DNA of 64,000 nt from Narcine bancroftii (taxonomy: Eukaryota). The stretch lies in contig NC_091471.1 of the NCBI RefSeq assembly GCF_036971445.1, positions 295,926,001 to 295,990,000 on the forward strand. The letters are read 5' to 3'. This document shows positions 1-64,000 of the stretch, piece after piece; position 1 is the first letter of the stretch, and each line of letters starts with the position of its first letter. The notes beneath the pieces were generated by a model, which saw only the letters and a list, made by a program, of their open reading frames with translations, was not told the DNA's origin and did not search any database. Both the position numbers and the translations under genes were made by a program.

Positions 1-659
1 GAAAGCAAGATCCAGGCTGGTAAAGAAATTGCAACCACAAGTTGAAACATTGAAGCAGAGAATTTTGGCCCTCCTGGTTTACATTGTGTCAGTCGGGATT
101 GCAACCTTCGCTCCAGGTATAAATTGCCGAGGATACTGCCCGTCTCTGTGGCTTGCCCACTGAATCGCTGCTCTCCAGGTCATTTGCAGGATGTCTCCGT
201 TTGTCCTTGATCGCTGCAGGGAAAAGGGCCAATCAGCAGCTCACTTCAGGCCCTCCGCACTGAATGGCATCTCGCCCAACCAATAGGCTCACAGATCCTT
301 TCCCACCTTGCATGTCCATCAGAATAAATATAGCCAACCAGCTCCGCCTTGAAGGGCCATGAAAATGCGTCAATTGTAGGGACTGCTTGTCGCTGCCTGA
401 TGCCCGGTTTGGCTTGGGGAGCAGGTGGTCACTTTCCCCCTTTTCCACCCCTCTGGTCGCCCCGCGTCCAGCTCCACAAGGCTCTACAGACCAATCCTTC
501 TCCATAATTAACTTGAAATTAATGGCATTATGATCACTGGACATTAATACAAATAATCCTGCAATATCACTATGATGGTGACAGGTTGGTGACAAACGTT
601 TTCTCTCCACAGATGCTGCCCGGACTGGTGTTTTTATTTTTCTCAGGCTCCACTCCTTT

Positions 660-990
660 TCCAGGCAGAAGATGCTGAAGCATGAAGTCCAGCACCTCCA
701 GGTTTAAAAACAGTTTTTACCGAACAACTATCAGGGTCTTGAACACCTTAACCTTGAATCTCTCCGGGACCCCCAGACCATCTGTCTGCACTATCGAAAC
801 ATACTTTTTTCTTGCCCTAATCGTAGCTGTGAATATTTACTTATCTATTTTAAATTATTATTATTTTGTATATTGTGAAAAATTATTTTTACTATTGTCT
901 TGTAGTTGTTCTATCTTACGCACCTGTATGACTGCAGCAAGTAATGCTTTAGGTGCATTTGTACAATGTATATACTATAAACTTTCATAC
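660..990 (+). mobile_element. Rex-Babar-like LINE 3' remnant
   Basis: Translates to ...MKSSTSRFKNSFYRTTIRVLN, the typical C-terminal 'T.RF.NSF.P..IR.LN' motif, followed by an AT-rich 3' UTR. Boundaries approximate. Confidence 0.65.
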
Positions 991-1244
991 ATACTCGCGC
1001 TGTTTTGCAGCGGTGAAGGGTCAAGAGTCAAGAAATGTGAGTGTAATGTAAATGGGTCAGAAGGGACCGGTCAGGCCGAAGGGCCTGTTTTCCTGTTGCA
1101 TATCCCAATTACTCCACGAAGCAGAGCTTTCAAAATGACGGGATGGGCCGAGAAAATGAACAATCCGGAACAGATCCAGTGGAAAGGAGCTCTTACAAAT
1201 TGTAAGAGAATTGGGAGCTGGGACTGATTAGAGAGTACCTAGCC

Positions 1245-1590
1245 TGAACTTCTCCCCCTTCTCTTCCTCCTATCCTCTCCTCCCACACACCCACCTTTTT
1301 TTTATTCAGCGCCTGTCTGCTTTTTGCTCATTCCTTGACCAAGGGGTCAGGCGCGAACTGTTGGTTACCTATTACTTCCTATGGCTGCTGCGTGACCTGC
1401 CGTCTTCCTTCAACACTTTTAAAATAAATTATGAATTTGCCTTGCAAACAAGGCCCTGGAGAGCAAAAAATGAATAATATCAACCTAATATGAAAGCTGC
1501 GGGTTCTGATGAACGGTCATCGACCGGAGTCCGTTAATTCTGTTCCTCTCCCCACGCTGCCTAACTCGGACTGTGCTCCCTGCATTTACG
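1245..1590 (+). repeat. Two degraded Penelope-type terminal-repeat fragments with hammerhead-like cores
   Basis: ttgaccaaggggtcaggcgcgaactgttggtt...gctgctgcgtgacctgc at ~1336-1400, and ctgatga-a-cggtc-atc-gaccg at 1506-1526. Same family as the copies at 48920, 52710 and 57715. Confidence 0.55.
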
Positions 1591-1619
1591 GATTCATCAT
1601 CCAAAAAGAACTAAAACTC

Positions 1620-1753
1620 CCAGGATGCTCCGCGAGACCTACCTCGAAAACCGACGCGCCATTGGATAAAGCCTGGAGCGAGACAACCAACGAAGCGGCT
1701 GTATATTGGTGTGTAGATGCACCCGGTGAAGACGAAGGGTACCGAGTGGGAGC
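1620..1753 (+). promoter_or_regulatory. MRPL34: CpG-rich promoter/5' UTR of MRPL34
   Basis: Local CpG enrichment and two ATTGG (reverse CCAAT) boxes at ~1661 and ~1705, directly upstream of the exon-1 ATG. Confidence 0.55.
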
Positions 1754-1788
1754 ATGAGCTTTCTGCGGGCGGTGGCGAGGGGATGCAG
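1754..1788 (+). CDS. MRPL34: Mitochondrial ribosomal protein L34, coding exon 1 (MSFLRAVARGC-R)
   Basis: ATG at 1754; Arg-rich, acid-free presequence-like peptide; donor AG|GTACGG at 1788/1789. The phase-2 intron completes Arg (AG|G) before Trp in exon 2. Confidence 0.8.
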
Positions 1789-1900
1789 GTACGGCCGTGG
1801 GAAGGGGATGGGCACCTTGGCATGGCCCGCTACTTCCGCCTGGGATCGGGGCCGATGGACGTCACCAAAAAGGGTTACCATGTCTTTCTAACACTCACCA

Positions 1901-2836
1901 AGCCAGGCAGCGTCTGTGAAGGGAGGAGTGCTGTCACCTTCGGTTAATGTTCATCCCCTCACCTACACGGGTCCCTCCATGTAAAGAGAAACACTTAGCA
2001 GGCCAGGCAGTGTCTGTGAAGGGAGGAGTGCTGTCACCTTCGGTTAAAGTTCATCCCCTAACCTACAAGGGCCCCTTCATGTAAAGAGAAACACTTAGCA
2101 GGCCAGGCAGCGTCTGTGAAGGGAGGAGTGCTGTTACCTTCGGTTAAAGTTCATCCCCTCACCTACACGGGTCCCTCCATGTAAAGAGAAACACTTAGCA
2201 GGCCAGGCAGTGTCTGTGAAGGGAGGAGTGCTGTCACCTTCGGTTAAAGTTCATCCCCTAACCTACAAGGGCCCCTTCATGTAAAGAGAAACACTTAGCA
2301 GGCCAGGCAGCGTCTGTGAAGGGAGGAGTGCTGTTACCTTCGGTTAAAGTTCATTCCCTCGCCTACACGGGCCTCTTCATGTAAAGAGAAACACTTAGCA
2401 GGCCAGGCAGAGTCTGTGGAGGGAGGAGTGCTGTTACCTTCGGTTAAAGTTCATTCCCTCGCCTACACAGGCCCCTCATGTAAAGAGAAACACTTAGCAG
2501 GCCAGGCAGAGTCTGTGGAGGGAGGAGTGCTGTCACCTTTGGTTAAAGTTCATTCCCTCACCTATACTGGTGCTTTTATGTAAAGAGAAACACTTAGCAG
2601 GCCAGGCAGCGTCTGTGGAGGGAGGAGAGCTGTCACCTTCGGTTAAAGTTCATCCCCTCACCTACACGGGCCCCTTCATGTAAAGAGAAACACTTAGCAG
2701 GCCAGACAGTGTCTGTGGAGGGAGGAGTACTGTCACCTTCGGTTAAAGTTCATCCCCTCACCTACATGGGCCCCTTCATGTAAAGAGAAACACTTAGCAG
2801 GCCAGGCAGTGTCTGTGGAGGGTAGAGCACTGTCAC
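1901..2836. repeat. ~100-bp tandem repeat (about 9.3 copies) in MRPL34 intron 1
   Basis: Unit ggccaggcag(c/t)gtctgtgaagggaggagtgctgtcaccttcggttaaagttcatcccc...catgtaaagagaaacacttagca recurs at 2001, 2101, 2201, 2301, 2401 and onward. Confidence 0.97.
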
Positions 2837-3639
2837 TTCCAAGTTCTTCACCAGAAATGAAGAAGTGAGAACTTCTGTTTTAGTTTGCAGACAGGAATAG
2901 GGAGAGGTGTTTTGGACAAAGGGAATGTTAATGAAGCCACCTGGTTGATCAATTAGTGAGAGCATTTGGAGTAAACAAAGCAAGAGGCAAAGATGTGAAA
3001 TGCAGATCAGGCTGTATATGAAATCCCCAGCAGATTATGCAGTGTCTGCGGATGGAGAGGAACAAAATTGGACCTGGGATTTGAAGGGGTGCTGACGGAA
3101 AGAAGACCTCCTGAAGGGCTTTGGGTTTCCTGATCCCAATATTAAAGGATTGAATCTGGAGCTCAGGATGCAAATGGATCAAACAGGAATCTGTTCGGCT
3201 GTAGTGGGGAATCCACGGACACTCAGTAACTTTGAAGGGACTCTCTTTTGCTTTTCTCTTGTACTGTAAGGGATGCCAGGCAACACTGATGGGAATTCTT
3301 TGTCTGCCTTATAGCAGTAGAAGGCAGTTTCATGTAATTTGCATGTTCTGTACAATTTCATGACAATGAAGTAATAAGACCAAAGGGCATGAGCAGAAAT
3401 AGGTTAATCAAACTATTAAGTCTGTCCTGTCATTTAATCATGAGCTGATCCATTTTCTCACTCAGGCACACTGTCTGGCCTTCTCCCCATAACCTCTGAT
3501 GCCCTGAATAATGAATCTTGAGAATTACAGATGAATGACCTGCAGCAGATCTGGCCAATTTGCAGATGCAGAGAAAGGGACCTGAAGTTACTGGATTCAG
3601 TTCGGAGCTCAGAGGCTGAATCCTGCCCAGACACAAGAT

Positions 3640-4160
3640 GAGATGAGACTTCATTATAAAAGCAGAGTCCACAAATAAGGAAATGGAATGAGAGATCCTG
3701 TGAACTCAACGCAGGTGGTCAGCAAAGCAGTCACCCAGTCTGTATTGGGTTTCTCCCATGTAGAGATCACATGGTAAACTCTGGATGCGGTGCACCCAAT
3801 TGGAATAAATGCAAGTGAATTGTTGCTTCATCAGAAAGGACAGTTTGGAGGGAAGAGGTGACAGAACAAGTTTTTCACTTCCTGTGTTTGCCTGGGAACA
3901 TGTCTTGAGAACAGAAGTGGTTGGTGGAGATGGAAGGATCACTGGGGAGCAGTCCTTTGGAAGGATGTGTGTGGTGCTGGACCGGTGTTTAATGAGGGGG
4001 AGAAAGAGAGAATTTGGGAAGAAAGAATGAGGAGGCTGCTGTGGGAAAGAGAGTACTATCCTTGCTCTTTCCTGAAGGAGGGGACATGGGAACAGAGTTG
4101 TGGGAAATTGGGATTGGTCCTTAGTGAATGGAATGTTGCCAGTTTAGAAGGCTAGGGTGA
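3640..4160 (-). mobile_element. Penelope-like element fragment (GIY-YIG endonuclease region, degraded)
   Basis: Minus strand reads QQFTCIYSNWVHRIQSLPCDLYMGETQYRLGDCFADHLR, a degenerate GIY-YIG (YIGET..RL..RF.EH) motif. Confidence 0.75.
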
Positions 4161-4556
4161 GTGGAAAAAGTTGTCTTTGACCTTCAGAGCTGTTGCAGCA
4201 AGGCCCAGTTTAGGTTTAAGGGACATCTCCCACTGTAATCATCCTTCAGGGGCTACAGAGGAGATTCCAGAGAATGTTGCCGGGGATGTAACATAAGTGT
4301 GAATCTCATATATTTGATAAAAGGATTAGGTGAGAGTTAAGATTCCTGGATTGGAGGCAGAGACCATGGTGCTGATTTGAAGGTTCGGGATGAGTGCATG
4401 AAGATATGGCAGAGTCTGAGAAGTGGTATTGCTCTCAGTTGCTCCTTTTTTGCTTTGAGCACTGAGTGGCTTCCTTTTGTGCCATGTTCTGTGAACAGGC
4501 CACACCTGGAGATGTAACCAAAGCTAATATTCCACCGTCTTTGCTGCTTTCTTCAG

Positions 4557-4884
4557 GTGGCACCAAGCACAGTCTTCGGCTCACACTATCTCACTCAGTC
4601 TCAGCCTTCGATTGTTCTGTAGCTCTCCCCTGTCACGGCCCTCTGGCCTCCTAATGCCGTACGCTGCAGCGGGCCTGCGAATGGAGACTGCGGGTTGCCT
4701 TGGCGCCTGGCTCTTCCCTTGGAACCAGCAGCAAGTCCGGACGAAGAAGCGGGGCACTGAGTACCAGCCAAAGACCATTAAGCGGATACGGACACATGGC
4801 TGGCAGAAGCGTATCAGTACCCGTGGTGGCATCGAGGTGATCCTGCGCAGGATGCTGAAAGGACGAAAATCATTGACCTACTGA
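4557..4884 (+). CDS. MRPL34: Mitochondrial ribosomal protein L34, coding exon 2
   Basis: Acceptor ctttcttcag|G at 4556/4557. Encodes WHQAQ...QQQVRTKKRGTEYQPKTIKRIRTHGWQKRISTRGGIEVILRRMLKGRKSLTY*, the bL34 signature. Candidate ATTAAA polyA signal at ~4960. Confidence 0.96.
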
Positions 4885-7149
4885 TTGTCACTGAGTGGAG
4901 CAGGGAGCCTACTGGGAATGAGTGAGCTGTGTCACTCTAAATGCCACTGTACATATTGTATTAAACTCATTGGACTGAACTGCTTGTCTCTTGTTCTCAT
5001 TGGGGGCCCCATTAGCTGGACATGGGGGCACAGGTGGTGTGACCAGATGCACTCTACACACCAAGGCAACAGGGCATTGAGACATCAACTGACTGAAGAA
5101 TGGGGAGAGAACAGCAGGGAGGAGCAGATTGAGAAAAAGATTGGATTGAGAACGAAGTGGAAGAACTGCCACTTTTCAGGAATTGGAGTCAACAAGTGAG
5201 TTTGTCAAGTTGGGAGGGAGTTGGTTAGTGTTGATTGAAGATCAGAAATATAATCTGAGGTGAGGGCACAAGTGCTTCATGTGGTGAGAATGGGCCATCT
5301 TATTCTGGAAACTTCTGCCATTTCCCTGCCTGATCTCTTGGTGCATTAATAACTGTGAAGGGGTTAATCTGCTAGTGCCCAGTCAGCAGTGGACACTACA
5401 GTTCATGTCAATACAACTGGGCTGATCAGAGGAAGAAAGTTCAGCCCCAGGCCCTTCTCCTGATTTCTAGCTGCTGTTCCCCACTGGTAAACACTGGTTT
5501 CTGCTCAGAAGTCATGTTTCCACTGTTGAGTAGCCGACAGATTGTCATTACATCAGCACCACTTAGTTCAGTTGTCTACACATGAGTATTAATAGGTGTA
5601 GAGAGCAGAGAAAAAGATGGCCCAGTGTTGGCCATTCAGCCCTTGCTCTACCATTAAATATCGTCTAGATTCAGTATCTTGTTCCTATTTTCTCTCTGTA
5701 TCCCTTGATCCCTATAACACACAGAAAAATATCTAACTTTCTGAATATATTTAATGCTTTTTCTTCATTTTTTTTTGTGGTAGGAATGCCACAAATCAGG
5801 TATTGGGAAGGAATGTGGATTATGGCGTGCCTGTTCAACATTTGTCTTGCTTCTAATTTTAATTTTGGAACTGATAAGATCAAGTGTATTCAATTTTGTT
5901 GAATGGGCTGAACATATGTTTAAGAATCAGCCTCAGTTGTGGGTGTTCTGAGAGACAAATTCACATCTGACATGGTGCATTCAATGAGCAAATCCAGCTC
6001 CACTAGAGTTGAGAGCAGGGGATGAGAGGGCAGGGGGTGGGGGGTGGGGGGGGGTCGGGGTCTGGTCTCAGTTGGTAGAGAGAAAGAGGCTGAACATGCT
6101 CTCCAGTAATCAGAGAGCCAAGGTAATTGTAACAACTGATAAACTGATTGATGTTATTTCAATCATTTAAAGCTACCACATAGTCAATGGGAATTCTTAT
6201 TGATCATATCGTCCAGGACAGAAACAGGCCCTTTGGCCCACCTGGTCTGTTCCAACTATCAGACATGTTCATTTGCCAGCACTTGGGCTGTAGCTTCATG
6301 TGTCTTGAGAATTCAAGGAATCATCCAAATGTTTCTTAAATGCTGTGAAAGTACTTGCCTCCACCTTCTCAAGCAGTGTGTTCCAGATATGGCGTATGGT
6401 TGCAGAAGGCCCTTGATAATGTTCTCCCTGGAGACAGCCAATCCCAGTAGACAAAGATAAGTTATTGAATTGGCTTGGCCAACATCAAGATGCAAAGAAT
6501 GAACAATGGACAGGAACTCAAATTAGCCAAATGTGATTGGTGGGGTCTCATGATCTGTTTTAGGGCTTTAGCCTTCACCACTTCATTGATGCCATAAATG
6601 ATTAAATTGTTCTGCTGGGACCCAGATGGACATAATGGGCTGAATGGCCTGCTCCTCAGGGGTTAGGCATTGATCCCTGCAGTGCCCACCCAGCAAAACC
6701 TGAGAACGATCAATTTATTCCATTCTATACCCTCCATACAATAACCAGTTCTCAATCCATGTCAATGTATTAATTGTGCTTTAACCTTGTTGACTGGCTT
6801 AAGTGGTATTGTATTCAAAGCCTTCTGAAAATCCACCTGAATCACACTCCTGTTATATGTTCTAAGGTTCAATCTCCCAGCAGTTTTTTCATAAACCCAT
6901 TGTCTTTCCTGTTGTCCTTCACATGTTTTGTCAAGTTGATGACAATATAATACTGAATTTTGTATTTCTACGAACCTGAGTGAATAGGTGGGGCTGTGAG
7001 AGAGAAAGATCCCCACTTTCTTTTGGAAAACATTAATTTTTATTAACCATATGGACCAATGAACATGACGATATGCACACAAGTACCCCTCCTTGGGAGT
7101 AGCTCTAATTTTTATATCAGTGTATGTCAGGAAAGGAATCTGTATATTA

Positions 7150-7570
7150 AATCAGTTTAATGCTGGGATTTGAGGAACTGAGTTACAGGGAAAGGTTAGG
7201 ACTTTATTCCTTGAAGCATAGAAGAATGAGGGGAGATTTGATAGAGGTCTGCCACATTATGAGGGGTACAGATAGAGTAGATGCAAGTTGGCTTTTTCCA
7301 CTGAGGTTAGGTGAGATTAAAAACTAGAGGACATGGGTTCAGGGTGAAATGGGAAAAGTTCAAAGGGAACATTAAGGGGAACCACGTCGAGAGTGGTGGG
7401 AGTGAGGAACGAGCTGCCAGCTGAAGTAGTGAATGTGGGCTTAATTTTCACGTAAGAAACATTTGAATAGGTACATGGATGGGAGGGATATGATCAGTGG
7501 GACTAGGCAGAATAATAGTTAGTGCAGACTAGAAGGACTGGTTTCTGTGCTGTTAGTGTTCTATGGTTCA
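7150..7570 (+). mobile_element. CR1-type LINE 3' fragment
   Basis: Typical CR1 3' text (agaagaatgaggggagatttgatagagg...actagaggacatgggttcagggtg...) ending in a ttctatg-type tail. Confidence 0.8.
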
Positions 7571-8924
7571 ATTGCTGCACAGAGTGTTTCCATGGAGCAT
7601 GTAATTTCACACTGAAACACTAGCCAGCATCTTTGGACTGTGGTACTGCAGGCCTGACTCAAAGGCTCCTCGAGAAACTGTGCTGCAGAATAAATGGACA
7701 TTGGATAGAAGCCAACTCTTCAGTGACATTCTGGCAAACAGTGTAATAAACCTGGAGCCAGTGGCTTGGCAATGGAATTGTTCATTTGTGCTTTGACTCA
7801 AGGTTGTTATGGATGCTACAAATCCTGCAGCACATTTCAATCTCTCCTTGCTGGCATAACAACTCTATACCTTATTACAGCCTTTTTCCCCATTTGTAGC
7901 TCTTATTACAGCCCATATCTCCAATACAACACTCTTCCCCATTAAATCTCTTTTTTCCCCAATGCAACCCTCTTCCCCTTACAAGCTAACCACCCACATC
8001 GCACAGTGCCTACGTTCTTTGCACAAGGATTCCAGTTGATCACAGACCATCACTTGATCCCCAGGTAACTCTTTCCAGGCTGTGGAAACTGAGGACCCAG
8101 AATCAGTTGTCATCTCCCTTTCTAGCCTTACCTTGGATATTCCTGTGCTCCATCCACGGGGATCTATTCCACTAAGTCCATGCCTCTGCCTGTTGTCTGC
8201 TCTCCCTCCAGTGTACCTGGAGCTGGGACTCTGCTTGGTTTCTGTCCCTCATCTCGTTGCTGCAGCCAGTTTCCCTGATCAGCTGTGGCTTGATGGTTGG
8301 TGCTTCCTTCGCTAATTCAGAGGGCTACAGGACCAAGTCCATGCAGAATCTTTACTAAAAACTCACTATAGTGCTGCACTGACAGAAGTACAGAATTTGA
8401 GTGAGATGTTGGCTCTCTCAGACGGCTGCCAGTGATCCCATTGGCTAATATTAATTCTCTTACCTTCAGCTTGTGGGATCTTGCCATGCACTAATTGTTC
8501 CCATGATTCTTGCCGAACATTGGCTGCCCTCCAGAGCAGATCAAATTGAAAGTCCTCTTCAGGATGAGCATTTTCCATGCACTGCACCATTCTAAACCCC
8601 AGCAGCACATGACTACAGGGTGCACTATTCACAGACACCACCTTCCAAGGGTGAAACAGCAGCACCTCCAACCCAAGGAGCCCTGGACTTCTCTACACTG
8701 AGGAGAAATATTCAGCTCTCCAAAATAAAGGTGATTCCAACCCTCTCTCGTCATTTCCTTCCAGCCTATTACAGTCCCATCTCTGTTGATCATCCAGACC
8801 CTGACATTCCCAGAATATCCTGTAGATTGATTCCCTGTGCCTGTTGTAGTGATGGGCAGAGGCCAGGATAACAGAAGAATTAAACCTTTGTGCACCCCAT
8901 TAAGGTGAGTGAAGAAAAACCTCG

Positions 8925-9390
8925 TCAAGTTTATTTTTATCTAATTGCACAAGTACAACCTGGCGAAACAGCATTCACTGGTCCTCGGTGCAAAACACGC
9001 AGACAGAAAACCAGACAAGTATTACATTTGTACAAGTAAATGTTTTTTCATGAATATGAGTCTCAGAAGCAGTTCCTTTGGTTGTTCCACATTCTCATTG
9101 CCCTGTGGGAAGAAGCTGTTCCTCAGCTTAGTGGTATTGGCTCTGATACTCCTGTATCTCTTTCCTGACATGAGCCCCTGAAAGATGGTGTGTGCAGGGT
9201 GGAAGTGGTCCTCTTCAGACAACGATCCCAGTAGATCATATCATTGGGGGAGGGATTTGGGAGACTCCATTGATCCTCTCGGCCACTTTTATGTCCTGTG
9301 GTTTGACACACTGTGATGTAACTGGCCAGGATGCTCTTGATGGAGCTCCTGCAGAACCTCAATTTATATATTTCTGGAAAACAGTTTGAA
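8925..9390 (-). mobile_element. Rex-Babar-like LINE 3' fragment
   Basis: Minus strand encodes EDHFHPAHTIFQ.LMSGKRYRSIRANTTKLRNSFFPQ. Same family as 16080-16940. Confidence 0.8.
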
Positions 9391-9859
9391 CATGAACAAG
9401 AGAGGGTGGTCACTGGTCCAGTTAAAGCGAGGGGGGATGGGAAACTGTATGGGCATTGTGTGGAAAAGAAAACTGGAAATATGGAAGAAGGGGAAGGGGT
9501 GTAAAGCCAGAAGGTGGGGTGACCACATCTACAAGGACTGGAGCCTTATGGTCAATACTGGCCTTGAGTTGGCTTGGGTTGCAAACCAGAATTAATTAAC
9601 TCTTGAGAACGAACTTGTTCTCTGTTCTTTCAGAAATTCAGATGTATTCAGTCTCTGCTGTAATTGAAGAAGAGAACAGAGCAACACAAAAGTCTGCTTG
9701 TTTATTTTTATGCTTTGTGCCTCAGTTTGTCTTGGGCAGCTGTGTCTGTGATCAATCTGTGGGGAACAAGATGTGGAACAGGCACCTGCCCATCAATTCT
9801 GTGCTGATTCTGAAGCTAATTAACTAATTCCTTAACATGGTCCTTATCCCTCCATCCAC

Positions 9860-10595
9860 TGCTAGAGAAACTCAGCTGGTCATACAGTGTATATTAGCTT
9901 GAGCCCTTCATCAACGTGTGGAAAAAGTCAGCAAGGGTTTGAACAAAAGAGTAGGAAGGGATATGTGGAGAAGGGAGGGGACAGCAGTGATCAAAGGGAA
10001 GAGGGATGGCTAGGTCAATAGAGAGGGAAGGAGAGCTGGAAGGGGTGGGGGGAAGAGGAGAACAGGTTAGCAGAAACCGGAAAAATAGCTGTTAATCCCA
10101 TCTGGGTGGAGAGTGCCTGGAAGGAAAATCAGGTGTTGTTCCTCTAATTTGGGGGTGGTCTGCATGAGATAGTACATAAAGCCATGGGCAGACATGTGAG
10201 TATGGGAGTGTGACAAAGAACTAAAATGGCTACTGGGAGGTCTCTGTCGCTAGTGTGGATGGAGTGAAGATGCACAGCAAAGTGATCTCCTAATCTGTGC
10301 CCAGTCTCTCCGATGTAGAGAAAGCCACAAAGGGAGCACTGGATGCAGTAAATATTTCCTGTGGTTACTTCACCTGAAATGCCTGTTTGGGGCCCAGGTC
10401 TGTGGTGAGAGAGGAGGTGTGGGTGCAAGGGTAGCACCTCCTGCAGCCACAGGGAAAGTGCCGGGAGGGGCAATTGGTGGGGAGGGATGAATACACGAGG
10501 GAGTCACGAAGGAAGTTCTCCCTATGGAAGGCAGAGAGGGGAGGAGAGAGGAAGATGTGTTTAGTAGTGGGATCCTGTTGTAAGTGCAGGAAATT
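9860..10595 (-). mobile_element. Penelope-like element 3' part (GIY-YIG plus terminal repeat)
   Basis: NIYCIQCSLCGFLYIGETGHRLGDHFAVHLHSI on the minus strand; partial terminal repeat (ttgatgaagggctcaag on minus) at ~9897-9915. Confidence 0.85.
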
Positions 10596-11498
10596 CCATT
10601 TTTGTTCTTCTCGAGGTTCAAGCATGATAAGATATGTGCACAACTGGGAAGGATAGAGTCCTTCCATCTAAGCAAAATAGATCTTCTAGCCATTAAAGTG
10701 GCAAAAGCTATCACATGGCAATACGACACCAAATATTGACTGTTCTCTATCACCACACCAAATAAAGCTGTAAGGGGATGAGGCTGAATATTAAGCGAGA
10801 AAGTACGGGAAAATGCATTAAAAATCTCCTTCAAATAGTGAACTAATGCTGAACAGGATCAAAACATATGAAATAAGGAAGCAACCCCATTGTGACATCT
10901 GTCACATAAAGAGTTGATAGTAGGAAAAATTTTAGATAATTTTAGAAAATTTGGATAAAAGTACTACTTTGAATTGAATAAGTGAAGGAAATGGAAAAGG
11001 AATGAACCAATTTTAAACACTTGGTCTATATATATCTCTCTCCTTAGAATGAATAGTTTGTAAGTCACTTTCCCAAGAGCTCTTAATTTTATTCATAGAA
11101 ACACAATGTATTTTAGAAATTAATCCATAAATGAAACCTATTAAAACCTTTTGACAAGGATTTAACAAAAAAAATGGGAAACAGAACTTGGTTTCTTAGA
11201 AAATCTCGAACTTGTAAATATTTAAAAGAATGGAAATTAGGGAGATTAAATTTAAGTGACAAATGCTCAAAAGTCATAAAACAAATAAGTCAAAAAATGA
11301 AGTGATACCATTTTCTCTTCATTTATGAAAAACATGATCAAGGCAAGATGAGGAAAAAAGAAATTATTAATAATCGGCGCGGATAAAGAAATTTTTTTCC
11401 TTTCAAAACAGCGCCTGAATTGAAACCAAATTCGTAATGAATGCCAAGTTAACAATCCTCTAGAGTTTATTCTTGTTCTGAGAGTTGGCACCTCCATA
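10596..11498 (-). mobile_element. L1 ORF2 3' fragment (degraded)
   Basis: Minus strand ...EIFNAFSRTFSLNIQPHPLTALFG...IAFATLMARRSILLRWKD plus remnants of the Cys-rich zf-RVT region; AT-rich L1 composition. Confidence 0.75.
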
Positions 11499-12262
11499 TC
11501 AGATAGTGATGGAGCCAGCCAGAATGCTCTCCACAGTACACATATAGAAGTTTTTGAGAATCTTCAGGGAAGTACCAAATCTCCTCATGTACCTAACAAA
11601 GAATAGCCACTGGAGAGCCTTCTTCGTGATTACATCAACATGGAGGCTCCAGGACAGATCCTCAGAGATGTTAACACCAAGGAATTTGAAGTTCTTGACC
11701 CTCTCCACTACTGAGCCCGCGATGAATACTGGGTTGTGTTTCTCTGACTCCCTCCTGAGTCCACAATCATCTTAGTTTTGCTAACGTTGAGTGTAAGGTT
11801 GTTCTTGTGACATCAAAGAGCTGCTCTATCTCCCTCCTGCACACTTCCTCATTGCCGTTTGTGATTCTGCCGGCATCGGCAAACTTGTAGATAGCATTGG
11901 AATTGTGCCTGCCCACGCAGTCATTAGTGTATAATGAGTAAAGCAGTGGGCTAAGCATGCATCCATGGGGTGTGCCTGTGTTGATATCATTGAGGAGGAG
12001 ACATTGCTTCCAATTCGTACTGACTGTGATCTTCTGATGAGAAAGTCAAGGATCCAGTTGCAGAGTGGGCTACAGAGGCTCAAAGTTTGTAGCTTCTTGA
12101 CCGTCACTGGGGAATAATGATATTTAAGGTTGAGCTGTAGTCGATGAAGAGCAGTATGAGTTGCTGTTTTTTGAGGTGTTCTAGAGCTAAGTGGAGAGCC
12201 AGCAAAATTGCCTCTGCTGTGGAGAGATTATAATGATAGGTGAAATGCACTGGGTCCAGATC
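11499..12262 (-). mobile_element. Rex-Babar-like LINE RT fragment
   Basis: LCNWILDFL..RSQSVRIG, LSPLLYSLYTNDC...IYKFAD and ERVKNFKFLGVNISEDLSWSLH motifs across frameshifts. Confidence 0.85.
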
Positions 12263-12894
12263 TTTGCTTATATTCTGGACTTCCTAACAGAAAGATCACA
12301 GTCTGTCTCGGTCTGTAGGAGAACTTCAAGCATCATCATGCTGAGCACTGGCACACCTCAGGGCTGTGTGCTCAGCCCACTCCTGTTCACGCTACTGACC
12401 CATTGGAGGATCCAGCTCCAACAGAGGCAGATGACACACAGTAATTGGCTTTATCAACAACAATGATGTGTCGCCCCTTTCATAATAGATAACCTTTCCT
12501 TTAGAGAATGGGAGAGAAAAGGGATCAAAAGAATAGAAAATTGTTTTTTGGGAAATAAATTATTATACTTTGAACAAATGAAGGATAAATATAATATAAC
12601 TCACGATACAATGTTTGCATACCACCAACTGAAAACCTACTTGAAGGACAAATTGGGAAACAGTCTGAGGTTACCAGAAGGAAGCAATTTTGAATATGTG
12701 ATTACAGACACAATGATAATTTAAAAATTTGTAACAAACATGTACATCAAACTACAAGAAAAGGAGGAGTCACGTGATGGAGTAGTGGCCGGACAGTGAA
12801 CTCCAGCCCTCTCCAGAAAAGTCGGGAAAAACAAAGGAAAACACAAAGGCACAGAAATAAAAGTTACAGAAAAGTGAGTAAAGGTGGAAAGAAG

Positions 12895-14100
12895 ATGGCG
12901 ACAAAAAAAGAAAAATCGAAAGCAACGGTAAGAAGAGAGGAAGAGAAGACAACGGAGGAAAAAGGTGAAGGCCTTACCTGTTCGAAGAGGCCCGCTGCGG
13001 AGAGAGAAACCCGCTCCCTCAGGTCGGTAAATAATGGACTACAAAAATGGCTCGCTGAGCCGAGTAAAAGTGCGCAGCCGCGCATGCGCAATGCGCATGC
13101 AAAAAAACACACCGACGGGAGGGGGGACCAGCTGGGGAGTCGATCTCCACAGCCAGCAACGACAGCTGCAGAATACCTGCAGCAAGAAGAGACCACAGAA
13201 GACAATAGAAACAAGAAAGAAGAGAAGGAAAGGGCAACAAAGAAACAACAGATGGCCAACCCAGAGGAAGAAGAAGAGGAAGAGTACAGTGAAATAGAAG
13301 AAGAAAAGAAAGGCAAGATAAAGGAGGTACTTTCTCTTATTAAAGGATACATGGAGTCATTTAAAGAATGGCAAACACAGGAATTTAATGATTTAAGAAA
13401 AAGAATAAACAACACAGAAGAGAAAATGAATAAAATAGATATGACCTTAACAGAAATGGGAAAGAAAATGGACAAGATGGAAGAGCGGGCAGTAGCAGCA
13501 GAAATGGAGGTAGAAGACTTAAAAAAGAAATTGGAGGAATCTAATAAAAAAACTAAAGAGACACAAGAACTACTAGCTCAAAAAATAGATACAATGGAAA
13601 ATTATAACAGAAGAAATAACATAAAGATAGTGGGCCTTAAGGAAGATGAAGAAGGCAAGAATATGAGGGAGTTTATAAAAGAGTGGATCCCTAAGACCCT
13701 AGGATGTCCAGAACTACAGCAAGGAATGGAAATAGAAAGGGCACATAGAGTATTGGCCTCTAAACCACAACCACAACAAAAACCAAGATCTATTGTAGTA
13801 AAATTCCTAAGATATACTACAAGAGAAAAGGTACTGGAGAAGACAATGGAAAAAGTAAGAGAGGGCAACAAACCACTGGAGTATAAAGGGCAAAAAATCT
13901 TCATTTATCCAGATATAAGTTTTGAACTCCTAAAGAAGAGAAAAGAGTTCAATAGAGCAAAGGCGATTTTATGGAAGAAAGGGTATAAATTTATACTAAA
14001 GCATCCAGCGGTATTGAAAATATTTATTCCAGGACAACAAAACAGACTATTCTCGGATCCAGAAGAAGCACGAAAATTTGCAGAACAATTACAAAAATAG
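12895..14100 (+). CDS. L1 ORF1p (coiled coil, RRM, CTD; Transposase_22-like), uninterrupted
   Basis: Heptad coiled coil, then MENYNRRNNIKIVGLKE, IERAHR, PRSIVVKFLRY and IFIYPDIS...KKRKEF motifs. Start may be ATG 12895 (401 aa) or ATG 13252 (282 aa). Confidence 0.9.
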   Translation: MATKKEKSKATVRREEEKTTEEKGEGLTCSKRPAAERETRSLRSVNNGLQKWLAEPSKSAQPRMRNAHAKKHTDGRGDQLGSRSPQPATTAAEYLQQEETTEDNRNKKEEKERATKKQQMANPEEEEEEEYSEIEEEKKGKIKEVLSLIKGYMESFKEWQTQEFNDLRKRINNTEEKMNKIDMTLTEMGKKMDKMEERAVAAEMEVEDLKKKLEESNKKTKETQELLAQKIDTMENYNRRNNIKIVGLKEDEEGKNMREFIKEWIPKTLGCPELQQGMEIERAHRVLASKPQPQQKPRSIVVKFLRYTTREKVLEKTMEKVREGNKPLEYKGQKIFIYPDISFELLKKRKEFNRAKAILWKKGYKFILKHPAVLKIFIPGQQNRLFSDPEEARKFAEQLQK

Positions 14101-14238
14101 ACTGAGGGATGAAGACGGGTAATGAGAGTAAAAATGAGCACGATTGATATGTATGTGGGTAAAGACAAAAATAGACTGAGGGATGAAGACGGGTAATGAG
14201 AGTAAAAATGATCACGATTGATATGTATGCGGGTAAAG
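14091..14238 (+). repeat. 74-bp tandem duplication spanning the ORF1 stop and inter-ORF spacer
   Basis: acaaaaatagactgagggatgaagacgggtaatgagagtaaaaatga...gggtaaag at 14091-14164 and 14165-14238. Confidence 0.9.
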
Positions 14239-16964
14239 AGGTATAAGAGTGAATAGAGACAATGTGCATACGTGAATGTATCTGTACTTAGAGGAAAATA
14301 TAGATAGTATAGACAAGAATTAATAAGGGAAGGTAATGGAATAGAGAGAATAAGGAGGGAATTAAAAGAGTGACCTTTGTGACATATGAAAAGTGAAATC
14401 TTTTCTGGGGGGGGCTGGGTGGGGGGAAATAGCGGTCACTGCAAAATCAGTTGACGCTTGCGAGTGGATTCGCAAATCCAAATGGAGAGGGGAGATGTGG
14501 TTGTCCGACAAGGGATAAAGGACAACTCAGGAGGGGAAGGGGAGATTGGGGATAAAGAAGATAGAAATAGGAGAATAAGGAAAATGTTGGATGTTGTAGG
14601 AATGTTGTCTTATAAAGAGTTGAAAATAAGAAAACAGAAATGGAAAAGGAGGAAAGGCAATGATGGAAAAATGGAAAGAGAAGATAAACAAAATATAAAA
14701 TGGCTACGCTGAACTATATGACTTTAAATATTAATGGAATACATAACCAAATTAAAAGGAAGAAACTACTAAATTTAAATGAATAAATGTATTCCATTAG
14801 AAAAAATAACATATAGGTTAAGAAATAATATTGAAATATTCGAACAAGTATGGGAGCCTTACATTAAATACAATAGCGAAAACCTACTGGGGACAAACAT
14901 TACCTAAGTTGATAGAAGGAGAAGGAAAGAAAAGAATGGACTCAGTAGAATTTCTGGTGTATTTTTGTTGAATGACAACATTGTCTGACTGGCTTAATGC
15001 AACCTAGATTGTATACCTAAAATGGATGAGAGGGGGGTGGCTTGGGAGGAGGGAGGGGGGGGGGGAGAAAAAGTCAGTGTATATGTGTGAAAAAGAAATA
15101 GTGTATATCATGGCTAATGTGATTTATGGTGTGAAAAATAAAAAATTTAAAAAAAAACTGCAAGAAAAGGAGAATGAGGAAACAAACGGTAAACCTAAAC
15201 AAAAATGGGAACAAGATCTAAACATAAAGATAAAGAATGAAACATGGGAAAAGCTATGCTCTGGAACTATGAGAAATACAATAAAGACAAGGTTACGCAT
15301 GATACAATATAACTGGATACACAGGCTATGCATCACACCTCAAAAGTTAAATAAATGGGACCCAACAGTATCAGACAGGTGTTTTCACTGTAAAAAGGAA
15401 ATGGGAACAACAATTCATGCAATTTGGACATGTGAGAAAGTGAAAAAATTTTGGGAAGATCTAAACCAGATATTAAATAAAATCACAAAAAGCAATATAC
15501 CAAAAAACCCAGAGATCTTCCTCCTAAGTAATATAAGAAATAAAGAATTTGGACTCGATTTGGATGGAGTACAAAAAAGATTTGTTACGATAGCCCTAGC
15601 TGTAGCAAAAAAATGTATTATGTCAACCTGGAAATTAGAAGACAACTTGAGAATACAACAATGGTATATAGAAATGAATAAATGTATTCCATTAGAAAAA
15701 ATAACATATAATTTAAGAAATAACCACAATATTCGAACAAATGTGGGAGCCATACATGAAATACAATAGAGAAATCCTACCATGGACTTCCACCACCTAA
15801 AATGACAGAAGGAGAAGATAACGAAAAGAACTGATTCAGTAAAATTTCTTGTTTATTTTTATTAAGTGACAACATTGTTTAACGGGTTTAATGTATCTTA
15901 TAGATTGAACTTCAAATAAATGGGAAAGGGGGTGAGGGAGGGAGGGAAGGGAGGGGGGAAAAAGGGGGAGAAAAATGACACTATATATTCAAGAAAAAAA
16001 ATGTCTGTATGTATCTTGGTCAATATGGTTTATAGTGTGAAAAATAAAAGAAAAATAAAAAAAAACAATGATGTGTCGCAATACAGAGAATTGGAAAGTC
16101 TTATCATATGTACGAGAGTAACAACCTGAGTTTCAATGTGGACAAGAGATAGGTGATTATAGTGGACTTGAGGAGGACCAGGAATGACCACCCTCCACCT
16201 TACATCAACATCTTTATAGTGGAGAGAGCGGAGAACATTTATATTCCTTGGAGTCCACTTAACTAGTAACCTATTGTGAACACCCAACATGTCCTTACTT
16301 GTTAGGATGGCACAACAGTGACTGCACTTCCTGAGAAGACTGAAGCAGACAAGGCTACTGCTTACCATCATGCCAGCCTTCTGCAGGAACTTTATTGAGA
16401 GTATCCTGGTGGCTGCATCACGGTGTGGTCATGGATTGGGGAGAAGTGGATCGGAGGTCAATCTACAGGACCATAAGAGTGGCAGAGAGGACTACTATAG
16501 TCTCCCTTCCATTCCCCCTTCCCCCCCCCCCCCCCACCCCATCGACATGATCTACCAGGATTGTTGTATGAAGAGGACATGCAAAATTATTGAGGACCCC
16601 TTCCACCCTGCACATAGCATCTTTTAACTGCTCCCTTCAGGGAAAGTGTATGGGAGTATCGGAGCCAGCAGCACCAGGCTGAGAAACAGCTTCATCCAGC
16701 GGGCAATGAGCATGCTGAATGACCAAAGGAATTGCTCACACTAACCTTCCGAAACTCTCACATTCACAAAACAATATTTATTTATTTATTTGTATAGATG
16801 AAATACTTGTCATGCATATGTATTGTTTGTCTGGATGTGTGTTATGTCTAGATGTGTGTCTGCAGGTTTTGCACCGAAGACCCGAGAATGCTTTTTCGTC
16901 GGATTGCACTTATACAATCAGATGATAATAAACTTGACTTAAAATCAGTTCTGATCCTCCAAAA

Positions 16965-17160
16965 GGTACTGCATTGTGGGAGGGACAGTTCTGAAGAGAG
17001 GATCACACCAAGAAGGGGCAGTATTGAGGGAGTGTCTCACTGTGGGAGGGACAGAACTGAGGGGAGGGTCACACTGAGAGGGGGTTAGTACTGAGGAGGG
17101 TCACACTGTGGGAGGGGCAGTTCTGAAGGAGAGTCATACTGTGGAAGGGGCAGTTCTGAG
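16965..17160. repeat. ~32-33-bp minisatellite (cagtactgagggag..tcacactgtgggagggg)
   Basis: About six degenerate copies, with three more at 17678-17790. The unit resembles part of DeuSINE-like elasmobranch repeats. Confidence 0.8.
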
Positions 17161-17677
17161 CCGCCTGTCACTGCAGGGAGGAGACAGTGTACCACATCTT
17201 TGTGGAATGTGTAAGGTTGCAGCCTCTCTTTGCCTTTCTGATGAGGCTGCTCCTTGCATTCTGGTTCCATGTTAGCCCGACCCTCTTTATCTTTGGCTAC
17301 CCAGTGAGGAAGGGGACAGGAAGGAAGGGAGATGTCCTGATCACTTTGCTCCTGGGCCTAGCCAAACTGTCCATCCGTGGCTCATGGAAGCGAGCGGCTA
17401 AGGGCTCCCCAGCAATAAAGCACTGGACATCATCTGGAGGTATGTTCATGCCCGGGTGTCTTTGGAAAAGGAGCCCGCACTGTCCACGGGAGCCATGGAG
17501 GGGTTTTTGGAGTGCTGGGCACAGTGGGATGTGTAAGTTATCCTTGACAAGGATGGCAATATTTTAATATAACTAGATAATTATCTCATGGTTTGTGTCT
17601 AGTAATTGTTTGGTGACTCCAGTGTATTTATGCAATGATGTACATGTGAAATAAAGTATATTTTTAAAGATAAAAAA
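17161..17677 (+). mobile_element. Tx1-like L1 3' fragment, copy 1
   Basis: C..C..EETVYHIFVECVRLQPLFAFL..LLL.FWFH.SPTLFIFG zf-RVT/C-terminal motif, then AATAAA and an A-tail. Confidence 0.8.
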
Positions 17678-17790
17678 GGGACAGAACTGAGGGGAGGGTC
17701 ACACCGAGAGGGGGTCAGTACTGAGGAGGGTCACAATGTGGGAGGGGCAGTACTGAGGGAGCGTCACACTGTGGAAGGGGCAGTACTGAG

Positions 17791-18309
17791 CTGCCTGTCA
17801 CTTCTACAGACGGGAGGAGACAGTGTACCACATCTTTGTGGAATGTGTAAGGTTGCAGCCTCTCTTTGCCTTTCTGATGAGGCTGCTCCTCGTATTCTGG
17901 ATGCACTTTAGCCCTACCCTCTTTATCTTTGGCCTCCCAGTGAGGAAGGGGGCGGGAAGGGAGGGGGATGTCCTGGTTGCCTTGCTCCTGGGCCTAGCCA
18001 AACAGTCCATCTGTGGTTCATGGAAGTGAGCGGCTCAGGGTTCCCCCAGCAGTGAAGTGCTGGACTTATTCCGGGGGTATGTTAGCGCCTGGGTGTCATT
18101 GGAAAGGGAGCACACACTGTCCACGGGAGCCATGGAGGGGTTTTTGGAGTGCTGGGCACCGTGGGATGTGTACGTCATCCTTGACAGGGAGAGCAATATT
18201 TTAACATAACTGTGTAATTGTCTTGTGTTTCATGTAATGTAGTTTGATTTATTTGGATGTATTTGTGAGGTGATGGCTTTGTGAAATAAAGTTTATGTAG
18301 AGAAAAAAA
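17791..18309 (+). mobile_element. Tx1-like L1 3' fragment, copy 2
   Basis: Same motif as copy 1, with AATAAA at ~18285 and an A-tail. Confidence 0.8.
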
Positions 18310-19211
18310 GGAGGCAGGGTTGCTGCTACACTTCAGTACTGGGGATGCAATCCTTGAATACCCGATGACAATGAGATGCTGTCTTTTCTAACAGTTACAT
18401 TCAAAGATCCATCACACTAAGAAAAACAGGCAGCTTCTCCCAGTGCAGACAAGGAATTACTGGAGGAACTTTAGCAGGCGAGACAGCATCCATGGAGTTC
18501 CTCCAGCAATTCTTGTCTGCTTAGGAATCTGGCAGCTGGAGCTTTTGTGTGACTTTACATTTCTCCTTGTGTCCAGGACCAGTATTAGCTTGTCAGGGAA
18601 CTGATGACTTCCTGTGTTTCCTATCTCCTGCTTTATTTATGACATTGCAATGGTGAGATTTCAAAAGCTTTTCATTGGCTGACACATGAAAAATACTATT
18701 GAAATGAAAGTTGTCTAACACTTAGAAAATCCAGATCATATTTGGGAAAATTTTTTGTCTTAAAACTTCAGCTGCCCTTGTATTTTAAAAATAATTGAAG
18801 AGTCCATATAATGGTAATGCCCTTTTAAATCAATCTAAACAAAGATAATGTTAATTTGAATGTCAGAACAGATTGCAAAGAATAACACGTTGGCAAATAG
18901 AACTGCTTCAGAGGAATCCGTGAAGAAATGCAGGAGCAGCATGGAAGTTGACCCAGTTTTGAGGTTGTTTTTCAAGCGAGCAGTGCCTCGAGGTTGCAAT
19001 AATTATGCAATGTGTGTGAGTGCCCTTTGCTGGTACAAAGGATCAGAGAAAAGAAGCTGCATTGATTAAATTCCTGTTGCCTTTAATTTTCTTTCACATT
19101 GCCAGTTGCAGTAGAGGACATGCAAGGAAATTTATTTTATAATGATGGAGTTGTGATCTCAAGGTTCTGCCTGAAAGAGTGTTGGAAGCAGATTCAATTG
19201 GATTATTTTAA

Positions 19212-19594
19212 CCCTTTGGACTCCGACCATTATTAACCTTTCATAATATTTTACAGGTATACCCCATTTTACGAATACTTGCTTTATGAACATTCACCTT
19301 TACAAAGAAACCTGTGTTCACTCTCTGAAAGAAATTTGAATGGGTTTTCAGTTTTACAAAAATAGCCTTCAATAGTAGTGAATGGGTATTCACTTTACGC
19401 CATTTCGGCTGAGGAAAGGTTTCATCAGAATGCTCTAGCAGGGTACACCTGTACTCTTGCTGGGTCCATGGGTAAACTACAAACCAGGATGAACCAGCTG
19501 GTGATTGGGATTTAAACCAGTCCCAAATAACGGGGACACAGTATATATGTGCTTCTTGATAGTCCCTGAAAGCAGGGACACAGAGTCCAAAGGG
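19212..19594. mobile_element. piggyBac-type non-autonomous element (MITE)
   Basis: TTAA|CCCTTTGGACTC ... GAGTCCAAAGGG|TTGA: 12-bp perfect TIRs starting CCC, with a TTAA target (right copy has one mismatch). Confidence 0.75.
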
Positions 19595-20119
19595 TTGAGG
19601 GAATTTTGCATTGGAATTGTTGCACATTACAGTCAGTTCACAACTGAAAAAAGGGCTATATGGATGAAAGTCACTTCCCAGATCTTCACCTGTACTCTTG
19701 CATAACAACTTCAATGTTGGAAGGGTCTCTGTCTCCATTTCCCTCCCATGCAGTGAGTCCAGACCCCAACCCTTGATGAACGTGCTCCACTCTCTCTAAT
19801 CCTGTGTCAATGAACACAGAAATGTCCCCTGCTTATTGCTTCTTCTGCCAGCCATCAACACTCCCTGCTCATCATCACGTCAGGGCCTTACCATTCCCTA
19901 CCCCACTGTTACCTCTCAGCCTCCTCCATTCCAAGAAAACTGCTCTGGTCTAGCAAAGTCCCCGCCCCCCCGAGCTTTGCTGGGGTGCTGTACACCCCCC
20001 CCCCTCAGTTAGGGAGGGGCTGTGAGGAATGAGCCGGGGACTGAGTTATTATGAGGGTTCCACTGAGTGTGATGGGACCAATGTCTTCCTCCCATTGTGT
20101 ATCCGGCGAGGTTGACTCC

Positions 20120-20490
20120 ACATACAGAACCCTAAATTATAAACAGCAAACATGGATGGGAGACCAGTCTATCATTTCTCAAGTAAGGGGATTAGAACTG
20201 TACTCTGGGTGCGGCCTCACCAGTACCCTGTAAAATTGCAGCAAAAATTTACTGTCTTTAAATTCAATCTCTCAAGCAATGAAACCAGCATTCCATTAGC
20301 CTCATTGATTACTGGCTGCACCTGCAAGCCAACCTTTTGCAATTCAGGCACAAGCACCCCCAAGTCTCTGCATAACAGCATGCTGCAATCTTTCACTGGT
20401 CTACTAATTTTTCTTCCAAAATGGATAACCTCACATTTACCAAAATTATACTCTATCTGCCAAACATTTTTCCATTCACTTAACCTACCT
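20120..20490 (-). mobile_element. CR1-type LINE fragment
   Basis: RLSEWKNVWQIEYNFGKCEVIHFGRK...RDLGVLVPELQKVGLQVQPVINEANGML on the minus strand. Confidence 0.85.
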
Positions 20491-20940
20491 ACATTGTCCT
20501 CCATAATGTTTGGGCAAATACTCTTTTTTTCCTTTATTTGCTCCTGTGCTCCACAGTTTTAAATTTGTAATCAAATAATTCACATGTACATTACAAATTT
20601 TATTCAAGGTTATTTGTCTACATTTTGGTTTGACCATGTAGAAATTGCAGCACTTTTTATACATAGTCCCTTCATTTCAGGGCACCATAATGTTTGGAAC
20701 ATGTGGCTTCACAGGTGTTTCTGAGTACTTAGGTATGTTTAATTGCTTCATTGGTGCAGGTATAAGAGAGATAGGCTTGCTTAGAAGCTTCTAAGCTTTT
20801 GATTACCTTTGGAGTCTGCAGTTCACATTTTTCAACATGAAGACCAAATTTGTGCCAATGAAAGTTGAAGAAGCCTTTATGAGGCAATTAAACAGTAAGA
20901 CCTTAAGATTACCAAAATCAACAGTTTGGAACAACTGAAG
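20490..20940 (+). mobile_element. Tc1/mariner left end (IR/DR type) with start of a degraded transposase
   Basis: TA-ca(t)tgtcctccataatgtttggg start; ccataatgtttgg direct repeat again at ~20685; then atgaagaccaaa...ccaaaatcaacagtttggaac (HTH N-terminus remnant). Confidence 0.7.
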
Positions 20941-21224
20941 AAAGAACAACTGAGGGGAGAATTGTTATCATCATTCAGTCTGAAGGCAGCAGGCTGGCCC
21001 CCTGCTCACAGAAACCCTGGCAGCAGCTGAAAGCCACATAGAGAGCTGACCATCCCATGTACAGGGCTCATTCAATCATTCTGACATAATATTATGAAAA
21101 GTGTATTATTAGAACAAGCCATAAATTCACTTCAGTAATTTTAATATCAGCATTGTTGGTGTGGGGATGGCTGTGGATGATAGACACACTTTCTGGAGAG
21201 TAGCTGTTCCTAAAACAAGTGCTG

Positions 21225-21560
21225 GTTCTCACTGAGGGATGGACCTACCACTGGTGTTGCCTGTAACAGTGGCCAGAATCTGCATTATTGTGGGTGAACA
21301 GTAATCTTTGCCTGTGGTGTCTCGCCAGTGATATTGCCCTGACTGCCCCTTCGTAGAGGTCAGTTGCTCAGTGTGGACTGAGGTGGAACATCCAGAAGGT
21401 GCAGACCTGTGCGAGTGACCAGGTGGGTTCCTGGCAATCTCAGTGTGTAGTTGCCGAGTCTGAATACTGTTCTTCATAATGATTAGATGAAGGCTGTTCA
21501 GCTTGTCCAACCTTTGATAAAATCGTAGGTGATCTGTGCACCTTCTGTTCTTGCCTCTGC
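21225..21560 (-). mobile_element. Old RTE-type LINE 3' remnant
   Basis: Degenerate RTE 3' text on the minus strand, adjoining a Penelope-type terminal fragment at ~21560-22050 (+). Confidence 0.45.
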
Positions 21561-22057
21561 TTCAAACCCCTCGATGCACACTGAACAAAGCCCACCCTAG
21601 CCAAACTCTGCAGCCTTTCACAAAGTTCATCTTCATATTTGGTTATTCTTCATATAAAAAGATACTTTCTGATTTCATGCCATCCTTTTCTCCCTTGTTC
21701 TCCCCATCCTAGTGATAAGTTGTATTGACCTTGTTTTCAGCCTCTTGTTCCTCCCTACTGTGACTCGAGTCCATCTCAGAACTCCAACCTCAGTCAGCAT
21801 GTTCTTTATCAGCTCAGATTCAGTTGCCAGCACTTACTGTGAGTCAGGCTTCCTCTTTACTGACCCAGGAGCACACATCCTCTTGTCATATTTAATTCTT
21901 TTGCCAGTTGCCTCCACTCCATGTCCCGATGAAAGGTCTCTACTCAAAACATCGACCATTCCTTGGCCTCCAGTGATGCCACTTGACCCTCTGAATCACT
22001 CCAGCAGTCCATTTCTTGTTCCAGATTCTAACATCTGCAGTCTCTATGTTTGCCCTC

Positions 22058-24231
22058 TGTGATAGTACAGATCTATCACCAATGTACATAGTGTATATAG
22101 TTACTGTATCTAGACTGTGCTTACAGCGATTGGCTGAGAGCTAAGCCACACCTATTGTTTGGGCCTTAAAGGGTTGTGTCCCTAGCCAGGTCGGATCATT
22201 CCGGACTGGTCGGCCACCTGTGAAGAGCTCCGGTCTTTTGCTAATAAAATTGTAGAGCTCGTCGAAAGAACCAAAGACTTGTTGATCCAAACCAAGGCTT
22301 CCAAACTACGCCGACAAGGCACGTCCTCTTATCAAGACCACCTCTTTTCCCTTCTCGACCGAAGCCACAGCGGCTTTCGATCGAATCAAATCTGACATCG
22401 CTGCTGCGACGCTGCACGCGATCGATGAGTCTGTCCCGTTTCAAGTCGAGAGCGATGCATCCGACTTCGCCCTGGCAGCCACCTTGAACCAGGCCGGTCG
22501 GCCTGTAGCCTTCTTCTCCAGAACCCTCCAGGGTCCGGAGAGTAGACACTCCTCGATCGAGAAGGAGGCCCAGGCCATAGTTGAAGCGGTACGTCGTTGG
22601 AGACATTACCTCGCTGGGAGGCGCTTTACACTGTTGACTGATCAACGCGCGGTCTCCTTCATGTTCAGCAACACCCAGCGTGGTAAGATAAAAAACGACA
22701 AAATCGCCAGATGGAGAATCGAACTCTCCACCTTTAACTATGACATCCTGTACCGGCCTGGTAAGCTCAACGACCCGCCTGACGCGCTCTCCAGGGGGAC
22801 GTGCGCCAGCATACAGATGGACAGACTACGGAAACTCCATGAGGCGCTCTGTCATCCAGGGGTCACTAGGTTTGCTCACTTTGTCAAGGCGCGCAACTTA
22901 CCCTACACAGTCGAGGAGATCCGCTCCATGACCCGAGCCTGTTCGGTGTGCGCCGAATGCAAGCCCCACTTCTTCCGTCCGGATAACTCCCACGTTATCA
23001 AAGCCACCCGCCCCTTCGAGCGTCTTAGCGTAGACTTTAAGGGACCCCTACCGTTGACCAACCGTATTACCTACATCCTTACGGCCATCGACGAATACTC
23101 CCGCTTCCCATTCGCTGTGGCCTGCCCAGACACCACTGCCACCTCAGTGATACAGGCCCTTCACAGTATTTTCACCATCTTCGGGTACCCCAATTCCATC
23201 CACAGTGATAGGGGGTCCTCATTAATGAGTGCAGAGCTGCAACAGTACCTTCTGGAGTGTGGTATTGCTTCAAGCAGGACCACGAGCTATAACCCACGCG
23301 GTAATGGCCAGGTCGAGAGGGAGAATGCCACCATATGGAGAGCGGTTACACTGGCTCTCCGGTCTAAAGGTCTCCCCACCTCTCACTGGCAGGAGGTTCT
23401 CACTAGTGCCTTACACTCCATCCGCTCCCTCCTATGTACTGCAACAAATGCCACCCCCCACGAAAGGATGTTCCTTTTCCCGAGGAAATCCGAATCGGGA
23501 ACCACTGTACCGGCATGGCTCACCGTCCCTGGCCCCGTCTTTTTGCGACGCCACGTCCGGCACTCAAAGAACGACCCCTTGGTCGACCGAGTGACTCTAC
23601 TCCACGCGAACCCACATTACGCATACGTGGAGTTCCCAGACGGGCGGGAGGACACTGTTTCGGTGCGGGACCTAGCTCAGGACGCGGTAGACCCAGCAAA
23701 CCCCCCAACTCCTTATGCTCCAGGCCCCGTGCCGCAACAGAAGGACCAACAGCACCCCAATGACCCGGGCCACCCTGCCGACAAAACGACTGGGGAATTG
23801 AGCGACGGAGCAGTCGCACCCGATGAGCCCGCTGGCGACACCACTCCAGCGACCCCAATCCCGGCACCACGGCGGTCACGCCGGATGGTCAGACCCCCTG
23901 ACCGCTACAGTCCTTGAACTACCCCTTCCTTTTCATTCTCTCCCTCGTTTTTGTTTTTTTTCCCAGGGAAAATTCTCCAAGAAGGGGTGAATGTGATAGT
24001 ACAGATCTATCACCAATGTACATAGTGTATATAGTTACTGTATCTAGACTGTGCTTACAGCGATTGGCTGAGAGCTAAGCCACACCTATTGTTTGGGCCT
24101 TAAAGGGTTGTGTCCCTAGCCAGGTCGGATCATTCCGGACTGGTCGGCCACCTGTGAAGAGCTCCGGTCTTTTGCTAATAAAAGCCTTGGTTTGGATCAA
24201 CAAGTCTTTGGTTCTTTCGACGAGCTCTACA
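22058..24231 (+). mobile_element. Gypsy/Ty3 LTR retrotransposon 1 (gag-PR-RT deleted; RNase H-integrase intact)
   Basis: TG...CA ends, 5-bp TSD CCCTC (22053-22057 and 24232-24236), PPT aagaaggggtgaa before the 240-bp 3' LTR (23992-24231). The 5' LTR matches the 3' LTR over 22058-22249, then U5 is inverted. Confidence 0.95.
22301..23917 (+). pseudogene. Gypsy pol remnant: open RNase H, HHCC zinc finger and DDE integrase frame without its N-terminus
   Basis: VESDASDFALAATLNQ..PVAFFSRTL, EKEAQAIVEAVRRWRHYL, H...HPG...C..C, SVDFKGP, IHSDRG and GNGQVERENATIW motifs; no stop until 23917. Confidence 0.9.
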
Positions 24232-25219
24232 CCCTCTATTTTCCCTGGTTCTTGATTTCTCCATCAATGGGAAGAGTCCCTCTACTTATTCTGTCTGTAC
24301 CATTCATTATAAATACCTGTCAGTCACTCCTACAAACTTGCAAGGGAACAACTCCAACTTCTTCTGTCTGTTTATCTGAAGTCCTCATCGATGGATTCAT
24401 TTTGGCAAATCCTTCACCTCTTCCCTAAAGTGTGGCCCACAACCTGGAAAACCCTTCAATTGTGGCCAAACTAGTGTTTTATAAAGGTTCTGTGTGACTT
24501 GTTCAGGACTCCATGCTCCTGTTTATCAAGCCCAAGATTCTGGATGCTTTTCTTACCACTTTCTCAAATTGCCCTGCCACTTCCAACAAAATGCACAAAC
24601 GTACTATCGAGAAATGCACAAAATGCTAGAGGAACTCAGCAGGTCAGGCAGCTTCAATCCAAAACCCTTCTTGAGGAACCCTTCATCACACCCCAGTTAT
24701 TCAATCCTCTTTAGACCTGTGTCCTCTGATGTACATGTACACAAGAAATAGGAGCAGGAGTCAGCCATCTGGCCCATCAAAAGCAAGCACCCTCCACAAT
24801 GTCCAACCTGATCTCCAGATTAGCCTATTGAGCAGGGACCAGACTGAGCTTCAGCCACAGGTTTAGCAGCAGAGACTGACCTGTGGACCAGCAGTGGATA
24901 AAGATCTGGACAACTAGGACTATTCTCAGACCTGGGGATCATCCTGGACAAAAGTAAAAACAAACCGAAATGCTGGAGGAACTCAGCCAGTCTTTTTAGT
25001 GTTGATTGGAGACAAAAATATATTGCTGATGTTTTGGGCCTGAGCCTGGACTGCTGATACCAGTCTGGGCATCAAGTACTGAGCACACCTGCTGCACTCA
25101 GATTAGGCAAACTGAACCAATGGGTTGCAATGGAGTGATGTGGGTGGTGGGCTGGATTGAAGAATGAGAGCCTGGGGATGCAGGAGTGGGGTGGGACAGA
25201 AGATGTGGGGCTGGGTGAG

Positions 25220-28210
25220 TGTGATAATACAGATTCTATCACCAATGTGTACATGTACAGATGTTAGTGTAGGATGACTGATTGGCTGAGAGTGTAGCCA
25301 CACCTACTGGCAGGTCTCAAAGGATTGCTCCTAGCCAGATCAGGTCATTCTGGACTGGTCGACCTACTTGTGATATGCTCCAGTCTTTTAGTTAATAAAA
25401 GCCTTGGTTTGGATCAACAAGTCTTTGGTTCTTTCGACGCGCATTACAATTGCTCTCTGTCTGTAACCACTCTACCCTGGGAACCTCCTGCCAGGAGCAT
25501 CTAGAGCTACCCACCCCCGTGCCCCAGGGCTTCACCTGTAGTCTCTCTACCCTCCGAGTCGGTCCGCCAGCACTTTTCGCAAACCTCACCCCTGGCTGGA
25601 AGCCTGTGGCCACCAAAAGCCGGCAATATAGTTCTGAACACAGGAAATTTATCACAAATGAGATGCTCAGACTGCTGGATGAGGGTATTATTGAACCTAG
25701 CTCGAGTCCATGGAGGACCCAGGTAGTAGTTGTTACAGACGGAGAGAAGCCATGGATGGTGGTTGACTACAGACAGACAATCAACCGCTTCACACTCCTG
25801 GATGCGTACCCCCTTCCACGGATCATGGAGGTGGTGAATCAGATCGCCCAATACCGTGTATTTTCCACCATTGACTTACGTTCGGCCTATCATCAGCTCC
25901 CGATCCATCAAGAAGATCGACCTTTCACGGCCTTCGAGGCAAATGGGCGGCTGTATCAATTCCTCAGGGTACCCTTTGGGGTCACAAATGATGTCGCAGT
26001 CTTCCAACGGGAAATGGATCGGATGGTAGATCAGAACGGGCTGACTGCTACTTTCCTGTATCTGGACAATGTCACCATCTGCGGCCATGACACGGAGGAT
26101 CATGATGCCAACCTTGAGAAATTTTTTCAGACTACAATTCGGCTGCACTTGACCTACAATTTCGACAAGTGTGTCTTGCAATTCTGGGTTGCGTGGTGGA
26201 GAACGGGGTGGTCATGCCGGACCCTGACCGCATGCGTCCCCTCATGGACTTTCCCCCCCAACACCCAGAAGGCACTCAAATGCTGCCTGGGTTTTTTCTC
26301 TTACTATGCCCAATGGGTTCCACACTATGCCGACAAGGCATGGCCACTCATCAAGACCACCTCCTTCCCCCTGTCAACTGAAGCCTGAGCGGCCTTCAAC
26401 CGCATCAAATCGGACATCGCTGCTGCAATGCTGCATGCCATCGATGAGTCCATTCCGTTCCAAGTCGAAAGCGATGCGTCTGATTTTGCACTGGCTGCCA
26501 CTTTGAACCAGGCCGGCCTGCCGGTAGCCTTCTTCTCCAGAACCCTCCAGGGTCCTGAGAGCCGACACTCCTCTGTCGAGAAGGAGACCCAGGCCATAGT
26601 CGAGGCAGTACATCGTTGGAGACACTACCTCACTGGCAGGTGCTTTATGCTGCTGACTGACCAACGCACGGCCTCCTTCATGTTTAGCAATACCCAGCGA
26701 GGTAAGATCAAGAATGACAAAATCGCCAGGTGGAGAATCAAGCTCTCCACCTTTAATTATGACATACTGATTCGGCCAGGTAAACTCAACAACCCGCCAG
26801 ATGCGCTATCCAGGGGGACTTGTGCCAACATGCAACTGGACAGGCTACAGAAACTCCACGAGGAGCTCTGTCATCCAGGGGTCACTAGGTTCGCGCACTT
26901 TGTCAAATCTCGCAACCTGCCCTGCACGGTCGAGGAGATTCACTCCATGACCCGGGCCTGCCCAGTGTGCGCTGAGTGCAAGCCCCACTTCTTACGTCCG
27001 AAGAACATCCACATCATCAAAGCTACCCGCCCCTTTGCGCGTCTCAGCGTAGACTTCAAGGGGCCCCTACCGTCGACCAACCATAACACCTACATCCTTA
27101 CGGCCATTGACAAGTACTCCCGTTTCCCGTTTGCTGTGCCCTGCTCGGACATGACTGCCTCCTCAGTTATAGAGGCCCTCCACAGCATCTTCGCCATCTT
27201 CGGGTACCCCAGTTACATCCACAGTGACAGGGGGTTCTCGTTTATGAGCGCGGAGCTGTGGCAGTACCTTCTGGAGCATGGTATTGCTTCAAGCAGGACC
27301 ACCAGCTATAATCCACTTGGTAATGGGCAAGTCGAAAGAGAGAATGCCACCGTCTGGAAAGCGGTTACGCTTGCCCTCCGGTCCAAAGGTCACCCCACCT
27401 CTCGCTGCCAGGATGTGCTCATTAGTGCCCTACACTCCATGCACTCCCTCCTATGCACCGCGACCAATGCCACCCCCCATGAAAGGATATTCTCTTTCCC
27501 GAGGAAATATGAGTTGGGTATGACCATACCGGCATGGCTCACGGTTTCCGGTCCAGTGCTTTTACGACGCCACGTCCGGTACTCTAAGAACGACCCCTTG
27601 GTTGGCCGAGTGAATCTGCTCCATGCGAACCCGCATTATGCATACATTGAGTACCCAGATGGATGGGAGGACACAGTCTCGGTAAGGGACCTAGCCCAAG
27701 CCGGATCAGACACAGCAGTGCCTTTAACCCAACCTCCCCCTATTCCTTCTCCCCCAGGTCATGTGCTTGAACAGATGGACCAGCTCAGGCCAGACTGTCG
27801 ACAATGGCGTTGGGGAATTGAGCAAAGCAGAGGCCGCACCCTACAGGCCTGCCGGCGACTCGACTCCGGCGATCCCAATCCCGGCGCCACGGTGGTCACG
27901 CCGGATGGTCAGACCCCCTGACCGGTACAGCCCCTAACCTCCATTCACCCTGGGGTCGGTTCTCAAAGAAGGGGTGAATGTGATAGTACAGATTCTATCA
28001 CCAATGTGTATATGTACAGATGTTAGTGTAGGATGACTGTGATTGGCTGAGAGTGTAGCCACACCTACTGGCAGGTCTTAAAAGGATTGCTCCTAGCCAG
28101 ACCAGGTTATTCTGGACTGGTCAACCTATTTGTGATATGCTCCAGTCTTTTAGTTAATAAAAGCCTTGGTTTGGATCAACACGTCTTTGGTTCTTTCGAC
28201 GCACATTACA
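25220..28210 (+). mobile_element. Gypsy/Ty3 LTR retrotransposon 2 (gag-PR deleted, pol disrupted)
   Basis: LTRs 25220-25448 and 27979-28210 (several mismatches), TSD GTGAG (25215-25219 and 28211-28215), PPT aagaaggggtgaa. Related to element 1. Confidence 0.95.
25450..27936 (+). pseudogene. Gypsy pol (RT-RNase H-integrase) with frameshifts and a stop
   Basis: GIIEPSSSPW, VVDYRQTINRFTLLDAYPLP, STIDLRSAYHQ, FTAFEANGRLYQFLRVPFGVTN and YLDN motifs; frameshifts near 26175 and 26255; TGA at 26386; RNase H and integrase in ORF 26428-27921. Confidence 0.92.
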
Positions 28211-28929
28211 GTGAGGTGTTGAGCTGGGGAGTTTAGGGCTGAGACTGCGGTGGGCAGTGTGGAGGTGTGTGGGAGAAACTCAGCAGCTCATACAAAATAA
28301 AAGTTAACCAATGTTTCGGGCCTGTGCCCTTCATTGAGGTTTGAGCAAAAACCAGGCAGGTGTCTGAATTAGGAGGGAGGAGAGCAGATATGAATGCATT
28401 CTGGTTGGAGAGTGCCATATGAAATATTAAGTATTGTTCCATCGATTTGCAGGTAGCTTCAGTTTGGCAGTGCATGAGACCAGTGTTGAATAGGGATGTT
28501 GTGGGAGAGTTGTTTCTTTTAAATATTTTATTTATGTTTTAACCATTGTGGGTGAGTTGTTGATTGAAAATTTGTAATTGTAGTGTCTCTTTTCAATAAC
28601 TTCGCCTGGCAACATTGGGGAAAATGCTAAATATGTTTGTGTCAGGATAGTTAGAAAATCAGAAAACAGTTATGCAGAATCAATATGGTTTTATGAAAAG
28701 AAATTGGCGTTTGGCAAATATATGTGTTCTTTGTAGATGTAATAGGCAGCTGGATAAAGAGGAATAAGTGGATTAGATTTCCAAAAGGCATTTAACCAGT
28801 GGAGTGCTGAGGGAATTGGCCCTGTTTGGACCTATGTCAACAATATAATTGCTGTGATCCGCAAACCAAAGATGGTGTAATTGTCAGTGAGGAAGGATGT
28901 CTGGGCTCACAACAGTTGGGAAGCTTGAG

Positions 28930-29031
28930 GTGGGGTGCACAGTAGCCGGGGCTCCCGGAACCCTTGTCACCACGCGGGACTTCCGGGGGAGGAGGAGAGG
29001 CGACGCACACTCCGGCGCAGTGAGGGAGGAG
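28930..29031 (+). promoter_or_regulatory. BORCS8: CpG-island promoter/5' UTR of BORCS8
   Basis: CpG-dense stretch with an ETS-type ACTTCCGG at ~28979, just upstream of the exon-1 ATG. Confidence 0.6.
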
Positions 29032-29068
29032 ATGGAGGATCCTGAGCTTCAGCTGCGAGTTCGTCGGG
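29032..29068 (+). CDS. BORCS8: BLOC-1-related complex subunit 8 (MEF2BNB), exon 1
   Basis: MEDPELQLRVRR-V (human begins MEEPEMQLKGKKV); donor G|GTGAGA, phase 1. Confidence 0.9.
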
Positions 29069-29394
29069 GTGAGAAAGGGAAGATTGCGGGGGAGGGTGCT
29101 CTGAGCGAAGGCCATGGGTGGAGGAGTCATTGCCAAAGGGCAGGGCAGCACAGCCACATTTGGCAATGGAGGTAAGCGGGCTGAGAGAGGTGAGAAAAAC
29201 AAGGGGTGGAGAAGGCCCTTGTCCCACGACTACCTGGAAAGTCAACCCGACCTTTCACCTGCAGCCTTCTACGTTCAAATTCTCTCACCATGTGATTTAA
29301 AAAAAAAATAATTTTATGTTAAAACACCTCAATCACCTTTAATTCTCTGTAGTAAAATTTACTACGTGTCTGCAACTGAAAACCATGGACGCCT

Positions 29395-30040
29395 TCGAGG
29401 CCGCCACTAGGCGTTTTTAAACTGCCCTGTAAAATGGGGTTAACCAGGCAATTTGCCCGGTTAGTGCCCCATTCACAGGGCAGTTTGAAAGGGTCTGACG
29501 TGGTTAGGCACGTTGGAAATCAACAGGGTCCGTGCCCTACCTCGGAGAGGATCAGGGAACCCATTAAAACTGACCCAGGTCGTGTCCTTCCGTGGCTTGA
29601 AAGCGAAAATGGCCGACCCAGTTACCCTGGGACGTCAGCACTTGTGCGCTGGCGTCACAGGGAATCCCCGGCAGAAGGAGAGAGAGAGGGGTCCCCGTAG
29701 TCGGCGGGCTGTGGGGGGGGGGGGGGGGGAGATGCTGCGGTCAGCAGGCCGGTGGGAGTGGGAGGGGGGGAGAAAGGGGTCGGCTATCATGGGGAGGGGG
29801 GAGACTAGTTTGCGTGAAGCGTCACTTACCGTGTTATGGCAGGGCGGGAGCTCCCTTAAATCGCTGGGTTGGCGATTTGCTGTATTTCATCCCCCCCACC
29901 CCCAGCTTAAAAGGTGCTGGAGGTACCTTCGATTCACTCTATTTCATTCCCACCCCAGCTTAAAAGGTGCTGGAGGTACCTTTGCCCCACTAATCACATG
30001 TGGTTCCCAGGAGAGCGACTTGGATGCTGCAGCTTAATCA
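29395..30040. mobile_element. Palindromic MITE-like DNA element in BORCS8 intron 1
   Basis: Internal inverted repeats (ttttaaactgccctgt...acagggcagtttgaaa; taaccaggcaatttgcccggtta). A shorter homolog lies at 41280-41530. Confidence 0.6.
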
Positions 30041-30089
30041 TGATTCAGCTCCTACTGAATCATACCTTGTCTAACTCCAGACTTTCCAT

Positions 30090-30754
30090 AAGACATAGGA
30101 GCAGAAATTGGCTATTCAGCCTATGGAGTCTGCATCCACAACAGCCTGTGGCAACAAATTCTACAGAGCTACCACCCTCTGGCTGAACAAATTCCTCTGC
30201 ATCTCTTTTCCAAGGGGATGCCCCTAAAGATTGCCCTCTTGTCCTAGAATCTCCCATCATAATATACAATCTTTCAACATCTACGCTGTCCACGCCTTTC
30301 AACATTCAAAATGTTTAAATGAAATACCCCCCCTCATTCTCCTACAGGCCAAGAGCTGTCAAACACTCCTTGTACGATAACCTGTTCATTCTTGGAATCA
30401 TCCTAGTGAACATCCTTTAAACCTTCTCCAATGTCAGCACAGCCTTTCTTAAATGAGGAGCCCAAATTGGCTCATAATAGACTCTAAGTAAGATCTCAAC
30501 AGTTACCTGTAGAGCCTAACAGAACATCCCTGATTTTGTATTTATTCCTCTTGAAATGAATGCCAGCATTGCATTTGCCTACTTTACCACTGTAGGAACA
30601 TGAAAGTTTACCTTCAGGGTATCTTGCACAAGGATTCCCAGGTCTATTTGTATCTGGGTATTTTCAATGTTCTCTCTATTTAAAAAAAAATCTACTAATT
30701 TATTTTTCTTCCAAAGTTCATGACTGTACACTTTCAAACATTATATTTCAGTTG
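30090..30754 (-). mobile_element. CR1-type LINE 3' fragment abutting the BORCS8 exon 2 acceptor
   Basis: Starts with the CR1 tail cataagacataggagcagaa; minus frame MLKGVDSVDVERL..MGDSRTRGQSL; CR1-like text continues to ~30754. Confidence 0.8.
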
Positions 30755-30766
30755 TATCTTATCTAG

Positions 30767-30879
30767 TTACAGATAAATTTACGGAGAGCATGTACTTTCT
30801 GGCTAATGAGCCGTCAGTGGCTCTTTACCGTCTCCAGGAGCATGTTCGCCGATCTCTTCCTGAGCTGGTACAGCATAAG
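30767..30879 (+). CDS. BORCS8: BORCS8 exon 2
   Basis: TAG| (V)TDKFTESMYFLANEPSVALYRLQEHVRRSLPELVQHK |GTAAGG; near-identical to known BORCS8. Confidence 0.96.
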
Positions 30880-31437
30880 GTAAGGACACTATAAGTGCCG
30901 GGGAATCATCCTGGGGTGTAGGTTAATTTGAGTGGCATGGACTTGTCGGGCTGAATTGGCCAGTTACAGTGCTGTATGACTAAAACATTTAAAAAATTAC
31001 TAGACCTGTTTCTTCCCCATCATCCTTGCTATTACTACCTCATTCCATCTCCTACTCCTCTCTTTCACTACCCAGTTCTCACCTCCAGTTCCTCTGTTCG
31101 ACTTCCACATGGGCATTCAGATACCTCCTGTAGGCTGTTAAACTCAAACAATTGCTTGCATATCTAATCAATTACGCAGGTAAATAGAACCATGCATAGA
31201 ATTGCTTACAGAGAAACACACATTGATTGGTGCAGAGTGTATTCATGGGCATGCCCTGGTGTGTGTGCACATGCACAGCATAGATTATCTGGATTTATGA
31301 GCATGTAAAGCCTTGGTCCACTACTGAGCCAGCTCTGCCACCTCTCTGGATCCTGAGGAAGGATTTCTTGTCTCTGAAGTAAAATGCTGTCTGGTTTATC
31401 TGTAGTGTGTAACATTAGATTCTTGTTTTCTCTGCAG

Positions 31438-31502
31438 ACAGACATGCAAAGCGTAGAAGAACAATGCCAGGGAGCAATATATACTGTTGAATATGCCTGC
31501 AG
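31438..31502 (+). CDS. BORCS8: BORCS8 exon 3
   Basis: ttttctctgcag| TDMQSVEEQCQGAIYTVEYAC-S |GTGAGA. Confidence 0.96.
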
Positions 31503-32720
31503 GTGAGACTCTGGAGAGAGAGAGAGAGAGAGAGAGGTTAAAGTGAGAATGCTGAACGATCAAAGGAACTTTCACACTTTCATTTTAAATTCATATACAA
31601 ATAAATAAATATTGTTTCATGAATATATGAATACTTGTCCTGCATATGTAATGTTTGTATGTCTATTATGTCTGGTTATGTGTCTGGTTGAGAAGCTTGA
31701 CATTATCTAGACAGAATACTGATGTAATGACCATATCTCTTGAAACTCAACTTGGACAGAAGGCATCACATTACAGGGAAATGGGAAAGATTGTTGGTAA
31801 CATCCTTAAATCATCACAGCAACTGGGTGGATGGTTTTAATCTTGTGTTCATTAAGGTGAATGATGTTAAGCACAGATCAGTACAGACTCTTTGGCCTAC
31901 AATGTTATTCCAATCAATTGAAACCCATTCATTTATCAGTCTAACTAAATTCTTGCATCCATATGTCTATCTAAGAGTCTTTTAAGTCTCCTTTTTGTAC
32001 CACCCTCCACCACCTCCCTTGGTAATGCCTTCCAGGCACCCACCGTTCTCCAAGTATGGGAGATGGCACACCTGTCTAGCTTGGAAAAATAGAGCCAGAA
32101 TTTGAAACAGAGTAAAGCTTCCTCAAAACACAAGCAAGCATAACCTCCCAGGGCAGGGACAGCATGAGTAAGGAGTGGTTCTGATTAGAAGTCTATGACA
32201 AATAGTATACAACAGAGTGAGGGTAACAGATTACTGGAGTTTTGGTGTACCTGGGAGTAAGTACCAGGGTACTTCCTGACTGGATCACTTCAACTATATC
32301 TTTGTCAATATGAGGAATATGGTGTAAATGCCAAAAACTAAAGGGTTAGGTACAGAGTAAAGCTCCCTCTGCATTGTATCTTCACACTCTGATGAGTGGG
32401 CACCACTGGCCAGATGCAGAATGAATCCCTCAGGTGTATGTCTGAATTAGCCCCAGTGTGACATTTTTCCACTTTGCACATGAGCGGCACTGTTTTGTGT
32501 TGCTTTCTGAGTTATGATGCTGAGTGGTGTTGTTCACTTCTCTCTGTAATCTGGCCCAAAATATTGTCAATCATTTAACACTGAGGACCTATGGCTGACC
32601 CAGGTGTCTTGTCTCACATCAATGTTGCTTGTGCTGGATGTATTCTTCCTTGATTCATGAGCTTGACAGCTTACCTGAGAGATTAATTGTGCTTCTCCTT
32701 CTTCCCTCCCCACCCCACAG

Positions 32721-32828
32721 CGCAGTGAAGAGCATGTCTAACAGTGCAGGCTATTTCACCAACATTGAGGGGTTGCTCCGACAAGCCATCAGCATTAAGG
32801 ACCAGATGAGCTCTTTGCAGAGCCGCAG
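32721..32828 (+). CDS. BORCS8: BORCS8 exon 4
   Basis: cccacag| (S)AVKSMSNSAGYFTNIEGLLRQAISIKDQMSSLQSR-AG |GTACTG, phase 2. Confidence 0.92.
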
Positions 32829-34330
32829 GTACTGTGAGGGCCATGGGTCTGCTTGGTGTGCCCTCCCTCCCTACCTTTATGGTTTGATTTTAGTTACTGT
32901 GCTTGGGTGATGGTTGGGGGTGTCATTAAAAGCAGCACATCGGCCTGTTTCATTGTGGAACTGAGGTTAGACCAGGCCTGCCTCCATCAGCCCAACTGTG
33001 AAATCACAGTGTCTCAGGAGTTCAGTTCCTGGTGCCACTTCTCTCCAATTGGAGCACAATAGTGGGAATAAGAACATTGAGTGGAATATATTGATGCCTT
33101 AGGCAGCTATATAAGGATAAAAATGCCTTCTACATTACAGTTGGTTTTGTAGTGACCAAGGCATCCTTTGTGAGATGGGGCATGTTCCTCTTGATGGGGT
33201 GGGAGACTTTGTATATTCTGCATACCTTCCACTCTATGTGCTGTCCATGAGCTCCTGTCAGAGATACTCAAAGCTCAGTGACTCCTGAATGCTATCCCTC
33301 CATCTTGAGTGGACGCAGGCCAAGGATTCCCCTGAATCAGACAATGTTACATTTCTTTTTGCTAATTGAAAGGGAAATGTTGCCATAGCAAGTTGTATTA
33401 GTCACACCTTACCCATATACACTAAAAATGATTGACAGCAGGGAAATTAATTTTTTTGACAGAGCATAAACCTTTTTAATTTTTAAGGATACTTTTTCAA
33501 AGATACTGAATGGTGCAGTGCTGATTTAATGAAGCCCCTGGGGGAATGTTTATTTGATATTTAAATTTTAGTGTTGCTATTTCTAGTTCTGTGAGTACTG
33601 AGTGTCTGTTATGACATAATTTGGCATCCTTTCATGTGTGCATATGAACTCTGCATAATGCCATCTTCCTGTGCTCCAGGCAGTCATAATTTTGACAATA
33701 TTCAGCACAGAAATAGGGTCCTCAGCCTAACCCAATGATACTCATCCTGTTCACCAGCACTTCATTTATAGTCTCCTGTGTCTCAGTGGTAATTAAATGT
33801 ATTGAGAGTATTTGCATCCATCATGACCTCAGGCAATGCATTCAAGATTGAAACATTCTCAGTGAAAAGTTCTTCCTCAGGTTCCCTTCTAAATTTCTCC
33901 CCCTTTACCCTACTGGTTATGCCCTCTAGATATGGACACCTCTTCCATAAGACAAAGGTTCCTACTCTCTGCCTAATAGAATTTTGTGTTTCTCTCAGGT
34001 GCCCCCTTGGGCTCCTCTGATGTAAGGAAAATGGAACTGTTCTACTCCTGTTTAGTTGTGAATGTGATGAATATGGGAAGCTTATCATGAATAAAGCTGC
34101 TCTGCAAGGACTCTTGAAATTAATCAAATTTCTTACCCTCAGATGTACATATTAGGGAAGCCCAAGAGCTCCAATATTGAAAGTTCAATGAAGCAAGTTT
34201 TCCCTTTTTAATACTCAACAAAGCTTCTCGTTGGATCTGGTTCAGAGAGAGTTATCTGGACTATTTACTTATCTCTACAAGTGTAGTCTTCATGGGTGAG
34301 TCACATTAGCAGGTTATCTAGTTTACTTGG

Positions 34331-34899
34331 CTGTCTGAGGGCTCCTAGAACGCTTCCATCAGCGCTGTCTCCGCTCCATCCTCAACATTCATTGGAATGA
34401 CTTCATCACCAACATCGAAGTACTCGAGCTGGCAGAGTCCGCAAGCATCGAATCCATGCTGCTGAAGACCCATCTGCGCTGGGTGGGTCACGTCTCCAGA
34501 ATGGAGGACCATCGCCTTCCCAAGATCGTGTTCTATGGCGAGCTCTCCACTGGCCACCGAGACAGAGGTGCACCAAAGAAGAGGTACAAGGACTGCTTAA
34601 AGAAATCTCTTGGTGCCTGCCACATTGACCCCCACCAGTGGGCTGATCTCGCCTCCAACCGTGCATCTTGGCGCCTCACAGTTCGGCGGTCAGCAACCTC
34701 CTTTGAAGAAGACCGCAGAGCCCACCTCACTGACAAAAGACAAAGGAGGAAAAACCCAACACCCAACCCCAACCCACCAATTTTCCCTTGCAACCGTGCC
34801 TGCCTGTCCCGCATCGGACTTGTCAGTCACCAACGAGCTTGCAGCAGATCTGGAACATACCCCTCCATAAATCTTCGTCTGCGAAGCCAAGCCAAAAAA
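34331..34899 (+). mobile_element. 5'-truncated RTE LINE (AviRTE-like) in BORCS8 intron 4
   Basis: LLERFHQRCLRSILNIHWNDFITNIEVLE...LRWVGHVSRMEDHRLPKIVFYGEL...GAPKKRYKD; ends gccaagccaaaaaa; 11-bp TSD agtttacttgg at 34320-34330 and 34900-34910. Confidence 0.9.
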
Positions 34900-35444
34900 A
34901 GTTTACTTGGATATTGCACCCTGTATCTTCCTGGAATTATGGAGCCAAATTTTATCATAGATCTAAATCCCTTTTCCATTTGCCTCTAGCAGCCCACGCA
35001 AAATGTTTTTGATGGAAATGTACAATATTTTATGAGGAAGTAATAATGTAGAAATGCAGTTTCTTGCTGCAGAATGAAGGAATTGGTGCAGACCATCTGG
35101 GACTCTGATATCAGAGAAAAAATTGGTTCATTAAATAGACTGTAAACCTTTGGAATTCCCTCTCTCTAAGGTACTTGGTATCAAATATATTCAAGTTCGT
35201 AATCCACATTACGGCACAGTGAATGAATGCAAATGATGATCAGGATGAAAAGTGTGTGTGGATCAGCTGAATGGCAATTCAAACTTGCTCTGGGCTGAAG
35301 GACTGTCCTCGATGAAAGGAAATCCTCTGTGCTGTGCAGCTTTGAGAACCACATCTCTAAAGCCACCTTTATTTCTCAAAACCTGTGCTATTGTGACATG
35401 CTAAGACTTAGGACTTGCATTGCTTGTTATCTGAATTTCATTTG

Positions 35445-35680
35445 GCACATTTAATGTAGAGATACAGCATGGCAACAGGCCCTTCCAACCCATGAACCTG
35501 TGCTGCCCACAAATACACCCATGTGACCAATTAATCTACAAACCCTGTATGTTTTTGGAATCTGGGAAGAAACCGGTGGAAACCCATCTGGACGCAGAGA
35601 GAATTTGTACAAACTCCTCATAGACAGCACTGGATTCAAACCCAGGTCGCTGGCATTGTAATAGCGTTGTGCTACAGTTC
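35445..35680 (-). mobile_element. tRNA-derived V-SINE (HE1-like)
   Basis: Minus strand has a tRNA-like head (gtagcacaacgctattacaatgccagcgacctgggtttgaatcc), a V-domain-like core (ctgtctatgaggagtttgtac...) and a CR1-like tail. Confidence 0.75.
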
Positions 35681-35975
35681 CAACCTAAAAAAAATCAGTA
35701 TTTCTCATCAATTTATGGTCATATGGCATGTCCATTACCTACCTCTCAAGGGTGACTTGTCTGAGATTTGCTGCAGGGTCAAACTCCTGCTCTGCTGATA
35801 AATGTTGAGTGTTGTGATGAACCCTCAGTACTCCATGATTTAAGTTGCATTTTCCATCTTGTATTTGTCATCGCCCATCACTGCATGCAGCTTTAGTGAT
35901 GTGCGTGTCTGTTACAGTTCCATTGTTACACAGGCAGTTCCTGAACCTCCCTCCTTCTCTTCTTCCTGAGTGCAG

Positions 35976-36081
35976 AGCCAAGCGTGCACCCCTCCCTTTT
36001 CAGGTTAGTATTGCTGATGCCAGGAACACATCCACAGACTTTTGGCTGTCTCGAGCCACAGCAGCACGTGATCATTGTTGA
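35976..36081 (+). CDS. BORCS8: Candidate BORCS8 terminal coding exon (uncertain)
   Basis: Strong pyrimidine tract ctccctccttctcttcttcctgagtgcag|. Phase 2 gives R-AKRAPLPFQ..., with a possible internal donor CAG|GTTAGT at 36003. The BORCS8 C-terminus is poorly conserved, so this is unverified. Confidence 0.3.
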
Positions 36082-36420
36082 ATCTTGATAATACTTTGAC
36101 CAATGCAGACCTTCCACATCACTCTCTATTTTCAACAATCCTCAAATTGTTTTGATTATTGGGGCATTTCATTGCATTGCTTCACTGGGATGTTTTAAGT
36201 CATTGTGAAAATTGAGAATGACTAGCTTCTGTGGGCTCAGAGCCACATTCGAATTCCTAACCCTAATTGTTGGTCCTATTAAGGATCCAAGGAAATTTTC
36301 TCTTGAGATAGGAAGATCTGCATGTGTGCCAAGTATTGAATTTCTCTCACTCATTTCCCCTCTTACAAGCTGTTCAGCCACCTCTCACTCCTCTGGATGT
36401 GTGGGTGAAGTGGCAAAACA

Positions 36421-36548
36421 GTCTGGGTATATGGTGCAGGAGAAAAATAGTCTGCGTATATGGGTGCAGGAGAAAAGCAGTCTGGGTATATGGGTGCAGG
36501 AGAAAAGCAGTCTGGGTATATGGGTGCAGGAAAAGAGCAGCCTGGGTG
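36421..36548. repeat. 30-bp tandem repeat (~4 copies)
   Basis: gtctgggtatatgggtgcaggagaaaagca repeated. Confidence 0.92.
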
Positions 36549-39500
36549 ACCTGTGTACTCAGATGCAGCTGCACTTCAAGATTCTGTAATTACAGAGTTA
36601 TGATTGAATGGCTGAATTTCTCAAGTGAAGGAGCAATGCCAAGCTGGGTTTTTGAGAGACCATTGGCAGAAGAGAAGGGAGCTGAGAATATGTTTGCAGA
36701 CTTGAATTCAGTGGGGGGGGGGGGGAATGTCAGTTCTGCTCTTCCTGAATGCTTCATTGCACTTAATGGCTCCGTGCCCTCCATCCCACTTGCCTTTGGT
36801 CACACCTGATAATGAAGCCAAGAAGAAGGTCCTGGTTAGATGATGGCTGCCTGTCAAAGGACTTCTTGTAACCCATATTACCAAGATTTAATTTCAAAGA
36901 AATTGGGAGAACATTCAGTTTTTTTTTCACTATTGCTTTTTTGCTTGCTGTGTGTCTGGGGATTAAATGTGGAATGGCTGGAGACTAAAATGATCCTAGG
37001 AGGCTGGTAACTAGATGTGCCTGATTCAAAGATCAACCAGAGGTTCAAGACACAAAGACCAGTAAAATGATGATAGAGTCAGAAGGGCTGTGACGAAGAG
37101 AACTGGATGGCACAGGCAAACTGATTTTGACTTTCCTCTGGTTGATTGTGGAAGACCCTGGGAAATGGGAATTACCATCACCATGCCTCCAGGCATACCA
37201 TGCCTCCAGGATTGTGTGTGAAGAGGGAGCAATGAGCTGAGGGTAAATAAAAGGCAAGTTTGGGGAGAATTTGTTAATAGAGAGAAAATAGTGTGGAAAA
37301 TACTTGTCATTTTCTGATGGTGGCTGGGATGGTGGGAATTGGTGATGGCCCCAATCCATATCAAAATTACTTGAATAAGGATATTATATAAAAAATTGAA
37401 GATTTCAGGTCCTGTTTTCTGTCCATTACCTCGAACTAACCCCACATTGTGTTTCCCTCAACGGTGTGTGCTTTAATGTTAAATAATAATGTCATGTGGC
37501 TGTGTAGGAGGTGAAAAGGATGCAAAGGTGTCTAGGGGATATACACAGGCAGGGTGTATGGACGTGAACATGGCAGATTGTTTAGGGCCATGATAAGACT
37601 TCAATGGAATATTGTATCCAGACCTGGTCTCCCTACACAGGGAGGTCGCTACTTGAAATTGAAAGAGCACACAGGTTCACTTGGTTGCTTCCAGGGATTT
37701 CAAATTTTGCAATATGGGGAGAGGTAAGCTGACTGGTCATGTACTCTTTTAAGATTCAATACCTTTATAGTCATACACGAATAACAATTTTTGAGTATTA
37801 TTACATTTGTATAACTTTTACCTGCGCCACAGAAGTGCCATTAGCATTCCTGGTGCGTCCAAAAATAAGAGAAAGAGAAGCAAAAGGGAGTTCCCTCAGA
37901 GACAATGAATGTCCATGGATTAATCTCCAGCACTCCTACAGCATCTGCAGCTGCATGGCCACCTATCCAAACCATTGACAAACCCGAGCACCCAGTTCTG
38001 AATCTCCAATACGAATAGGAAGCTATCAGCATCTGAGTTCACTTCGGGAACCCTTGCCCTGAAACCTTCTCAAATCTCAGTCCCGATGCCTGAGTCAGTC
38101 TTCCGCACCCTGTCTGGATCCTTCAGCTGCTGAGCCCTTGTTTATCCACTGCCATGGCCATCTTCCCTGTGGGCCATCTCCCAGGTTGCTTCTCAGCAAG
38201 GGTGGGGTGCTCTTCTACTCTGTTGCCCTTGACTAATTAGTAGCTGACCACCAGGAGTCCACAGCTCCTTGTGGTCTACCTCCAAGCATGACATTGCCAT
38301 CTTGGGAGCAGATCCCATGGTTTCAAGATGTTCAAAGAAACACTGGTCCCTTTAACTAGCCTTTTAAGGCCTGTATGGGGTTGTTGGCATCACAACCAAG
38401 CAGTAGGACCTTGTGGAGGAACACTGTGTCTCCGCTCCCCACTCTCCTGGGTACACAGCAGCAGTGTGGCCATTACCAGACCTCAGGTACTGACGCCATG
38501 TTTCACTGATGAGAGATGATCATGTGGATCTGTACAACATTGTAATAGGGTTTGACAGAGTTGATGCAAGTCTGGTGCTTCCTTGGGCAAGGAGGCATAT
38601 TCTCTGTAAACCATTTGGAATAGAGACGAGAAGAAATTTCTTCTTCCCTAGGGTAGTGTTTCTTTTGAATTCTGTGTCCAGGTGACTCCATTGCAGAATA
38701 TTTTCATGAGATATTGGATGTTAAGAGAGGTGGAGTCAATGCAGGAAGATGGCAAGAAGTTAACAGGCAAGCATGATAGAAGAGGCATGAGGGGTGCATG
38801 GTCTGCTCCTTGTACCTTGTGATGGATGCAATTGTGTAAGGAAGATAGAGAGTCAATGTAGAGGTATGATACTAGCAAAAGTAGAATAAGGCGGACTGAC
38901 TGGGTCTCCAAACCCAGCAGGGATGGCTGAAGGAGCTATCCAATGGGAGATTTGATTAATTGGATACAAGAAGAATGTTTCCAGTCACACCACCATCATT
39001 CTCTATCTCCAATTACCAAGTCAATTCCAGATCCAATTTGTGAATTTGACTTGGATCCTGTGACCTTTAATGTTTGGACTAGCCCTCTACATGGACCTTG
39101 TCAAAGGCCTTGGTGATGATGCACTGCCCTCATCAAAAAAATCTCAATTAATCAGACATAACTTCCCACAAGCAATACAGTGATTAATCCCGATCTTTCC
39201 ATGTACATGTTACTGCTGTTGATGAGAGCTACACGTCGATCAGACGACTTGAAAGCCAAACTCTAGCAAATTGCAGTGCTTCAGTTCCCAACCGATCAAC
39301 ATTTAACCAATCTCTCCGTGTGATGTCCATAACCAGGAGTGGTCTTTTGCTTCACTTTCCATCCTGAATATAGCAACAAAATAATTGGGGAAGTGGGGTG
39401 TGAGGAATAGAAATTTAAATTGTGTATGTGCATAATTATTTTAATTGGGCATTAGTTACCTTGGCATTTCTTTTGATCACCACAGGAAGTGATGCAAAGA

Positions 39501-40750
39501 ATGTCCTGAGCTTGGGTTGGAGAATAAGTCGCATGAGTATCAGTCTTGTCTTCAAAGGGCCAGGTGAGCTGCAGGCAATGTTTTGTTCTCCTTCTACTTC
39601 CATCATCCCTCCCCATCAATGAGCAGAGGTGGAAATTTGTGTCACTCACTGAGTTGCAATAATCCAGTTAGCGACCCATTATCCAATCATTAGCTTTAGT
39701 TGTGAATGTGGCCAAGCTGCTCCACTCTGGAGGGATTCCTCCCCTTCACCTCCTCTGGGTTGCTAAAGTTAGAGTAAAATAAAACATTCCGACTTCATCT
39801 TGGCCAAGTCAGAGTATTTATAACTTGTATGTAGCTGACTGACACAGTGTGTTTTGTTGTAAAAGGATTTGTTGAGCTGCGATCAAGGATAGATGCCAGT
39901 CCCAAACCTGGTCATCCATTTCTGTGTGGCTGGGCTCACGTTGGGTAGCTGGGCTGTAGCTGAGGCTGCTCTAATGACAAGGATTAACTGGGAAGAACCC
40001 GGTTCCATATCTGTGATATTCACTATGGATGTTCCGCTACTGAGTATATCCAGGAGAGATTTTTGGATATTAAAGGACTTAAATGATGCTCAGGTAATAG
40101 AATAGTCAAGGATCTATTGATAGAAGCAAGATGGGCCGATCAACCTCCTGTGCTTTTCTTGTCTACATACGTGGTGATTTTCCCCTTGCTTTGATCTCCT
40201 GGCTATTTGTAATTAACTAGTGTGGTGTTGTTGGACTGCTAGGGATTGGGTGAAATCATCCTTGGATCTTCTTCCCCAGAAGCTTTTTGAGATTGTTTTA
40301 CTTGTGAATCAAACCTACTGCACTCAGTTTTAACACAACATTGTAAGTAACTTTTAATGAGGAAATTTGTATTCAAAGGCACACAAGCTCTACAGCCAAC
40401 TGAAACAACAATTTAAACTGACAATTCTCATTCCTAAAGGTAGAAAATGTTAGATATTTTAACATTATTTCCCCTGTACAGACCAGGTTCTTCTCCCCAT
40501 GTCCTGATCACAACTGACAACAATTCAACTCCTTTCCTGCTCCAACTTGCTCTTTCTTCCTCAGTCCGTGGTTAGAGATGATGTGGCTATGAGCTAGCAT
40601 CTGATTTCTTGATTGTAGACAAATTTGTTCAAGTTGAAGGCTGAGATGTTTTGGACAGCAAGAAGTCAGTTACTGACATGGATACATTGCTTGAAGCCCT
40701 GTTGGGGCAGAAGTGATGCTGATCTTGTCTCACCTGTGCTGAAGGAGGGC

Positions 40751-41223
40751 TCAGACCAGCGTTGAGTCCCTCTTGCAAACTGTTCCCTTTCGGGCTAATG
40801 CTTGCCTCATTTCATGGGTGACTCCTTCCCAGGATCCAGTAGATGGTAGACCGCGGGCAGCAGGCTGTGCCCACGAACGTCCGTACCTGTTGGGGTTAGG
40901 TGAAGTGGCTACGTAAAAGGCCTTCTGCTCCCGATATCGCTCATAGGCTGTCTCCTTGCGGAAGGTAGGCACACGTGAAGACTCCTCTTCCTCTCTGTGA
41001 TCCAAATGCTTGGGCTCCAGGTACCTGGTTGTCGGGGAACAATTGTTCTCAAACAGGGTGGCAGCACACTCGGGTAGCCCAGCCCTGGCACTGCCGGCTC
41101 GACAGCCCTTCACCAGCACCTGGATGACAATGATGGCAGCTGCTAGCACTCCAGCGCCAAGGATGCTGGCGCTTGCTATTGCACTCTCCTTCTCAAACTC
41201 CAGCAGCACATGGAGGCAGAGGG
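40751..41223 (-). CDS. TMEM221: Transmembrane protein 221, exon 3
   Basis: Acceptor ttttcgccttccag|; (A)LCLHVLLEFEKESAIASASILGAGVL...GSWEGVTHEMRQALARKGTVCKRDSTLV*. Matches the TMEM221 ASILG and W.GVTHEMR...KDSTLV motifs. Confidence 0.93.
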
Positions 41224-41279
41224 CTGGAAGGCGAAAAGCAAAGAATCATTACATGTAGTCCACAGAGCCAAAAGAGGCA

Positions 41280-41530
41280 GGACTGGGGTTGTCACTACGC
41301 ACTTTCAAGCTGCTGTGTGAAATGGGTTAACCGGACAATTTGCCCGGTTGAGGCAGCTTGAAAGGGTCTGACCTCGTCAGCGTTGTCCAAAGTCAACTGG
41401 GTCCCTGCCTTACCTTGGAGGTCGTCAGGGAACCCAGTTAAACTTACCCTGCACCAGTGGAAGTACCTTTGCCTGACTAATCACACCTGGGTCCCAAGAG
41501 GGCTAGCCAGGTGCTGCAGATTAAAAGCAC
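41280..41530. mobile_element. Palindromic MITE-like element (same family as 29395-30040)
   Basis: ctttcaagctgc...gcagcttgaaag inverted repeat; shares gggtctgac..., ggaaccc..taaa and tggaagtacctttgcc..actaatcaca.tgg.tccc blocks. Confidence 0.6.
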
Positions 41531-41559
41531 CCACTGGGTGTGTGCTAAACTTTCCTGTC

Positions 41560-41850
41560 CCACCACGTTCTCAACGACAGCACAGGCTAATCACAGAATA
41601 ACTATACCATCCCACCATGCTCTCAATGGCAGCACAGGTTCGTCACAGTGTAACTCCACCATCTCACCACGCTCCCAATGACAATAGAGGTTAGCCATAG
41701 AGTAATCACCATGATCTCCAATGACAGCACAGATTAGTCACAGAGTAACTACGTCGTTCCACAGTACACTCCCAACAACAGCGCGGGTAGTTACAGAATG
41801 ACTACACAGTGTCACCACGCTCTCCAATGACAGCTCGGGTTAATCACTTA
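41560..41850. repeat. Degenerate ~52-bp tandem repeat
   Basis: Motif caccacgctcccaatgacagcacaggttagtcacagagtaactacaccat recurs about six times. Confidence 0.75.
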
Positions 41851-44800
41851 TCTCCAGTGTTGTCAAAAATAATGGGCAAGCTGTTGGGCTCTTAGACAAG
41901 AATTGGGGGGTGGGGGGGGGGAACCTCATAGAAGGATTTCAAATGTTGAAAGGCCTGGACACAGTAGATGTGACAAAGTTGTTTTACATGCTAGGGGAGT
42001 CAAAGGCAAGAGGGCACATGCTTCCTTTCTTCTCAAGCCAATCCTCGATATTGAAGAAGGCCCAAAATAATGATTGCTTTCTATGGATGCTGCATGACCT
42101 GCTGAGTTTATCCAGCACTTTTCTGTACTGCACTAGATCCCAGCTTCTGCAGATTTTCTTGCTTACCTCTGGTTTCTTAACATCCTGTGCACTTGTTATC
42201 CCTGGCTTTTCTCTTACAGGAACATGTTGGCCTTGACTCTTGCCATTTCTCCTTTGACTGCTTCCCCATCTGCAAGTAGATGTTCCCTCTCTACTTTTGA
42301 CCATTCGCTTGTGTTAATGAAATGACCTCATCCCAATTTAAGATAATTATTTGTAGTTTATCCTATACATTCCTGTAACCAATTTATCCTGGTATGCTCA
42401 CCACCTCGAAGGTTACCCCACTACCTCTCCCTTCACTTGACTTGCTGCGTTTTCCAAGATAAAGCCCAGTAATATTCCATCCTTTTTTAGTCCATCGAAG
42501 TACTGCATCAAAAAAAATCTCTTTTGGACCCTCTTCAAAAATTCTGCCTCCTCTGAGCCTTTAATGCTGAAGGCAACCCCAGTTAATATTTGGGACACTG
42601 AAGTTCCCCAGTAAGATAACCCAAGTTTTATTGCTGCTTCTCTCCAACATATTTATTCCTCTATATCCAATGACTATTGAGAGCTCTATAATACACACCC
42701 AGCAAAGCAACAGTGCCCTTTTGTTTCTAATTTCTTCTCATAAGGCCTCGAGAATATTCTCTTTGTATACTTTTATTGACAGTAAAATACCTCCTGTTCT
42801 TCCCCACTCTTATCTTGCCTGAAAATTCTCTACATTTGAATTCCTCTGATGTTCACCTACTCATTCTATGCGCTGGACCTGCTGATTCGCTGGGTGATTG
42901 TTCCTCTCCATCTGAAGGAATACTGTGGTACCCCTCTTCCCCTGCCTATTCGGTTTGAATCTTGAACAGCACCATCAAAGATGTTGATTGTACCTCCATT
43001 AAGATGGAGGTACATGTCCTACCTTCCCCAGAACCAATTGCAGTGATCCAGGAACCATCCCTTCAGCCAGGAATTCTTTTTCTGTACTACAAACTCATGG
43101 TACCAGAAACAATCCAGAAATTAGTTTTTTGAGGTTCTGCTCTTTAAATGACCATGCAAATCCCTAAACTCGAGGGTAGAACTCATCCTTCTGCCCATAT
43201 CGTTGGTCCAATTTTTATAATTGTGGAAAGATCAAAATGATTCATCAAAAGCTTTTGAAAGGTGCCAGCCATGGCCTGTTGGGAACACTGAATTGGACAG
43301 TTGTGGGTTTAGTGAAGTAAGGAAGGAGTACAATTATGCTGTTTTCAGGTGGAACTCTCATCTGGTAGTTATTAAAGCATATTATTTAGAAGCTGTACAA
43401 GGGAACTCAATGATCTGATCCATTACACATCTCTGAGTTAACATCACAGTGTATAGAAATTGTTTAAAGGCAACAAAGATGTAATTGTTAGTGATTGATG
43501 GCATAGAGGTGGGTCGGATATAGTAACCAGTGAAGAGAGAGAGAAATTGTGGCATCAGCTGATTAAGAAGTGCAGGGAGATTGAATGTTTAAGTAGAATG
43601 CGTTTGCTTCATTTAAATAGGGTGCTGCCCTCCCCTCCAGTCATATCTGGATTGTTTGTCTTTGACCATGAGGCTCCCTCCCCAGACCTTCAGTTTTCTT
43701 CCACGTCCCAAGAATTGTTGGATGTTGGTGGGAGAATTGTGTGAATGAACATGTGAAAGAGAGTGGACAATGGGACAGAAGGGAACTGTTTAAAAAAATA
43801 AATAAATAAATCTAGATTGCCTTGCACAGTGTGGGTGTCCTTGTTGAAGGAAGAATGTTGGAAACAGTTCTGGGCTGATAGTGGGAATACTTTGAGGAAT
43901 GTTTGAACAAAGTGAGTTGTCAGTATGCTGGAGCTGAGGACACAGAGGGGATGTGATTGAAAGGTTCAAGATCCTGATGGGTGTGGAGGGATGTTTCCTC
44001 CCGTGGGACAATCTGGAACTAGAGGTCACTGTTTAAAGTATTGGGTCACCAACTTAGGAAAAACCTTGAAGGTCTTGAGTCTTATGAACTTTTTCTAAAA
44101 GGGCAGTGGAAGCAAAATTTTGGTATATTTTTAAGACCGACGTACATAGGCAAGGTTGTTATTTTCCTGTTGTATCACTGTTACCTTCCCTGAACTCGCT
44201 TGCTTGTGGCCCAGAAAGTATTCAGAAGTCCTGTTCATTAAACAGCTACCAAGCTCCCTATCAGTTGGAGGTTGTCATTGATATGTACATGTCCCACAAT
44301 CTGGCTGCTCACACTTCCCTTCACATTGTACTGCAGCTGCTTGGAGTTAACAATAACCCAAGCACCAGGGAGACAACACACAAACCTGAAGTCAGTTTCA
44401 GCTACTTAAAATCTTACCTGCCATTTCCCCCCCCAAATGATAGATGCCCTCCCACTATTGTTCTCCCCCTCTGTACACCAACATCCATGGTGCCACATGT
44501 TGGGGAGTTGCTCCCTTTCTCCACTGAGGCCACCCCCCCCCCCCCCCCACACTATCCAAGATGGTGTTATTATAGAGAGGGGACACTAGCATGAACTAAT
44601 TATCACCTATCTCCATTCATTCTGTACCTGTAAAGTGACCAACTCACTAAGCATACCATCCACTACGTTCTCCACATCATGGACGCACCAAACTGAGTCC
44701 ACCTGCAGCACCAATGCTCCATATGATCTGCTAAGAGCTGCAGCTGGCCACACTTCCTGAGCTTGACTGGCAACAGAGAGCCAGCCCCCTGAAATTGCAA

Positions 44801-46270
44801 CCATTTCCCTAAAAGATCGTGAAACGGGTTAATTTCCCAGAGGCAGAGCACACGTGCCAAAGGTATAGGTCCTGCAGATTATGGTCTGGTTACACATTGG
44901 CTAGTCTGCATGATGGAATGCACGATTGCTGGGCATTGCTGACTAGTTACTGGGGTACTCCAGAATTTCAGGAATGCCTTTTGGAATGGCGGGCCATTGG
45001 ATGGAGCTGATCAGTTTGCTTAGCTTCCCATCAGCTCAATTGTTCATCTGTTCCTTTTTGGAGATTGCTCCTCCATTAATCATAATGGATTAAGGATAGC
45101 ATTTCTCCCCATCTCCTCTAGTTCTTTTACCAAATATCTCATCACCAGCACTGGAGGTAGAGCCTCTGACTGTGGAAGCTCTTAATTCTGAATACATTCT
45201 CTCTAACCTGACGAGCACAAATCACAGATAGTGCCCAGTAAACTGTTTGGATGTGGGATCTGTGCTCTGTTGGAGCTCTCCGACTCCTGAACTGAGCTCT
45301 TTCCCCAGAGCCCTGCTGATTCAATCTGCCCTCTCCCCAGCTTGATATTAGGCTAAATTTTATGCTTAATTGCTGGTAGGGATCAGAAATGAACCTAGGA
45401 CTAAGAGCCTTTCTGGGTCAGTGCTGCACTTGGCTGGGCCTTCACACCCTAATGGTAAGTTGGAGCCACACTTTAGCACCAACATGGCTGATATCTGTTC
45501 TGGTTTTCCCACAGTGTTGGATGGTGTATTCAGTGAATAATGGTCGCCAAGCTCACCCCAGTCCACGTGAACCAAATGGATCCAACTCTGCAAGGTTCTG
45601 AATAGTGCTGTTGTGTACCTGTGTATGTCTACACTGGTACTTGGCTGAAGGAGGCTTTCCCTCCTGTGGGTACTGACAGAAATTTGTTTAATCAGCACTT
45701 TTCCACAACATAGAATCTCCCACAGAAACCTCACCCTGTCCTTCGCTTGATTCTCTCCCAAAGCTGTGGCCCAGTGACTGGGGAAGAGCTTGATTGGTCG
45801 GCTACCTCTATTGTTCAAGACTATGATCAAAGGATATCAGTCCCAGTTCCTTCCACTCCAGATCCTCCCAGAGGTATCTAAAGGCACTGCCAAGCTCTCG
45901 CCTCACTTCGACATCTTACAGCTGCTCTTCTTGAAGCTTCTCTCTCCCATCTCGAAATGCAGCTTGGGCCATTTTGTGGAAAGGGTTGGTCTCAGCAGAG
46001 GGCCTGAGATTTGTTTGTGGTTTTGGTGAGCTCGCATTAACTGCCCAGTGATACTGTAATAAATAAATAGATGGAAAGACTAAAGTGTCTTGGCAATGTG
46101 TTGCGGACTTCACTGGTTACCTATGACACACACTGAGGGGATGTAATTGTGTGATGGTAATATTGCTAAACTGGACTAGTGCACAGAAGTGAGTTCAACC
46201 CTTAGTAATGGAACCTTTTCATCCATACCCAGTTGGAGGCTGCCATAATGCCAGCCTTCTGTAACAAACT

Positions 46271-47055
46271 TAGCCCATGAGGTTAAAGCAGTTTTCTAGC
46301 CTCACACTGAGCATGTATGTTGAGCAGTGACATCTCTGGGCAAAGCAAGTCTGTGTGAATATGTGAGGCCAAGCAGAATAAGTGTGAGGTGAAACATTTT
46401 GGAAGGTCAAACCTGAAGGCTGAGCACAGGGTGGACAAACAGAGACCTTGGGGTCCAAATCCATATATTGCTCAAGGTTGCTCTGCAGGTTGATCGGATA
46501 GTTGTGAAGCCCAGCATTCCATAAGCCTTCTTAAGTCAGGGAGTTGACTTCAGGAGTTGAGAGGTCATGTAACTCTACAAGTATCTGGTGAGACCACACT
46601 TGGAATACTTAGTTCAGTTCTGGTCACCTCATTATTAGGAAGGATGTGAAAGTAATGGAGAGAAGATTTACCTGGTTTGGAAAATGTATCTTACGAGGCA
46701 AGGTTAGCAGAGCTAAGGGAAGAAGGATGAGAGGTGACTACAAGATTTTGAGAAGTGTAGATGAGATAGACAGCCAGTACCTTTTTCCTGGGGCTGGAGT
46801 ATTAAACACTAGAGGATATTTGTACAAAATGAATGGAGGGATTTTTTTTAGAGTTGTGGGTTCCTGCAATGTCTTGCCTGGGGGAGGTGTGGAGGCTGAA
46901 ACATGAAGGGTATTTAAGAGACCCCTAGGCACATGGATGAAAGAAAAATTGAGGATTATGAGGTAAGAAGGGTTTAGTATTTATATTTTGGTAGGAATAT
47001 ATAAGATGGCACAACATTGAGGTCCGAAGGCCCTATAGTGTTTTGTATTCTATGG
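46271..47055 (+). repeat. Local segmental duplicate A (unique flank plus CR1 fragment)
   Basis: Homologous to 50531-51375, starting tagcccatgaggttaa...ctagcctcacactgagcatgtatg and continuing through a CR1 3' fragment. Confidence 0.85.
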
Positions 47056-47359
47056 GCGTTGAACAGGGATTTCTATAGGAGTATCAGTGTTTAAATGTTA
47101 GAAATTATGGCAGGTAGTGTTTACTGGCAAAATTAATACCAAAAGCACTCGGACGTGGATTGGTATTGTTTGATGGATGGACACCAGGAGAATGCTTTGG
47201 GATATTTGTCTTCCTTGCAGAAGGTCCAGAAGACAGAATGATGAGAGTGTAGCACTCCCACAGTACTGCGCTGGGACCGATGATCCTACCTTTGATGGCA
47301 TGTTCTGAACTGCAGCCAGTGTTACAATCAATTTGGGAGAAGGGGAACTCAGCACTTAC

Positions 47360-47445
47360 CTGCTAAGTACACGATGATGCCCAGACAGAAGGCAGAGAGA
47401 GCTAGCTGTCGAGAAGATCGACTGTTCAGGAGGAGCCATCCAGCC
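47360..47445 (-). CDS. TMEM221: TMEM221 exon 2
   Basis: ctctgctgctccag| (R)AGWLLLNSRSSRQLALSAFCLGIIVYLA-G |GTAAGT; 86 nt; phases fit exons 1 and 3. Confidence 0.93.
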
Positions 47446-48439
47446 CTGGAGCAGCAGAGAAAACACATGGTGAAAATGTACGCCAGAGGTATAATTAGAG
47501 TACTGGCAAAGTGGTCATAGCCCATGGATTGTGGCTCAGTTCCAGCTTGAGTTCATGGGGTAAAGGTTTCAGGTAGGAATCCACTGATTTGACTTGTCAT
47601 TGTGCTTTTTCTTCCTGAGCTTGTGATACTCCTCTGTGACTCCCCCAGCCCATTTGTAACCTTGTTAATTTCACTGTCTGAACTCCTCTCCTGAGCCTTC
47701 CCACTCCACTCGCTTTTAAGAAATTATTTAACAAATTGGCCATCTGTTTTTCTTTTTTTAAAAAAATGTATATTTTTTAAAAATAACAACAGGTTCTGGA
47801 AAACTAATAAAAACAGAAAATGTTGAACAGATCAGGCACTGTTTGTGGAACTAATTAGTGAATGTTTCAGGTTTGAAAAACTTGTCAACTGAGAGTGAGT
47901 GTAAATGAGAAGGTAGGGGAGTGATAGAGAGACCGATTCTGATAAGGTAAGACAAAATGGGTTAATAGATATTGTGCTTCTTTGTGTTGTCTTTCTGAAA
48001 GCAGAGCTGGGAAAAGTCAAACTAATTCAATTGAAAGAATCCAAGCCAAAATTCACAAATACTGGTAGGTGTCCAGTTCTGATCCAGATACACAGAGAGA
48101 ACCTAATGTTGGAGAATTCAGGATCAAGTCCTACAGGTTCCAACTTGCCCAGCTACCTTTTTCCAGCCAGTTTTCTGACAGTGCAGGGAGGCCACAAGCA
48201 GAAAGGTCAGAGTGGGATGGGAATTAAAATGGCACCAATGTGAAGCTCAGGAAGAGGAAAATGGCAGGAAGGGATGTCAGGGTTCTCTGTGACTGGTTAG
48301 CTACACCAACTGTTTTCAACAGGACTCAGGGCATCAAGCCCTTTCCCAATGTATGTGGCTTGGAAACAATTGTTTCATCCACAATGAGGTCTGCAAATTA
48401 AAGATAAGAGGTGCTTTATATTGAAGAATGATTTAGCCT

Positions 48440-49015
48440 TGGTGTTGAGTCCTTCCAAGTGAAGCAACACTTCACGTGAATCTGAAGGTGCATCTGGTGC
48501 TCCCGTTGTGGTCTCTTTTACATCGGAGAGACTAGACACAGACTGGGAGATTGCTTTGTTGAGCAATAGCATTTGGCAACCCATTTCAATTCCCTGACCC
48601 ATTCCCTTGCTGACATGTCAGATCGTGGTCTCGTATAGACTGAGACAACCTGCTAATTGGAGGAACAATGTCTCTTCTGTCTGAGCACCCTCCTACTGAA
48701 TGGCATTAACATGGGATTCTTCGGTTTCTGTTAAGAACAACACCCCTCCCCTTCTTCCCTCCAATCCTGTCTTTTTCTTCCCTTTTTCCTCTGTCTCCTT
48801 TCACATAGCCAAAATCAATTCTAATTTTTCCCCTTATATGCAATTACTTTGTTGGACTGGACTCCTCCCTGTCCCATTCTTTCACCTTTCTGTCTTTATT
48901 GAGACCTTACTGCTTTTTGCTTATACCTTGAAGGGCTCAGGCCTGAAACGTTGGTAATATATCTTTACCTCCTATGGACACTGCAAGACTGGCTGAGTTT
49001 CTCCAGTGTTTTTAG
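48440..49015 (+). mobile_element. Penelope-like element 3' part with terminal repeat
   Basis: ttccaagtgaagcaacacttcacgtg...tacatcggagagact (YIGET) remnant; terminal atacc-ttga-a-gggc-tcag-gcct-gaaac-gtt-ggta at ~48923-48956. Confidence 0.8.
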
Positions 49016-50530
49016 TTGAATTCCATAACTCTGGGTAACTTCTTTTCACTGTCCATCAGAATAGGGCAGTTGTCAGACTTGCTACATTGCCTTCATTTGA
49101 TTTTCCCGATTAGCCTGACCTTCTGAGCGAGGTCTATTTTTCACAACTCTTACATTTGTGCCTTCTTTCTCTAACTGACTTCATTTCACACTGGCAGGGA
49201 GCAGGTTGAAGAGCTCTTCCTTGGATGGCACAGGCAGTAGCCATATGATCTATGGTGCAAGAAATATCTTGGAAGTATTCACATCACTTGTACACTATAA
49301 TGCATTGTATGGGAATGTGAGAGGCCAATCAGCCCATCCGATGCAAGACAAAACAGGAAAATGATTAACAAGGAACTGGAGTTATTGGGGATGAGCTGTC
49401 CCAGTGAAGTTAGTCCCAAGGTTCTGACATCCCCACAGCTACTGTCTGGCCTGAATATTTCCAGCATTTTCTGGGTTTGTTTTACATTTCCTGCACTGTT
49501 AGTAAGCAATCTCCCCAGGTTTGTGCGCTTCATTACACTGGACAACAAAGAATTTGCTTCCTGAACCCTTTGGGTGTATTTTTTATGAATTTTGGACTGC
49601 TGATCACAAAAATAAAAATAAAATAAAATCATGTACTTTTTTTTAGATAAATTCTGATTTTGTGATATGCAATTGTTGTCTTTGGACTGGACATGCTTTG
49701 TCAGGATAGATGCAGACTGGTTATAGCAGCTCATACACAGATTCTGTGAATGACATTGATTATAGATTGAGTACATTTGATGCACACGTTCTTCAGGCAA
49801 TAGCATCGTGAGTGTACTTATCAATAGGATTTATTGTCTTCAGAAGATTCAATAAAGCAGAAATGTCTTCAATGTCCAAACATTTGCAATACATTCTGTT
49901 GACATTTGTAGGGTAAGGCTCAAAGCAGCAGCATGACTGCACTTATTAAGAAGCCTATGAGCTGTGCTTCGGTTGTAAAATAGGTGACCAAGACAAACCC
50001 TGGGCTCCTCACATCTGAGAGCTTGGCTTTGAGGTACATTATGTGATTAAACATGCTAAATTCAATAAACGTTAATTAAATGTTTCTCCAACTTCCAAAA
50101 TGGTACAACAAATCTCAAATTATCTTCATGTTCAGCTTGAAGTTGTCTATCATAATACCCATTATTTGCAGGAAGTAAACTTTTTTGGGGGGGAAAAAAT
50201 TGTTCATCAGTATTATACTCCCACTGACGTCATGGACAGCGAACCCGGAGGTCAGGGCACAAAGAGAGAGTGTTAATGAATGAGGAGGGGTGAAAGGGGT
50301 CAGGGTTGAACAGGATATTTAGGAATGGATGGTAGTTTTGCAGAACAAGATGAGAACAGTCTGCTCAGAAAATCAAGGCTCAGATGAGCTGAGGCAAGAC
50401 TGGTACCTCAGTCCAACAGGAGTTTATAATGGTGGGAGATCTGCCCCCAGATGAGCAAGCTGCTGTTTAGTTTTCAGAGAGCTATTGAGGCGCTGAAGGA
50501 GACTGTTCAACTCATCGTCTCCTCATGACA

Positions 50531-51375
50531 TAGCCCATGAGGTTAATGGAGCTTTCTAGCCTCACACTGAGCATGTATGATGAGAAATGACATCTCTGGG
50601 CAAAGGAGGTCTGTGTGAATGTGTGAGGCCAAGCAGAATAAGTGTGAGGTGATGCATTTTGGAAGGTCAAACCTGAAGGCTGAACACAGGGTTAATGATC
50701 AGATGCTTAACAGTGTGGACAAACAGAGAGAACTTGGGGTCCAAATCCATATATGGCACAAGGTTGCTGTGCAGGTTGATCAGATAGTTAAGAAGGCCTA
50801 TGGAATGCTGGGCTTCACAAGTCAGGGAGTTGACTTCAGGAGTTGAGAGGTCATGTTATAACTCTACAAATGTCTGGTGAGACATTTGAATACTGAGTTC
50901 AGTTCTGGTCACTTCATTATGTGGAAGCGATGGAGAGATTGACCTGGATTGGAAAATAAGTCTTATGAGGCAAGGTGAGCAGAGCGAAGGGAAGAAGGAT
51001 GAGAGGTGACTAAATGGAGGACTACAAGATTTTGAGAAGTATAGATGAGGTAGACAGCCAGTACCTTTTTCCTGGGGCGGGACTATCAAACACTAGAGGA
51101 TATTTGTACAAAGTAAAGGGAGAAACATTTAGGGGAGTCATCAGGGGTGTTTTTTTAAAAGAGTTGTGGGTTCCTGCAACCTCTGAAATGGGGATGGTTG
51201 TGGAGGCTGAAACATGAAGGGTATTTCAGAGACCCTTGATTTCAGATACACATGGATGAAAGAAAAATCGAGGATTATGAGGCAGGGAAGGTTTAGTAGT
51301 TTTATTTAGGTAGGACTATAACGGTTGGCACAACATCGAGGGCCGAAGGGCCTGTATTGTGCTATATAGTATTTT
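50531..51375 (+). repeat. Local segmental duplicate B (unique flank plus CR1 fragment)
   Basis: Partner of 46271-47055; CR1 ORF remnant NKCEVMHFGRSNLK...RELGVQIH...QVDQIVKKAYGMLGF. Confidence 0.85.
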
Positions 51376-51981
51376 ATGACTGCCCCAGGATCAGTCTCGG
51401 CTCTACGCGATTTCTTAGCTTGAAGAGCACAGCTGGCCTGCGAGGGGTGAGGCAAGATGTGGTCAAACGCCACAGCCAGCGGAGGGGATGAAGGAACACG
51501 ATAAAACCAGCACTGCTCAGTGCCCAGGACATGACGAAAAGGGACCAGCCGGAGAATTCTCTCAAAAGTGCTCGTACAGGCCCAGTGGGCCGAATGAGTT
51601 CCCTTACCCCCCCCCCCCCCCCCAATGCTGTGCTTTTTCACTTCTTAAATCCAAGCCCGGCACGTCAGTTTGACAACAGTTTTAGGATGACATTAAAAGT
51701 CTTGCATTTCTATAGCACCCTGTGCTCGGACATCCCCAAACACTCAGCATCCGGAGCTGCAGTGGGGAAACCAGCGGCGGATGGTGACCGCAACGTGAAA
51801 GTGAGGGCGGTGGAGAAGGCGGCAGATCCACGCTCCTCAGACATCCCAGGACAGTCATTGCACACAATCAACGGACCAGAGGCTCTCTCTCTCCCTCCCG
51901 CGGCGCCACCACCCCATGGCCCCCTCCTCTCCCGCGGCGCCCCCTCGGCAGCCTCGCCTCCCCGCCCGGGGATGGGTTTAC

Positions 51982-52292
51982 CTGTCTGAGTCTCCGCCGC
52001 CCCCGCGGACCTGTGCTGCCAGGTGACCGAGAAGTAGGGCGAGCAGCAGGCAGCACAGGTGCAGCGACACTGAAAGAGAAGCGAGTCCCCGGGCGACGCA
52101 GCGCAGCAGCCGGGCGGCCGCAGGCGGGACGGGGGAGAGCGGAGGTCCAGGCGTCTGAAGGAGCAGGCTGGCGGACTGGAGGGCCATGAAGGCAGCGGCG
52201 GCGGCCAGCGAGAGCAGCGCGGCCAAGCAGCGGTTCGGGGACAGGTCCGCGGTGCCCGCTTGAGCTGGTCCGCTCCTCCCAGCCGGTGGCAT
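51982..52292 (-). CDS. TMEM221: TMEM221 exon 1
   Basis: ATG 52292; MPPAGRSG...RCLAALLSLAAAAAFMALQSASLLLQ...LASLSVSLHLCCLLLALLLGHLAAQV...DSD-R |GTAAAC. Two hydrophobic helices and a GHL.A motif; within a CpG island; spliced total 289 aa. Confidence 0.88.
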
Positions 52293-52480
52293 GTTTGCCC
52301 ACGACGGCCGCCCTCCCACACCTTATCCCCCCCTCTCACTTCCGGCGGTTCTTCCCACCCCTGGAAACCGACCCAAACCGGGGGACGTGTCCGGTCCCTG
52401 TCGGCGCTCCCAGTTCGGGGTCACTCAGACAGGAGAATAGATACAGGAGGCCATTCAACCCTTCGAGCCCGCCGCACTTG
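52293..52480 (-). promoter_or_regulatory. TMEM221: TMEM221 CpG-island promoter
   Basis: GC/CpG-rich; ETS motif (ACTTCCGG) at ~52338. Confidence 0.55.
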
Positions 52481-52709
52481 TCAATATGAACGCGGTGGAT
52501 CATGTGACCTCAAAGACCTCTTCCTGCTCTCTCCCCCTCTCTCATGATCCCGTAATCCCTGTAGCCACATCCACTCCATTCTGAATATGTTACGAACCAG
52601 CTTCAATAACCTGTGGGAGAAGGTCCAACAAGTTCACAACTCTGATCATTGTCGAAAATGACTTCTCCTGAGACGGTGACCTCTTGTTCTGGACTTCCCC
52701 AACATTGGG

Positions 52710-52745
52710 AACCTTGATGAAGGGCTCAAGCCCGAAACGTTGGTT
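52710..52745 (+). ncRNA. Minimal hammerhead-ribozyme-like motif in a Penelope-type terminal repeat
   Basis: aacc [ttgatga] a gggc-tcaa-gccc [gaaac] gt t ggtt: stem I, core with U at position 3, stem II, GAAA and palindromic AACGTT stem III. Confidence 0.55.
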
Positions 52746-53883
52746 ATGTACCTTTAACTTTGCTATATAAAGAGTACTGCTTGTCCTGATCAGTTTCTCC
52801 AGCTTCGTGTCTTTATTATATGGCGCATTCTTCCTGCATCTAACCTGCTGAACTTTCTACGTTTCAACGAGAACCCCTCTTATTCTTCTAAATTCCAATG
52901 AGTCTAACTGGATCATCCAGGAGTTCTTCGTACATTAGTCTCGCCATCCCAGGAATCACTCTGTCAGTATACAGCACAGATACAGACCCTTCGGCCCACC
53001 ATGTCCATACTGTGCCTTGACCACCCCTGCTGACTGTGCCTGATGCTAGGCCCCGTAACCGGTCTGAGATCCTTTCTGGACTCCTTAAAAGAAGAGAGGT
53101 TTTGGGAGAGGGTTCCCGAGTTTCGTGTCCAGGGAGCTGACGGGCACGCCCTGAGAGGGGAGGAGGTGAGAGAGTCAGCTGGTTGGTGGAGTGGGGGTTA
53201 ACTCAACTATCGCAAATTCCAGCACCTTTGCCAGAGGGGACAGTGAAGGACGGGCCGAGTGGCTTTCTTGGCGCGGTGTCTTCCTTTGATTCAACATTTC
53301 TGATGAGACCCAATGTTGGGTTGGATTTGCATCGGATAAACGAGAGCTGAATGCATGGATGAAACTTCCTGCGTGAAGTTCTCGCCGGGGCCAACCACGA
53401 CAAAACAAGTCCCCAGTTTTGATCCACCAAAATCCTAGAAAAACTCAACAGTGTCTGGTGGAGACAAAACAAAGGCGTTATCCCTAGAATCCACATACAC
53501 GTCGGTCATGTATCTGGGACACTGCGGGACCTGCTGAGTTTCTCCAGCACTATGTTTTACAATCGCAGGGTCTGCAGACTTTACTGTTCCCTTCCCAGTC
53601 TTGAGGAAGAGTTCCCACTGGGAACGTTGACTATTCCGGCAGTGATTTTACAACCAAACAATCCAGTTTCTGTGGAGGGATGCAGCTACGTTTTGCAGTT
53701 TTTCAGTTCAATAAAAATCCTAATAATGGGGTGGCTCCATGACTGTGTATGAGCGAGAACTGCGCCTCGTGATATTGTGATAAACCCGTTCCCCCTCCCT
53801 CCACTCCTGCCGTGTCGGGCTCTGCTGCCAAGCACCCAGACCCACTTTCCATTCTTGTCTCGGTCGTATCGTCTGTTCCCATA

Positions 53884-53897
53884 GTCTCCATAGCAAC
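53884..53897. promoter_or_regulatory. RFX X-box-like motif in a CpG-enriched region
   Basis: GTCTCCATAGCAAC, close to the X-box palindrome GTTRCCATGGYAAC. Confidence 0.4.
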
Positions 53898-54899
53898 CTG
53901 ACAAATATTTGTAAATAGTGGGAATGAGCGGCGATCATGTTCGTTGGGATTCGGGCGCCGATGTAGCAAGCACCACCACATCCCGACCTGAGACATTTGT
54001 CCCCGTCTGCCCGGCCCGCAGGGTCCCGTTTGACCACAATCCCGGACCTTGGCTTTCCGAATCGTGTGTAACTCACTGCTCCAGTCACCGGACCCCACAA
54101 ACCCGAATGGACCCACGATTTTACCTGCTCTACTCCTAAACCCAATGAGTGCATCACTTGGGGGGGATTCACAATGGGAGAGTGGCTGGCGGATTACACC
54201 CCAGCTCCGGGCAGCCTGAACTAAGAGTGACCCTCTCTCCTTGCGTGACACATCCCCTCTCTGGGGACGAAGGGGTCGGTGGGAGGGCTGACAGATCCTC
54301 TCGCTGCAGTGCGTTTTTAAGGGGGGGGGGGTTCATCAGTGGGAGGATTTGTGATTTTGCTAAAGATTTCCATCTGGATGAACAGAACAGATTCTGGATC
54401 CGGTAGGGGACAGAAGTACATTGCTGAGCCCGCTGGAACAGATGATGCCCGAGAGGCCACACCAGGGATGCGATTATGGGATAACTGGTGGTGCCAAATA
54501 ATGACGGTCTGGACCCTGACCCATCATTCACAGAAGCCCAGGTCCACAGCACATTGAAAAAGCTCGTTACCCAGACACCACGGGTGCAGAACACTTCCCT
54601 GCCGTTGCACTGAAGGCCTGCGGACCTCAGGGTAACTCGTCAAATGTTTCAGTTAAATGACAACACTGCCCTACGTCCATGAAGGGGGATAGTTGCCCGG
54701 GAATGTTACAAAACCCAGATCAAATCGACCAGGTGAGTCGACTGTCAGCCAGCAACACAGTGAGGGAACCCTCAGCATCAATGTTAAATGGTCCTTACTA
54801 ATCAATAACCAGTACACTCACGTTCAGGGTGGGCTTCACCAGGGCAACTCTGCTCCAGACCCCATCTGAACTGAGTTCCACAGGGGAGATGAGTGCGAC

Positions 54900-55950
54900 T
54901 GCCGTCACATCAATATCTGAGTGTGGGGGAGTTGTGAGAGGTGAGTGTGACTGCCCAGACATCAGTATCTGAGTGAGAGGAAGTGACGGGTGGTGAAGTG
55001 GGTGCGGGGTCTGGTGGTGTGAATGGTGAGGTTGAGATCCCTGTTCTGTTATGTGGGGAGGTGGGGAAGAAGAGAGCAGGATTCTGAGAGATTGAGGAAA
55101 TGTGGGAGTTGGCTCTATTGACCACAGTAGAGGGACAACCCATGATGTCGAAAAGCAGGAACATTTCAGATGCCCTGAAGTGGGTCATCCTGAAAACAGG
55201 TGCAACAGAGTAGGCAAACTGGGGAAAGGGATGGCAGGGTGAGAGAAGGAGGAGTTGAGGTACCTGTGGGCATCACTGAGTCTGTAGTAAATGTTCTGTC
55301 CTGGAGACAGAGTTTCAGAAAGGAGAGAAAAGTGTTAGAAATGTCCAAGTGGAAGTGGAGAGTATGTTCCTTGTAGTGGGGGAGTCGGGACCAGAGGACA
55401 CAGACTCAGAATGCAAAAAGGTTCCATGAGAACAGAGATGGAGAAATTTCTTTACCTAGACGGTGGTAAATTTGTGCATTAATTGCCGCAGACAGTGTAG
55501 AGGTATATTTAAGATATTGAGGATATTTAAATTGGAAGTAGATACATTCAACTCCTATGGCTTTGAGACCTTCCTGATGAGGGATGGAAGTGTACAGATA
55601 CTGGACATCCATGTTGTGATGGTGGGGACCAGGGAACCAGAATATGTCAAAGTGATGAAGGGTATGGGAGATATCCCAGGTGTAGGTTGGATGAGGGGAG
55701 AGAGGATGGAGTCGACATAGGAGGATATAAGTTCAGTGGGGCAGGAGCAGTTGAAAATAGTGGGCCTGCCAGAACAGTCTTGTTTATGGATCTTGGGGAA
55801 GAGGTAAAAATGGAAAGTGCGGGGTTGGAGCACTATCAGGTTGGAGGATGTGGATGGGAGATGTCCTCACGTGATGGGATCTGTGACAGTGCGGGAGGCT
55901 GTGGCCTGATGTTCATTGGTGGGATCATGGTCCTGGGTTAGGTGAGAGGT
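54900..55950 (-). mobile_element. Penelope-like element RT fragment (interrupted by a CR1 scrap)
   Basis: PRTFHFYLFPKIHKQDCSGRP...CSCPTELISSYVDSILSPL...MDVQYLYTSIPHQEGLKA PLE-RT motifs. Confidence 0.85.
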
Positions 55951-56039
55951 GGAGAAACAGGTGAGGTGCAGTTTGTGTTTTTGATCAGAAACATCAGTCA
56001 GGTTTGTTTCCACATGCTGGACTGGACTCCCACTCCCTC

Positions 56040-56560
56040 CAGTGGCAGCTTTAATGATAATATCTTTATTGTCAGACACGTTGGATAATGTACACATGCA
56101 CCATTTCGTAGCCGATCAGACAAGCCATAACGGTAAACTAATCGAATTAAATTGAAAGAGACTAAAGTCCATATGAAAAATAGATATCAAATACTCTTGG
56201 GGATCCTAGTGATACAGTAATGCAGACTGTTTTGTTCTCCTGTCAGAGGAGTCTCTGATCAATGCACCAAGGGCAGGTTCAAGAGCTTGATAAAGAAACT
56301 GTTCTTGAAACTAGAGGTGCTGGTCTTCAGGTTTCTGTACCTTTTGCCTGAAGATAGCAGTGGGAAGAGGTTATGACCAGGATAATGTGGGCCCTTTCTG
56401 ATGTTGGCTACCTCCTTGAGGCAGCAACTCACAGAGATGTCTACAATGGATGGGAGGTTAGAGCCTGTGATGGACCTGGCTGCAGCTTTCTGAATTCCTG
56501 GCACTTGAACTGTCAAACCAGGCTGTGATGCAACCCGGCAGTGTACATTCCACACATTCC
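56040..56560 (-). mobile_element. Rex-Babar-like LINE 3' fragment
   Basis: AARSITGSNLPSIVDI...PHYPGHNLFPLLSSGKRYRNLKTSTSSFKNSF. Confidence 0.8.
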
Positions 56561-57582
56561 GAGAAAGTGAATCCTTCCTGAGGTGAAAATTCCAGATCTC
56601 ACTGTAGAGAATCCCCTGTACTCACTGCCTGGCCTCTTCTCCAATGAGCAGAGTATCCCCCCTACTCACTGCCCACCCTCGCTCCAGTGAAACCCCAATG
56701 AATATTTATCCCAAAAATAACTATGAATGGAAAATTTAAAAGTGCTTCTAAAACTAATGTCAGCATCAAAATATTTTCTCAGTGCTCCTAGCTTCCCAAG
56801 TCCCAGTCATTACCCACCCTTCATTCTCTGCCTTTGCAGAAACAACAGCTTGATTGTATCCTGTGTCCCTGGTCTCACCCTCCCTGCACTTCCTTCCAGT
56901 TCCCTCAACTTCCCCCTTCACCCTCTCACCCTCCCTGTTCCATCTTCCCCTTCACCTTTCCTGTTCCTCTTCCTCCCTCTCACCTCCTTCCTTCCACTCG
57001 GCATGACCAGGTGATTCTGATGAGTTCTTATTTAATTCTTTAGCTAGTGTGTGGACGTCTGTCTGAACCTATCTTCAGTTTCCCTGGGATATTTATCTGA
57101 GTTAAAATGCCTATAAAAGTAAACTATTCTTAACATGAGTTCTTGTCTTTTCAGAAAGAAATGATGAGCCCTGGGGGTTCATGACCATTTAAGTAAAAGT
57201 CTTGTTTTCTTTCATCACATCTAACATAAATATTTCTGATGTTTCTTTATGTAGTTGGTTGGAGAGAAGTACAGAAGAAACCAACTAAATTTGACCTCCT
57301 TCACAGAAAAGGGGGCTCATAAACTTTGAGTAGAGTCCTAGGTGGGGCCATAGCCAAAATAAAGGTTGAAAATGGCTGGCATGGACAGTTGGGGAATGGA
57401 TCCCACTCTACAATGGAGCCTATCTTAGAGTAATCAGTCTCTGTCAACTAACATTAAACTGTTCCAGCCCTGTCGTTTACCCGAGTATATGGAAATGTTA
57501 CCTAGGTTTGTACCCCTCACCCAACGTCTGCTTTCAATCAGCGGATGTACTGGATGGTGTTACCAACTTTCACTCAGTGATG

Positions 57583-57860
57583 AAAAACCACAATGTTGGA
57601 GAAACTCAGCAGGTCAAACTGTGTACTTTACAGAGCAAAGATGAATATTTTAGATTTGAGCCCTTCATCAAGGTATGAGCAAAATGTAGGTAGGCACCAG
57701 GCTACATTTTGCTCATACCTTGATGAAGGGCTCAAGCCCAAAATGTTGGTTATGAACCTTTATCTTTGCTACATAAAGTACAGTTTGATCTGCTGGGTTT
57801 CTCCAGCGTGGTGTTTTTTACTTCAATCACAGTATCTGCAGACGTTTGTGTTTTACTCCT
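57583..57860. repeat. Fold-back (inverted) pair of Penelope-type terminal repeats
   Basis: Perfect 34-bp inverted arms at 57656-57689 and 57702-57735 around a 12-nt loop, with imperfect outer arms. Confidence 0.9.
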
Positions 57861-58201
57861 CATTCACTGCTCATCTCCACATTTCCTCTCCTTGGCTTAA
57901 AACGTGGAGACAATAGCATGAGGGGACTGCCTTCCACATGGGGTCAGCATCTGGGCCGAAGATGCTTCTGCACCTCTGGCCCAGCACATACTCAAGTACC
58001 CTGAAACTTCTGGATGCTCCAAAAATCCAGAGTTGTCTCTGATTGTGTGCTGTATGCCCTGGAGTTCAGGAGTCCTCCTGTTCTATGCCTCACGGCTGTT
58101 GACAGAACTCTGACTGAAGTGAAATACCGGCAAGCAACAAGAGAGGGCAGGAGATCACCAGCAAATCAGGGGGAAAGAGCTGCTCACAGTTAGCCCTAGG
58201 G

Positions 58202-59620
58202 CAGGGGTGTCAAACTCAAATTCACGGAGGGCCAAAATTAAAAACTTGGACTAAGTCGAGGGCTGAACTAAATATTTATTGAAAATTTTCAACAACATCT
58301 GCATGTTTTCTCTTCTTTCAACATATGTAATGTTAAACTTTTTCTTATTAAAATAAATGTTTAATAATAGTTTTGGATAAACTCTTTCTAGAAGCATTAA
58401 CAAATGAGAAATAAAATATTCAATAAATAATATTCCTCTATAGAGGATTTGTCAAATGTTGCTAGTGTGCTGTCGAATAGTAAAATCTGAGGGCTATTGA
58501 GAATGTGGGAGAATAACATGATTCCTGAAACAATCAAATGGGTGACTGATTGTGGGCATGAACTCTAGCAGGATTATTTGCCATGCCCTTTTTCCATTGG
58601 TACAGATATCCTTTGATTTACACACTTTTCAAGTTTTATGCCTAATGAGCTTGTATCCAGGTGCAGGACCATTTTTAACCAGGAATATATTTATCACTGT
58701 GACATGAAACTATTGGAAGATCGTTTTATCCTGAGATTAAAGTTCATAATACTTACTTAGGCCTGTGTGCAGGAGGGCGGGGTTTGCGGGCGATCGGGTT
58801 GGACAATGACAGTGCGGGGGAATCGGCTCTCGCTGTAGGGCGGCATCTCAGCGGATCAGCGGCCCCATCACCGTGAGTCGCGGGTCGGCCTGCGGCAGGG
58901 AGGGGGAGTGGGCAACGATCCTAGTGAGGTCAGGCCCCCCTGAGTTTCTGCCGGAACCCCTTGACCTGCTGAGTTTCTCCCGGACCTCCCTTGACCTGCT
59001 GAGTTTCTCCCGGACCCCCTTTTCTTTCCGTGCCGGTGTCCCAGGACCTTTCCAGGACAGTCTCCGCACTCAGGACCGCGTTGGGATCCCGGTCAGCGGT
59101 GGAGGAGCAGGTGAGCGCGGCTAATCCCGATCCAGCCCACGCCACTCCCAAGATTGGCGGGGGGTCCCATCCTACCTGCCCGACCAGCCTCGCTCTCCAC
59201 GTTTACTCCGGGCACCCGCCGCTGGTCCGGTGGGAAGGCGCAGGGCGGCTGGCAGCCGGCGCCCCCATCGCCCGGCAGGGAGCCCCAATCTTCCCTCCGG
59301 CGTCCCGACTCCATCTGCAGCTCCAAGAAACGCTGTGCCACTGGGGTTCCGGGCGCTGGGAAGCGGCCTTGGCTTCCCCTGACACCGGCCAGGCCACGCT
59401 GCGGTGGGGGGGTGGGCGGGGGGACACGACAGCGTGTTTATAAAACCACCCACCACTACTTTTCAAGGACCAGGATTTTTCTCTCTCTCTCTCTCACCCT
59501 GGGACACAGCGGTTACTGTGCATGCGCTATACTGGTGCGGCGGCCAACGGGCCACCTCTAATACATTTTTGATATGATCTTGCGGGCCAAATATAATTAT
59601 ATCGCGGGCCAAATTTGGTG
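58202..59620 (+). mobile_element. Non-autonomous hAT (Charlie-like) element
   Basis: 8-bp TSD CCCTAGGG at 58194-58201 and 59621-59628; left end CAGGGGTGTCAAACTC; subterminal gcgggccaaa repeats; right TIR partly deleted. Confidence 0.8.
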
Positions 59621-60014
59621 CCCTAGGGGACAGAGTTCTCTTAAGGGAGCAGCCTACTATCACAGACCTGCTGCCCTAAGGAACCCTGGGTATGAACTGA
59701 CTAGCCATCTTGTTCAATTGTTCATCTTTCAAATCATTCATTTACACATTGCTTGAATCCCTGAATATAATCACTTTCCCAGATGCTTGATCTGAGCTCT
59801 GAGATTCATTCCCTTTTCTCTGTCTCTCCTTTGTTAATATATCCTTGACTCTTCCTCTGCTCCTTTGCCTATCCCACCAGACTAAGGAAGCTCTTGGTCT
59901 AACAGTATCTGTCCTTTGGGAATCTGGCTGGATAAAAATTTCAGGTGCTGTTAAAGGTGCTATTTACTGAGAATCTTCCTGTCCCAGGTATTGCAAAGTA
60001 TGGGCCTGGCCCCG

Positions 60015-60535
60015 TTAGAACCATAGAGCCATAGAACATTAATAGCACAGAAAGCAGGCCCATTGGCCCTTCTAGTCTGAACTATTTTTTCTACTTAGTC
60101 CCACTGACCTGCACCCAGTCCATAGTCCTCCATACCTCTCCCATCCATATACCTGTCCAGATTTGCTTAAATGTGAAAATTGAGCCTGCATTCACCACTT
60201 CAGTTCGAAGCTCATTCCACACTCACACCAATCTCTGTGTGAAGAAATCCCCTAAACTTATCCCCTTTCACTCTGATCCCTGGTTTGTATCTCATTTAAC
60301 ATCAGTGGAAAAAGCCTACTTGCATTTACTCTATCTATACTCCTCATCATTTTATATACCTCTATCAAATCTCCCCTCAATCTTCTAGGCTCCAGGGAAT
60401 AAAGTCCTAACCTGTTTAACCTTTCTTTGTAACTCAAATCCTGCCAACATCCTAATAAATCTTCTCTTCATTCAATCTTTCCTGCAGTTAGGTGACCAAA
60501 ACTGCACACAATACTCCAAATTTGGCCTCACTAAC
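60015..60535 (-). mobile_element. CR1-type LINE 3' fragment
   Basis: tagaaccatagagccatagaac tail followed by reverse-complement CR1 text. Confidence 0.8.
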
Positions 60536-60539
60536 ATCC

Positions 60540-61040
60540 TTCATTAAAACAAAGTTGTTCCAAGAAAACACCTTTGACTGCAAGTACATCAAGCAGTGGT
60601 CAGCATGGAACATCCTCAGACACAGAGAGATTAGAACAATGGATATTGTGGGGGGTGGGGGGGGCGGAAGGTTCCCTAAGCAGACTGTCCAGGTCATCTG
60701 GCGGAACATCTCATTGCCAGTGCTCTCTAACAAGCACCAGGACTTGGCCTGGCTGGTGGTGAGAGGAGTCCTCCTGGTTAAATCCTACACCCAAAACACC
60801 ACCCACAACGTGCATTGTCCCGAGATGACTGCAGTAGAGTGGAGATAGTCATTCACCTCTTAGCAGAATGCAGATTCACTAAGAGTGTGTGGAGAAGGAT
60901 GCAAGGGGATCTTGTAATGGTTCATCCCCAGCAGCAGCGTGTCTGAGTCACTCTGATCTGTGGGGCATTACTTAGGGCGCACACAGAGATATGTCAGTGA
61001 GGGAATTCTGCCGACTGGCACATTCCCTACTGCAGGAGTA
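60540..61040 (+). mobile_element. Tx1-like L1 3' fragment (degraded)
   Basis: FDCKYIKQWSAWNILR...FPKQTVQVIWRNISLPVLSNKHQDLAWLVVRGVL motif. Confidence 0.75.
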
Positions 61041-61639
61041 GCAGGCTCACTGGCAGAGGGCCAGCAAAGGGATTGGTTTCTCCCTTGACCTGGATTTGTC
61101 CCGGTGTAGCACAGATTGGTGTGGGAGTTGGAGCCTCAGACTCTGGCTCAGAAGTAATCAAGCACTGCAGTTACCAGCTGGGACTGGGGAGTGGCTGCCT
61201 GGGTGAATTAATAGCTTCTGGCTGTGAGTCACTTTGGGATGAGGTGAGGCTGTAACAGGTGCTAGTGAAATACTAGTCTTTCCTCCCATGTGGATTTCTG
61301 AGTTGGTGGAGATGGTTGTAATTCCAGGTAGGGTTGGAGCAGTGGCATTTGTCCCTCCACTACGCCCTTCCCCTCACCAGAGGGAAAAACTGTGTGAAGC
61401 AGCAGGGCTGCCGCAAGACTTTTCATGCTATGCTTCCTGTGTCATTCAGCACTCAGATTGACCACCTCCCTACCACCGCCCCCCCCCCCCCCCCCCCAGC
61501 CTGTGGCATCCTCTCTTCACAGCTGTCACAGACAACATCTCACTTGCCTCTGCAACAAGGTTAACACCAAGGCTTCCTGTTGAGGTCTGAGTGCATACTG
61601 AGGCAAGGAGAACTGAGAGATGGGTAGCACAGGTAGTGC

Positions 61640-61930
61640 ATGGTGCAGAGGGCAGAGAGAGGGGGAGGGAGGGAGGTGGGAGAGGGGGAGGGAGGGAGAT
61701 GGGAGAGGGAGAGAGAGGGGGAGGGAGGGAGGTAGGAGAGAGAGAGAGGGAGAAGGAGAGAGAAGGGGAGTGTAGGGAGAGCGGCGAGCAGCAGGAGAGA
61801 GAGAAAGATAGAGAGAAAAGCTGAGGGTGGGAGACAAAGTAGGGCATGGCAAAAAGCAATAAGGGAAAGAGTGAGAGGAAGGAAAGAGTGCAGGTGAAGG
61901 AGAGAGAAAGTTGCAAATGAACAGTGTGTG
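61640..61930. repeat. Purine-rich (GA/GGA) low-complexity tract
   Basis: Long runs of gggagg and gagaga. Confidence 0.8.
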
Positions 61931-64000
61931 AGCAAAGCCAGAAAAAGAGCAAGAAACATTAATGGTGCTGAATATAGAGGAGAGAGAGAAGGGGACAATG
62001 TAGCCATCCAGAGGGAGAGGACTGCAGCTGAAGAACAGATGGTGAGATGCAGAGGAGACAGAAACTGAGGGAAAATCAGATTTCACAGACAGCAGAAGAG
62101 AGACAGAAGACATCCCCATCCCTCCCTAACCTTCTCCCTCATACCAATCCCCTCCCCAACCTTGGCCAAACACCCTCCCCAACCCCCATCCCTATCCCCA
62201 TATTCACCCTTGTCTCCCAACCCCATTCTCAATCCCTATTGTCCTACACAATCTCCTAACTCCATCCCCAACCCCCTCTCCAACCACATCCTCCAGCCCA
62301 AATCCCACTCCCCCCCCCCCTGCCACCACTCAGTTCAGTCAAATCAGGACACTGGTGGGGAATATACTGGAATGGAGACGGGGTGTGTTGAAATGAGATA
62401 CTCCTGTCCCCAGGCATCAGCTCATTCTCCTCCTCCACTTACTTGAAGAGTCTTCCAAGCCATGTTTGTACCCTCGGCTGGCTCTCCCACTTTGGACAGC
62501 TGTGATGGGTGTGTTAAGACCCACCCCTCCAGTGTTCCAACCCCATGGATATGGCCTCTGCCCAGCTCATCAGAGTTTTTCTTACACCAGTGTTTGCCCT
62601 TAAGGCCCTGGTCAGCACCCATGCACAGCTTAACTATGTATCAGAACCTGACCAGGAAAAGCCCAGCACACATTCACCAGGGTGATAACTGGATTGAAAG
62701 GGTTAAGTGGTTATGTGAGGGTACTGGACCATTCTGAGTTCCACAGGTGAATAATGAATGCTGCACAGACAGGAATTGATGCCTCTAAGAGGTAGGGCAA
62801 AGGAACAATCCAAGAAAATCCCAGTCCCAGGCAGGAGTTTGAAACCCCACTTCCCATAAAACTTGCAAGGTCTGCAGGTCACTTGAAGGTTTCTAATGTG
62901 AAGCAGATCGAATTCATTGGACGAGGTAGAGTTCAGCTGGTCTCCTCCTGCCTCCATGTTGTCGGCCGTGGCTAGGGGAGTTGGACAGGACAACTGAGCT
63001 CCAGCACAGAACATCTCTTATCTGAGTGGGTTTGCATTGTGTGCACAATTCTCCCAACTCTTCCTCTCTCACAGAGTCAACAGAACTAAAGAATAGAAGG
63101 AACTGAGAATCCTACCCTGTCTTGCTCACTCGCCAGTCTGCATCAACAGTGCTGAGGCGGAGATAGCCGACAGTTTTAGATTCCTGGCGTCCTGGGGGGG
63201 GGGGGGGTGGGGGTAAACATCTGCAGTGATCTGTCCTGCTCTACATATTAAAAGACTAATCCCACCCCAGCCCCACTCTCTTCACCACCCTCCACCCCCC
63301 CCCCCCCCTCCTGTCAGGAATCAGATTCAGAAACGAGATCAAGCCCCACCAGATTCATTGACAGTTTCTTTCCTGCTGTTATCGGGCTCCTGAATGAATC
63401 TCACCCTGGTAAAACGATCCTGCCCTTGCTCCATACCAACTGATCTCTCTGTAACTCGACACTTCTGTACTGTGTCTTACTTGTTGTACAATGCATGGCA
63501 TGTCTCACTGGTCATCTCACAAAAGATTTAAATTAGAACTTGAAGCTAAACTTAGAGTTGTGGGCACATATCTGTGAGCTCATTCTAAGCAACACCGGCT
63601 GTGAGCTGTTGAGACCCTCCTCATGACCCTACCTTGGCATTCCCCGTGGGGAGATTGGGATCGGGGCAAGAGGCTGCTCTCCAGGCCTGTGCTTTCAGCC
63701 CAGTTTCAGGCAAGCTCTGTGGTTTGAAGAGGCTTACAATAGGGAGTTGATGCAGCTGCTGCCATTTTGTGGTTTGCTAGGTTCTTGTAAATCCCTTCTT
63801 CCTTTTCCTGCGGAGAGAGAGCTCTGACCACAACCAAGACACTTGGTTCTGACAACATTGCATGTGGAATGTCCGAAGGAATTGGTGACTGGTTTTGGGG
63901 AAAGGGAGCTCAGCATGACCAAGGGACAACATCCTGAGGTGTATCACCAGAAGATAATCAAATAAAGTGTGACCATGAACATTTCAAACAGATATAAGGG

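What the first reader, a model, noticed from the sequence alone, without database searches (positions are those of the whole stretch)
12767..15154. ORF1-only ('half') L1 with intact ORF1 and a near-total ORF2 deletion
Seen: TSD-flanked 2.4-kb element with 5' end, uninterrupted ORF1, 3' UTR and polyA. ORF2 starts (MATLNYMTLNINGIHNQIKRKKLLNL, APE endonuclease N-terminus, 14700) and jumps at ~14777 to the last ~35 codons, giving a 28-aa stub. Known: mammalian HAL1 elements are ORF1-only L1 derivatives that borrow ORF2 in trans. Inference: this may be an independently evolved HAL1-like non-autonomous family. It would supply its own RNA chaperone while parasitising the L1 family it sits in, since the two 3' ends are homologous.
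Basis: partly seen in the sequence, partly recalled or inferred. Interest (0 to 1): 0.75.

Follow-up and report, generated by a model that had tools for sequence, protein, structure and literature searches.

The report
Young half-L1 retrotransposon in a ray
A recently inserted 2.4-kb LINE-1 copy, likely from an electric ray genome, keeps its intact RNA-binding gene but has lost about 95% of its reverse-transcriptase gene, and likely belongs to a non-mammalian 'half-L1' family that would borrow the missing enzyme, although the number of copies sharing its deletion is still unmeasured.

Summary
The anatomy is confirmed. An 18-bp target-site duplication encloses a 5' UTR, an open 401-aa L1 ORF1, a 28-aa ORF2 stub fused at 14777 to the last 42 ORF2 codons (out of frame), a 3' UTR and a short A tail, nested in an older dead L1. 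Public contigs pin both breakpoints to 14777, show that full-length relatives exist, and suggest only about 5 private substitutions (0.2%), so the copy is young. The decisive test, counting copies with this junction, could not be run: no genome is held and the contig tables list no piece bridging 14777. Indirect support for a family: two other contigs from two samples fuse ORF2 start to ORF2 end near the same points, and 5' and 3' parts are similarly abundant. Against or neutral: 11 of 14 shown ORF1 variants change the amino acid, and an intact ORF1 is expected in so young a copy. The host L1 (77% alike at the 3' end) is likely not the parent. Verdict: likely (0.7) a HAL1-like non-autonomous family, a new member of a known kind; one-off deletion 0.25.

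The parts
12749..12766 (+). Left target-site duplication of the half-L1 (18 bp, 1 mismatch to the right copy)
12767..12894 (+). 5' UTR, 128 bp; with the first 357 bp of ORF1 (CpG o/e 0.89 against 0.33 for the window) a likely internal promoter region (inferred)
   Evidence: 5' end supported by 5 contigs that join 12760-12766 to other places (table 5c)
12895..14100 (+). ORF1, 401 aa, uninterrupted; L1 ORF1p (coiled coil, RRM, CTD by homology)
   Evidence: 94% identical to P0027
14091..14239 (+). 74-bp tandem duplication (2 copies, 97%) covering the ORF1 stop and start of the spacer
14101..14699 (+). Inter-ORF spacer, 599 bp
14700..14786 (+). ORF2 stub: 26 native codons of the APE endonuclease start, 2 junction-made codons and a stop
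14777..14777 (+). Deletion junction; one A is shared by both sides; about 3.6 kb of ORF2 missing (estimated from a 1252-aa relative)
   Evidence: table 7
14779..14907 (+). ORF2 C-terminal remnant, 42 codons, out of frame with the stub
14908..15154 (+). 3' UTR with G-rich tract, AATAAA at 15137-15142 and a short A tail
15155..15172 (+). Right target-site duplication
12475..12766 (+). Host L1, left piece: 5'-truncated ORF2 C-terminal region with an in-frame stop
   Evidence: P0025 residues 630-726
15173..16063 (+). Host L1, right piece: rest of ORF2 in the same frame across the insertion site, a 2-bp frameshift near its end, 3' UTR, A tail
   Evidence: P0025 residues 723-918
12459..12474 (+). 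Left target-site duplication of the host L1 (16 bp exact; partner at 16064-16079)

Best explanation
This is a recently retrotransposed L1 copy that keeps ORF1 and both ends but lacks about 95% of ORF2, and it is likely one copy of a non-autonomous 'half-L1' family that would make its own ORF1p and borrow endonuclease and reverse transcriptase from a full-length sister L1. Shown: structure, target-site duplication, breakpoints, existence of full-length relatives, very high abundance of the wider family. Inferred: an ancestral full-length L1 lost the ORF2 interior in one step (template jump or end-joining, 1-nt overlap); the shortened RNA is transcribed from the 5' internal promoter, coats itself with ORF1p made in cis, is captured by ORF2p made in trans and is inserted by target-primed reverse transcription; being short, more of its copies keep the promoter and can copy again.
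For: (1) The 18-bp duplication encloses the whole 2.4-kb unit. (2) The deletion spares the promoter region, ORF1, ORF2 start codon and 3' UTR and removes nearly all of ORF2, the known HAL1 design (PMC5786205, PMC5753468, PMC3627910 passages). (3) Two other contigs fuse ORF2 start to ORF2 end at nearby but different points: in X6 (sample S3) one contig leaves the stub at 14753 for 61 letters whose 30 shown letters match the remnant from 14784 at 26 of 30 (counted by eye), and it is among the 6 loose ends shown for that run; in X1 (sample S1) a joint 14756 to 14799. So such fusions are not confined to this locus. (4) Summed contig depth of the 3' UTR is only 1.6 times that of ORF1 in X1 (0.34 in X7, 0.22 in X9, 2.7 in X6), flatter than 5'-truncation of a 6-kb element usually gives (recalled expectation; weak, the tool says depth is no copy number). 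(5) ORF1 proteins 86-94% identical lie on three different chromosome-size contigs in Narcine bancroftii RefSeq, while the longer-protein search with the host's ORF2 end returned 3 proteins, none named from that species (weak). (6) Prior reasoning: a window drawn at random is far more likely to hold a member of a many-copy family than a one-off near-total ORF2 deletion.
Against: No contig bridging 14777 is among the 32 pieces shown (37,679 hidden; a bridging unitig would be short and so not among the longest). Full-length forms are plentiful at the junction (39, 15, 10 and 3 contigs run on into ORF2), so much ORF1 depth may be theirs. The two other fusions are single contigs, have different breakpoints, and the X1 joint has depth 8 and only 23 letters on one side, a class the tool warns is often false. 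11 of 14 shown ORF1 variants are non-synonymous, about the neutral share, though only 40 of 160 variant rows were shown and 8 of the 11 lie in codons 10-178 (N-terminal region and coiled coil). With about 5 private substitutions an open ORF1 needs no selection. One substitution already separates the two target-site copies, so time for a post-insertion deletion existed. All searches for the junction in other collections were blank.
Confidence: 0.7

Rival explanations
1. A one-off: a full-length young L1 lost its ORF2 interior during this one insertion (template jump of the reverse transcriptase) or afterwards (end-joining deletion, or a nested insertion followed by recombination between 3' ends). 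It has left no progeny.
For: Full-length relatives are abundant on both sides of 14777. The copy is young enough for ORF1 to be open by default. Many single-copy deletion joints exist in this family (15 shown, table 5). One X1 contig shows another element's 5' end inserted 6 letters past 14777 in a full-length copy, so the spot is an insertion target. Template jumps and non-homologous recombination are both proposed routes to internally deleted LINEs (PMC3414825 passages).
Against: Both breakpoints fall within about 130 bp of the ORF2 ends; two more start-to-end fusions lie within 25 bp of them in two samples; flat 5'-to-3' depth.
Confidence: 0.25
2. Assembly artefact that collapsed a full-length L1.
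For: High-copy repeat; no bridging contig shown.
Against: Only 1 nt is shared at the junction, no repeat that would mislead an assembler; no N in the window; both flanks, both target-site pairs and the host reading frame are coherent.
Confidence: 0.02
3. Retrocopy of a spliced L1 RNA in which the ORF2 interior was removed as an intron.
For: The missing piece ends in AG in one of its two possible registers (loose ends).
Against: In that register it begins AC, in the other it reads CT...GA; neither is GT-AG, GC-AG or AT-AC on the sense strand, nor CT...AC for the antisense strand.
Confidence: 0.01
4. A domesticated ORF1 gene in the manner of L1TD1.
For: ORF1 is intact; near-identical ORF1s are annotated as proteins in RefSeq.
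Against: The copy is about 0.2% from its family, nested in three layers of repeats, and one of very many; RefSeq names of the relatives are those of unrelated host genes, suggesting chimeric gene models.
Confidence: 0.02

Closest known systems
HAL1 (half-L1) of mammals
   Same: L1-derived, encodes ORF1p only, keeps both ends, thought to need cis ORF1p and trans ORF2p; arose several times independently (passages in PMC5753468, PMC3627910, PMC5786205, PMC13756887; the primary paper Bao and Jurka 2010 was not held).
   Different: Comes from a fish-type L1 of a cartilaginous fish, not a mammalian L1; very young (about 0.2% private change) whereas guinea pig HAL1 coding capacity is described as 29-44 Myr old; keeps recognisable ORF2 start and end; family status and ORF1 selection not shown.
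HeT-A (Jockey clade) and Ag-Sponge (CR1 clade)
   Same: ORF1-present bipartite non-autonomous LINEs (PMC5786205 passage).
   Different: Other clades; HeT-A is telomere-specific; this one is L1 clade and inserts at dispersed A-rich sites.
SIDEs and ORF-less bipartite LINEs (R2, RTE, Ingi, Vingi)
   Same: Made by internal deletion, keep 5' and 3' ends (PMC3414825, PMC5786205 passages).
   Different: They encode no protein; this one keeps a 401-aa ORF1.
Fish-type full-length L1 (unnamed P0024-P0026; ORF1 relatives in Narcine bancroftii and Hemitrygon akajei)
   Same: ORF1 family, APE start and C-terminal motif.
   Different: Endonuclease, reverse transcriptase and cysteine-rich domains are missing here.

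Membership tests
HAL1-like (ORF1-present non-autonomous L1) | Derived from the L1 clade | tested here: met
   ORF1 profile hits LINE-1 ORF1p chains at E 1e-17; stub and remnant match APE-RT ORF2 relatives. No tree was built.
HAL1-like (ORF1-present non-autonomous L1) | Intact ORF1 as the only long ORF | tested here: met
HAL1-like (ORF1-present non-autonomous L1) | Endonuclease and reverse transcriptase absent | tested here: met
   tblastn of P0025 and P0026 finds only residues 1-25 and 898-930 inside the element
HAL1-like (ORF1-present non-autonomous L1) | Insertion hallmarks: 5' end, A tail, target-site duplication | tested here: met
HAL1-like (ORF1-present non-autonomous L1) | Many dispersed copies share the deleted structure | tested here: inconclusive
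   No genome; contig tables do not list bridging pieces; two nearby fusions in single contigs; blanks
HAL1-like (ORF1-present non-autonomous L1) | ORF1 kept under purifying selection among deleted copies | tested here: inconclusive
   11 of 14 shown variants non-synonymous, from a biased subset that mixes full-length and deleted copies
HAL1-like (ORF1-present non-autonomous L1) | Mobilised by ORF2p in trans | not testable with these tools
   needs a retrotransposition assay
HAL1 proper (mammalian families) | Descent from a mammalian L1 | tested here: not met
   Nearest ORF1s are from rays (93-95% Narcine bancroftii, 44% Hemitrygon akajei), then a bony fish; none of the 23 hits is named from a mammal
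Spliced L1 retrocopy | Canonical splice dinucleotides at the ends of the missing piece | tested here: not met
   ends read from loose ends

The most novel reading that the evidence does not exclude
Electric rays carry a young, still-amplifying clade of ORF1-only L1 elements, with more than one ORF2 start-to-end junction in sister subfamilies, that rivals or outnumbers its full-length parent: a live, non-mammalian half-L1 in which one can test directly why a parasite of L1 keeps ORF1 in cis.
Probability: 0.35. Interest if true: 0.65.

Novelty: new member of a known kind. Interest (0 to 1): 0.45.

Why it matters
ORF1-only LINEs are described from mammalian L1, Drosophila Jockey and mosquito CR1. 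The papers seen describe HAL1 as mammalian; four searches showed no report from a cartilaginous fish, but Repbase and Dfam could not be consulted and may already hold it. An independent, very young case would show that the design recurs across vertebrates, and, because parent and derivative are still nearly identical, would allow a clean test of whether cis-made ORF1p lets a defective RNA overcome L1's preference for its own transcript. If it is a one-off deletion it is an ordinary broken L1.

Tried and rejected
Genome-wide junction count: no genome held. Exact 33-nt junction pattern in metagenome contigs: 0 matches. A 49-aa antisense frame across the junction, as a probe for gene models that include it: 0 hits among longer proteins and among 1.84 billion representatives. 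Exact look-up of 9 peptides from the element (stub, antisense frames, remnant, ORF1): 0 of 9 in the collection. These blanks carry little weight because such short or spurious frames are rarely called. Related loci: 4 distant (25-29%) metagenome contigs with no ORF2 match, none in viral or prokaryote contigs. Earlier findings of the scan: 4 look-ups, all empty. Expression: no RNA holder listed; X6 is only guessed to be RNA, so nothing is claimed. Runs labelled organisms B, C and D are not counted as other species: other runs of the same samples or study hold next to none of the words and X7's variant shares follow X1's. Only 4 of the 14 holder runs were laid. Microhomology-driven template jump: exact overlap is 1 nt; an 8-of-10 match exists only one base out of register in A-rich DNA (0.003 for one register, chosen after the fact), so it is not used as evidence. 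Splicing rejected on the ends. Pfam alone was weak for ORF1 (Transposase_22, E 0.033). The bacterial promoter scan is irrelevant to this organism. The human tumour preprint (10.1101/2024.08.27.596794, passages) gave no usable rate for large internal deletions without inversion.

Full report
Observation. Two 18-bp copies with one mismatch (12749-12766, 15155-15172) enclose 2388 bp; 0 of 296 random pairs of 90-bp flanks gave a run that long (best 14). Inside are a 128-bp 5' UTR, an ORF of 401 aa from ATG 12895 to stop 14100, a 599-bp spacer whose start carries a 74-bp tandem duplication, a 28-aa ORF at 14700-14786, a 42-codon frame at 14779-14907, a G-rich 3' UTR, AATAAA and 6-9 A. A profile of ORF1 with six relatives matches solved LINE-1 ORF1p at E 1e-17; Pfam alone was weak. 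The stub matches residues 1-25 of a 1252-aa APE-RT ORF2, the remnant matches the last 33 residues of another, and nothing in between is found inside the element. About 1,190 codons, some 3.6 kb or 95% of ORF2, are therefore missing (estimate from the relative's length).

Setting. The element sits in the ORF2 C-terminal region of an older, 5'-truncated L1 (12475-16063) that has its own 16-bp duplication, reads in one frame across the insertion point, and has a stop and a 2-bp frameshift. The closest ORF1 proteins are RefSeq models of the electric ray Narcine bancroftii (P0027 94%, P0001 93%, P0003 86%, P0002 73%; four different contig lengths of 180-376 Mb), then a stingray at 37-44%. The window is thus likely from that species or a close relative (inference).

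What public runs show. No genome is held, so I laid four of 14 holder runs on 12600-15320 at 88% likeness. All are contigs. The family is very abundant (25,276, 7,548, 4,571 and 234 contigs laid). Loose ends pin the junction: 39, 15, 10 and 3 contigs leave the stub just after 14777 into sequence that continues the endonuclease frame, and 34, 24 and 1 contigs (X1, X6, X9; not among the rows shown for X7) enter the remnant at 14777 from upstream ORF2. So full-length relatives exist, the deletion is clean, and one A is shared by both sides. The ends of the missing piece are not splice sites on either strand. All 40 variant rows shown reach a share of 0.59 or more in some run, so I infer that rows are ranked by share; on that reading five sites in 2390 bp are private to this copy (0.2%), and the insertion is young. 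Five contigs join the family's 5' end (12760-12766) to other L1 positions, so insertion into other L1 copies is commonplace and nesting says nothing about partnership.

The open question. The tables do not list contigs that simply bridge 14777: only 32 pieces are shown, the longest, and 37,679 are hidden. Junction copy number is therefore unmeasured. Four other attempts were blank but had little power. Indirect evidence for a family: in X6 one contig leaves the stub at 14753 and continues in sequence that matches the remnant from 14784 at 26 of the 30 letters shown, i.e. a second start-to-end fusion in a slightly diverged subfamily, and it is one of six loose ends kept for that run as best supported (its depth is not printed); in X1 a joint links 14756 to 14799 (depth 8, 23 letters on the short side, possibly false). 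These come from two samples. Either a shared old junction was trimmed further in some copies or the deletion recurred; both imply more than one locus. Summed depth of 3' UTR over ORF1 is 1.6, 2.7, 0.34 and 0.22 in the four runs, flat for a 6-kb L1 with ordinary 5' truncation (recalled expectation), but the tool states that this depth is no copy number and the G-rich UTR assembles poorly. Against: full-length forms are plentiful; 11 of the 14 ORF1 variants shown change the residue, near the neutral share, although this subset is biased, mixes both forms and is concentrated in codons 10-178; and an open ORF1 is expected by default at 0.2% divergence, so it is not evidence of selection.

Mechanism. 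[quoted passage not shown] Structure and hallmarks are shown; transcription, ORF1p use and trans-mobilisation are inferred from L1 biology. The donor is more likely the near-identical full-length sister seen in the loose ends than the host family, whose 3' end is 77% alike. The main rival (0.25) is a single deletion at or after this insertion. Artefact, splicing and domestication are each at 0.02 or less.

Comparison with what is known. I saw passages, not whole texts, of PMC5753468 and PMC13756887 (HAL1 encodes only ORF1p, arose several times in mammals), PMC3627910 (guinea pig HAL1 kept ORF1 coding for about 29-44 Myr, implying cis ORF1p and trans ORF2p), PMC5786205 (HeT-A, HAL1 and Ag-Sponge as ORF1-present bipartite LINEs) and PMC3414825 (template jump or recombination as origin of internally deleted elements). 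Bao and Jurka 2010 was not held. Passages of 10.1101/050880 held no mention of HAL1 or sharks; its supplements are closed and might list ORF1-only L1 counts. The search listings showed no title or abstract start on an ORF1-only L1 family in cartilaginous fish; repeat libraries were not available. The element works like HAL1 in design; it is not a mammalian HAL1 by descent; membership of the wider kind lacks two tests, shared junction across loci and selection on ORF1.

Verdict. Real feature, correctly described; likely a new, young member of a known kind outside mammals; interest 0.45, rising to about 0.65 if a genome search shows a large active family, falling to about 0.1 if the junction is unique.

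Noticed in passing
window 14091-14239: A 74-bp tandem duplication covers the ORF1 stop. A 1-bp difference at 14093 separates ORF1 endings: this copy and P0027 stop early, P0001 runs 7 residues further; the longer ending has about 1.5% of depth in X1. A possible subfamily marker.
   Followed up: partly
run X6, places 14753 and 14784-14965: A second ORF2 start-to-end fusion (would leave an 18-aa stub) and a 5-fold depth peak over the remnant and early 3' UTR in this run only; may be an abundant sister half-L1.
   Followed up: partly
table 5c, run X1, joint 14777 to 12760: Another element's 5' end is inserted six letters past the stub breakpoint in a full-length copy; the A-rich spot beside the breakpoint is an insertion target.
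   Followed up: no
window about 11780-12459 and 16080-16500: The host L1 interrupts an older decayed reverse-transcriptase-bearing LINE relic, giving three nested layers; its family was not established (no Pfam hit).
   Followed up: partly
window 22241-23917 and 25399-27921: Two neighbouring Ty3/Gypsy-type pol remnants with RNase H and integrase matches, both interrupted by stops.
   Followed up: partly
P0027, P0002, P0003, P0005: RefSeq names these L1 ORF1 proteins after unrelated host genes (TEFM, FAM122B, GrpE-like, ADAT1), likely gene models that absorbed an L1.
   Followed up: no
window about 51300-52550: GC-rich stretch with many overlapping open frames, likely a CpG-island promoter or first exon.
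   Followed up: no
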